The notes under the pieces: generated by a model
Told to the model about the DNA's origin: nothing
The model's database searches: none
What the model saw: the letters and a program-made list of their open reading frames with translations, nothing else
Shown here: piece by piece, positions 1-64,000 of the stretch
Position numbering within the stretch: position 1 is the stretch's first letter
Layout of the letters: each line of letters opens with the position of its first letter
Source: Azolla caroliniana
Taxonomy: Eukaryota; Plantae; Polypodiophyta
Direction: 5' to 3'
Length of the DNA stretch: 64,000 nt
Assembly (NCBI GenBank): GCA_043228905.1
Contig: JBHGNT010000008.1
Location: 6,510,001-6,574,000, forward strand
Program-made: the position numbers and the translations under genes

Positions 1-1516
1 GGGGACCGGCACAAAATGTTAGCATTGGCGGAAGTCGATATTTCGTCTCCTTCATCGACGACTACACGCGGCATACGTGGATCTACCTCATTGAGCAGAA
101 GAGCGAAGTCTTCGAGTGTTTCCGGAGCCTCCAGAAGATGGTGGAATGGGAATTGGAGAGGAAGATCAAATGCCTACGGTCGGATGGTGGAAAAGAGTAC
201 TTTTCCGACCAATTCAACAACTATCTACAACAAAAAGGAATTCGGTGAGAATTCAGCTGCAGATACACACCGCAACAGAACGGTGTGGCCGAAAGGAAGA
301 ATCGGTCGCTGATTGACGTGGCTAGGGCAATGCTGGAGGAAAAGAGCATGCCCAAGTTCTACTGGGCGGAGGCAGTCCAAACGGCCGTTTACATCCAGAA
401 CCGGATCGGGGACAAGGTGTCAGCTCACGAGTTGTATTTCGGGCGCAAGCTGAATTTGAGGCACCTTCAGATATTCGGCAGCATAGCCTATGTACATGTG
501 CCGGATGAGAAGCGGAGAAAGCTGGATGCAAAATCGGAAAAATGCATCCTAGTCGGCTATGCTCAAGAGCAAAAGGGGTATAAGTGTTATAACCCCCGGA
601 CGAAGCAGGTCCGAGTCAGCCGAGATGTCGAGTTTGATGAATCGGTATCGTGGTATTCCTTACTGACTCCTACTTCCGATCCCGACCCGATGTCGGAGGA
701 TGGGGCTAGTGAGTCCGAACCGGCCCAGGTAGAGAAAGATGAAGCCGGGACTCAAAATGAGAATCCGGAATCGTTCCGGTGAAGCGGAGTGAATGAGAGA
801 CTGGGTCGGTCCAACCAGTCGGATGATGAGACGGCAAGTAGTGGAGACACTGTCGTGCTCTCCCCGCGCAAGGAACAAAAGGAGACGGTTCACACGCAAA
901 GAGAAGGGAAAGCAGAAGATGCCGGAATTCGAGACCGGCAATGATGAGTCGGATCGGTGCGTATCTGACTTCGGCAAGGACATAGGCAGATCTTCGGGAA
1001 CGAAGACTGAACCGGCCAAGAAGGGTCTCATATCGGGTGTCGGTGAGTTACGCCGGTCCACCCGCCACAAGGATCCCGTTAAACGGTATGGGTATAACGA
1101 CTACATGGCGCATCATTATGCGTACATGACCAAGGTGGCGGAAGTCCGTGAGCCGGAGAGCTACGCAGAAGCGGCAAAGGACGCAAATTGGCGTGCCGCT
1201 ATGGAGGAAGAAATGCAGCCAATGGAACTTGGGACCTGGTTGACCCTCCCCGTCACTGTAAACCGATTAGATGCAAGTGGGTGTACAAGGTGAAGTACAA
1301 TGCCGACGGTACAGTTAACCGGTACAAGGCCCGATTAGTGGCGAAGGGATATGCGCAGACCCACGGAATCGACTACGACGAGACCTTCGCTCCTATAGTG
1401 AAGATGACGACGGTTCGTGTGGTACTGGCGATTGCTGCGGCAAGGGGGTGGCATCTTCATCAGATGGATGTGAAGAGTGCCTTCCTTTAAGGAGATCTTG
1501 AAGAAGAAGTCTTTAT
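1..1516 (+). pseudogene. pol: Copia A integrase core and RT N-terminus, frameshifted
   Basis: ORFs 285-782 (AERKNRSL..KLDAKSEKC..GYKCYNP) and 1188-1490 ([16 protein letters not shown]). Confidence 0.9.
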
Positions 1517-2239
1517 TGTTGGGAGACAGGTCCCTCCGGATGGGAAGGGAGAAGAATAGTGCTGATGAACAAACTCGGCCGAGGCCGATAGGCCGAGGTA
1601 TGAACCGGATGAAGAGTACCCGGCTACGGAGAGCCGGATGGTGCAGGCCCGGTATGAACCGGATGAAGAGTACCCGGCTACGGAGAGCCGGATGGTGCAG
1701 GCCCGGTATGAACTGGATGAGGAGTACCCGGCTACGGAGAGCCGGATGGTGCAGACCCGGTATGAACCGGAGGAAGAGACATATTCGTAAATATGTTTCT
1801 GAGAGCCCATCGAGGCTATATTTGTAAATAGCTGAAAAGTCATATTAGTATAAATATGATTTAGGGCAAACCTTTTAGTAACTGTTGTAGTTGTTGTCTT
1901 TTTCCTTGTTGGTGCAAGAAAAAGGAGAGTGTGCGTAACTGTACAGAGAGGGAGAGAGAGAGACGAGGTCGTTGCCTCTGTTGTAACCGCCGCCTGTGGC
2001 GAAGATCGTGAGTTCGAGGTCGTTGCCTCAGTGTACTCACTGTTATGTACATTCATACATAGTGACAGTTTGCAGCCTGTGGGCTGCCGTGGTTTTTCTC
2101 CTAGTTTGGGGTTTTCCACGTAAACCTCCTGTGTACCATTTCTCTTCTCTGTGTCGTGTTTTATTTCCCGTTTTCTGTGTATGAAAAGAAGCTTGGTTGT
2201 GGCCGAGCGTTGCGCATAAGGAACGTTGGGTTCCCGTCA
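1517..2239 (+). mobile_element. Solo LTR (723 bp) inserted in copia A RT
   Basis: TGTTGGGA..TCCCGTCA ends; TSD TTTAT at 1512-1516 and 2240-2244; empty site GAAGTCTTTATGACTCAG present in paralogue B near 50090; similar to the LTR of copia F (47200-47600). Confidence 0.92.
1597..1775. repeat. 54-bp tandem repeat (~3.3 copies) in solo-LTR U3
   Basis: GGTATGAA(C/C)(C/T)GG unit starts at 1597, 1651, 1705, 1759. Confidence 0.93.
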
Positions 2240-2244
2240 TTTAT

Positions 2245-2755
2245 GACTCAGCCCCCCGGAATTCAGACGGAGGTGAACAAATTGGCGGTATGCCGGCTGA
2301 GGAAGTCGTTGTACGGCTTGAAGCAAGCCCCCTGTGCTTGGAATGCTAAGATCACGCACCGGTTGCGAAAGATGGGGTTTGTTGCCTCTAAGTCGGACTC
2401 TTCCCTATTCATCCGTCAAGGCTCAAACGGTTCGGTATGTATCTTACTCTATGTTGATGATTTAGTCATCACCGGCCCCGGTCTTCCAGTTGTCGGATGC
2501 ATTCGAATGAAGGACTTGGGGGACCTTCATTATTTTTTAGGGATGGAGGTGATCCACACCCCTGACGGCATATTGCTTTCTCAATGCCATTATGTGTTGA
2601 ATATGTTGTACAAGTTCGGCATGACGGAATGCTGACCTGTCTCCACACCCTTGGACCGGAACCAGAAGATCCGTCCCAACTCCGGACCGTCCTGCGATGA
2701 GAAACGGTTCTGACAAATAGTCGGAAGCCTGATCTACTTAACCATCACCCGACCC
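2245..2755 (+). pseudogene. pol: Copia A RT core fragment
   Basis: KSLYGLKQAP..LLYVDDLVI..MKDLG. Confidence 0.9.
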
Positions 2756-3176
2756 TGTTATTCGCTGGCCGGACAAGGCCTAACACAAGGTGTCACGGAG
2801 ACACTTCACCAAAGGGTGATTACGGCATAGGGTTAAGATTCAACGATTACACCGACTTACGTAGGTTACACGATTAGAATGCTTTGGTTAATTACACGCG
2901 TAAGATATAACAGTAATTACAGAACGGAAATCAAGACAGAAGTATAAACACCATAAGCTCTATTAATTATCCGCTGCGATTACAATGGGGTCCGGGCCTT
3001 TAAATAGGTTTCCGGCCCGTAGTACAAAACGGTGCATATCGCACCTATTCGGGATCCGTCCGGATCTGGAACGGCATACCGTTTCCAGTCCGTCCGTCCA
3101 TACTAGGCTTATTTACAACCATACTTAATTAATTCCTTCACTCCGTATTTTGGACTCCTTGCCGGCCGGTAACACA

Positions 3177-3193
3177 TGGAACGCCCGTGGGAC
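3177..3193 (+). promoter_or_regulatory. Primer-binding site (probably tRNA-Arg type)
   Basis: TGGAACGCCCGTGGGAC 2 nt after LTR; nearly identical to PBS at 41789 preceding a gypsy pol. Confidence 0.75.
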
Positions 3194-3226
3194 AGTACCT
3201 TGTACGTCAAACCCTTCTCGGCCCCT

Positions 3227-6058
3227 TCATTGTTCACCCAAATTGTCCAAAATACTTTGTTCCAGAATTTCCACTTGTTCTTCCTGTTGTGGTTGTTGCG
3301 GCTGTGCTTGCTGCTGCTGCTGTGGTTGCGGTTGGGCCTGAGGCTGTTCCGGCTGCTCTATAGGCGGCTGCTCCGTTTGTTTCTCTGACTCCGGCTGCTC
3401 CGTTTGACTGCTTCCGGTCCGGTCTCCTTCCAGTAACGGTTCCTCATCACTGAGGTTGACCGTAACCGGTTCTCGTTCTTTCTCTCCCCGGATCCGGGAC
3501 CTCTCGTAGCTTTCAAACTGGATTTGCGCCTCCAGCCTGTCGTCGTCCAGCTGAGCTACAAGTTGCCGGACTTGGCCTAGTTGGTCATCTGCCAAGGCTT
3601 GAAAGTCTTCGGCCAGCTCATCTCTTATGCCGGTGAAGTCTTCGGAAGTCAGCATATAGCAATCATCTCCCTCCTTCCGCCGGTTCTCTACGTCGGCCCG
3701 GAGCAATTGGAGTTCCGCCGCGTTCGTGGCCCATTTGGTCCACCATTTGACGGAACCGTTGTCAATCAAGCTCTTGGTCTGGTTCAACCAGGCCCGCATG
3801 ATATCCTGGATGCGACTTGCTCCCATTTGCGCTCTGCTTTCCACCACTTGTCGCTCCTCCTTCAACTGCTTGATGAGATTAGCCGTATCCTCCGCCTGCT
3901 CTCTGTAGCGCGTCAACTGCCCTTGATATGTTGTCTGCAGCCTCTGCAGTACCTCCGCCGCTCTTTCTTTTTCCGCCTGCTGTTGCCTGAGGAGCTCTAT
4001 CCGAACCTTCTCCGCCTCTTCCAACCGTCTCCTGGTTTCCGCTTGTTCCTTAGCGTATGCCGTTGCGGTCCGATCAACTGCTTGCCGGAGCTCATCTGTC
4101 CGTTCCTTGTGCTCCGTTTGCAATCGTTTATACTCCCGGTGCAAGTGCTCAAATTCCTCCGTTTTTTGTTTGAGCTTGCCGTTGATCTGGCGCTGGTTCC
4201 GATCCTCCCGGTCCTTTACCTGCCGGAGTTCCTCTTTCAGGCGCTCTACTTCTGTTTCGGCGTTCCTCCGGAGCCTGTCCTTCTCTTGCAGCATTTTCTC
4301 CTTCTCCTCCTTGAGCCGGTCGTACGCTTGGTGGCCTTTCCGTAAGCTCTCCTCGGCCCGGCGTAGATTCTCAGCAGTCTTTTTGAGTTCTGCCTCCACT
4401 GCCGTCTTCAACTCTCTTTCGTGGCTCCTCAGCGCTTCTTGGGCAGCTAGCTCATCCTTTAAGTCCGCAAGCTCTTGGGCTTGTGCCGCATTTCTCTCCG
4501 GAACGGTTTCCGTTGCCGGGGTCTGATTGCTATGTACAGGTTGATCTGACGCTTTATTCTGTACATTGCCCGGAGTCACCGGTGCTTGGACTTGTGTCGT
4601 CAAAGCCAATTGAGCCATTTCCCTTGTGACCCTGTCCAAGTCTTGTTCAAGGCTCCGGATTCTGGACCGGGCCGTCTCTAGATCTACGGTTGTGACGAGC
4701 AACCGTTCGTTGTGCGCTCTCTCCTCCGCCTCTATGTACTCAACCGCTCCGGCAATCTGCTCGCCTACCCACCGTAGCCACATGCTACTGGTGCCTTGCT
4801 GCTGTACTGGTCCTACTCCTTGGCCGCCGTGTGTGCTGGCTGGGCTCGTCGGCTGTTGAGTTCCGGTTCTCGCCGTCTCCGGAGCCGTTGGAATGACTTC
4901 TTCTATAGAAGCCGACAAGGCCGGTTCCATACGCACCGGTTCCGGTTCCTCCCTTGTGGTTTGCTCAGGTTGAGTTGGGGACGTTTCTTCCTCTTGCGGG
5001 TACGAACGCTCCCCCGTTGTCCCGGCGGTCCTACTTCTTGACCGTCGTTGGAGGTGCTCTTCTGCCTCCTCCGTTTCCTCTTCCTGGGTAACGGCATGTT
5101 TCTGTGCCGTCAAGGGTTCCGGTTCCTTCTGTCCCGGTCACCGTATGGTTATCTTAACGGGTCGGACCGGTGACACCTCCTCCGGTTCTGAGAGCCGTTT
5201 CTTCCCTTTCGTCGCCTTCGACGCCAGCAGCTGCTGTCGTTTGGACGCCGGCTTCGAGGTGCTTCCTTCTGATACTCTTGGCCGCTTCTTTGGCTGAACG
5301 GTCTCGACCGGCGGCACGAGCAATGTTATCCACTGAGCTACGGCATGCCACAGCTTCCGGCCCTCCTTGCCGTCCTTTCCTCGTACCATGTCGATTGCCA
5401 CGCACAAACCGTCTGCAATCAACACCGGCCAATCCACCTTGGTCCCTTCATAGGTGGTTATGATCATCCCTGCCCGATTTTTTGGCATGACAGGGGGTCG
5501 GGGGTACACGTGGCCGTACTCATGGAGCACTCGAGCTATCTCCCTGAATAGCGGATTTTCACCGCCCTGCGTTCGATAGCCTTTGCCGGCAACAGAGTAC
5601 TCACCGAAATATCGGATGAGTTGCTCCGAGGTTGGGTTATCGATCTGAAAGATACCTCCCTCCGGAAGGCCTGTTAGCGCACGGATCGCTTCCTCGGTGA
5701 TGACTTCTGTGTCGAGCTCCTTGATGACCCGGTCGGCTTCTCTGTGCGGTGGTGCCTCCATGATGGCCAAGAACCCCTCCAGTCCGTGTTGCCTGAACCA
5801 TTTCCTGGCCGCTTCCGACAGCGTTTGTGGTTCCATGTCTGCTTCGAGGTCGAGGAAAGATGGCGAGGTAGAGTGGTGAAGAGAGTGAGAGCGAGAGAGA
5901 GAGCGTTCTGAACGCGGGGGTTCTCTGAGTGCAGGTTCGCGTTTGCTAAGCTTCCACTGCCTTGGTGCTTCTGTGCTTCTTGGCTCGCGAAAAAGAAGGT
6001 CTCCATGCGCTCTTCTTTTTCTCTGTGCGTCTTGGCGCCTTTTTTCGAGCATGCGCAC
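3227..6058 (-). CDS. Retrotransposon extra ORF, ~940 codons: globular N-terminal domain plus long coiled coil; split by one in-frame TGA (5138-5140)
   Basis: ORFs 5138-6058 and 3227-5113 share a frame and are joined by 8 open codons; ITEEAIRALTGLP and GTKVDWPVLI resemble plant retroelement accessory ORFs; E/K/R/Q-rich heptad-like region. Confidence 0.8.
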
Positions 6059-6228
6059 GTCGTGTACCGATTTAGTATTAAGTAACGTGGCGGCTCTTAA
6101 ATGCCCACTACGTACCTTTTCGCCATACCGTTTCCAGTCCGTCCGTCCATACTAGGCTTATTTACAACCATACTTAATTAATTCCTTCACTCCGTATTTT
6201 GGACTCCTTGCTGGCCGGTAACAGACCC

Positions 6229-7425
6229 GACATTAGCTATTCGGTCGGAGTGGTAAGCCAATTCATGCAGAAGCCGACCGTGGAGCACCTTCAGTGCGCG
6301 CAACGAATACTGAGGTATGTAAGCGGCACTAAGGACCGGGGGCTCTTATACCAACAAGGTATAACCGAAGAGCTTGTCGGCTACACGGATGCCGACTGGG
6401 CTGGCGATGCATCGGATCGTCGCTCAACTTCCGGCTTTATGTTTTCCCTTGGGAGCGCGGCTGTTGCATGGAGCAGCATAAAGCAGCCAACAGTGGCCCT
6501 ATCGAGCACTGAGGCTGAATACCGGGGCGCGACCGTTGCCACCTGCGAAGCCATTTGGCTTCGGCGACTGCTGCAAGACCTACGGATCGAGGTACCGACC
6601 CCAATCCTGATCTACTGCGATAACCTGAGCAGCATGCAGCTCGCCAAGAACCCTGTGTTCCATGCTCGCACAAAGAACATAGAAGTGCATTATCACTTCG
6701 TGCGTGAGCGGGTGCTAAGCGGTGAAGTTGAACTACGGTATGTTCACACGGATCGGCAAATTGCCGACATCTTCACCAAGCCGCTCGGGTCAGACAAGTT
6801 GCAGCACTTTACCGAAATGCTTGAGGGGGAGATGCACTTGAGGGGGAGATGCAAGGGCAAAGACACTACCAAAACGGGCAAAGGCAAAAAAACTGTTGAA
6901 CCCGTAGGTAAGAGAAGAACCGGTAGAGGTGGGGACAAAAAGAAAAATGAAGCCGAGTCGACGAAGAAAGTCGGCACATCCGAGCAGGTCGGAGTGAGCG
7001 GCTGTGAAGAAGAAGTGTACACTCAGGCTGAGAAGTGCATGCTATTCGGAGGTCATCACGATCACAATGGCCATGATGCGGAGTCGAATGAAGAATTCAA
7101 CTTCGGTGACCTGGCTGAAGAAGCCAAGGGAAGCGCAGAGAAGGCCAAGACCCAGATGTGGTCCGATGTGGTGAGAGGCCTGAAGTCGAAAATCAAATCG
7201 GAGGATACCGATTCGGACAAGAGCTGGAACGAGTCGGAGACAACCGATTGGGATCAACAGACGGATCCGGATGAGTCGGTTCAACTAGAGGCCAAGGAGA
7301 CACGGACACAACGGAAGTCGATGCCATCGCGGAGGAACCGACGGATCGGCAAGCGCCGGAGTCATAGCAGCGAAGGAGCTGAGATGGGCCTATTGAGTAG
7401 ACATGCCGAAGGTCGAGGCGCGTAG
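6229..7425 (+). CDS. pol: Copia A RT C-terminus/RNase H with in-frame charged extension
   Basis: RPDISYSVG, GYTDADWAGDASDRRSTSG, IEVHYHFVRE, ADIFTKPL, then ~190 extra low-complexity residues. Confidence 0.85.
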   Translation, partial: DISYSVGVVSQFMQKPTVEHLQCAQRILRYVSGTKDRGLLYQQGITEELVGYTDADWAGDASDRRSTSGFMFSLGSAAVAWSSIKQPTVALSSTEAEYRGATVATCEAIWLRRLLQDLRIEVPTPILIYCDNLSSMQLAKNPVFHARTKNIEVHYHFVRERVLSGEVELRYVHTDRQIADIFTKPLGSDKLQHFTEMLEGEMHLRGRCKGKDTTKTGKGKKTVEPVGKRRTGRGGDKKKNEAESTKKVGTSEQVGVSGCEEEVYTQAEKCMLFGGHHDHNGHDAESNEEFNFGDLAEEAKGSAEKAKTQMWSDVVRGLKSKIKSEDTDSDKSWNESETTDWDQQTDPDESVQLEAKETRTQRKSMPSRRNRRIGKRRSHSSEGAEMGLLSRHAEGRGA

Positions 7426-7569
7426 AACAAAAGGGGTCGCGGCAAACGGGATCGGACCAAACAAGGAGCGCGACCAAGGTAAAGCGACGCCAGGAGAAGT
7501 CAGTTGGAAGAACCGGCTGCCACAGAGGTTGACACTACAACCCTACCTCAGGTTGAGCTTGAGGGGGAG

Positions 7570-7945
7570 TGTTGAGCGGCAAGCTCAACCGGAGCCGGAT
7601 CGGCTGAATAAGCCTGAGCCGGTAAGTGAGATGAATCGGTATGCCGGTGAGCAACCGAGCTAGTAAGCAGTAAGGACCAGTGAGCTGGGGAGCCGGTATG
7701 CCAGATCTAATCCGTAACCGGAAGCCTAGTATAGGTTAGACTACTAGGTAGTTATAGTCTCATAGTTAGTGTGAGACACTCGTGTGAGCATTGAAGTACA
7801 CCGTACTTCTAACAGTCCCGTGTGGACTTGTATAAATAGCGCTGATGAGCGCGTTGTAGATACACAGAAGATATAGAGTACAAAGTATTCATATAATTTT
7901 GAAAAATAGTGTGTCCTGCTCTCTCTCTCTCTCTCTGTCTCTCCC
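7570..7945 (+). repeat. 3' LTR of copia A, truncated at its (CT)n tract
   Basis: Starts TGTTGAGCGGCAAGCTC like B LTRs; similarity is lost after the CT run. Confidence 0.85.
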
Positions 7946-8344
7946 GCGTACTCTCTCTAATCTTAATTTCCTCTAATCTATTACTCTAGCCATTGTCAGG
8001 AATAGTACTAAAGTAGAGATGAAATTAGTACTAAGAAGAGTAGTACTATTAGTACTAAGAGGACGGTACTGGGTAAGATTCCCGAGAGAGAGGAAGTGAG
8101 AAGAGGAGAGAGAGAGATAGGATGATGACAGTAGCTCTTATATTATATAAAAAGATAAGTACAAATCGGTTAAGAGGCTTAAGACTAGTGTTGAACCAAT
8201 TTGGTTCAAAACAATGCCTTGTGCCTCCTTTTATAGTGTTTTTAGGAATAATCCTGAAGCTTCTAGAATGTTCCAGAGAGATCTGGAATATACATCAATT
8301 TTCTATGATAAAGCATAAATGAAAATAATATCTTACAAGTTACA

Positions 8345-8410
8345 ATTCATAGTCTAATGGTAAGAGCTTGACCCATGTAGCATAAGGTCATGGGTTCGAG
8401 TCTTGGCATA
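8345..8410 (+). promoter_or_regulatory. Degenerate tRNA-like A-box/B-box module in chromovirus LTR (second copy ~13391-13456)
   Basis: TAGTCTAATGGTAAGAGC ... AGGTCATGGGTTCGAGTC; 44 nt from T8 to G53 equivalents. Confidence 0.6.
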
Positions 8411-8429
8411 TCATGACACTATCTCCCCC

Positions 8430-11400
8430 TTAAAGACGACGAGTGGAACGAGTCGGCGCTAATTGCGGACCGGGTTTGTCCGGATACTTTCGGTGGAAAT
8501 CCGCAAGAAGATCTTGTGCATTGGCAACATGCTCGACGGGTTCCCAAGTACGTTCGCTCGGACTATAACCGAGCCAATCGACCAAGTAATAAAGTTTGTT
8601 GCGAACAAGTTTGGAATCGAGGATGGTAGCAACTTCATACTCCGGGCCGGCGTCCAACTCCAGCGGGGGCAGCGGTGGTGTCACACGATCGGGAATGGTG
8701 TTTGCTTTATAAGGTTCAAGAAGAGAACAATGGAAAACCAGATGTATCTAAAGCTGTGGAGGGAGATCAAGACGGAAGGTGACATCATTAATCTTCCTCG
8801 TAATACGGAAAGGACCGAGTCGTCGATAATCCAACTTGTCGCACGGTCGAGTAGTCTTGATGTGACGACGTAAGAGCCATACTCGATCTCCGATGGCAAA
8901 AGAGGAGGGAATCCGATGACAATCCGCATAAGTCTTCTGTGTGTGTTGAGCATGACGAAGGTGAGTAGAGAGATCCATTTGGATCTTCCGTAGCCTCTCC
9001 AAATGATCCTCGGCACGAGGGTTGGTAGGTAGCTCCGAAGTGTCGATCACCTTCCAGCGAGGATGGAAACCGGTATAAGCGAAAAATGGGGAGACCTGAG
9101 TCGAGGAGTGAATAGCATTATTATACGCAAACTCCGCAAAGTGGAGAATCTCGGCCCAATCGTCCTGTTGATAACTCAGGAAACACCAGAGATATTGCTC
9201 CAGCGTTTAGTTTGTTCGTTCCGCCTGCCCGTTGGTCTGAGGATGCTAGCCGGAGGAGAGGTTGCAGGAGACCTTGAGCATCTTGAAGAGATGTTGCCAA
9301 AATTTGGAGACAAATTGCGGGCCTCGATCACTGATAATACTGTCTAGGAGGCCATGATGCCGAAATACCTCATGCATAACAAGAGCAGCGGTTTCCTCGC
9401 TAGTGATGGCTTTAGTACATGGCACAAAATGTGCCATCTTCGTATATCGATCGACGACGGTCAGGATAGCATCAAACCCCTTCGAGACCGGTAGATCTGT
9501 GATAAAATCAAGACAAATAGACTGCCATGGCTTACTTGGAATCGGTAAAGGTTCCAACAAGCCATATGGATGCTATCGTGGCATCTTTGCTCGGCAGCAA
9601 GCATCACAGGTCCGAACGTAGTCGTCGACCAAACGGCGCATGTGGGGCCACCAAAAAGATCGCTGCACTAGCTCCAACGTCTTAGTACTACCGAAATGTC
9701 CCGCCGTATGGGTGTCGTGACAATGTTGGACGATTTGAAGGCGACAGGAGCAATCAGGGACATATTCACGCTTTTTAAAGAATAACAAACCATCATGATA
9801 TTCGAATTGTCGGTAGTCAATACCTGGTTGTTGAGACTGAGAACAGGATGCCCGAGAAGTATCAATGTGCGCCAGGATGTCTTGAGCAAAACTATCCGTC
9901 TTCAAGGTTGCACGTATGTCATCGGTAATCCGTGAATCCATCGGGGTGTGAAAAATCCGCGTCGTGTGCAATCGTGTTGGTCCCAAGATTACTTGCTTTT
10001 GATTATCAAATGTTACGTCACCAGGACGAGGTGCAAGATATGAATGCCGTGATAGTGCATTTGCTTTTCCTTGCTGCTTCCCCGGTCAATATGTGATTTT
10101 GAAGTCGAAACGCGTGAGGAATTGCGCCCACCGAGCTTGCCGTCGATTTAGTACGCGAGCGTTCTGAAAATAAGCAAGATTTTTATGATCACTAAAGACA
10201 ATGACCTGATGTGGAGAGCCCTCTAAGAAATGCCGCCATTGTACAAATGAATCCACGATGGCTAATAACTCCTTGTCATGTATTTCGTAGTTGATTTCTA
10301 CGACATCGAATTTGCGCAAATGGAAAGCCACCGGATGCAACTCTTCTTTATCGCCTTGTTGAGAAAGGATGCTACTGAGGGCGAAATCTGATGCGTCGGC
10401 CTCCATGATGAATGGTTTGCTTGTATCCACATGAGCTAGAATCGATGCTGATGTAAAGGCTTTCTTAAGATGCCGAAAAGCCATATCTGCTTCTATGGAC
10501 CAAAGAAATACTTGGCCCTTCTTCGTAAGTTGTGTGAGAGGTAAAATGATCTTTGAGTAATCCTGTATAAACTTACGGTAGAAGTTAGCAAAACCTAGAA
10601 AACATTGTACATCTCGTATTGACCGTGGAATTTGCCACTCTAGTACAGTTTGGATTTTAGCTGGATCCATGGCGATGCCCTTTGAGGAGATGACGTAGCC
10701 TAGATAGAAATTCCACTTGCTTGCAGTCAAAGCTACATTTTTCTGGCTTGGCATAAAGACCATTCTCGCGAAGTCGCTTTAGTACTAATAGTACATGAGA
10801 ATCGTGCTCTTCTTGGGTCTTCGGATAAATCAATAGATCATCCAGATAAATGATCAAACAGATATCCAAGAGGTCTCTGAATATATCATTTGCCATGTGT
10901 TGGAAGACTGCGGGTGCATTGGTTAGGCCAAACGGCATAACAGTATACTCGAAATGCCCATACCGCGTGCGAAAGGCGGTCTTCCACTCATCTCCCAGTC
11001 GGATCCGCACGAGATTATACGCTCCTCGTAGGTCGATTTCGAATGGCGGATGAACCCGCTTGCCAAATTCTCCTCTATGTAGGCTCGAAGGACTTCTAAC
11101 TCGGTGGGTGACAAGTTGTAAATTGGTCCCCATGGTGGCTCGGTTCCTGGTTGTAAATCGATGGGACAGTCATAGGGGCAGTGATGAGGAAGTGTACCGG
11201 TTTTTACCTTGTCAAATACATCGGCATAAGGATGATATTTTGCTAGAAGTTGTACTGAGGAGTCCTTCTTAATAGTGCTGGAAGGATGTACTGATATTGC
11301 AAATAGGAACATTGCCTCCTTGGGTTCTTCTTCGCATAGTTGATGGAGTGAAATGGTCGAAACTTGGTGAGTTGATTCTTGGGGTGGTTGATATCGGACT

Positions 11401-11760
11401 TCTCTTGTTCTCCAATCTATGGCTGGATTATGTAATTCAAACCAAGGTAATCCTAGGACAATGGGATGCTCTGGACTACTAATTATATTAAATGATATTA
11501 CACACACAAAACTACCTAGGACAACTTGAATGGGTTCTGATTCTTCTACAATATTCAAGCAATGGGATGACCATCAATGACTACTACAGATGCGGGACAA
11601 GGAAGTTTTCTTAAGGATATCTGAGAAGCTTGGGCAAAATTTCGATCCATGAAACAAGAATTAGCTCCGGAATCTAAAAGTGCTAGGACGGGTACTGGGG
11701 GAGTACTTTTAGTACTAACAATGACTTGGGCTAGGAACACATTGCTAACTTGCTTGGAAG
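8430..11760 (-). pseudogene. pol: Chromovirus pol (PR, RT, RNase H, IN, chromodomain), multiple frameshifts
   Basis: LLDSGANSCF; [15 protein letters not shown]; EADASDFA; HDTHTAGH..CDAC; LDFITDLP; EYEVATILDS..YLVDWLGY..TWEP chromodomain (8430-8684). Confidence 0.92.
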
Positions 11761-11830
11761 GAATGGAACCAAACGGGCTGTACAGATCTAGGGCTGCTGT
11801 CCAACCAAACGGCTCCTATTTTGGTTGGAC

Positions 11831-12965
11831 TCAATCGTTTAACTCTTCATCTAATTGACTAAGGATTTCAAATTTATTTGAGATACTTGGGCTATTAGTA
11901 CTATGAATACTATCAAACACTCTATTAGTACTATTAATACTATCAGACACTCCTAAGGGAAGAATTGACTTGGGTTTAGTACAGGCTACAATTTGATTTA
12001 CCTGTCTTCTTGGCCTATGGGGACAATTGATTGCGATATGCCCTGGTCCACCGCAATAAAGACATAATCGATTTGCACGTCGTCGTTGCTTTTCTTCTTC
12101 CGATAACGGGCCGCGTCGACGCATGGTATCGATCTCCATTGGTGTCGAAGTATTTGCTTGAGGTATGTCTCGTGCAAATGGTCTAGCTGCGACTGCGGCG
12201 TAAGTGGGCTCCGGCCTAGCGCGTGGTATCTGTAATTGACGTTCCGAACGCCGTTCGAAGAGGCGGTTGTCACATCGGACAGCTCGACTGATTGCCTCCG
12301 TAAGAGACTTTGGTTCTTCGGGGAAGGTTAGAAGTAGATCTTTGACATCATTTCGCAGGCCATAGCTAAATTGCTCCATTAGTGCTTGATCATCCCAGGG
12401 TATGTCGGAAGCGAGTAGGCGGAAATCCGCCGCATAGGCAGAGGCTGGACAATCGCCTTGATGCAATTGCCGGATCTTGTTGATTGCCGTCCTAATGTTG
12501 TCGGTGTCTCCAAAGCAGGCTTTGAACTCACTAATAAAATCTTCAAAGTTATTAAGCAAGGGCGATTGTTTTTTTAAAAGCGGAGCGAACCATGCTAAGG
12601 CTGAGCCGCTAAGCAACATGCCTATTAAGCCGACTCGGGATGCATCAGTGGGGTATCGAGAAGGATGCATTTGGAGGACTAATCGTACCTAATTAAGGAA
12701 TCCCCTGAATTGCGATCGCGTTCCATCAAATTTCACAGGAAGTCCAATCTTCGGCTCTTTATGAAATCCTTGGGGACTTGATCCTTGTTGTTGCAATGCC
12801 ACTTCGAGTTGTTGCACCCGTAACGCTAACTCCCCATGTTGTTGCTGCGTTTGTTGCTTTTCTAGAGCGATTTGTTGCAGATCCCCTATCAGCCGTTGGT
12901 TTTCTTGTTCCAGGGCAACAAACTTTTCTTTTAGGCACTATTATTGGGCGCTAACAGTAGCCATA
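11831..12965 (-). pseudogene. gag: Chromovirus gag with zinc knuckle
   Basis: ORF 11831-12670: ALAWF, PMEID, CLYCGGPGHIAINC; degenerate 5' part extends to ATG near 12964. Confidence 0.9.
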
Positions 12966-13664
12966 GTAGAGGGAAAAGGGTAGGAGGATGAGGGAGAACG
13001 ACAAGTAGGCTAGAGGAAAGAGGAGAAAATTGGTTCAAACTGTCAAGAATAGTACTAAAGCAGAAATGGAATTAGTACTAAGAAGAGTAGTACTATTAGT
13101 ACTAAGAGGACGGTACTGCGTAAGATTCCCGAGAGAGAGGAAGTGAGAAGAGGAGAGAGAGAGATAGGATGATGACAGCAGCTCTTATATTATATAAAAG
13201 ATAAGTACAAATCGGCTAAGAGGCTTAAGACTAGTGTTGAACCAATTTGGTTCAAAACAATGCCTTGTGCCTCCTTTTATAGTGTTTTTAGGAATAATCT
13301 TGAAGCTTCTAGAATGTTCCAGAGAGAGCTGGAATATACATCAATTTTCTATGATAAAGCATAAATGAAAATAATATCCTACAAGTTACAATTCATAGTC
13401 TAATGGTAAGAGCTCGACCCATGTAGCATAAGGTCATGGGTTTGAGTCTTGGCATATCATGATAGCCATCTCCATTAGAAATTTTTTTGTAATCCCAATC
13501 TTGGGATTAATTGTAATCTTTCTTTCTACTTGTTAATGAAATTTGTTAATCTTTCTCATTTTGGTTAATTCTTAGTACATAAATACACGAATTTGATATC
13601 CTTTAGTCAAAGGCCCCGAGGTCTTGCCTCAACGTTCACGTATCCTTGTCGTATTTTCGCGACA

Positions 13665-13990
13665 ACGTATATAACCCATTCATAAGTAGTCGTTGAGTTG
13701 CTTAGATACCTCATCCTCTTCCGATAGACTTAAGCGGTGAGGTATACTTATTGGTGCAACGCTAGGTAAAATATCTATATGATGGTCTATATTACGTATA
13801 GGAGGTAACCCATGTGGTAGTTCATTCGGAAAAACATCACGAAAATCATTTAAGATTTCATTGAGCTGTTGTTGTTGAAAATATGATAATTGAACCGAGA
13901 CATTATCAATATTGTAAATTTGAATGTCTGGATCAAGTACACAATAAAATAATCGAAAGAGATTGTTTTTTAACACATTGAATAAAATGA
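13665..13990 (-). pseudogene. pol: Gypsy pol fragment (RT N-terminus), element K
   Basis: FRDVFPNELPHGLPPIRNIDHHIDILP. Confidence 0.8.
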
Positions 13991-14156
13991 GTACAATCGT
14001 TCAGTACAAAAGTAATTGAATGATGAACCCAATATTTAGATAAAGAAGATTTCTTATTATAAAACCAAGGATAACCCAATATTACATCAATGGTACAAAG
14101 ATTCACAGCATGGAAGTCTACTTCCTCTACATAAGTATCAATTGAAATTCCTAATG

Positions 14157-17100
14157 AAGCTTTAATGGAAGTTGTATTGCGTTGTCTATATCTCTCTCTC
14201 AGAGACTCAATATATCATATATGATCAAGTGGAAGTTTTGCACTTTACAACGTTAAGTTATCGCTTAACTACAAAACCCTAACTATATGTACGAGTTCAC
14301 ACTAGGATACAAAGTGGAAGGAGTCGGCCTTTTATGCCAACAAAATCCTCCGCAAAAGGACTACTATTTTCTTCATGTACATGTGTTTGGGGTTGTCTCC
14401 CTTGTAAACTTAGATTACAACACTAGTCTAAATTTATGTTACAAGTCATTCGGCATGTAGTTGAGTTGGCATAGGTGACGTCCGTGTCGAGCCTAGTATG
14501 GCTTATTATCATGATTGATTTGGTCGACTCTTGACTTCTGCTACTTGTTCGGCTTTCTTCTGCTCGATCGCTTGTCATAGTCCCATCTTTGTCCTTAGTG
14601 CTCCGAAGCATTGATCTAGGAGTCATTTTGTCAGGCAATCGACGATGTTCACCTTGGTGTCAATCTTCTGTATCTCGAGCTTCTTCTTAGTTGTGAGCTC
14701 CCGGATGTGATGATACCGTACCTCAATGTGCTTTATCTTTACGTGATAGACGGGATTGTTAATGAGGTGAATTGCGCTCTGTGAGTCGCAATAGATGGTT
14801 GGCACAAGTCGGTCGGTTTGGCTTATAGTTAAGAAGTCAGCAGACAGTCGATGCAGCCAAATCGCTTCCTCCGATGCTACTATGTACTCGGCTTCTGTGG
14901 TCGACAGAGCTGTGCACTCTTGAAGTTTAGACCTCCCTGATATCGCACCACCACCATAGGTGAAGATGTAACCTGATGTCGATTTCCGATTGTCTGGGTT
15001 CCCGGCATAGTCGGAATCGGTGTAGCCTTCGACTTTGGCTGAGGTTGTCAGTCTGAAAGTTAGTTGTGCATCCATGGTTCCTTTCAGATACCTAAGAATG
15101 TGCTTGACAACCTCCCAATGCTTTCGTCCTGGATTTGACATGTACCGGCTGACCACTCCTATAACATGACATGAGAATCGAGTCGCCACCATTGCGTACA
15201 TGATACTTCCTATGGCCGATGTGTAGGGCATCTTTCCATTAAGCTCTCTCTCCTTGTCCGTTGAAGGAGAGTCTTTGTCCGATAGTTGGAAGCGGTGTTG
15301 GTGTTGGCTTCACATTCTTCATGTTGAAGCGCCTTAGCACCTTCCGAATCTAGTCGGACTAGGAGAGTCGAAGAATCTTGGTCATCCGATTTCACTCGAT
15401 TCTCATGCCCAGTATGTCACGGGCTTGTCCGAGTTCCTTCATCGAGAACTTGTCATGAAGGCTCCGCTTCAGCTTTTCGATCTCTGCTTGATTGCTTCTT
15501 GCAATCAGCATGTCGTCGACATATCGGATCAGATAAATCCTAGACTCATCGGCCAGTTGTTGAATATACATGCATGGGTCAGAGTCGGATCGGTGGTATC
15601 CAAGTTGCCTGATGTAGGAGTCAAACTTCTGATACCACATCTTCGGCACTTGTTTGAAGCCATAGAGCCCTTTCTTCAATCAACATATGAGGTGACTTTC
15701 CTCCCCCATTGTTGTGTAGCCATGTTTCGGCGTTTGTTGGGGCCGTAGCTTCCTCATAACTGCTTGGTTTGCCTGCATGGGTGTAGTTGACGTAGTCGAG
15801 GCCCGGTTGAAAAAAACTTTGTTGGCCTTCGAGTTCGTCCAGATCTCCCGGGTGCCAAGATAAGTGGTTTGGATTCTTCAATCAACTAGGTTGGGCGATC
15901 GGTCTTTGTTGAACCATTTGTGTCAGGAGTTTTGTTCGGTGACCTGTCCCCAAGTGGGGATTTCGGTGGTATCACCTTGTCCTCCCCTATGGACTTTATC
16001 GACTCGGTTATGTTTCCTACTCGCATCTTGTTGACTTTGCTTGCTTCAATTCTTGTCAAATTGGCTATGTCGTTGATGGCTTTGTCTTCGAGTTCGACTA
16101 GTGGACTTCCTACCGATTCAAAGTCGGCAGTTATATTGTCGGCTTGGTTGAGTTCAACTGTTTATCGAATCTATGAGTCGGCTTGGTGGGTCGGTTCTTC
16201 TATGACAACTCTGTCATCTTCAATGGATACCTTCTTACCAATTTTTCTCTGCTGGTTTTGCTAACATAAGATAGAATCTTTATTGAAGATTACGTCACTG
16301 CTCCGGATCAATCTCCGGTCTCAGGGTCCCATAGCCTATAGCCAAATTCCCCATCGGTTCCATAATCGAGAAATATGCATTTCGTTGCATGGGCTACCAA
16401 TTTTGTCCTTTTATCCCTGGGGATGAACGCGTAGGCTTCACATCGGATTATACGGAGCCTATCGTAGGTCGGTTGTTTGCCTGACCATAGTGCATGTGGC
16501 ACTTTGAGCCTGATTGCTCTTGACGACGCCAGATTTATCATGTATACTGCCGTCTACAATGCTTCTGCCAGAATTCCAGCTTCAGTCCGGCTTGCTGGAG
16601 CATTGCCGTCGCCATCTCCTGGATCGTTCTGTTGATCCATTCTGCCCCTCCATTTTGCATGGGTGTGTAGGGAACTATTTTTTTATGTCGGATCCCTTTG
16701 TTGGGTAGGTACTACCTGAAGGCTCTAGAGCTATATTCGCTTCCATTGTTGGATTGGAGTGTCTTCACTCTATGTCCCGACCGGTTCTCCACTTTAGATA
16801 TCCCCTTTAGAGTCGTTTTGTATCCGTCTTCAACTAGCATGCCGATGGAGACCAGACTCCTTTTCAGATCAGGTATGTGTTGAACTTGGTGCAGGGTTAT
16901 TGTGTTGCGGTAATCTGATGGGAACCTCTCCGGTCCCTGCTATTCTGCACTCCTGCCCGTTTCCTAGTCAAACTGTGCCTATGGCGTCGACTGAATAGTT
17001 CAAGAACCATTCCATGTTCGGGGTCACATGGAATGTGGCATCGGAATCCACTAACCACGTCTGTGCATCCTATGCACTCTAGAGGACTTCTTGGATGACT

Positions 17101-18890
17101 GACTCCTCTAAGGAGAGAATTTCTCCTGATCAGGTGTCGGCAACATTGATTTGGTTGCCTATAGGAGAGTAGTCCGAGTTGGGTCGTCCTCGATTCCGTT
17201 CGGATAGCTAACCACTTTATTTTCTCTTGATTGACCAACAGTCGGAAACATTGTGGCTAGCTTTTCTGCAGTGTGTGCAGAATTCACTTGATCGCCCCAT
17301 TCTCAACTTCGCCTGATGTGGGTCTCCCTTCGATTTTGACCGGTTGGTATTCTAACTGGTTTTATCAATTTGTTCTCTCGTTCGACTCTATCGGTCGAAC
17401 GACTCAGTCGAGTGATGGGCTTCTGCCGATTCATCGATGGTAAGTCACAACGATTTTCACAGAATGTCCTCGATGAGGACTTGGCCGATCGTCTCATCCA
17501 AATTTAGGATCCGTCGACAATTGGCGTATGTCATAAAGAATACCTCCCAACTCGTCGGCAAGCTCGATAGGAGGGCAAGGGCTTTCACTTCTTCTTCGAA
17601 GTTGATCCCTTGTGAGGAGAGTCCGGACAACACCCAACTGAAGGTGTTGATGTGGGAGGTAGCCGGATTGGTCTCTGTCATCTTCATGTTGAACAATTGT
17701 TTGATCAAGATCAGTTTTGAAGATGATGACTTCTTCTCATACATGGCTTGTATTTTCTCCCATAGTGAGAACATTGTCGTCTCTTTTGCCATGCTGAAGG
17801 AGACGTTTTCGGCTAGGTGCATTCAAATGATGGAGCATGCGATTTCATCCATTGATCTCCACTCATCGGTTGACATGGAAGCAGGATTTTTGGAGTCTCG
17901 AATGGTTTGACCTGTCTTCGAATAATCAGTATGTCCTACATCATCTCCTTCCATAGGGCAAAGTTTTTGCTGTCGAATTTTCGAATCTCAACTCTTGTAC
18001 CGGATGTTGATGCAATGATTCTTTCAGAAGTGGGATTTCTAACCTGGTCTTTTCTTTCAGCCTTTTTTGTTGTCTGTTGACTATTGTCGCCAAGCAGCAG
18101 ATCAGCTCTGATACCAGTTGAAGCGTGAGTTTATGCAGAAACGTATGAGGATTTGTCTTAGTTCATAGTAAAAAAACAACACACAAAGAGAAGCAAAGAT
18201 ATACACAGTTTTAAAGCTTTAATGGAAGTTGTATTACGTTCTCAATATCTCTCTCTAAAAGACTCGATATATCATATATGACCAATGTTACCGTACGAGA
18301 TGTACGGGTGATTGATAACTATGATCAGTGAGGATGAAAGATGTAATGTGTTTATATGTATGTGTAATGTTATACGATTGTGAGTGTGAATGTAAGTGTG
18401 AGTGTGGTGGATACAAAGAGGTGTGAGTGAGTGGTTAGGTGTGAATGCCCAAAGGGCTTGTACCCTTGTGTATCTACCCTTTTGTACATATTTAACCCCT
18501 TATGGGGAATGAATGAAGACAATAACCATTTCTCTCTCAATCTCTCTCTTGTCATCTCTCTCTTCCCTCCCCTTAACGTTGAACCCCCTTGGGAGGGGGG
18601 TGGAGCCATTCTAGGCGCCACCCCCCACCCCACAATGCTTCTCAATGCTTGTCTTGTTCTTCATGATCTCTCTCACCATCATATTTTCCATCATCTTCGT
18701 TATTACACCATGTCTATCTTCGTCATCGATAATCATCATTACCATTAACCCTAACCCTAAAACGTACAACAATCAAGTGGAAGTTCCGCACTTTAAAACG
18801 TTAGGTTATTGCTTAACTACAAAGCCCTAACTATATGTATGAGTTCACACTAGGATACAAAGTACAAGGAGTCAGCCTTTTATGCCAACA
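14157..18890 (-). mobile_element. Decayed copia J with internal deletions
   Basis: PBS TGGTATCAGAGC (18105-18116); 5' LTR 18119-18890; 3' LTR remnant ~14157-14342 with the same end TTTTATGCCAACA; gag 17457-17822, IN 16308-16541, RT YVDD 15392-15679, RH 14623-15231. Confidence 0.88.
18286..18771 (-). mobile_element. Solo LTR (486 bp) inserted in the 5' LTR of J
   Basis: TGTTAC..ACAACA; imperfect TSD ACCAA/ATCAA; absent from the other J LTR; reverse complement resembles LTR 41369-41784. Confidence 0.85.
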
Positions 18891-19900
18891 GTAAATCATT
18901 GGGTCCCAATACATAGTGAGGTAAAAGAACATTGACAATTACTTAAATGATGTGTATAGACCTGGAGGACATTAGGAATCTGACCTTTATGGTCTGCACC
19001 TTTTGTTTTGTTGTCGTGCTCTTTCCGTTGGAGCTTTCAACATTGCTCTTTTGTATGACCCTTCTTTTTGCAGAATACGCAAAAAGGACGTTGTCGCTTA
19101 CAATCGCGATCCATGAATTCGTTGGGTGTCTTGTGTTTCCCAACGAATTGTGACTGCTTAGTCCCAGGCGCTCTCTTGGGTTTGTTATGGTCCTTCTTCG
19201 AAGTGTATTGATAGAGAAGAACTATTTCAACGACCTCTTCAAAGGATTTTGGATCCTTATCGTGAACTATCCAGTGATAGTCCAAATTGGGGATGTCATT
19301 AACGAAACAAGCTATCAACCAATTGTGCCCTTCTAGACCCGATTTTTGGATTTGGGTTCTAGCAAGGTGAACATAGTCTTCTAGCGAGGAAAACTTTCTA
19401 CTAGAGATGTTCATTAAGACTTGTGCTACGTCAGTTCGAGATGGAGGTTGCCGAAATTGGCCCTTGAAAACTATGACAAAATCTGTCTAGGTTTCGGGCA
19501 ATTTCCCCAATGTTCGGAGACCACGCCACTAGGCGGCTGCATTACCCCCTAGTTCTCGGCCAACATATGCAATCTTCATACTATCTGGAGTGGGATAGAG
19601 CTCAATATGAGACTCCCATCGGCCCAACCACGTGCAAATTGCTTCTTCCGTTCTTTCCTTTTTTTCTCCTGTAAATGGCTTTACCACAAATGATGGTTCA
19701 CCCTGACGCTCATCGGGTCTATTAGTGTCACGTTGTAAACTAATGACACGTGCCTCGAAAGCACTTTGAGATTGCCGAAGTTCGGACATCTGATGAGCGG
19801 TTGAAATAAGGAAATATGACTAAATGGAGATTAGCCCAGGATGATTTCCTTGAGTTCCTTCTGCTTGAGCGGATGACATTGGGTCGTTATTATGAGCCAT
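18891..19900 (-). pseudogene. gag: Gypsy-type gag fragment, possibly the same element K as 13665-13990
   Basis: ORFs 19529-19789 (KPFTGE..TWL..A.W) and 19037-19414 with CVFCKKKGHTKEQC knuckle. Confidence 0.7.
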
Positions 19901-21303
19901 TGAATAGTTATTTCTGGCAAAGAAATAGGATAAGGTCAGATAAACAGTAATAATATCATGTCGTGATGTAAACATATCATGGGCAAACATTAATCGATAT
20001 CATGATCTCACGTCAATACCCCTCTAGACGTATGAGATGAGGTTCAAGATCTCACAAAGGTGTTTTAAAAATCAAGTGGGTGACAAATGAATGTCTTTCC
20101 CTGATCTCTATCGATTTTTTCATGGCGGCTCTCCGAGGCTCAACCATGTATGTTCGCGTCATGAATAGTTATACACGAAAAAAATGTTAACAATAAACTA
20201 TGTTTCTATGCCCACGTATGTGGTTTTGGCTCTTTCAATCCTATTACGAGGACCTCGAAGTGCACTTAGACCTAAAGTCTAAACATGTGTTATAGTCATA
20301 TGTATCAACAATGTTGTATGGTCTTGGTCATATTTGAACACTTGAGCTAACTGTGTTGGTACGTTATCTAACTTCAAGTCTCATAATTATGATGGCATAC
20401 GCCAAAGTGCAACCTAATGGTCAAGCCAAATGAGCCCTCTTTTCGTAGTAGGCCCATCACATGGTCATGTCATTACGAACGCCTTTCGTAAGACTCATCT
20501 CATGGTGGCATCATATCCATATAATGAGGGAGGGATGTTGGATATGTGTGTCATAGGAGCGACCTCACATGAACTGGGTCAAGCCCTACATTCTCAATAT
20601 CATTGTGGCTATCATCGTTTCGTTACTTAACGAAATCGAAGTGACCAACGGGGATGTCAACAAAAAAAAATGTTGAAAAAAGATGGTGACTACGCTGTTG
20701 TGAAGATTTTCGGCAATAGTGTGAAAATCCCATAAAACGTACGAAATCGAGTATGAATCACATAATACAATAATTGTGAAGATAACATTTTAAATAAATT
20801 TAATATCTAAGTACAAAATGATGGAGGTTTCGAATGCACTTTATTACACGAGAAACGGACAACTAAATGTCAAGATATGAGGGTATAAAGTTTGTGAAAG
20901 GAAAAGAGAAAATTGTGAGATATCCCACATAGGCACGACAAATACGGCTCTCATCATATATAAGGTAGAGCAAAAGCTATTATCTTTGTGTCTATGTGTG
21001 GAGCATAGAGAGTTCAAGGTAACTTGAACTAAGAGTGGAGGTGGGCTAGCTACTCGTAAAGGGTTTTGGCCAACCAAAACCGGACCGACGATGGAGCCAG
21101 TGATCCGGCGAGGCACCGGTAACCGACGGCATCTGGCGACGGTGAGGTGACAGCATCCGGCTGCAATCCAGCAAAGGCGAGGTGACGGCATCCAGTGTCG
21201 GCGAGGCACGAATAAAGAGTCTTAACAACCAAAGATCGGTCCAATTCCTAACGGTGCGAGCCAATCATGAAAGGAATCGAGATAGTCTCGGAGGTGAATC
21301 CTC

Positions 21304-24300
21304 GGATTTTTAGATCGGACTATTGAAGCATGGGGCACAAATAGTCCGAGCAATCACAAGACCCCACAAGAAAGAAGAGTGCGTGGATTGCAAGGAGAAG
21401 CAACATGTGTCACACCTAGTGGCGCATGTAAACTAGTACTACCCGACAAGAAGCACAAGTGCCGGATACAAGAATTCGAGAAGATGCTGAAAGAAGAGAA
21501 CATAATAGAAGAAGGAGAGTTCGTGACTCATATTATGGAAGAAGCCTCATTTAACGACACCATCGGCGAAATCGAGGACGTCGTGAACTTGAGCTATCTT
21601 CACAACCAACGCGTGATTTCGGTTAACTCCGTCAACATGTACGCTATCATCGATGAATACCGTCGTGGCATCTCGATGAAGGAAGCTGACATCAACACGA
21701 AATATAAAATGGTGGATAAGAGGATCAAGCCAGTTGTGGTTCAGCTACCGGAAGATAGCTGGCAAAAGATGAAGGAAGTCGCTAACGATCCAAGCTTAAG
21801 AGATCCGAAGAAGATAGGTCATGTCTTGACCAAAGAGACGAAGGGGAAGCTACGAGTTGGAAAGGAGGATTTCCTTCTCCCTGAAGAGGAGCGAATGTTT
21901 CACGATATGCTTGAGAGACATGGGAAGGCTTTCGCATTCTTCCCACGAGAAATCGGATGCGCTGACCCAAAGGTTATAGAGCCGATGGTGATCTTCACGC
22001 TGCCTCATGTGCCTTGGAATTTGAAACCGATACCGGTTCCGAGAGCACACCTTCCGAAGCTGATTGAGCTCTTAAAGGAGAAGGTGAGTATGGTAATTCT
22101 AGAACCGTCGAATGCTCCTTATTCCAATAGGTGGTTCACGGTGCCGAAGAAGAATGGATCATTGCGATTCATCCAAGATCTTCAACCCGTCACCAAGGTG
22201 ACAATTCGAAATGCTGGAATCGGTCCGAGCGTGAAAGAAGTTGCCGAAGCATTTGCGGGCCAGTCCATCTACTCCATTGACGATCGACAGTCGGGACATT
22301 ACAACCATGAGGACTCCAATCGGGCTTGTGTGGATGTGTACCTCACCCCAAGGCGCAACGAACTCGATGGCTCATATGGTGAATGCCATGAATAAAGTCT
22401 TAAAGGATTGCATCCCGGACATCACGATGCCATTCTTGGATGATATTCCGATAAAAGGATGTTCGAATGAGGAGAAAGATGAATTGAAAGATAAGGAAGG
22501 TTGTAGAAAGTTCATTGCGGATCATATGAAAGATTGCGAGAAGGTGCTTCAAAGGCACGAAGATGCGAATTTGACATTTTCGGGAGAAAAATCTGCTTTC
22601 GGGCAACCAGAGATCTTGCTGGTAGGTCACTTGTGTGGAGCATACGGCCGGAAGCCCTCGCCATCCAAAGTGAATGCAATCCAAGACATGAAAGAAGAAT
22701 GCGAAAACCAAACGGAGGTTCGAAGGTTCCTTGGAGCGTGCACATTTTATCATATATGGATTCCTCACTACGCTCATGTCGCCGAACCGTTATATGGACT
22801 ACTAATGAAAAGAATGAAGTTCAAATGGTGAGACGAGCACACAAATGCGATGCGAAGATTAAAGAAACTGCTTCTTGAAGCTCCGGCACTAAGGAAGGCC
22901 GACTATGCCGAAGGGAAACCAATTTACATGACCGTAGATACGAGCCCAACCGGAATCGGGTGGGTCATCAATCAAGAAGGTGAAGATAATGCGCGATATG
23001 CCATCCGGTTTGGAGGAAAGGTTCTCAGTGAATGGCAACAAAGATATGCCCAAGTCAAGCGGGAACTTTGAGGTATTGTGTCGGCAGTGAAAACGGACAA
23101 AGATTACCTGATCGGGTCAAAAGTGATAATAGAGACAGATTGTCTCCCAATTCTCGGAATGGTCTGGGGATGTGCGACCCCAGATCTTGCTATGCTAAGG
23201 TGGATCGCCTACATCAAATCTTTAAACCCAGAGATCCGTCACATTGCAGGGAAGAAGAACGCCATGGCTGACATGTTGTCAAGGGCAAGATTTTCAAATG
23301 GAAGTAACATGGTTTCGGAAGATGAAGATGTCGCCCTCGACTTCTTCAAGATGGCTCGATTGTCGGCGGAAGACCAGGACACGCAAACCCTCCACGCCTT
23401 CAACGAGAGCGAGTACGAAGGAGAGTGGTTACTCATAGGTAGATTCCTAAGAACATTGACGACAGATGCTTCGTTGACAAAGGAGGAGGCCCTACGAATC
23501 TGAAAGAAAACTTACCGATACCTCTTGAAGGGAGGATTCCTTTGGCGACATCCAAAAAGAAGGACAGGAATACCACGTCGAGTGGTGGTAAAGAAAGAAG
23601 AGCAAAAGTCGCTGATGACGAAATTCCATGAGAGTGCTTGGGCAAGTCATAGAGTAACATGAGCGACGTTCAAAAAGTTGAAGGAGAAGTACTGGTGGTC
23701 AAGCATGTACAAAGATGTACTCCATTTCATGTCCACATGCGAAACTTGCCAAATATATTCAAATATAGGTCATCGTGATGAGTTACAGCCGACATACCCA
23801 CACACCATACACTTCAAATGGATGGTGGATCTGGTCTCGATGCCAATGGGAGTGGGACAAATGAAGTACTTAGCGCTGGCAAGGGAAGACTTGCCAAATC
23901 AAGCGGGAAGGACAAGCCTTGACAAATAAGACAACTTCAGCCGTTTGCAAATTTCTGCTTGAAGAGGTTGTTTGCCGATATGGATGTGTAGTGAAGATAG
24001 TGGCTGACCGAGGGGAGTTGGACACGCACGAAGCGACGGAGCTTTTCGGAAGACTAGGCGTGAAGCTCTCCCTCACAACTGCCTACAATCCGGAAGCGAA
24101 TGGGAAGATCGAGCGAGGGCATGGACCTATCATTAAAGCCATTGTACGGGCATGCAACGGTCGAGTCGGGAATTGGCCACGACTATTACCCTATGCCTTG
24201 TGGGCCGATAGAATGACACATAGCTCGATGACAGGGTATATGCCGACGGAGCTTATGTATGGACAAAAGCCGATTATGCCCATCGAAAGGACGATCGCCT

Positions 24301-24764
24301 CATGGGTAGCGATACCATGGGAGAACGAGATGAGCCGAGAAGAGTTATTAGCGGCGCGGATAAGGCAACTTGAAAGAAGACCTGAAGATTTAGAAAAAGC
24401 GCAAAAGATGATGGAGGCAGCCCGAGTAAAGAACAAAGTTCAGTTCGACAACACGCATCGACTTCGTCCCAAGAAGATTGAAGAAGGGGATTGGGTTTTG
24501 GTTTATGACAACACCCTTGACAATCAACACAGTACAACAAGGAAGTTCGCAAGAAGATGGTTCGGGCCGTATGTGGTGACAAGTGCCAAGGATAATGCCA
24601 CATACCACCTTGGGGAACTAGACGGATCAAGGTTGGTCGTACCCATTGTCGGAAACAGAGTAAAGATTTTCGAGAAAAGACAAGACAAGGATCCTGACCT
24701 CAATCACCTCGACGATGAACATAATAGGGCAGATGTAAATGAAGACATGGAGGAATCTAATTGA
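21304..24764 (+). pseudogene. pol: Gypsy C pol (RT, RNase H, IN)
   Basis: PHVPWNLKPIPVP, PFLDDIPIKG, VDTSPTGIG, YNPEANGKIERGH, RWFGPYVV. Confidence 0.92.
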
Positions 24765-25478
24765 TCACCGTAGCCGAAATCTCACTTTCTCTCTTCTTGG
24801 CACGTACCGGAGGACGTGCGGTTTGGTGGGGGTGGATGTCGTGAAGATTTTCGGTAATAGTGTGAAAATCCCATAAAACGTACGAAATCGAGTATGAATC
24901 ACATAATACAATAATTGTGAAGATAACATTTTAAATAAATTTAATATGTAAGTACAAAATGATGGAGATTTCGAATGCACTTTATTACACGAGAAATGAA
25001 CTAAATGTCAAGATATGAGGGTATAAAGTTTGTGAAAGGAAAAAAGAAAATTGTGAGATATCCCACATAGGCACGACAAATACGGCTCTCATCATATATA
25101 AGGTAGAGCAAAAACTATTATCTTTGTGTCTATGTGTGGAGCATAGAGAGTTCAAGGTAACTTGAACTTAAGAGTGGAGGTGGGCTAGTTACTCGTAAAG
25201 GGTTTTGGCCAACCAAAACTGGACCGACGATGGAGCCGGTGATCCGGCGGCATCCGGTGCCAGTGAGACACCGACATCCGACGGCGAGGTGGCGGCATCC
25301 GGTGCCGGTGAGACGACGGCATCCGGTGAGGCACCGGTAACCGACGACATCCGACGCCGGTGAGGTGACGGCATCCAGCGGCGGCAACCGGCGACGGCAT
25401 CCGACGGCATCCGGCGAACCGACGTCCGGTGACTAGATAAATAAATATATAAATATATATACATATATACATATACAA

Positions 25479-25552
25479 GGAGGGCAAGTAAGGATTCGAA
25501 CCTTGCACCTCCGAGTTAAGAGTCAATTGGCTTACCATTAAGCCATGCTATT
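25479..25552 (-). promoter_or_regulatory. Degenerate tRNA-like module in LTR of C
   Basis: TGGCTTAATGGTAAGCCA-ATTGACTCTTAACTCGGAGGTGCAAGGTTCGAATCC. Confidence 0.65.
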
Positions 25553-26016
25553 TAGTTGAATTTATATTCCTATCATTATAATTTTACATGTAAATTCTCA
25601 TACATGAGAGCTAAAATGAGTGACATGGTTATCATGCACCACATATAATACATAAGCGCCAAATGGCAAACATGCATTTTATGCATGTCTTGTACCCTCA
25701 CATGCATCATATGCATGAGGGCATCTATAAAAGAAGGAAGGGGGAGGAGAAAAAACACAGTTTTTTTTTATGAAATTAAGAAGAAGAAATTCGTTATCGA
25801 ATTGATCGTGTAACTTGTTTCTTAAATCTAAAGATAAAAGTTCAATCAATCTCTCTCAATCGTTTAATCTCAACTTCTCTCTTTCCCAATCTATCTTAAG
25901 TACTTTCTCGCTAAAGCTTGCGCCAAAGCTTGTACCAACTTTGAATCCTTCCGGTCCAGAACCCCGACGGTTCCGCCTCACAATCCGCACATAGTGACGG
26001 ATCTTCACGACAACGC

Positions 26017-27700
26017 GCAAGGAGAAAGGGAAGAAAAATATGTCAAAGTACGATTTTGACAATGCTGAGTCAGATCAGAGTGAGTCTAACTATGGGCAAA
26101 TTGAAACAGAAGAGGTCAACATTAGCCGAAAAGGTCGTGAAATCGGGTAATCACGAATTACGCCAATCTACCCGCATGAAGAACCCCGTAAAGAGATATG
26201 GGTATAATGAGTACATGGCGCACCATTACACGTACATGACACAAGTGGCGGAAGTGCGTGAGCCGGAGAGCTACGTAGAAGCGGCGAAAGACGCAAACTG
26301 GCGTGCCATGATGGAGGAAGAGATGCACTCTTTGATTGATAATGAGACTTTGGACCTGGTTGACGTACCGAAGGGTGTAAAATCGATCATATGTAGGTGG
26401 GTGTATAAAGTGAAATACAACACCGACGGCTCAATCAATAGATACAAGGCTCGTTTAGTTGCGAAAGGCTACGCGTAGAAGCACGGCGTGGAGTACGACG
26501 AGACCTTCACGCCTGTCATGAAGATGACTACCGTGTGTGTTTTGCTAGTCGTAGTTGCGGCGAAGGGGTAACACTTACATCAGATGGAGGTAAAGAACGC
26601 ATTCCTACAAGGTGATCTCGAGGAACAGGTGTACATGGTACAACCCCCCGGATTTCTATTTGAACAAAACACCTCGGTAATTTGCCAACTGAGGAAGTCA
26701 CTCTACAGACTTAAGCAAGCCCCACGAGCTTGGAACGCGAAGATTACGCAACAGTTGTGTAGGATGGGGTTTACGACGTCGAAATCAGACTCTTCAGTAT
26801 TTGTTCGGCAAGGTCAATATGGACCGGTAAGTCTTCTACTTTATGTTGATGATTTAATCATCGTCGGGACCAACTTGGACGAAATCTGCCGCATAAAGCT
26901 CAGCTTGCGGCATCATTCGAAATGAAGGATCTTGGAGACCTTCATTACTTCCTCGGGATCGAAGTGATCTGCACCCCCTAAGGCATATTGATCAACCAAC
27001 GTGATTACGTGCTGAATATGCTCTTCAAGTTTGGGATGGTAGACTCATATATTTGACGATCACCAGGCCGGACCTCAATTACCTGGTCGGACTGATCAGT
27101 CAATTCATGTCGCAGCCTATGGTCGAACACTTTCAATGTGCACAAAGGATATTGCGATATGTCGATTGGGCCGGAAATGCCCACGATCATAGATCCACAT
27201 CTGGATATGCCTTCTCATTTGGAAGTGCGGCGATCGCGTGGAGCAGTAAGAAGCAACCGACAATAGCATTGTCGAGCACGGAGGCCACATATCGAGCGGC
27301 GATTGTCGCTACGTGCAAAGTCATTTGGTTGATACGGGATCTGCATGTGGAGGTGTCTGATCCGACGACAATCTATTACGACAACCTCAGTAGTGTCCAC
27401 CTTGTGAAAAACCCCGTATTTCATGCCTAGACCAAGCACATTGAGGTGCACTATCACTTTGTTCATGAGCGGGTCCTTTCAAGTGAAGTCAAACTGGTGT
27501 ATGTTCTGACAGATCGGTAGGTTGCCGACATCTTCACCAAGCCCCTTGGTCTCGACAAGTTGCGGCATTTCTCGAGTGAGCTTGGGCTGCATCACCTCGA
27601 CACGCCAAACTTGAGGGGGAGAAAGGAAGAACAGGAACAAGAGCGTAGAAGGAGCGGAATTGACCGTGACGTGGAGTCAGATGAGGAATTCGATTTTGGG
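26017..27700 (+). pseudogene. pol: Copia G (A/B-related) RT-RNase H remnant
   Basis: [34 protein letters not shown]; TTGAGGGGGAG at 27611. Confidence 0.88.
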
Positions 27701-27930
27701 ACCGCACATGGTCGCTCACACTTGTTGGTGTTTCAGTTCCCCGTGCGGACCGCACATGGTTGCTCACGCCCATTGGTGTTCATTTCTCCGGTGAGCACCG
27801 CCCATGGTCGCTCACACCCGTTGGTGTTTGTGTCTCCAATGAGGACCACACATGGTCGCTCACCCCCATTGGTGTTCGTGTCTCCGATGAGGACCGCACA
27901 TGGTCGCTCACACCCATTGGTGCTCCAATT
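27699..27930. repeat. 48-bp tandem repeat, 5 copies (degenerate extra copy ~28228)
   Basis: ACCGCACATGGT-like unit at 27701, 27749, 27797, 27845, 27893. Confidence 0.9.
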
Positions 27931-28759
27931 CTTGTTCACCCCTACACCACATTTCGCTCCACTTTACTTTAATAAGGATCAATTTCGATCTCTCACCTTC
28001 TAGCTCTAGCGGGGGTCCCAACTGCTCACTTTCCTGGTGGGGATCGCGTCGATTTCTCGCTAGCGCTACCGTTTGTGCTGTGTTTTGAGCCAACCTCGAC
28101 TATTTACCCTCTCATGATAGAAGAAGTCGAGTTGACCACTTCACATGCACTCCTTCGTTCATTGTTTCGTTCTTGGTGAGGGCTGCATGGTCGGTCATGT
28201 TCGTTTATGTTCCAGTTCTCAACAAGGACCGCATGGTCACTCACTCCCGTTCGTGTTCCAGTTCTCGGTGAGGACCACTTGGTTGCTCATGGGACTTTCA
28301 TGGACACACCAACCACGAACTCAGACGGAGCACAGATGGTGGGGCTACAAACTAGAAGTGACAAGGTTAGGAACTCTAGAAATAGTGAGTGAAATGATAT
28401 CATGAAGACAGAAATGAAGAAGGAGACAAGATGGAATGAAACGAGAATACGAGATTGATGTGTCAATAACTGGTGTTGAATCCCTTGGAAGGGGCCAAGG
28501 AGGTTACAAGTATTTATACAAGTTTCGAGATTGAATATCTCCAGAATATACTCGAGAAATATCTCTAGAATATACCCGTCTAGAATATACCATACAATAT
28601 TTCTAGAATATACTAACAACTAAAATATTCCGATTCTGAAATGTATTGTATGCTAGACTATGCAATACTAAACTATTACATACAAATACATGCTCATATC
28701 AAAATGGTTGAGCATGACATGTTGTTGATGTGAGGTTGCAGGTTGCCGTAATTTGGCTT

Positions 28760-31180
28760 ACTACTTGTCCATAATTCCTAGAGGTCTCCTTGGCGACATA
28801 TTGATGATTTAGATTTTCGGTTGTGCGGCATACACCCTCATACCGAAGGACGATCGATGAAAACTCAAACCGAGGTCCAAGAAATTTATTTTCCTTGGCT
28901 ATGGACCTAACAACAAGATCAGATATCGACTCTAGGACCCTGAGCATAGGAAAATCGTCCAAAGTTTGGACATCGTGTTCAACGAGTCGGCTATGCATAA
29001 GATGCATAAGGGTAACTTTTTCCAAAGTGCCAGCCCTTCATGACGGCCCGAATCATAACACAAGGTTGCCTTCATGGGTAGCCAAATCCTCTAGCACTGA
29101 TTCAGCTTTGACGGATTCGGCACAACCAATGTTTCAGCTTTAGACCACCCAACTTAGACACTCAATCGGGCTAGCCCAGTCATATCAAGGAGATATGAAA
29201 GACTGTCACAGTCTCTGAAGAGTTACTCTCCTAGTATCTTCTTCACGGATGCCGACGAGCCGACATCATACGAAGAAGCATGGCATCTAGCGATGGAGTC
29301 AGAGATGAACTCCATTCAACAAAACAGGACTTGGGACTTGGTCTCACTCCCAAAAAATCGATGTGCTCCTCCATGCAAGTGGGTCTATAGACTAAAAGTG
29401 ATTAGTAGTGGAAGGGTTTCGACAAGAATATGGTGTCGATTTCGATGAAATCTTTTCACCAGTGGTGAAAATGATGACCCTTTGTTTTATGCTTAGCATC
29501 GTGGCAGCCGAGAACTTGAATCTGATTTAGCTATATGTAAAAACAACATACCTCCATGGTGACCTAGAGGAGGTAATTTATACGAAGCAACCGAAAAGCT
29601 TCGTGGTGTCCGGCCAGGAACATCTAGTCTGTTGACTCAAAAAGAGTCTATATGACAGTGGTATAAGAAGTTTGACAACTTCATCCAATCGATCGTCTTC
29701 TTCAAGAATGATGAGGACCACTACATCCTCACCAAAACAACTGAAGATGGGTCACCCATCTCCCTCATCATTTACGTGGACGACATGCTACTCTTTGGCC
29801 AATGCACCGAAGAGTGACCCAAACTTGTTTGGCAACTGCAGTAGACGTTTGCCATGAAGGACCTTTGTCTGCCAAGACGCATTCTGGGGATGAAGATAAG
29901 CCAAATTCGAAATCTACGACAATTGTTTCTGTCTCAAGGTAACTATATTGGACGTGTCTTAGAATGCTTCAACATGCAATCGGCAAAATCTGCTTCGACC
30001 CCGCTCCCAATTAGTCTTCGGTTGTCTCAGCGAGATTGCCCAACATATGCACCGACAATCGGCTCCTTGATGTACACAATGGTCGTGACACAACTTGACA
30101 TTGCTCATGCCATAGGAGTCATCAGCAAATTTATGCACAATCCGGGTCGATCTCTTTGGACCGTAGTAAAGCACGTGTTTAGATACCTAGTGGGCACAAA
30201 AAACTATGGCATCTTATTTGGCCCGAACGATACTTCAGACGTAGTCAGTTATATGTACTGACTCGAACATTACTAGCTATGTTGAAAGTCAAAAATAAAT
30301 AACCAGATACTGCTTTAAATTCTCAATGGAGCAATCTCATGGAAGTCGAAACTTCAAGAGTGCACTGCTACATCAACGACCGAGGCCGAACATGTAACCA
30401 TGTCCGACATGGTGAAAGAGGCCTTGTGACTCCCACTCGGTTCTAGTTGTCTATAGTGACAGTCAAGATGTTGTTGCTTTGTGTACAAATCCGGTTCAAC
30501 ACAACTCCTCGAAGCATATAGACGTGAGATATCACTTTGTTCGGGACTGCATCATTTCAAGAAAGATTGGCCTTGACAAGATATCTACAGTTGTTCCTTT
30601 CAGTATCATATGGGCATAACGAAGAAATAGTTTGATTGAGTTAGAAACTTAGGATGGTTTCGGACACGCAACATCAACAGTTCGAGACTCAGCCTTAGCT
30701 CTTCCAGCCCCGGCTGACCCGACCTTCTGTTCTTGGATTTTGCCGACTCGGACAAAGCCGACTTGTCCGACAACCTTGTATAAATTTGTAACTTTTTCTA
30801 TTCTCTTTTTATAGGTTTTTGTTGTATACGCAAGTTAATGGACAAGTCGATATGAAGATTTATACAGGTATATAATGGTTGTATTCGACAAATTTACCGG
30901 GGAGTGTCGAATACAGGTATATAATGGTCGTATTCACATTGTCCCATTGGACACACTAGGTTTAGGCTATTTCTGTAAATAGTGCAAAGGGCAATTGCCC
31001 TAAGTTAGTCAGTATTTAAATTGACTTTTGTAACCTAGTTTTCGTGTTCATTTCGTTGTTGCAATTGTAACTCTCTAAGAGAATACTACAATTACATACT
31101 ATTGTTCCTACTTTGGTGTACACATTTTCTCTATCTTTCTTGTTGATCTTGTCTTATGATTCAATTTTCTTGTGTTGTCA
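28760..31180 (+). mobile_element. Highly decayed copia L (IN end, RT, RH, candidate 3' LTR from 30905)
   Basis: CKWVY, YVDDML, MKDL, ISWKSKLQEC, KHIDVRYHFVR in broken frames; GGGGAG followed by TGTCG at 30905. Confidence 0.75.
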
Positions 31181-32050
31181 ATATGTTTCTTTGTATTCAC
31201 TAAAGATCTTCATATTGAAGAGTGTTGAGTTTGTTTCGCATCCTGACGGCTGACTACAACAATACCTCCATAAGAATGCCCACAATGAGGTTCTATGTTG
31301 ATGCATACTTGACCATGATGTGTCACATTCCTTGAAACACATTGTTGTCATGATGTGAGGAGCACACATGAGGAAATATGTTAAACCTAAATATATATAA
31401 AAGATCGAAGGGCAAGGAAGGAGTACAGAAAGTAGTCATGGGATAAGATGAAGTCAAAGATATTAAAAAGATATAGTTCAATTGTCCAGAACTTACACTA
31501 GGCGTGGGAGGTTAGGGGTTGGGGTCTTGTTTGAAATATTAAAGGTCAAGCAGATGTCAATTGGATGAAGAAGAAAAGTGTGGAAGTGTATGGTCAAATA
31601 AATGCGGAAGAGTGTATGAAGACCTGCAAGATAAAATGTGTCCAACAAACACAAATATGCAACAAGAAGAGGAAGAAAGATACACGATGGACACCGATTA
31701 AGCTTCAATGGAAATTCTCTCTTGTTCTCTTCTCTGTAACTCTTTTTCTTCTCGGAATGAATCGGAGATCTGTGAAGAAGATATGCAGAAGTTGAATAGA
31801 CAGAACGTGAAAACAACAAAATGGACAAATACACAGTGCACAGAGTTTCACGTGGAAACCCTAAAGGGGAAAAACCACGGGAGAACAGATCTTCCACTAT
31901 ACAACACAGAATACAAGGAATGCTTACAACTCTTCTCTGATGCTTAGAGGATAACTAGTTAGGGTTCTTCGCAAGTTCGCTAAACTTTGTTGCCGCTCTC
32001 TCCCACGCACTCTCTACTCTACACAACCCTTTTCTATGTTCTACACTTTA

Positions 32051-35000
32051 TGTTAAGAATTAGGTAAGTAATTAAGTAAGGGTTAATTAGTACCTAATTA
32101 TGTGATTAATTGATAAGCGGAAGATTAAGTGATATGTGTGTGTATGTATGAGAGGGGAAGAGAGAGAGAGAGAGAGAGATACACTTATGAACAACACAAG
32201 ATGGGGGATGAGTAAGTATATTAAATTAGCATTATCATCATCAAATACAAAAATACCATCAATGAGGTATATATAGATCTCATGTGCAAGGGTGCACATG
32301 TGTGAGGAGAATATAGGTACAACCATGTAAGTCCTATATTAAATGACCTTGGGAGTGGAGGATCTAGAATATCCTACTTAAGTACAAGGTCCTATTTAAG
32401 TCGTTATAGTCAAGACTTCTAACGAGATTCTATCTAAGTAACTATGAAGTTACATGGTTGACTAACTACCTAAACTAAGTTGAGCTTGATCTCTCAACAC
32501 GCCCCCTAAAGCTCAAGTGTGAGGCGTCTGACATCCGCTTTGGCTTTTGTCGGCTTCGTGTGCTTCCGTCCGGCCTTCGGCTTTCTTCGTCGTGGCAATC
32601 TCGGTTCCTCCCCCTCAAGCCAGTCATGAAGGCTTGTAGTGTGTGGGCGAATGTCGACTACTTCCACCCATCGTGGGTTACGAGCCGCTTCGATGGAGTT
32701 TTTGCGCTCTTGTTCGGCCGCTACCTTCATCCCGAAGGCGTAATGATGGGCCATGTACTCGTTGTAGCCATGCCGAGTGATGGGGTTTTTAGCTCTAGAT
32801 GAACGTCGAAGTTTTTCGCTCGTCGATGTGAGCGCCTTCTTTACTCCGGGTGTCCGCATGATGGGTTGTGAGGGAGACGACACATCCGAATCACTGTTGT
32901 CGGGGTGATCGACTTCGTATTCAGGCATCTTACCTTTGCCTTTGTCCAAGTTCGTACTTGGCCGCGACGTGCTTGGCTCGCGTGGGGGCTCTTGTGGCCC
33001 ATTAGGCTTTGTCGTAATCAGACTTTCTTCGAACATGTGTTCGAAGTGATCTCCATCTTCTACCTCTTGTTCTGCTGATTCCGGGTCGACCGGAGTTGAA
33101 GTCGAAGTTGTCTCTAGTGCGTACCAGGATGCGGACTTGTCCAAGACTACGTCTCGACTTACCCGATCCGCTCCGGTAGAAGGGTTGTAGCACTTGTATG
33201 CCTTCTTCTCGGACGAGTATCCTATGAGGATACATTCCTCCGACTTCGCATCGGGCTTTTGTCGTTGTTCGTTCAAGATGCGTACATTGGCAATGCTTCT
33301 GAACACCTTGAGGGTGCGACAGGATCGGCTTCCTTCCAACGAGGAGCTCGTATGGAGTTAGCTCATGCACTCCATTAGTGGTGCATCGATTCATGAAATA
33401 GACGGTTGTGGATGCCGATTCGGCCCAATAGAAATTTGGCATGTGCTTCTCATGCATCATGGCGCGTGCTACCTCGAGTATTTGCCGATTTTTCCTTTCG
33501 GCGACTCCATTTTGTTGGGGTGTGTGTTAGCATGAGAAATCTCTACGAATGCCTTCACTTTGGAGGTAGGAGGTGAATTCTTCAGAGAAGTACTCCTTTC
33601 CTCCATCCGATCGTAGGCATCAAATGTGCCGACTGGTTTCTTTTTCGACTTGGCCCTTGAGCTTTTGGAAGTGGGATAGCATTTCACTTTTCTTCTTCAT
33701 CGGGTACATCCACGCATAGCGTGAGTAGTTGTTGATGAAGGTTACGTAGTATCGGCATCCGCCGATCGTCGACGTTTGAGCCGGTCCCCATACATCCGAG
33801 TGTATGACGTCGAGGAGGCCTTTGCTTGCAGAGCTCTCCTTCGGGAATGGGAGTCGATGTTGTTTTCCGAGTTGACATGCTTCACATACTTGGTCGACTC
33901 ATTTCGACTTGAATGTCAAAAGTCCGATGACGACTCCCTTTGATTGCATAGCTCGGAGCAGTTGGAGGTTTATGTGGCCGATTCTCTTGTGCCACAACTC
34001 GATGCTTGTCTCCGTTTTGAGACCTTTAGCATACATTGCGGATTTCACCTCGTTCGAATCGAGGATGAACATTCGGCCATCTCTCCGCCCCTTCGCTATG
34101 AGTTGGCCATCTTTCTCGATGAAGCATCCTTCGTTGTTGAAGCAGACTTGCATGCCTTGCTCCATGATTTGGCCGACCGAGACCAAATTCTTCGTTATTG
34201 TGGGCACGTGCAAGTGTTCTTGCCATCGTTGCCGAATGGAACGTTGCCAATGTGCTGAATGGGATGCATGGTGTCGTCTCCCGTCTCTATGTAGCCGGGT
34301 CGATCCGGTGTAAGACAGTCATTGAACCACTCTTTGTGGGATGTCATGTGATGTGAGGCGCCGGAATCGACGAACCACACGTCTTCCGAATTGGAGGTGC
34401 TTGCGGAGTCGGACGCCGTCATAGAGTTCGCTCTATGCCTCATTCCGAATAGTCCGTCGTAGTCGTCGTATTTGTAGTTGGCGCCATAATTCGTGGGTTG
34501 TCGACTTGTTGATGCCAACTCACTTCTCTTTTTCTGACACTCCTCCTCGTAGTGGCCAATTTTGCCACAATAATGGCAAGTTGCGGGCCTCATTTGCCGA
34601 CCATGTTCGGCGTGGAAGCTCCCCCTTCTTCCAAAGGTTCCTTCCGACGTCTTCGTATTGGTTCAAACATGGTTCTCTTTAACCATTAACATTGATTGAA
34701 GGTCGAAAAACGAAGGAGGGTTTTCCCTCGCCAAGATTGTCATCCTCAACGAGTCGAATCATTGTGTGAGGCCGCCCAAGAATACTTGAACCCTCTTGTC
34801 TTCGTCGATGTTTATTTTGATGGAGCCAAGCGAGTCGCAAATGCTCTTGATCTTGGTGGTGTAGTCTAACACAGACATGTCTTTTTGTCGAATGTTGTTC
34901 AACTCTTGTCGGAGTGAAGCTTTCGAGCGGTTGTGTTGGCAGCGAACATTTTCTTTAAGTTCTCCCACGCCTCTTTGGGTGTCTTGGCATCTCGAATGTG

Positions 35001-35508
35001 GCTAAGCATGTGGTCGTGGACACATGTTGCCAAGCAATACATGACTCGACTCATCACTTGCTCCCATGTTGTGTAGTCAACGTTCTTTGAGTCGGGTTGA
35101 TTTTCTTGTGCGTTGTTGATGTAGCTCCAATATCCTTGGCTAACAAGGTATTGGGTCATCTTGTACTCCCAAGATGAATAATTGCTCCGGTCTAGCTTTT
35201 CATTAGGGAGTGAGCTACCCATTTTTGTGTTCATGTTAATTAGTGTCTTCTCCTTTTGCTTTTTTTCTTTCGATCACGTATACATGCTACGTAGCGGCAC
35301 TACGATAGCGGATAACTGGAATTTGTCGTCAACGTTTCGAACACACAATTATGAAGAGGAAGATGGGTTTAGTGGATGTTCTAAACCACACGCTCTGATA
35401 CCATGTTAGGAATTAGGTAAGTAATTAAGCAATGGTTAATTAGTATCTAATTATGTGATTAGTTGATAAGTGAAAGATTAAGTGATATATGTGTGTATGT
35501 GTGTGAGA

Positions 35509-35558
<50 letters not shown>

Positions 35559-35883
35559 GTTAACACTTATAAACAACACAAGATAGGGGATGAGTAACTA
35601 TATATTAAATTAGCATCAACATCATCAAATACAAAAATACCTACAATGAGGTATATATAGATCTCATGTGCAAGGGTGCACATGTGTGAGAAGAATATAG
35701 GTACAACCGTGTAAGTCCTATATTAAATGACCTTGGGAGTGGAGGATCTAGAATATCCTACTTAAGTACAAGGTCCTATTTAAGTCGTTATAGTCAACAC
35801 TTCTAACTAGATTCTATCTAGGTAACTACGAAGTTACATGGTTGACTAACTAACTAAACTAAGTTGAGCTTGATCTCTCAACA
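32051..35883 (-). mobile_element. Copia H (A/B-related): gag-PR-IN present, RT/RH deleted
   Basis: LTRs 32051-32499 and 35404-35883; TSD CTTTA; PBS tRNAi-Met 35392-35403; KLDRSNYSSW, CHYCGKIGHYEEEC, WFVDSGASHHM, LWHKRIGH. Confidence 0.93.
35511..35555. repeat. (GA)n microsatellite in H LTR, longer than in the partner LTR
   Basis: Direct reading; compare 32160-32179. Confidence 0.9.
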
Positions 35884-38800
35884 CTTTATTATTCTCTTTC
35901 CCTACTATATTTTCCATATGTGCCTTTATACTTATACATTGTATGGGCTATTTACAAATGTAGCCTCTATTATTATCAACTACCATTATAAATTAATAAC
36001 AGTAGAAGTTAATCAACCGATTGGTTGATTAGTCAGTTCGACTAGCCGACTCCTATGTCAATTGTCCATTCAGCCCGACTAGTTGGCTTTGCCTTCGACC
36101 ATCCAGTCGGCCCAACTAGTCGGTCATGTCTTCAACCTGGATCACTCACTACCATCTCTCCTAATCGACTCTTCATGTCGATTCTCCATGTCTTCGATTG
36201 TCAGCTCTCAGTCTAAATAGTTGTCTACTCCCATATGAGGGACATATTCCTAACATTTCTCTCCAAGACACTCTTTACAATGTTAGGGTTGAGCTTATAT
36301 ACTCAAGCCCTAACTTAAGGGTGTGTTCACACTTAGGATACAAAGTGGGAGGAGTTGGCCTTTTATGCCAACAAACTCCCCCGTAAAAGGGCTACTCTTT
36401 CCTATGTGTACAATTGATTTCGGGGTTATCTGCCCCGTAAACCTAGATTACAAATCTAATCTACAGTTACAAGTATACATACAAGACTGTCGGCATTTGG
36501 CCGAATTTGTAAAGGTAAAGTCGGGCTCTAGCCTTATTCGGCTAGTTATCCGGATCGCATGTCATCCGGATCGGCTTGTTTGAGTTGGTTGAATTGACTG
36601 GTTCGGGTAGACTTGCATCCAAGTTGACCCTTCGTGCTAATTGGCTCTAGACTTGTCCAAGTCCAACTCTCGGCATCTAGCTGATCGTTTTCTTCCCGTA
36701 TGCGCTTGTTCTTGTGCTCCTCGGTGAATCTTTGATCTGTCTTTGGGTTCATTAGCCCCGTGATCGTTGCCTCTCCAATCGATATCCTCACTCAATGTTG
36801 CATCTTCAGCCTCTTGGCATTCCAAGTCTTTTGATTTTGTCTTTTCCACTCAGTCGGTCTTTGACTTTCCTTCTGCTATTGTTTGTTTGACTCTCTTTTG
36901 CTCGGTCACTTCTCATAGTCCCATCATTGACCTCAATGCTCCAAAGCGTTGATTTGGGAGTGGATTCGTCAAGAAATCAACGATGTTCACCTTGGTGTCG
37001 ATCTTCCGGACTTCGAGTTTCTTCTCTATTACGAGCTCCCGGATATGATGAAATTGTACCTCAATGTGTTTTGTCTTTGCATGATAGACTAGATTGAGAG
37101 TCACAATATATGGTCAGCGCTGGATGGTTGATTTGTCTTGTCGCCGAGAAGTCGGCTGAGAGTCGATGCAACCAGATGCCTTCCTTCTCTGCCTCTGATG
37201 CTGCTATGTACTCAACCTTTGTGGTAGAAAGGGCCGTGCACTCTTGAAGCATTGACCTCCATGATATGGCGTCGCCTCCATAGGTGAAAAGATAGCCTAA
37301 TGTCGACTTCCGATTATCTGTATTTTCGGCATAGTCGAAGTCGGTATAGCCTTCAACTTCGGCTAACATGCCAATGTAGACCAAACTCCTTTTGAGATCG
37401 GGTACATGCCGGACTTGGTGTAGGATAGTTGTGTTTCCGTTTGGCAATCGAATTGGTACTTCGCTAATTCCATCGATTTTGCACTCGTGCCCATTGCCGA
37501 GACGGGCAGTGTTAGCTCCGGCCAAATAGTTCGAAAACCATTAGATATTTGGGGTCACATGAAATGTGGCACCAGAGTCTAGTAGCCACATTCGTGCATC
37601 TTGTGCACTATAGAGGACTTCACTGGTTGATGATTCCTCCAGGGGGAGGATTTCTTCCGACCAAGATTCGACAACATTGATTTGGTTGTTGGTTGGAGAA
37701 CGGTTCGAATAAGATTGTCCTTGTGTTCGATCGAATTGCTAACCATTCTCCTTTCTCTTTATGAACCAAGAATCAGAGACTTTGTGACCAGTCTTTCTGC
37801 AGTGAGTGCAGAAAGCACTTGATCGACTATTCCTCGACTGCGACTACTATCGGTCTTCCCTCCTCCTCAGTCCATTGGCATTTTGACCGGTTATTTTGGC
37901 TTGTCCTCTCGATTGACTGGTTTGTCTAATCGACTCGGTCGAGTAGTGGGATTCTACCGATTCATCAATGGTTAGTCCCATTGATTTTCGCTGAATGTCC
38001 TCAGTAAGGACTTGGCTGATTGTTTCATCCAAGTTTAGCTTTGGGCAGCTGTTGGTGAATGTTGTATAGAATACCTCCCAAATCCCCAGCAAGCTCGAAA
38101 GGAGGGCAAGGGCTTTAACTTCTTCTTCGAAGTTGATCCCTTGGGAAGAGAGTTGAGACAACACCCGACTGAAGGTGTTGATGTGGGAGGTTACTGGATT
38201 TGTCTCTTTCATCTTCATGTTGAATAATTGTCGGATTAGTATGAACTTTGAAGAGGAGGACTTTTCTCGTACATAGCCTATAACTTTTGCCACAAAGAGA
38301 ACGTTGTTGTCTCCTTGGCCATGCTGAAATAGATGTTCTTGGCTAGATGCATTTGAATGGCCAACCTAGTTATCTCGTCCAGTGAACACCATTCTTCTGT
38401 TGTCATCAAGGCTAGTTTGTTGTTGTGTCATATAGCCTCGATTTGGCGTTGGATGATGAGTACATCCTGCATCATCTCATTCTATAGGGAGAAGTTCTTC
38501 TCCCATCGAAATTCCAGATTTCCACATTCCTGTCGGACTGTGTTGCCATTTTCTGGAAATTAGATTTTGTTGGCCTGGTCTTTTCTTTGAGCTGGATAAC
38601 TCCTCTTCTTAGTATTTTCTACTTTTCGTTGCCACTAGACAAGAATGTTGCTCTAATACCACTTGTGGAAGTGTACGGTCAGATAAATGCGAAAGAGTGT
38701 ATGACGACCTGCAAGATAAAATGTGTCCAATAAACAACACAGATATGCAACAAGAAGAGGAAGAAAGATAGACGATGGACACAGATTAAGCTTCAATGGA

Positions 38801-39963
38801 AGTTCTTTCTTAGTCTCTTCACTATAACTCGTTTTCTCTTTAAGACACTCTTTACAATGTTAGGGTTGGGCTTATATATTGAAGTCCTAACTTAAGAACG
38901 TGTTCACACTTAGGATACAAAGTGGAAGGAATCATACTTTTATCCCAACAAAAAGGAGTGCATGCAAGGTGAAAAAGCAAGGTTCATGCTAAACAGACAA
39001 TATGGATGATGACTCCAAAGGCCTATGAAAGGATGGGGGGAGCTCATTGTTGGGGGACGGCAATTTTGGATCAAATTGGAAGCGTTGGCTAAATCTCGAA
39101 CAAGCTTGGAGTAATGAATCAAGACGGCCTTAGACACCACTGATGATAAGATGCAACAAAACTTTCATTTTGGTCCACTAAACAAAAACATGAGGTCCAT
39201 ATCCCGTTGAAGCTCTACCCGCCAATCCTACATCTTTATCTTCTTATATTCTTACATTTCAATTCACCCCATTTAACGGAATCAAGAATTATCTTGCTTA
39301 TATTTAGAACGACCTCTCAATCTTCGATGTAATTAGCTTTTGATTTTCATATAAACTAATTTCAGAAATCCACTATCTACTGTTATTCTCAATCAAACAA
39401 GGATCGCGTCAAAATATTCAACCCAAAATTTCGAGCTTGGAATGCAAACTTACCTATATCTAGAGCAAGATTCACTAAATGTCAAGATCTCAAATTACCA
39501 CATTAAGAAACTCGCACCATCTACAGGAAGAATTTGTCATGTTTGTGTTAGACTTTTCAAAATGTGATTTTGACCATTGGGTGAAAATTTACGAGTGCGT
39601 ATAGAATTTTTGGATGGTGAGAGTCATACAACTACGTCGACCGAGCTTGATGTCTTCTCCACCGGAAGATGGCCAAAGAGGAGGATTAAGAACATAATTT
39701 TCATTAATTTATTTCTTAATCCTATTGACCTTCACTAACAAGAAGCTACACTGACTCCTATTGACCTTCATGTCACCTGTCAACCTTCGACAACTTCTCT
39801 CTCTTGCTCTCTCTCTTCTCTCTCTATCTTTTTCCCTCCCTCTTTATGTTTGTCCTACACTTTCTTTTTTGTTTCTTTTTAAACAAAAAACCCATGAGTT
39901 TGAAGAGGATCGACTGACCACAACCGGTTCATACATGTGCGTACGCGGGTGCGAAGATAGAAA

Positions 39964-40233
39964 TGACAGGAAATAACAGAAGACAGAAAACCAAATTATA
40001 GAGACACAAGTATTTTGACGTGGAAACCTTGATAGGGAAAAACCATGGGAGTCAACAAAATCCGAACAAAATACTGTATGAGAGGTGTGTACAACAACAA
40101 GTTGCAAGGCAACGAGCTTGAGTTCTTTTTCGTCAGACCAACGGATACAGAGAGGAGTTCCACTCGCTCTCTCTCTCTCTCTACTATAATAAATGATCGC
40201 GCTATGGATTGACGGCATGCAGCTCATGTGACA
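39964..40233 (-). repeat. Candidate copia solo LTR or LTR fragment
   Basis: Contains CGTGGAAACC..GGGAAAAACCATGG motif shared with the I, F and 1517 LTRs; TG..CA ends; TSD unclear. Confidence 0.45.
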
Positions 40234-40239
40234 GAAAAT

Positions 40240-41368
40240 ACACTTAGAATGACCTTATGGAATTGTAACGATGCACTCTGGACACACCCTAGCAGCCTAG
40301 AGGAGATGTTAAAGGTATCAAATATACTTTTCTTCGTAGAAACACACCAAAACCCAAGTAGAGGACTCCCACGAGTCAAAGGATTTCATTGGAAGTCCGT
40401 ATTTAGACAAACCTAACGTTGACGCACTACTAGAGGATTTGGAAGTGTTGCAATATTGTTAGGGAGTGTTGTCCGCCGGAATAGTAACCGACGGACAAGA
40501 GCGTAGGAATAAGAAATAATATAAGATCATAACGCATGTAACGGTTCACGCGGGAAGCGTGAACGGCTAAATAGTCCCTGCATATATAAAGGGCAAAAAA
40601 CCTCTTATAGAGGGAGCGTGTAATTTTGAATTGAAAAGAAGCGTATCGTAATAGAATTTCTATCTTCTCTGAAAGTCTGTGTATAGCTACGGCTAATCTA
40701 CTGTGTGTCTGGAATACTAGAGCATGTAAAAAACGTAAGTGTAACCATTGCTAAGGAGTCGGTTGTAGCCGTCTCCCTTATACGCTGATAGGTTACGAGG
40801 AACATTCCCCTACGCATTACGCATAGACGCCCCATTCGTTGTTCCACAACCACTTGGAGGTCTAGGTCGAAGGACTGACTGCAGACCGTGTTCCTAATCG
40901 GTAACAGGGAGAGAGCTACATAATAGGATAGAAATACTAAGAACAGACCCAAAAGCTCGTTTTATGTGGGTGAAAGTCTTCGCTAGCAAGGACCAGACAA
41001 TATGAGGATTGTAGGCACTTACATAGAAAACTTAAAGTATCACAAGTCAGTGGTACTATCACCTCAGTACAAGCTCGCAAAGAAATGCACAAGATGACAC
41101 GTTGTAAGAGTGGGAAGCATCTAAATATCGGGAACTTTACCATATGCTCATGAGTAGCGATTGCACCACTACGTGGAAGAGACTACGGGAACCAAGACCA
41201 CAAACACCCATAGAGGATCCCAACACTTGGCATACATATACAGAGAGACTATACCAAGTCCCAAACCAGCCACCCATTCCAATGTTGTCTACACCCTGTC
41301 CTACCATGGACCACAGAGGATTGCGAGCTGAACACATCATATATGTGCGAGAGTGCCTAGCTCCCTTT
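40240..41368 (+). pseudogene. LINE ORF2 remnant (APE endonuclease start, then pre-RT region)
   Basis: LWNCN..ILFFVETH..GSVAILLG, resuming after solo LTR as RELHNRIEILRTDPKARFMWVKV; later GLRAEH. Confidence 0.75.
40467..40906 (+). mobile_element. Solo LTR (440 bp) inserted in LINE endonuclease
   Basis: TGTTGTCCG..CGGTAACA; TSD GGGAG 40462-40466 and 40907-40911; removal restores the LINE frame; TATATAAA near 40582. Confidence 0.88.
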
Positions 41369-44300
41369 TGTTGAAGGGTGGGGGTGGAGCCAAGAAGAGC
41401 TCAACCCCCCCTCCCAAGGGGGTTGAGCGTGAGGAAGAAAGATAGAGAAAGAGAGAGAGACACAATCATTGAGAGGCAAAAACTACTACTATCATTCATG
41501 TCCCCTATGGTGGGGTCCTATAGGTACATTACATTACATGAGGATCACAATCCAAGAACATACAATGAGGTTTGTGGGTTAGATACACAACCTAGAACCA
41601 CTTTACATCATTGCACACATTCACATAAATGTGCATGTGTTTATACATATTAATATGTAAGTCACACTTAATCTTGTGCACACTTGCACACACTTAGAAC
41701 ATGACTTTCGACACAAGACTTTACACTTATCTATCCACATACCATCACTTATACACTCATACACTTACAATCCCACGAATAACACATATGGCACGCCCGT
41801 GGGACAGTGCTTTGCAGGGGTGAACCCACATGCCTTCAATAAACATGAACATCGGTCCTTGGACCGGAACTCCCTTGGTCTTCTCCAAGCACATCGGTCG
41901 AAACTCCATCGACCAAAACACGTGTAACACGAACTTATATTCCAACGACACGAACCTCTCGTTCGGTCGGGACATCCACTAACCTAGTAACTTGGGTACT
42001 TTCTCTTAGGTCTTCAAATGGTGTTTTGTGTGTATGTGTATGTGTTCTTCTTTTATTTTGTGTTGTGTGCGTTTTGGAAATTTTGTTTTTGAAATTTTAT
42101 TATCTTGGCATTGGTTTTATGCCCTCAAGTTTTTGAATTTACTCGTATACCCCTCTTTTTCACTTTTCTTCTTCTGTTATTATCCTTTTTCACTCGTGTC
42201 TCCTTCTTTGCTCTTTCTATGCCTCTATTTCTTTCTTTCGATGCTTCGTCTTCCTCTCCAGTCTCGTTCTCGTTCTCGTTCCTCTTCTTCATCGTCTTCC
42301 TCTTCGTTCTCTTCTTATTTGATCCTTTCGTCTTCTTCTACTCCATCCGATCGCTTTGTGTTCTGTTCTGTTCTGCTCGCGCGCTTCTTTCCATTTCTTC
42401 TTTCTTCTTCTCTTTCTCTTCTGATTTCTTCTTCTTCTTCTTCTTCTTCTTCTTCCTCTTCCTTGCTTCTACATTGGATTCTCATTGGATTCTCTCATGT
42501 AGCTTGCATGAGACAACATATAAAGCTTTTCTGACAAGTGCAGGGACCGAGTTCCATCATTTGGGAAGACACAAGGCGGGGGAAGGCTTGATTTGGAAAG
42601 AAGGGCTTATTTGGGCTGCAATATCCTTCCTCATTTCCTCGATGATCCGTCCAGCTTTCCTAATTAGGCAACTCACTTGCCCATCTTATACGAGAAGCCA
42701 TGCACTTACTTCGGCTCTATCTCGGACTCTTTTTGTCACCATTCTCATCATGATCATTGTCATCCATTCTCCTTGTTCTCGGCATATAACATACGTAACC
42801 GGGCGTCCCAAAATATTGGATTATCACCAAACAGGAGTCGGAAGAGGTTTCGGTAAATTTTACAAATCCAGTCAATGGACCGACAATAATGGATGAGCAG
42901 AGTCTCATAATCAAGGTCATCATTCACGGTCAAGAGGTGTCGGGCTCCATCGTCGATGGAGGTTCCGGTGTGAATGTCATTAACAAAACTACTTCCAATC
43001 GGCTAGGTATCACTACATGGGACGCATGTCCATTCTGGTTGCGAATGATCGACACTAGCACGGTCCGACCATTAGGGTTGATTGGACAACTGGATATTAT
43101 CATTAGCGATCACGCATTTCGAATATCGGTGGTTCTTCTTCATCTTGATGCACCAGGTGCAAATCCTCTGTTATTGGGCCGACCCTAGCTTAAAATTGCA
43201 AATATTAAGCAAAATTGGAGGAGAAATATTCTTAATTTCGGAAAGGCAAGAGCAAGATTCGAGTGACGACTCAGGGAACGGTTACGACATCTCGATAGTG
43301 TGTACCCTTACATGCAAAGGCGGTTAATATGATGGAAGGATTAGATGATGTAGAAGAGGATCAATACTTCAACGATAATCCAAATATCATGACATTATTC
43401 AAAATCGACATTATCAAGGCATTCACACCAAATTTCGGAGAAAATGAAAAGGAGGACTGAACTTCTACACCAATACAGAGATGTGTTTGCGTGGTCGTTC
43501 GAAGATATGAGGGGGCTCGACCCGGCATTTAGTCAACAACAAATTAATCTGCACAGAGATGCAAAGCCTGTTCTGCAACGTTGGTACGGTTTAAATCTGA
43601 ACTACGCAGTGAAAGAAAAAGAAGAAATCAACAAATTACTACAAGTCGGCTTCATTCGACCAGTCAAAACGGCTATTTGGCCGAGTCCAATAGTAGTGGT
43701 GCCCAAAAAGTATGGAAATATCAGGGTATGTGTCGACTACCGAAAGTTGAATGTTGCAACAGTAACAAATGCATTTCCATTACCTTTTACTGATGGTGTC
43801 CTTGATGCGGTGGTAGGCCATGAAATTTATAGTTTTCATGATGGGTTCAGTGGTTATAACGAGATTCAAATGCATGCTGACGACCAGGCGAAAACAACTT
43901 TTGTCACTGAATGGGATGTCTTCTTAGGAGTCTTCATGATGTTCGGACTAAAAATAGCTCCGACAACATTTCAGAGGATCATCATGGAGATTTTCGCTGA
44001 TTATATATCGGCATTTATGCAAGTATTTTTAGATGATTTCGCAATATACAGTCAACGAGCCGACCATTTCGAACACCTCTGGCTCTGCCTGGATAGATGT
44101 CGACAAGGTTGACCAAGTTTAAATCCGGCGAAATGTGCATTCGACGTAACAAGTGGAACGCTACTTGGTCATATTGTTAGTCGGGACAGAATTGTTGTCA
44201 ACCTCGACAAAGTTAAGGCCATAATGGAGGCACCACCACGGACAAATGCTAAGGCCCTGAGTAGATTCTTGGGCCATATTAGATGGCACAGTCGAATGAT

Positions 44301-45700
44301 TCGGTATTTAGCCGATGTCACAACACCCCTACATGTGGCTGTACACAAAACACTTTTTTAGCGGTTAACAACCGAACAAGACGCGTACAACTATCTAAAG
44401 AAAATGCTCACAAAGGTACCCGTCGTACAACCACCTGATTGGGCTAAAGATTTTCATGCTTTTGTAGACGCATGGGATATTGCAATCAACAGTGCACTAA
44501 TGCAGTTGTCCGAGCCAAACTGGTACAAGCCAATTTATTATGTGAGTCGGATATTATCGACTGCCGAACAGAATTATTCGACAACCAAACTGGAGGCTCT
44601 CAGCATGGTCTACAACATAAACAAGTTCCGACATTACCTGTTGGGTCGAAAATTTACTTTCCATGTCGACCATTCTGCCTTACTATATATACTTCGTCTC
44701 AAAATTGTCAATAATTGGCAAACTTGCAAGGTGGACACTCTTGTTACAAGAATTTGAAATTGATATTATCCATTGTCTAGGGGTACAACATGCAGTAGCT
44801 GACTATATAAGTCGACTAGAGTCAAGGGAGCTAGGTACAGGTGTTAAGGATGATTTTGTAGATGCTAAACTATTCTGAGTCGAAGCAGTAACTTCTACTA
44901 AAGTTGATGAAGAAGTAGCCAACTTATGGATTACAAACATGTCAATATTCCTCAGCACCGGATTGCCATCAGAAGGAATGCCAATAGATGAACGAAAACG
45001 GTTAACAGCTCGGAGTTGGAATTTTTGCCTACGGAAGGACACATTATACCATAAAGGAGCCGATGGCATATGGCGTCGCACGGTTCGATAGTTCGAAAAA
45101 GAGACAGTTTTGTGTGAGGCTCATTGCGGATAGCTGGAGGTCATTATGTCAATGAGACGACAGCTCGGAAGATCTGGAATAACGGTTTATGGTGGCCAAC
45201 CACTATGAAAGATGTAGTTTACTATTGTCAACAATGCGATTTATGTCAACGAACAAGCCAACCAAGAGAATTGGATCACATGCCTTATCAACCGGTACTG
45301 CCATTAGAACCCTTCCAGAAATGGGGGCTCGACTTTGTCAGACCATTCAAACTAGCATCGGCAAAGACCGGTAACCAATATATTCTAGTCGCCACCGACT
45401 ACTGCACAAAATGGGTCGAAGCCAAAGCCCTTCGGGATAATACAGTAGTTTCAACAACAAAATTCCTGTATGAGTGTATATGGTGCAGATTCAACTGCCT
45501 GATTGAGTTAGTAAGTGATCAAGGTACTCACTTTGTTAATAGAATTATTCATGAATTGTCGAATTATTATGCAATTGTGCAAAAGAGGAGTACACCATAC
45601 TATCCACAAGATAACGAGTTAACAGAATCAACAAAAAAAGCACTACAAATAATTTTGAGGAAGATTGTCAACGAAAATCACATAGGGCTGGAAGCATGCT
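41369..45700 (+). mobile_element. Truncated gypsy M (non-chromovirus type)
   Basis: 5' LTR 41369-41784; PBS TGGCACGCCCGTGGGAC 41789-41805; no recognisable gag or 3' LTR. Confidence 0.85.
42889..45700 (+). pseudogene. pol: Gypsy M pol (PR, RT, RH, IN)
   Basis: [49 protein letters not shown]. Confidence 0.9.
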
Positions 45701-45980
45701 ACGGTGTATCAACTTTTGGCCAAAATTTTAGTACTAAATCGAGGAAGAAAATAAACATAAAAAACTGAAAATAAAACAATTACTACAGAAAATAGTTGAT
45801 CATCATCCATTGAATGAGGTTCAAATTGAAATAATAAATTCAATACAAATGTACAAGGATATTATAGGTCACAATCGAAGTGTCCCAAGGTCGTATTTAA
45901 TATATTAACTATAACTTCATTCTCCTAGGTAGAGTTGTACGAAAGCAAACCTGGAGAAGATCTCGAATGTGTCAGTTGGT

Positions 45981-45983
<3 letters not shown>

Positions 45984-46033
<50 letters not shown>
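45984..46033. repeat. (CT)n microsatellite
   Basis: Direct reading. Confidence 0.95.
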
Positions 46034-46037
<4 letters not shown>

Positions 46038-46134
46038 ATCTCAAAGTTGTCAATCAAACAGTGACTGAAAGTTTCTATCAATTGCAGATATTAACTATCT
46101 CTCTCTTTCTCTCTCTCACTCCACCTTTGATTCT

Positions 46135-46370
46135 CTGTTTCCCTGTGTTGTTCTTGTTGTGTTCCTTGTGTGCTCGTTGTTCTTGTTGTTTCCCTACGAT
46201 CTTTGAACTCTATATACGCAGAGATTGTTGTTTCCCCTCTGTGCTCGTTGTTCTTGTTGTTTCCCTATGTTCTCTGAACTTTGTATACGTAGAGATTGTG
46301 GTTTCCCCTCTATGCTCGTTGTTCTTGTTGTTTCCATATGTTCTCTAAACTCTGTGTATGCTCGGTTGTC
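46135..46370. repeat. 71-bp tandem repeat (~3 copies)
   Basis: TGCTCGTTGTTCTTGTTGT at 46171, 46242, 46313. Confidence 0.88.
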
Positions 46371-46729
46371 TCCTCCGCACGACCTCGTGCATATAGGTGA
46401 TTTCCTCGGCTTGGTGTGCTCCCAAGGTGAAGACATCAACACGGTGTGGTACCTTTGCCTCGACCTTGGCTCGCATCGTTCCATCTGCAACTTGTACGAC
46501 CTCCAAGTATTCTCTGTGTTGCATGTCCAACTTCTATGTTTTCGTATTCTCTATGTTTCATGTTCGACTGTTTTGATTTTGTGTGTGTTTGACATGGATA
46601 AGTTTTTGTCCTCTTTCCAAGAAGAGGCTTGTACATGCAACTTAGATTGAATTGGCTATGATGATTTGTTGGTTGTTGATGGTATTTTACTGAGTTTTCT
46701 TCTTGTACACGCATATTCTTTCAACAACA

Positions 46730-49065
46730 ATAGTGAAGACTAGGACAATGACGAGAAGGACGTGCCCATAAAGAAGACATTGGTGAAAGAGAAAGTGAAG
46801 ACATTAGTGAAGGAAAGAAAAAGGACGCCTATCAAAGAAAGCAAGAAGATACCCACAAGAGAAAGGGTGATGAACTCATCAACTCAGAGGAAGAAGATGT
46901 GCCACTCCATCATTCGAGGCACACCTCTCGGATGACGTTATTTCCTTCAAGAAAGACCTGAAGTTTATGAAGAGCTAAGAGAGTGGTTGATAAAAACCTG
47001 GGGTCACCACTCCCGATACAAGGCGAGGATTCCACATAAATGGGTTGAAGAAGGTGTTGGGATATCGGTCCCTCTAGATGGGATCCAGTTATGAATGAAG
47101 TGGACCCGGTGAGAACCAAAAACTAGATCAAATGGACGGGAAATGGACCCGTTGAGAACCAGAAGAGATTTGGAAACCGGTTCAAATGGACCAGGTGAGA
47201 ACCGGAAGAGAAGACATATTTGTAAATATGTTCTAAGTAAGCCTATTGAGGCTATATTTGTAAATAGCTCTAAGTTCATATAAGTATAAATATGGCTTAG
47301 GGCAATCACTCAGTGTGTGGTTGTCATATTGTTGTTGATATAACTGTTGTATATATAGAGAGAGAGGAGATATAGAGTTATACTCTGTTGTAACCACCGA
47401 TTGGCGAAGATACAAAGCTCGAGGTTGTTGCCTCCAAGTCTCTGATTGTATCTTTCCTATATATAGTGATAGCTTGGAGTCTGTGGGCTCCCGTGGTTTT
47501 TCCCATTAGGGTTTTCCACATAAACATTCTGTGTACTCTCTACTTCCCATTTGTGTGTTTCATTCTCATTGAAGTGATTCAAGACTCGGTTGTGGCCGAG
47601 CAATATTCCACGCTATTCTTTACAATTTGGTATCAGAGCGAACAACACAAGAAATGGAAGAATCGTTCGGCGGCATGTTCAAGCTCACCGGCTCCAACTA
47701 CTCAGCGTGAAAGTCGAAGATGAGGGATATGTTGGTGGTTAAAGATCTTTGGTTGCCGGTACAGTTCGGGGACAAGAGACCGGATAAGATCGACGCCATA
47801 GTGTGGGAGGTGATGCACATGAAGACAACGGCATACATCCGGTGCTTCATCGACATGAGCCTGTACAACAACTTCAATGAAGAGAGCAAGGCTCATGAAC
47901 TCTAGGAGAAGATCGGCATCGTGTTCCAGAACAAGAATGTCGTTAATCGGGTTTTGGTATTCCGGAAGCTAGTGAGGCTCCAGTACCAGGATGGCTCTAG
48001 TATGGCAGAGCACATGAATGCCTTCCAGGGGCTAATACACCAAGAAACCTCGTTGGAAGTACCTCTCGCCGATGAGGTACTTGCATTACTCCCGTTCAGT
48101 TCCCTCTCAAATAGTTGGGAGACACTAGTTGTCACGTTGGGCAACGCCGGGCCGGATGGAAAACAGTTGTCCCTAGCAAGAGTCAAGTCAAGCCTGCTAG
48201 ATGAAGAAGCTCACCGGAAGGACCGGGAGTCCGGAACCGATCTGAAGGCCTTAGTCACGGAAGATGACCACAACCAGGGAAGAGGCCGGTATTAGAAACC
48301 CCAAGACTGGGACAATCGGGGACGAGGTCGAAGTCAAGGGGGAGGCCTACTTGCTTCTAACGTGGGAAGCCAGGGCATTTCCAGAAGAATTGTCCGCATT
48401 TCCAGAAAGAGAAAGAAACCGGCACTACCAATTCAAAGAAGAGTTCGGACCGAAACGGTTTGGACCGGAGAGGCCCACATCGGAAAGGAACGTCGGCAAT
48501 CGCGACAACTGAAGAGGAACTAATGCTCATTACCGAGGAGAATGAGTTAAACCTTGTCGGTGACAAGATAATGTGGATCGTCGATTCCGAAGTGTCGTTC
48601 CACTTGACACCGGATCACAAATGCTTCTCATTCTACACAGCCGGTGATCATGGTTCTGTCTGGATGGGGAATGAAGGTACATGCCGAATTATGGGCATAG
48701 GAGATGTGTTGTTGACGACATCAACCAGATGCAAGTTTGTTGAACGGCAAGCTCAACCGGAGCCGGATCGGCTGAATAAGCCGGAGCCGGTAAGCGAGAC
48801 GGATCGGGCGAAACGGATCGGTATGACCGTGAGCAACCGAACCGGCAAGCAGTGGAGGCCGGGTGCAATCCGTAACCGGAAGTCCAATCGGAAGCCTAGT
48901 ATAGGATAGACTACTAGGTAGCTATAGACTCGTAGTAAGTGTCAGATGCTCGTGTGAGCATTGAAGTACATAGTACTTCTGTCAGTCCCAAGAGGACTTG
49001 TATAAATAGTGCTACTTAGCATAGTGTGTATACAGAGTCTGGAAATAATTTTGAAATTGTGTTCT

Positions 49066-49105
<40 letters not shown>

Positions 49106-52100
49106 GTTCTCTGTTTTACGCTTCCGCAAACACTCACGTTATGCAAAAGGGGTATAAGTGTTATAACCCTCGGACGAAGGAAGCCCGAGTTAGCCGGGAT
49201 GTCGAGTTCGATGAATCGGCATCCTGGTACTCCGTACCGACTCCGACTTCCGATCCCGACCCAATGTCGTAAGATCAGGCCAGTGAGCCTGAATCAGCCC
49301 TGGCAGAGGATGATGAAGCCAGGACTCAAGATGAGAGTCCGGAATCGTTACGGTTGAGTGGACCGAACGAGCGACTGAGTCGGTTGGACCGGTCGGATGA
49401 AGAGACGGCAAGTGGTGGAGACTCTGCCGTGTTCTCCCCGCGCAAGGAACCGAGGAAACGGTTCACGCGCAAAGAGAAGGGGAAGAGGAAGATGCCGGAA
49501 TTCGAAACCGGCAATGACGAGTCGGATCGGTGCGTATCTGACTCCGGAAAGGAGAAAGGCAGATCTTCGGCAATGAAGACCGAACTGGCCAAGAAGGGCC
49601 TCAAATCAGGTGACGGTGCGTTGCGCCGATCAACCTGCCAGAAGGATCCCGTCATGCGGTACGGGTACAATGAATACATGGCGCATCATTATGCGTACAT
49701 GACTAAGGTGACAGAAGAGCGTGAGCCGGAGAGCTACGCAGAAGCGGCAAAGGACGCAAATTGGCGTGCCGCTATGGACGAAGAAATGCGGGCACTTGAT
49801 GCCAACGAAACTTGGGACCTAGTTGATCCTCCCCGTCACTGTAAACCGATCGGATGCAAGTGGGTGTACAAGGTCAAGTACAACGCCGACGGTTCTGTTA
49901 ACCGGTACAAAGCCCGGTTAGTGGCGAAGGGATACGCATAGACCCACGGAATCGACTACGACGAGACCTTCGCTCCTGTGGCGAAGATGACGACGGTTCG
50001 TGTGGTACTAGCGGTTGCTGCGGCAAGGGGGTTGCATCTTCACCAAATGGATGTGAAGAACGCCTTCTTCAAGGAGAGCTTGAAGAAGAAGTCTTTATGA
50101 CTCAGCCCCCCGGATTTCAATCGGAGATGAACAAGTCGGCGGTATGCCGACTGAAGAAGTCGCTTTACGGCTTGAAGCAAGCCCCCCGAGCTTGGAACGC
50201 GAAGATCACACACCGGTTGCGTAAGCTGGGGTTTGCTGTCTCTAAGTCGGACTCTTCGTTGTTCATCCGGTAAGGCTTTGACGGTCCGGTATGTATACTC
50301 TTGTATGTGGATGATTTAGTCATCACCGGACCGGGTCTTCCTGAAATCAACCGTGTCAAGTCCTAGTTGTCGGACGCATTCGAAATGAAGGACCTGGGGG
50401 ACCTTCATTATTTTCTTGGGATCGAAGTGATCCGGACCCCCGACGGCATATTGATCTCCCAACGACATTACGTGTTGAATATGTTGTATAAGTTCGGCAT
50501 GACAGATTGCCGACCTATCTCCACACCCCTGGACCGGAACCAGAAGCTCCGTCCCAACTCCGGACCGGCCTACAATGAGAAACGGTTCCGACAGGTTGTC
50601 GGAAGCCTAATCTACTTAACCATCACCCGACCCGACATCCGCTATCCGGTCGGCATGGTAAGTCAGTTCATGCAGAAGCCGACCGTGGAGCACCTTCAGT
50701 GCGTGCAACGAATATTACGGTATGTTAGCGGCACTAAGGACCGGGGACTGTTATACCGGCGAGGTATACCCGAAGAGCTTGTCGGTTACACAGATGCTAA
50801 CTGGGCCTGCGATGCGTCTGATCGCCGCTCCACTTCCGGATACATGTTCTCCATAGGTAGCGCGGCCGTTGCGTGGAGCAGCAAGAAGCAACCCACAGTG
50901 GCTTTGTCAAGAATTGAGGCTGAGTACCGGGCCGCTACCGTTGCCACTTGTGAAGCCATCTGGCTTCGGCGACTGCTGCGAGACTTGCGGATCGAGGTAC
51001 CGACCCCGATCCCAATTTACTGCGATAACATGAGCAGCCTGCAACTCGCCAGGAACCCTGTGTTCCATGCTCGCACAAAGCACATCGAGGTGCACTACCA
51101 CTTCGTGCGTGAGCAGGTTCTGAGCGGTGAAGTTGACCTACGGTATGTTCATACGGATCGGCAGGTTGCCGACATCTTCACCAAGCCACTCGGATCGGAC
51201 AAGTTGCAGCACTTTACCGACATGCTTGGTATTCAGCATCTCGACGTGCCGCACTTGAGGGGGAGAAGCAAGGGCAAAGTCTCTACCGAAACGGGCAAAG
51301 GCCAAAAAATTGTTGAACCCGTCGGTAAGAGGAGAGCCGGAAGAAGAGGAGACAAGAAGATGAAGGAAGCCGAGTCGACGAAGGAAGTCGACACATCCGA
51401 ACAGGTCGGAGCAAGCGGCTGTGAAGAAGAGTAGTGCACTCAGGAAGAGAAGTGCATGCTGTGTGGAGGTCATCACGACGGTACTGACCATGATGCGGAG
51501 TCGAATGAAGAATTCGATTTCGGTTCACCGGCTGAAGAAGCCGAGAGAAGCATGGAGACGGCCAAGACTCGGAAGTGGTCCGATGTGGTGAGAGGCCTGA
51601 AGCCGGAAGTCGAATCGGAGTGTACCGATTCGGACAAGAGCTGGAACGAGTCGGAGACAGCTGACTCGGATCAACAGATGGATCCGGACGAGTCGGATCG
51701 ACTGAAGGCCAAGGGGACACGGACACAGCGGAAGTCGATGCCATCGTGGGAGAACCGACGAATCGGCAAGCGCCGGAGTCACAGCAACGTGAGTGCTGAG
51801 ATGGGCCTATTGAGCAGACATGCCGACTGAGAGGGTCGAGGCGCGCAGAACCAAAGGGGTCGCGGCAAACATGACCGGACCGTATGAGGAGCGCGAGCAA
51901 GTCGGAGTGACGCCAAGAGAAGTCGGTTGGAAGAACCGACTTCCATAGAGGTCGACACTACGACCCCACCTCAGGTTGAGCTTGAGGGGGAGTGTTGAGC
52001 GGCAAGCTCAACCGGAGCCAGATCGGCTGAATAAGCCGGAGCCGGTAAGCGAGACGGATCAGGCGAAACGGATCGATATGACCGTGAGCAACCGAACCGG

Positions 52101-52320
52101 CAAGCAGTGGAGGCCGAGTGCAATCCGTAACCGGAAGTCCAATCGGAAGCCTAGTATAGGATAGACTACTAGGTAGCTATAGTCTCGTAGTAAGTGTCAG
52201 ATGCTCGTGTGAGCATTGAAGTACATAGTACTTCTGTCAGTCCCAAGAGGACTTGTATAAACAGTGCTACTTAGCACAGTGTGTATACAGAGTCTGGAAA
52301 TAATTTTGAAATTGTGTTCT

Positions 52321-52365
<45 letters not shown>

Positions 52366-53536
52366 TGTTCTCTGTTTTACGCTTCCGCAAACACTCACGT
52401 TTACATTGTTGAAGGATGTCTGACACGTTGTTCCAGAAGTTCAACTGAACCTGATATCAGTTGGTCGGCTAGATGACGAAGGCTACACGGGTAGCATCCG
52501 GAACGGAGTCATGAAGTTCAGCAAAGGGAGCCTAATAGTGGCTCAATCCTAGAAGGTCAACACATTGTACTTGATGAATGCCCGGATACGTCGATTGCTT
52601 GGCTGGCAAGCAAAACTGAACCTCCTTCCAGTCAACACCACCAATGAGACGGAATGCACCACTTGAGCTGGTGCATACCGATGTGTGTCAAGTGGACATG
52701 AAGTCACATGCCGGACCGCAGTACTTCATGACATTCATAGATGACCACAGCCGGAAGCTGTGGGCTTCACTGTTGAAGATGAAGGATCAGGTGCTCTCTG
52801 TCTTCAAGGAACTCCGCACGAGAGTGGAAAGAGAAACCGGCCGGAAGTTGAAGGTGGTTCGAGCAAACAACGGAGAAGAATATTGGGGGCAGTTCGAGGA
52901 GTATTGTCGTTCAAAGGGAATCCAGCTCGAGTTCACCATGCCGAAGACTCTGGAATTGAACGGGTTGGCTGAACAGATAAACCAGACCATAATGGAGAGA
53001 GTCCGAAGCATGCTTGCACATGCAAAGTTACCCAAGATGTTTTGGGTTGAGGCGCTGACGACGGCAATGTATGTGATAAATAGATCACCCTCAGCACCCT
53101 TAGAAGGAGACTCACCACAGAAAGTATGGACCGGTAAGGACGTACCCTACAAGCATCTAAAGGTGTTCGAATGTCTCACTTATGTGCATGTGGCGAAGGA
53201 CAAGAGAGCAAAGCTGGATCCGAAGTCCTGGTCATGCATATTCCTTGGATACGACGATGATGAGTTCAGTTACCGGGTGTGGGATATGGTCAACAAGAAG
53301 GTGTTCCGGAGTCGAGACATAATCTTCATGGAAGACAGGACCATTGCCGACTAGGAGTCAAAGAAGAAGTTGAAGAACTCCGGATCATCTAATGAAAACC
53401 GGCTTGAGGACACAAGGACTTACCCTGTTAAAAATCAGATGTTAGCTAGTAACTGGATGACACTCGACGAACCGGCCGGATATGGACAAGAAACCGAACT
53501 GACCGAAGAAGAAGAAGAAGAAGAAGAACACACCGG
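46730..53536 (+). mobile_element. Copia F (Tork/TAR-like), interrupted by B and then by E; LTR start uncertain
   Basis: LTR ends 47624; PBS TGGTATCAGAGC 47628-47639; gag from ATG 47654 (MEESFGGMFKLTGSNY); PR WIVDS; IN ORF 52644-53354 (LVHTDVC, NGLAE). Confidence 0.88.
48738..52405 (+). mobile_element. Copia B (A family): PBS, gag, PR and most of IN deleted
   Basis: Near-identical LTRs 48738-~49140 and 51993-52405; LTR joined directly to QKGYKCYNP; RT-RH 49354-51434; PPT 51982-51992; TSD imperfect. Confidence 0.92.
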
Positions 53537-54212
53537 TGTCGCGAAAATACGACGAGGATACGTGAACATTGAGGCAAGACCCCCGGGCCTTTGTCTAGAG
53601 GATATCAAATTCGTGTATTTATATACTAAGAATTAACCGAAATGAGAAAGATTAACAAATTTCATTAATAAAAGGGAAAGAAAGATTACAATCAATCCCA
53701 AGATTGGGATTACAAAAGTTTATCTTATGGAGATGATTAGAATAATAGATTAGAGGAAATAAAAGATTATGATTCTTGAGTGATATGGCTTTGACAAGGA
53801 ATTTTGGATTTTGAGAGATTGCTTCCGTATAGAAATTATGGTTTACTTGAGAGATAGCTTCCGTAGGGAAGATTAGGGTTATTGGCTTCGATAAGATAAG
53901 AGAGCCCCCCAACAAAAGAAAAAAAAAATTTAGATAATATGGAGAGTGAGTCCTAGTGTAGGAAAAAAAAATGGAATAAATATGGAGTTCTCTCTTGATC
54001 ATAGCCTTCCACTTTTTGTTGCATGACCTCTACTTTTAGTTGCCTAGCTTTTTCTTTTGGTTGCATGTGACTATCCACATGACCTTTACTTTTTCCATGC
54101 ACTCCTTCTTTAGTTGCTTGCGTCCACATGGCCTTTACTTTAGTTCTCTTCACTTTACTTTAGTTTGTTGCATGATCCAATCTTTCGTCCGTCCGCGTCC
54201 AACCTCGTCCAG

Positions 54213-54642
54213 TAGCCGGTCCCATTTTGCTTGCCGGTCGGTTCCGGTTCCAATTTTGCTTGCCGGCCGGTTCCGGTTACGGTTTTGCTTGCCGGTTCCA
54301 GTTCCGGTTTTGCTTGCCGGCCGGTTCCGGTTTGCTTGCCAGTTCCGGTTCCGGTTTTGCTTGCCGGCCGGTTCCAGTTTGTTTGCCAGTTCCGGTTCCG
54401 GTTTTGCTTGCCTGCCGGTTCCGGTTTTGCTTACCGGCCGGTTTCCGGTTTTGTTTGCCGGCCGGTTCCGGTTTTGCTTACCGGCCGGTTTCCGGTTTGC
54501 ATACCCGTTCCGGTTCCGGTTTTGCTTGCCGGCCTGTTCCGGTTTTGCTTACCGGCCGGTTTCCGGTTTGCATACCCGTTCCGGTTCCGGTTTTGCTTGC
54601 CGGTCGGTTCCGGTTCCGGTTTGCTTGCCGGCCGGTTTCCGG
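54213..54642. repeat. CCGG-rich degenerate minisatellite within E LTR (continues 62626-62705)
   Basis: Variants of CCGGTTCCGGTTTTGCTTG repeated many times. Confidence 0.92.
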
Positions 54643-55826
54643 TGTCGTGAAGATCTGTCACTACGCGCGGATCATGAGGCGGAACCATTGGGGTTCAGGA
54701 CCGGAAGGATTCAAAGTCAGTACAAGCTTTGGCGAGAAAGTACTTAAGATAGATTGGGAAAGAGAGAAGTTGAGATTAAACGATTGAGAGAGATTGATTG
54801 AACTTTTATCTTTGGATTTAAGAAACAAGTTACACCATCAATTTGATAACGAATTTCTTCTTCTTAATTTCATAATAATAATAATAACGTGTTTTTTCTC
54901 CTCCCCCTTCCTTCTTTTATAGATGCTCTCATGCATATGATGCATGTGAGGGTACAAGAGATGCATAAATTGCATGTTTGCCATTTGGCGCGTATGTATT
55001 ACATGTGGTGCATGATAACCATGTCACTCATTTTAGCTCTCATGTATGAGAATTTATATGTAAAAGTACAATGATAGAAATATAATTTCAACTAAATAGC
55101 ATGGCTTAATGGTAAGTCAATTGATTCCTAACTTGGAGGTGCAAGGTTTGAATCCTTCCTTGCCCTCCTTGTATATGTATATATGTATAATATTTATTTA
55201 TTTATTTATCTAGTTGCCGTCGCCGGTTGCCGTCGGTTACCGGTGCCTCGTCGGATGCCCAATACCGTCGCCGAAAACCTGTGCCTCGCCGTCGCCGGAT
55301 TGCCGTCGGATGCCGGTCTCTCACTGGCGCCGGATGTCGTTGGATCACCGTCACCGGATCGCCGGTCCGGTTTTGGTTGGCCAAAACCCTTTACGAGTAG
55401 CTAGCCCACCTCCACTCTTAGTTCAAGTTACCTTGAACTCTCTATGCTCCACACATAGACACAAAGATAATATCTTTTGCTCCACCTTATATATGATGAG
55501 AGTCGTATTTGTCGTGCCTATGTGGGATATCTCACAATTTTCTCTTTTCCTTTCACAATCTTTATGCCCTCATATCTTGACATTTAGTTGTCCGTTTCTC
55601 GTGTAATAAAGTGCATTCGAAACCTCCATCATTTTGTACTTAGATATTAAATTTATTTAAAATGTTATCTTCACAATTATTGTATTATGTGATTTATACT
55701 CGATTTTGTACGTTTTATGGGATTTTCACACTATTGCCGAAAATCTTCACGACATCCACCCCCACCAAACCGCACGTCCTCCGGTACGTGCCAAGAAGAG
55801 AGAAAGTGAGATTTCGGCTACGATGA

Positions 55827-58800
55827 TCAATTAGATTCCTCCATGTCTTCATTTACATACGCCCCATTATGTTCATCGTCAAGGTAGTCGAGGTCAAGAT
55901 CCTTGTCTTGTCTTTTCTTGGAAATCTTTACTCTTTTTCCCGCAATGGGTACGGCCAACCTTGATCCGTCTAGTTCTGCAAGGTGGTATGTGGCATTATT
56001 GTTGGCACTTGTCACCACATACGGCCCGAACCATCTTCTTGCGAACTTCCTTGTTGTACTGTGTTGATTGTGAAGGGTGCTGTCGTAAACCAAAACCCAA
56101 TCCCCTTCTTCAATCTTCTTGGGACGAAGTCGATGCGTGTTGTCGAACCGAACTTTGTTCTTTACTCGGGCTACCTTCATCATCTTTCGAGCTTTTTCTA
56201 AATCTTCTGGTCTTCTTTCAAGTTGCCTTATCCGCGCCGCTAATAACTCTTCTCGGCTCATCTCGTTCTCCCACGGTATCGCTACCCATGAGGCGATCGT
56301 CCTTTCGATGGGCATAATCGGCTTTTGTCCATACATAAGCTCCGTCCGCATATACCCTGTCACCGAGCTATGTGTCGTTCTATCGGCCCACAAGGCAAAG
56401 GGTAATAGTCGTGGCCAATTCCCGACTCGACCGTTGCATGCCTGTACGATGGCATTAACGATAGGTCCATGCCCTCGCTCGATCTTCCCATTTGCTTCCG
56501 GATTGTAGGCAGTCGTGAGGGACAGCTTCACGCCTAGTTTTTCGAAGAGCTCCGTCTCTTCGTGCGCGTCCAACTCCCCTCGGTCGGCCACTATCTTCCC
56601 TACACATCCATATCGGCAAACAACATCTTCAAGTAAAAATTTACAAACAGCTAAAGTCGTCTTATTTGTCAAGGCTTGTCCTTCCACTTGATTTGTCAAG
56701 TCTTCCCTTGCCAGCGCTAAGTACTTCATTTGTCCCACTCCCATTGGCATCGAGACCAGATCCACCATCCATTTGAAGTGTATGGTGAGTGGGTATGTCG
56801 GCTTTAACTCCTCACGATGACGTATATTTGAATATATTTGGCAATTTCGCATGTGGACACGAAATGGAGTACATCTTTGAACATGCTTGGCCACCAGTAC
56901 TTCTCCTTCAACTTTTCGAACGTCGCCCATGTTCCTCTATGACCTGCCCAAGTACTCTCGTGGAATTCGGTCATCAGCATCTCATGCTCTTCTTTCTTTA
57001 CCACCACTCGACGTGGTATTCCTGTCCTCCCTTCAAGAAGTATCGGTAAGCTTTCTTTCGGATTCGTAGGGCCTCCTCCTTTGTCAACGAAGCATCTGTC
57101 GTCAATGTTCTTAGGAATCTATCGATGAGTAACCACTCTCCTTCGTACTCGTTCTCGTTGAAGGCGTGGAGGGTTTGTGTGTCCTGGTATTCCGCCGACA
57201 ATCGAGCCATCTTGAAGAAGTCGAGGGCGACATCTTCATCTTCCGAAACCATGTTACTTCCATTTGAAAATCTTGCCCTCGACAGCATGTCAGCCATGGC
57301 GTTCTTCTTCCCTGCAATGTGACGGATCTCTGGGTTTAAAGACTTGATGTAGGCGATCCACCTCAGCATAGCAAGATCTGGGGTCGCACATCCCGAGATC
57401 ATTCCGAGAATTGGGAGACAATCTGTCTCTATTATCACTTTTGACCCGATCAGGTAATCTTTGTCCGTCTTCACTGCTGACACAATACCCCAAAGTTCCC
57501 GCTTGACTTGGGCATATCTTTGTTGTCGTTTGCTGAGAACCTTTGCTCCGAACCGGACGGCATATCGTGCATTATCTTCACCTTCTTGATTGATGACCCA
57601 CCCGATTCCGGTTGGGCTCGTATCTACGGTCACGTAAATTGGTTTCCCTTCGGCATAGTCGGCCTTCCTTAGTGCCGGAGCTTCAAGAAGCAGTTTCTTT
57701 AATCTCCGCATCGCCTTTGTGTGCTCGTCTCGCCATTCAAACTTTATTCTTTTCTTTAGTAGTCCATATAACGGTTCGGCGACATGAGTGTAGTGAGGAA
57801 TCCATATATGATAAAACGCGCACGCTCCAAGGAACCTTCGAACCTCCGTTTGGTTTTCGCATTCTTCTTTCATGTCTTGGATTGCGTTCACTTTGGATGG
57901 CGAGGGCTTCCGGCTGTATGGTCCACACAAGTGACCTACCACCAAGATCTTTGGTTGCCCGAATGCGGATTTTTCTCCCGAAAATGTCAAATTCACATCT
58001 TCGAGCCTTTGAAGCACCTTCTCGCAATCTTTCATATGATCCATGACGAACTTTCTACAACCTTCCTTATCTTTCAATTGATCTTTCTCCTCATCCGAAC
58101 ATCCTTTTATCGGAATATCATCCAAGAATGGCATCGTGATGTCCGGAATGCAATCCTTCAAGACTTTATTCATGGCATTCACCATATGAGCCACCGAGTT
58201 CGTTGCGCCTTGGGGTAAGGTACACATCCGCACAAGCCCGACCGGAGTCCTCATGGTTGTAATGTCCCGACTGTCGATCGCCAATTGGAATTGGTCATAT
58301 CCGGAGTAGAGATCGCAAATGGAGTAAATGGACCGGCCCGCAAACGCTTCGGCAAATTCGTCCACGCTCAGACCGATTCCGGCATTTCGAATTGTCACCT
58401 TGTTGACGGGTTGAAGATCTTGGATGAATCGCAATGATCCATTCTTCTTCGGCACCGTGAACCACCTATTGGAATAAGGAGCATTCGACGGTTCTAGAAT
58501 TCCCATACTCACCTTCTACTTTAAGAGCTCGATCAGCTTCGGAAGGTGTGCTCTCGGAACCGGTATCGGTTTCAAATTCCAAGGCACATGAGGCACCGTG
58601 AAGATCACCATCGGCTCTATAACCTTTGGGTCGGCGCATCCGATTTCTCGTGGGAAGAATGCGAAAGCCTTCCCATGTCTCTCAAGCATATTGCGAAACA
58701 TTCGCTCCTCTTCAGGGAGAAGGAAATCCTCCTTTCCAACTCGTAGCTTCCCCTTCGTCTCTTTGATGAAGATATGACCTATCTTCTTCGGATCTCTTAA

Positions 58801-59292
58801 GCTTGGATCGTTAGCGACTTCCTTCATCTTTTGCCAGCTATCTTCCAGTAGCGGAACCGCAACTGGCTTGATCTTCTTATCCACCGTTTTATATTTCGTG
58901 TTGATGTTAGCTTCCTTCATCGAGATGCCACGACGGTATTCATCGATGATAGCGTACATGTTGACGGAGTTAACCGAAATCACGCGTTGATTGTGAAGAT
59001 AGCTCAAGTCCACAATGTCCTCGATTTCGCCGATGGTGTCGTTAAATGAGGCTTCTTCCATAATATGAACTAGAAACTCTCCTTCTTCTATTATGTTTTC
59101 TTCTTTCAGCATCTTCTCGAATTCTTGTATCCGGCGCTTGTGCTTCTTGTCGGGTAGTACTAGTTTACATGCGCCACTAGGTGTGACACATGTTGCTTCT
59201 CCTCGCAATCCACGCACTCTTCTTTCTTGTGGGGTCTTGTGATTGCTTGGACTATTTGTGCCCCATGCTTCAATAGTCCGCTCTAAAAATCC
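55827..59292 (-). pseudogene. pol: Gypsy D pol (RT, RH, IN), few lesions
   Basis: ORFs 58516-59313, 56998-58512 (DLYSGYDQ, LPQG, FLDD) and 55827-56930. Confidence 0.93.
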
Positions 59293-61466
59293 GAGGATTC
59301 GCCTCCGAGACAATCTCGATTCCTTTCATGATTGGCTCGCACCGTTAGGAATTGGACCGATCTTTGGTTGTCAAGACTCTTTATTCGTGCGAAGGCTGCT
59401 CCATTATCGAACACTTTGGTCTCCATCCGAGATGATGTGATATAAGGTTGTCCTAGGATAACAGGATGCGACACTGATTCTTATACGAAGAAGTGTTGAT
59501 CCATCTCCACATCCCCAATCGTGACTTTGACATTGGGACAAGCTCCGTACAAGTCCTCCGTAGACTTTGTTGCCGCGCGAATCTTCCATCCGTGGTTTGT
59601 ATTGATTGGCCCATCTTCCCTTTTTGTAGAAGTCGGTTGACATGAGGTTGATCTCCGAGCCGTGGTCGATCAAGGCTAAGACGGTTTCTTTCTTCTCCCC
59701 GATCTTCACCGGCTTCTTCGTTGTCGCTCGTGCCCAATGAGGTCGACTGTAGTGGTTGTTCACCATATCTTCATCGATTTCGTCTCTTGCCATTGTTATG
59801 GCATTCGTTTTTGCTTTTTGCGTCTTCTCTTCTTCCTCGTCCGACTGTTGTCTCTTTCTCTTTACAAGGTCCACGATCGTGTCATGGAACTCCTTCGTAA
59901 TGCCAAGCAATTCCCTCAAGGACAAAGTTACGTGGCTATCAAGAACTCGTTCTTCGAGAATCTTCTTTAGGTCCGTCGTCTGCTCTATGTTTGACCTTAG
60001 CTTGTAGGTAGGTATAGTCCTTGTCCTCCGAGCGGGGTCTTCGACACCAACCTTCACGGGCCGAACCGTTTCTTCAACTCGTATGCTCAGCTCCCCTTTT
60101 CGGCTTGATTCTCGTTCCTCCGTTTGTAAAGGTCGACTCGTCTCCGCATCGTCCTTCTTTTTCGCGTTCCTTGTTTCATGTCTTTTTGATGGCCCTTGTT
60201 CTTCTATTCTCTTTCTCTTTTCTTCGACGAACACCTCGTGGTTGTCGCACATCACCTCTGCGAGTATGGTGTTGTCATCCACCGGATCCGACCACCCGGT
60301 TATGCTTTGCACGCTTCGGTCCGCAAGCTCTACCTCGTTCGATGTGATTCGAGAACGAAAGTCCAAAACTTTTCTCCCGCTCTAGCAGCTTCAGTCTTGT
60401 CTTTCCCGACTCTTATTCCGGCCGACGCAGCATAGTGCATCGCATCCACATGAGTCGCATCGGCATCCTCCATAGATCTCTTCATTCCTCCTCTTCCGAA
60501 ATTCACCCGTAGGGGTCTTCTAGTCTCGCTTGAGCAGATCATGTTGTCCTCCATGTATACGATATTTTGTCGAATCGCCTCTCGAAGGCTCGCACAATCC
60601 CTTCTCATGTGGTACATGCTATCGCACCACACACATCTAAAGGGTTCTTTTCCTTTAGGGCCCCGACGATTCATGTTGGCTAGCGTGACCTTCTCGAACT
60701 TCTTCCCTAGCTCTTCAATGATGTCGTCATCAATCTTCTTTTCTTCCTCGTTACTTTGTCTTGGTGGCTCAGCTACTTTCGGCGGTCTTGCTTTCTCCGT
60801 GGTAGTCGGTCCCGTCAAGTCGGTGTCATCAACCCATTGGCGACGCTTGTCGAGCCTATTGCATGCCCGCTTCACCGCGATCCAGTCCGCTACGAGCCCA
60901 TTTGCTTGGGTATCATCTTCGAGAAGAGTCCCCAACTCCCGTCTATCCTTTATGTCCATGGCCTTCAAGAAGTACAAAGTCTTGTCCTCTTCAAGCAACA
61001 CTTGGTCCGTATTGGGGAGACGACTAAACATCTGGTCGAATTCGTCGTACACCCTCGAGACGCTCATCTTCTTATTCTTCTTCTCTATCCACTTCATCAG
61101 GGCATGTCGAGTCATCCTCGTTGAGTCTTCAGTCACGAACTCCGCTAGTATCGTTTTCTCGAACTCGGACCATGTTGTCTTACCTTCTTGAAGCTTGATG
61201 ACGCGTCTTTGGATGTTGTTGGCGACAACTCTCTTGAAGCTTGCGATTTGACGTGCCTCGGACACGTCCCTCTGATTCATCTCCCTTCTATATGCATCAA
61301 GGAACTTCGTAACGTTCCTTCCATCGAATTGGCCCTCGAGCTCTACGACACGATCGACAGCCTTCTCCACGCTCGCATCGTTGTCCCGAGATCTCATCAT
61401 TTGCTCGACGATTAGCATCATCCTTTCGAGCTCTCCTGCTTGGTTGCTTGAGGACGCCATCTCCAA
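59283..61466 (-). pseudogene. gag: Gypsy D gag plus protease
   Basis: ORF 60330-61466 with CVWCDSMYHMRRDC; LIDHGSEINL (59404-60366); VILGQPY..ESSDF* (59283-59474). Confidence 0.88.
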
Positions 61467-61501
61467 GTATTAATCTCGACTTGATCCTTCCTACCACCTC
61501 A

Positions 61502-61520
61502 TTTCACGTCGGGTTCACCA
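61502..61520 (-). promoter_or_regulatory. PBS complementary to tRNA-Trp 3' end
   Basis: + strand TTCACGTCGGGTTCACCA matches the recalled plant cytosolic tRNA-Trp 3' end; 8-nt spacer to LTR. Confidence 0.8.
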
Positions 61521-61980
61521 CTTAATTATGTCGTGAAGATCCGTCACTACGCGCGGATCGTGAGGCGGAACCGCCGGGGTTCTGGACCCGAAGGATTCAA
61601 AGTCGGTACAAGCTTTGGCGAGAAAGTACTTAAGATAGATTGGGAAAGAGAGAAGTTGAGATTAAACGATTGAGAGAGATTGATTGAACTTTTATCTTTG
61701 GATTTAAGAAACAAGTTACACCATCAATTTGATAACGAATTTCTTCTTCTTAATTTCATAATAATAATAAAAACGTGTTTTTTCTCCTCCCCCTTCCTTC
61801 TTTTATAGATGCTCTCATGCATATGATGCATGTGAGGGTACAAGAGATGCATAAATTGCATGTTTGCCATTTGGCGCTTATGTATTACATGTGGTGCATG
61901 ATAACCATGTCACTCATTTTAGCTCTCATTTATGAAAATTTACATGTAAAAGTACAATGATAGAAATATAATTTCAACTA

Positions 61981-62054
61981 AATAGCATGGCTTAATGGTA
62001 AGCCAATTGATTCCTAACTTGGAGGTGCAAGGTTCGAATCCTTCCTTGCCCTCC
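61981..62054 (+). promoter_or_regulatory. Degenerate tRNA-like module in D LTR (second copy ~55095-55168 with TTCGA>TTTGA)
   Basis: A box TGGCTTAATGG at 61988, B box GGTTCGAATCC at 62031. Confidence 0.65.
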
Positions 62055-63085
62055 TTGTATATGTATATATGTATAATATTTATATATTTATTTATCTAGT
62101 CGCCGGACGCCGGTTGCCATCGGTTACCGGTGCCTCGCCGGATACCGGTGCCGCCGCCTCGCCGTCGCCGGATTGCCGTCGGATGCCGGTCTCTCACTGG
62201 CGCCGGATGCCGTCGGATCACCGGCTCCATCACCGGTCCGGTTTTGGTTGGCCAAAACCCTTTACGAGTAGCTAGCCCACCTCCACTCTTAGTTCAAGTT
62301 ACCTTGAACTCTCTATGCTCCACACATAGACACAAAGATAATATCTTTTGCTCCACCTTATATATGATGAGAGACGTATTTGTCGTGCCTGTGTGGGATA
62401 TCTCACAATTTTCTCTTTTCCTTTCACAAACTTTATGCCCTCATATCTTGACATTTAGTTGTTCGTTTCTCGTGTAATAAAGTGCATTCGAAACCTCCAT
62501 CATTTTGTACTTAGATATTAAATTTATTTAAAATGTTATCTTCACAATTATTGTATTATGTGATTTATACTCGATTTTGTACGTTTTATGGGATTTTCAC
62601 ACTATTGCCGAAAATCTTCACGACACCGTATTGCATACCGGCCGATTTCCGGATTTACTTACCGGACCCGTTTTCCAGATTTGCTTACCTCCCGGTTTCC
62701 GGTTTTAGGGAATTTGGCCACCATCATCCATCAAGACAAAGTGGCCAAAGTGCTCTTAGCACAAATGAAAAATGAGGGAGCTCAAGGTGTTTATATAGCC
62801 AGGGCCTTAACTTTCCTATCTATGTGGGATAGTTCTAATTTCCCTATCTAATCAAACTTTATTTTCTCATAACTTGATATGTATTTCTCCATTTTGTATA
62901 TAGTAAAATACATTTTGAAGCTCTTGAGTATATCCATCTTTCTATAGTAAGCTACTAATCTAATCTATAATAATTATTTCATTATTTTTTTACATAGTGT
63001 GTGAAGATTCACACGACATTCGCCCCCACCAAACCTGCACATCCACCGGTATGTGCCAATTTTGGTGAGGATTCATTTTTGTTTA

Positions 63086-63997
63086 CTATACTTTTTCATC
63101 GATGCTTAAGACTGAATCGTCAAAAGCTTCGAATCCAATTTCTATTCTATCTCTTCTCTTGAAGATCTTGATTCTTTTACCGGCAATTGGCAAGGCAAGT
63201 GGTGTACCATCCAGTTCTACTAAATGATATGTTGCATTATCTTCCACTTTCTTCACCACATATGGCCCAAACCATCGTTGTGAGAATTTTCGAGTCGTAC
63301 TATGTTGGTTATCTAGGCTACTGTCATAGACTAGCACCCAATCTCCTTCAACGATTTTCCTCGGCCGAAGTCGATGTCGTTTATCGAAGTCTTTCTTGTT
63401 CTTTAGCCTTGCATTCTTTAGTCGCGCTTTAGCCACCTCTACGTCTTCCAAATTCCGCTCTAATTGTCGAATCCTCAATGCTAGAAGATCTTCTCTACTT
63501 ATCTCATCTTGCCATGGCAATGCAAACCATGAAATAATACTTTGTTCTACCGGCATTATTGGCTTTTGTCCGAATATGAGCTCTATCGGCATGTATCTCG
63601 TCACCGTGCTATGAGTAGTCCTGTCAGCCCATAATGCAAATGGCAATAGACGTGGCCATTCTCCTATTTTCCCATGGCAAGCTTTCACTAGAGCCTTCAC
63701 AATCGGTCCATGTCCACGTTCCACCTTCCCATTTGCTTCCGGATTATATGCCATGGTAAGAGATAATTTGATTCCCATCCTCGAGAAGAATTCTCTAGCT
63801 TCATTGGCGTCCAACTCGCCTCTATCAGCCATTATCTTGCCGACGCAACCATATTTGCAAATAACATCTTCAAGAAGGAATCGGCATACCGATGATGTCT
63901 CCTTAGTTCTTAATGCTCGCCCTTCAACTTGATTGGTAAGATCCTCTCTCGCGAGCACAAGATACTTCATCTGCCATTGTCCCATTGGCATCATCAC
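63086..63997 (-). CDS. pol: Gypsy E integrase (uninterrupted, partial)
   Basis: 303-aa ORF collinear with C/D integrase (AREDLTNQVEGR, YNPEANGKVERGH, WFGPY). Confidence 0.9.
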   Translation of the reverse strand: MMMPMGQWQMKYLVLAREDLTNQVEGRALRTKETSSVCRFLLEDVICKYGCVGKIMADRGELDANEAREFFSRMGIKLSLTMAYNPEANGKVERGHGPIVKALVKACHGKIGEWPRLLPFALWADRTTHSTVTRYMPIELIFGQKPIMPVEQSIISWFALPWQDEISREDLLALRIRQLERNLEDVEVAKARLKNARLKNKKDFDKRHRLRPRKIVEGDWVLVYDSSLDNQHSTTRKFSQRWFGPYVVKKVEDNATYHLVELDGTPLALPIAGKRIKIFKRRDRIEIGFEAFDDSVLSIDEKV

Positions 63998-64000
63998 TAT

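What the first reader, a model, noticed from the sequence alone, without database searches (positions are those of the whole stretch)
61981..62054. Antisense tRNA-like Pol III module inside U3 of the C/D gypsy LTRs
Seen: all three complete LTRs (25479-25552, 55095-55168, 61981-62054) hold an A box forming hairpin TGGCTT/AAGCCA, an anticodon-like loop (CTCTTAA in C, TTCCTAA in D) and B box GGTTCGAATCC at tRNA spacing (44 nt), followed by an AT-rich tail. It points away from the element's TATAAAAG about 170-180 bp distant. No good acceptor stem. Known: Cassandra TRIMs carry 5S-derived Pol III promoters in LTRs; TFIIIC-bound B boxes act as chromatin barriers in yeasts and animals. Inference: a captured tRNA/SINE head used as a portable insulator or antisense promoter.
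Basis: partly seen in the sequence, partly recalled or inferred. Interest (0 to 1): 0.75.

Follow-up and report, generated by a model that had tools for sequence, protein, structure and literature searches.

The report
tRNA-type promoters inside plant retrotransposon LTRs
Two unrelated kinds of protein-coding jumping genes from a seedless plant each carry a broken-down tRNA-gene promoter in their end repeats, facing away from their own start signal, where it likely helps keep that start signal open, although most related families lack it and no function has been tested.

Summary
The module is real: an A box and a B box at tRNA spacing (43 nt), antisense, 181 nt upstream of the TATA box in U3 of a Phygy-like gypsy family. 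It is not a tRNA (ARAGORN and Rfam negative). All 5 near-perfect A+B hits in 64 kb lie in these LTRs (shuffles: mean 0.5). A metagenome scan made without the module found it in 3 of 13 related LTR families, including a third head duplicated in tandem. Between heads the boxes are 82-88% identical and the rest 33-56%. Against function: 10 of 13 families lack it, recent copies mutate it like the flanks, and the B-box CpG is hit in 2 of 5 window copies. Closest known: Helenus and Cassandra TRIMs, which are non-coding and use the promoter for their own RNA. This scan noted similar LTR-borne promoters in fungi before. Verdict: new variant; origin well supported, function inferred.

The parts
54643..62625 (-). 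Element D, 7,983 bp, Phygy-like Ty3/gypsy with RT, RNase H and integrase; 4-bp target duplication CCGG/CCGT
61529..62625 (-). 5' LTR of D (1,097 bp)
54643..55754 (-). 3' LTR of D; 1065 of 1096 aligned bases identical to the 5' LTR
61503..61520 (-). Primer-binding site of D after an 8-nt spacer (identity as tRNA-Trp is recalled; Phygy uses Trp in 81% of elements)
61975..62053 (+). tRNA-derived Pol III-type module in D 5' LTR U3, antisense to D: CAA 61975-61977, A box 61988-61998, B box 62031-62040
61800..61807 (-). TATAAAAG of D 5' LTR, 181 nt from the A box (putative Pol II promoter, inferred)
55089..55167 (+). Module copy in D 3' LTR; A box 55102, B box 55145 with C>T at the CpG
20696..26012 (+). 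Element C, same family; 5' LTR deleted before the module; target duplication ACGC/ACGC
25480..25558 (-). Module copy in C 3' LTR (24837-26012); A box from 25545, B box from 25502, intact
7994..13464 (-). Element B, unrelated chromovirus (chromodomain, self-priming site, 5-bp duplication GCCAT); RT 27% identical to D over 78 aa
8336..8402 (+). Different tRNA-like module in B 3' LTR U3, antisense to B: A box 8350, B box 8393, spacing 43, 115 nt from TATAAAAG (8228-8235)
13382..13448 (+). Module copy in B 5' LTR; A box 13396, B box 13439 with C>T at the CpG
61655..61744 (-). Weak, decayed sense-oriented tRNA-like unit downstream of TATA in D (low confidence)
   Evidence: (E 0.089)

Best explanation
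The LTRs of two unrelated protein-coding gypsy lineages carry a tRNA-derived A-box/B-box promoter in U3, antisense and 115-241 nt upstream of their TATA box, which likely binds TFIIIC/TFIIIB and would keep the neighbouring Pol II promoter open in fresh, unmethylated copies. Shown: the boxes, spacing, orientation, position, loss of the tRNA fold, and at least three different heads in that slot. Inferred: capture from tRNA genes or SINE heads; copying to both LTRs because the site is in U3; TFIIIB loading on the side that faces the TATA box; a nucleosome-positioning or barrier effect between flank and promoter. The device would be optional (most sister families lack it) and short-lived per copy (old copies lose the B box by CpG deamination).
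For: All 5 near-perfect A+B hits in the window are in U3 of two lineages, antisense, spacing 43; their RTs are 27% identical. A scan on the primer site alone (121 loci) gave 8 more copies in 6 loci, all antisense and upstream of TATA, none in internal regions. Three heads (D, L151, B) share 14-15 of 17 box positions but 12-20 of 36 other positions. L151/L144 share the TATA-proximal block with D (z about 20) but hold a different head in the same slot, twice in tandem. In L075 the D-type module is an 80% island in an LTR that otherwise aligns only at its first 56 nt, and the A-to-TATA distance is 184 vs 181 while that interval does not align (z 1.5). The only common A-box variant displayed in the contig pile-up is A>G at the purine position, which fits the consensus. 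L075, L142, L144 and L151 have a CpG-free B box. The RNA product is not conserved: poor pairing, first T4 run 59-327 nt downstream, which points to a DNA-level role. Pol III complexes phase nucleosomes and act as barriers in yeast (PMC4228148, passages).
Against: 10 of 13 related LTR families with a complete LTR lack the module. Among the three C/D copies it is no better conserved than its flank: 2/53 and 3/53 changes against 4/180 and 10/180. The B-box C is mutated in 2 of 5 window copies and in L118, in LTRs with a CG/CHG-biased mutation load, so integrated copies are not protected. The non-window heads were picked by a box pattern, so box conservation between heads is partly built in. Three heads all antisense has a chance of 1 in 8; a sense unit with perfect boxes exists in L151 and decayed ones in L140 and D. 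No empty site or target duplication was found. No binding, chromatin or RNA data. The barrier evidence read is from yeast, not plants.
Confidence: 0.45

Rival explanations
1. Neutral passengers: tRNA pseudogene or SINE heads landed in U3, the most tolerant part of an LTR, and were amplified with successful families. Antisense copies survive only because they do no harm.
For: Absent from 10 of 13 families; no excess conservation among recent copies; B-box CpG lost in 2 of 5 window copies; Kojima 2024 notes that 'not a few' Repbase LTRs hold part of a tRNA.
Against: Different heads occupy the same slot and keep both boxes and 43-44 nt spacing while acceptor stem, anticodon and pairing are lost; L075 keeps the module while its flanks do not align; tandem duplication with both copies keeping boxes; no free copies seen.
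Confidence: 0.3
2. Self-restraint: the module makes a Pol III RNA antisense to U3 of the genomic RNA, or represses the nearby Pol II promoter as in tRNA-gene-mediated silencing, and so limits the element's own activity.
For: Antisense orientation, CAA at -9 to -15 from the A box in 8 of 10 copies examined, AT-rich upstream region (plant tRNA gene elements in PMC7544208 and PMC13578239, passages); tgm silencing is described in yeast.
Against: Predicted RNA length and fold are not conserved; the D family is extremely abundant in the runs laid, which does not suggest restraint; CAA is weak evidence in AT-rich DNA.
Confidence: 0.17
3. Landing pad: the module attracts elements that integrate upstream of Pol III genes, as earlier scan notes proposed for gut-fungus LTRs.
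For: Only earlier unchecked notes on other genomes.
Against: None of the 5 window copies is interrupted just upstream of the A box, and the 45 nt upstream of the 7 metagenome copies printed run on as LTR sequence.
Confidence: 0.05

Closest known systems
Helenus TRIMs (TRIMp3; Kojima 2024, PMC10886601; parts 1-4 of 6 and passages read)
   Same: tRNA-derived sequence in both LTRs, boxes A and B kept, no functional tRNA, PBS and PPT present, proposed origin by SINE insertion into an LTR.
   Different: Helenus is non-coding, 311-1263 bp, and is proposed to be transcribed from the Pol III promoter; its only plant member is in Selaginella. Here the carriers are 5-8 kb coding elements with their own TATA box and the module points away from the element's transcript. 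That paper expects autonomous elements to use Pol II and analysed only TRIMs.
Cassandra TRIMs (as described in PMC10886601; abstract of 10.1101/2023.07.14.548913 seen)
   Same: Pol III internal promoter carried inside plant LTRs and kept by selection.
   Different: 5S-derived (type 1 promoter), drives the element's own RNA, non-autonomous.
Phygy clade of non-chromovirus Ty3/gypsy (Neumann 2019, PMC6317226; passages and a supplement row)
   Same: 4-bp NCGN duplication, Trp-type primer site, 7.6-10 kb size, no chromodomain.
   Different: No Pol III module is mentioned in the passages or row seen; RT placement against REXdb was not run.
tDNA and TFIIIC-site barriers and tgm silencing in yeast (PMC4228148, passages)
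   Same: A/B boxes next to a Pol II promoter, with possible nucleosome phasing, barrier or repressive effects.
   Different: Those are fixed host loci in yeast; here the site is mobile, in a plant, and untested.

Membership tests
Helenus / TRIMp3 | tRNA-derived sequence with A and B boxes in the LTRs | tested here: met
Helenus / TRIMp3 | Short, non-coding (at most about 1.3 kb) | tested here: not met
   D is 7,983 bp with RT, RNase H, integrase; B has gag, RT, integrase, chromodomain
Helenus / TRIMp3 | Pol III promoter placed to transcribe the element itself | tested here: not met
   antisense in all 13 intact-type copies; one sense unit in L151
Helenus / TRIMp3 | PBS, PPT and 4-5 bp target duplication | tested here: met
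Functional tRNA gene | Cloverleaf with acceptor stem; detected by ARAGORN or Rfam | tested here: not met
tRNA-derived SINE | Free dispersed copies outside LTRs | tested here: inconclusive
   none in the window or 121 loci; share running on into unlike sequence 0, 0 and 0.01 in three DNA-like runs, one 41-nt match with unlike flanks in X18; no whole genome held
tRNA-derived SINE | Own target duplication and LINE-type tail | tested here: inconclusive
   AT-rich run after the D head, none after the B head; no duplication or empty site seen by eye
Phygy (elements C, D) | 4-bp NCGN duplication, Trp PBS, 7.6-10 kb, no chromodomain | tested here: met
   PBS isotype is recalled
Phygy (elements C, D) | RT/RH/INT placement in the REXdb clade | not tested
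   named homologs are from Riccia and Adiantum; no tree built
Tcn1-type chromovirus (element B) | Chromodomain and self-priming site | tested here: met
   PF00385 E 4.6e-14; 12-nt complement of the PBS 33 nt after TATA
TFIIIC-bound barrier or insulator | TFIIIC occupancy and blocking of silencing | not testable with these tools
   no chromatin data available

The most novel reading that the evidence does not exclude
Autonomous LTR retrotransposons of seedless plants have repeatedly and independently recruited tRNA-gene promoters as portable chromatin devices: a Phygy-like lineage and a self-priming chromovirus each place a divergent TFIIIC site about one nucleosome upstream of their TATA box, swap it between families, and use it to open or shield their Pol II promoter wherever they land.
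Probability: 0.3. Interest if true: 0.8.

Novelty: new variant of a known kind. Interest (0 to 1): 0.56.

Why it matters
Pol III promoters inside LTRs are described for short non-coding elements that use them to make their own RNA. A divergent Pol III promoter beside the Pol II promoter of coding elements cannot serve that purpose, so if it is selected it must act through chromatin or antisense RNA. That would give plant retrotransposons a host-factor-based anti-silencing or self-control device, scatter many TFIIIC sites through the genome, and offer a simple test of whether tRNA-type boxes act as barriers in plants: sister families with and without the module exist for comparison.

Tried and rejected
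No whole genome is held, so copy number, free copies and branch-wise selection could not be measured. Viral contigs: integrase query found nothing; A-box pattern gave 42 loci and PBS pattern 31 loci, all unrelated chance matches. Prokaryote genomes: 7 chance matches. No RNA holder listed; the two guessed-RNA runs laid are contigs and say nothing on expression. Parent tRNA not identified: identity to a fetched host tRNA-Arg gene was only 52-67% and the anticodon position varies among copies. A conserved RNA structure was rejected: consensus energy -1.66 kcal/mol, 1 of 14 pairs with a two-sided change. Literature: 9 answered searches plus one search found Helenus/Cassandra but no listing describing this layout in coding plant elements; two searches returned 0 papers. 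Most hits were seen as listings only, Repbase and subscription journals were not searchable, and Kojima's supplements were not opened. Earlier-finding look-ups by sequence and relatives were blank; genome look-ups returned other topics.

Full report
Observation. The module is present at the stated places. Each copy has an A box matching the type-2 consensus (consensus recalled; Kojima gives TRGCY, YGG and GGTTC) and a B box 43 nt further on. It lies on the strand opposite to the element, 181 nt from TATAAAAG. The copy in the D 3' LTR has C>T in the B-box CpG and in the D-hairpin, so the quoted motifs hold for 2 of 3 copies. It is not a tRNA: ARAGORN found 0 genes in the window, Rfam gave no tRNA match on 61800-62200, and the fold is not a cloverleaf. 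A scan of the whole window for A+B pairs with at most one mismatch gave 5 hits against a shuffle mean of 0.475; 3 were perfect against 0 in 40 shuffles.

The carrier. D (54643-62625, minus strand, 7,983 bp) encodes RT, RNase H and integrase and has a PPT, a primer site after an 8-nt spacer, and flanks CCGG/CCGT; C has ACGC/ACGC and a deleted 5' LTR. Neumann 2019 lists for Phygy a 4-bp NCGN duplication, tRNA-Trp primer in 81% and 7.7-10 kb (passages and one supplement row). That the primer site is Trp is my recall. Named RT relatives among the best 120 of 219 hits are from Riccia and Adiantum, so the host is likely a seedless plant.

A second lineage in the same window. Two of the 5 hits lie in the LTRs of element B (7994-13464). 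B has a chromodomain, a 12-nt complement of its primer site 33 nt after its TATA box, a 5-bp duplication, and an RT 27% identical to D over 78 residues; these fit the self-priming Tcn1 clade of mosses and club-mosses. Its module is again antisense, in U3, spacing 43, 115 nt from TATA. It shares 15 of 17 box positions with D but 12 of 36 other positions. The 5' LTR copy has the same B-box C>T.

Relatives. Most come from one series of assemblies, some are bacterial chance hits, many are too short to reach U3, and repeat contigs may be collapsed or chimeric. Six loci hold 8 module copies, all antisense and upstream of a TATA box, none in internal regions. Of 27 LTRs that my rule called complete, 4 carry it; by family, 3 of 13 (D's family included); the rule missed a few LTRs, in which the model search also found nothing. 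Sister families with gag 53-57% identical to D lack it (L091, L127, L116, L135). L105, L118 and L142 are D relatives. In L075 a BLAST with the whole D LTR finds only the first 56 nt and the module (80%), and the A-to-TATA distance is 184 although that interval does not align (z 1.5). L144 and L151 share D's TATA-proximal block (73-78%) but carry a different head just upstream, twice in tandem; it matches D at 13-14 of 17 box and 14 of 36 other positions. Whether these heads are separate captures or one old head eroded to its boxes cannot be told; either reading needs the boxes to have been favoured, but these heads were found by a box pattern, so part of that contrast is built in.

Family-wide view. 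Contigs of four runs were laid on 61700-62050. In the three DNA-like runs summed depth over the module is of the same order as over the flank (ratios about 0.9, 0.7 and 1.1 by my arithmetic; the tool warns this is no copy number), and the share running on into unlike sequence is 0, 0 and 0.01. So the D head is a standard part of a very abundant LTR, with no sign of a large free SINE family. Loose ends at the first base of the A box mark subfamilies that diverge upstream. The common A-box variant shown is A>G at the purine position. B-box rows were not displayed.

Against function. Among the three C/D copies the module changes as fast as the adjacent interval (2/53 and 3/53 vs 4/180 and 10/180). 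LTR pairs differ mostly at CG and CHG sites (D: 13/114, 7/47, against 4/286 and 7/645), and the B-box CpG is hit in 2 of 5 window copies and in L118. Integrated copies are therefore likely methylated at the box. Three heads all antisense has a chance of 1 in 8, and sense units occur downstream of TATA: perfect boxes in L151, E 1.8e-5 in L140, E 0.089 in D.

Mechanism. The RNA is not conserved in fold or in predicted length (first T4 run 59-327 nt downstream, none within 700 nt for B), so a DNA-level role is more likely than an RNA product. TFIIIC recruits TFIIIB upstream of the A box (PMC13578239, passages), which here is the side facing the TATA box. In yeast such complexes phase nucleosomes, act as barriers and can also repress nearby Pol II promoters (PMC4228148, passages). 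In Arabidopsis methylated tRNA gene clusters are silent despite intact boxes (PMC7544208, passages). I infer an optional opener or barrier acting in fresh copies (0.45), a neutral passenger (0.30), self-restraint by antisense RNA or repression (0.17), or a landing pad (0.05). None of these steps is shown.

Comparison and novelty. The closest described systems are Helenus and Cassandra. This works like them in carrying a Pol III promoter in both LTRs, but fails membership: the carriers are long and coding and the promoter faces away from the element's transcript. Kojima remarks that not a few Repbase LTRs hold part of a tRNA but analysed only TRIMs, so similar cases may be annotated. My searches listed no paper on this layout. 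Earlier scan notes describe tRNA-like promoters in fungal LTRs and gypsy elements (unchecked). I rate it a new variant of a known kind, interest 0.56.

Noticed in passing
   Followed up: yes
L151 1654-1710, L140 1515-1600, window 61655-61744 (-), L120 and L108 R/U5: A sense-oriented, mostly decayed tRNA-like unit lies about 70 nt downstream of TATA in several Phygy-like families, so the TATA box may be flanked by two outward-facing heads; L120 has a near-perfect B box there.
   Followed up: partly
L121 1148-1224 (+); L101: A host tRNA-Arg(CCG) gene lies about 200 nt upstream of a Phygy-like LTR, facing away from it; L101 has two tRNA-Met-like copies upstream of another element.
   Followed up: no
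window 20696-21205: The 5' LTR of C runs straight into internal sequence: one deletion removed the module, TATA, primer site and gag start.
   Followed up: partly
window 54209-54643 and 62626-62710: Element D is inserted in a CCGG-rich tandem array (23-47 nt period), in line with an NCGN target preference.
   Followed up: no
L075 56-835: LTR has a D-like 5' end and module but the U5 of another family (L148, L190), suggesting U3 exchange between families or an assembly chimera.
   Followed up: partly
L142 501-553: Weak match (73% over 48 nt, E 0.27) to the B-type head outside the D-like part of the LTR.
   Followed up: no
window 61810-61930: The interval between module and TATA is rich in ATGCAT/CATG palindromes, and this block is shared with the L144/L151 family.
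   Followed up: no
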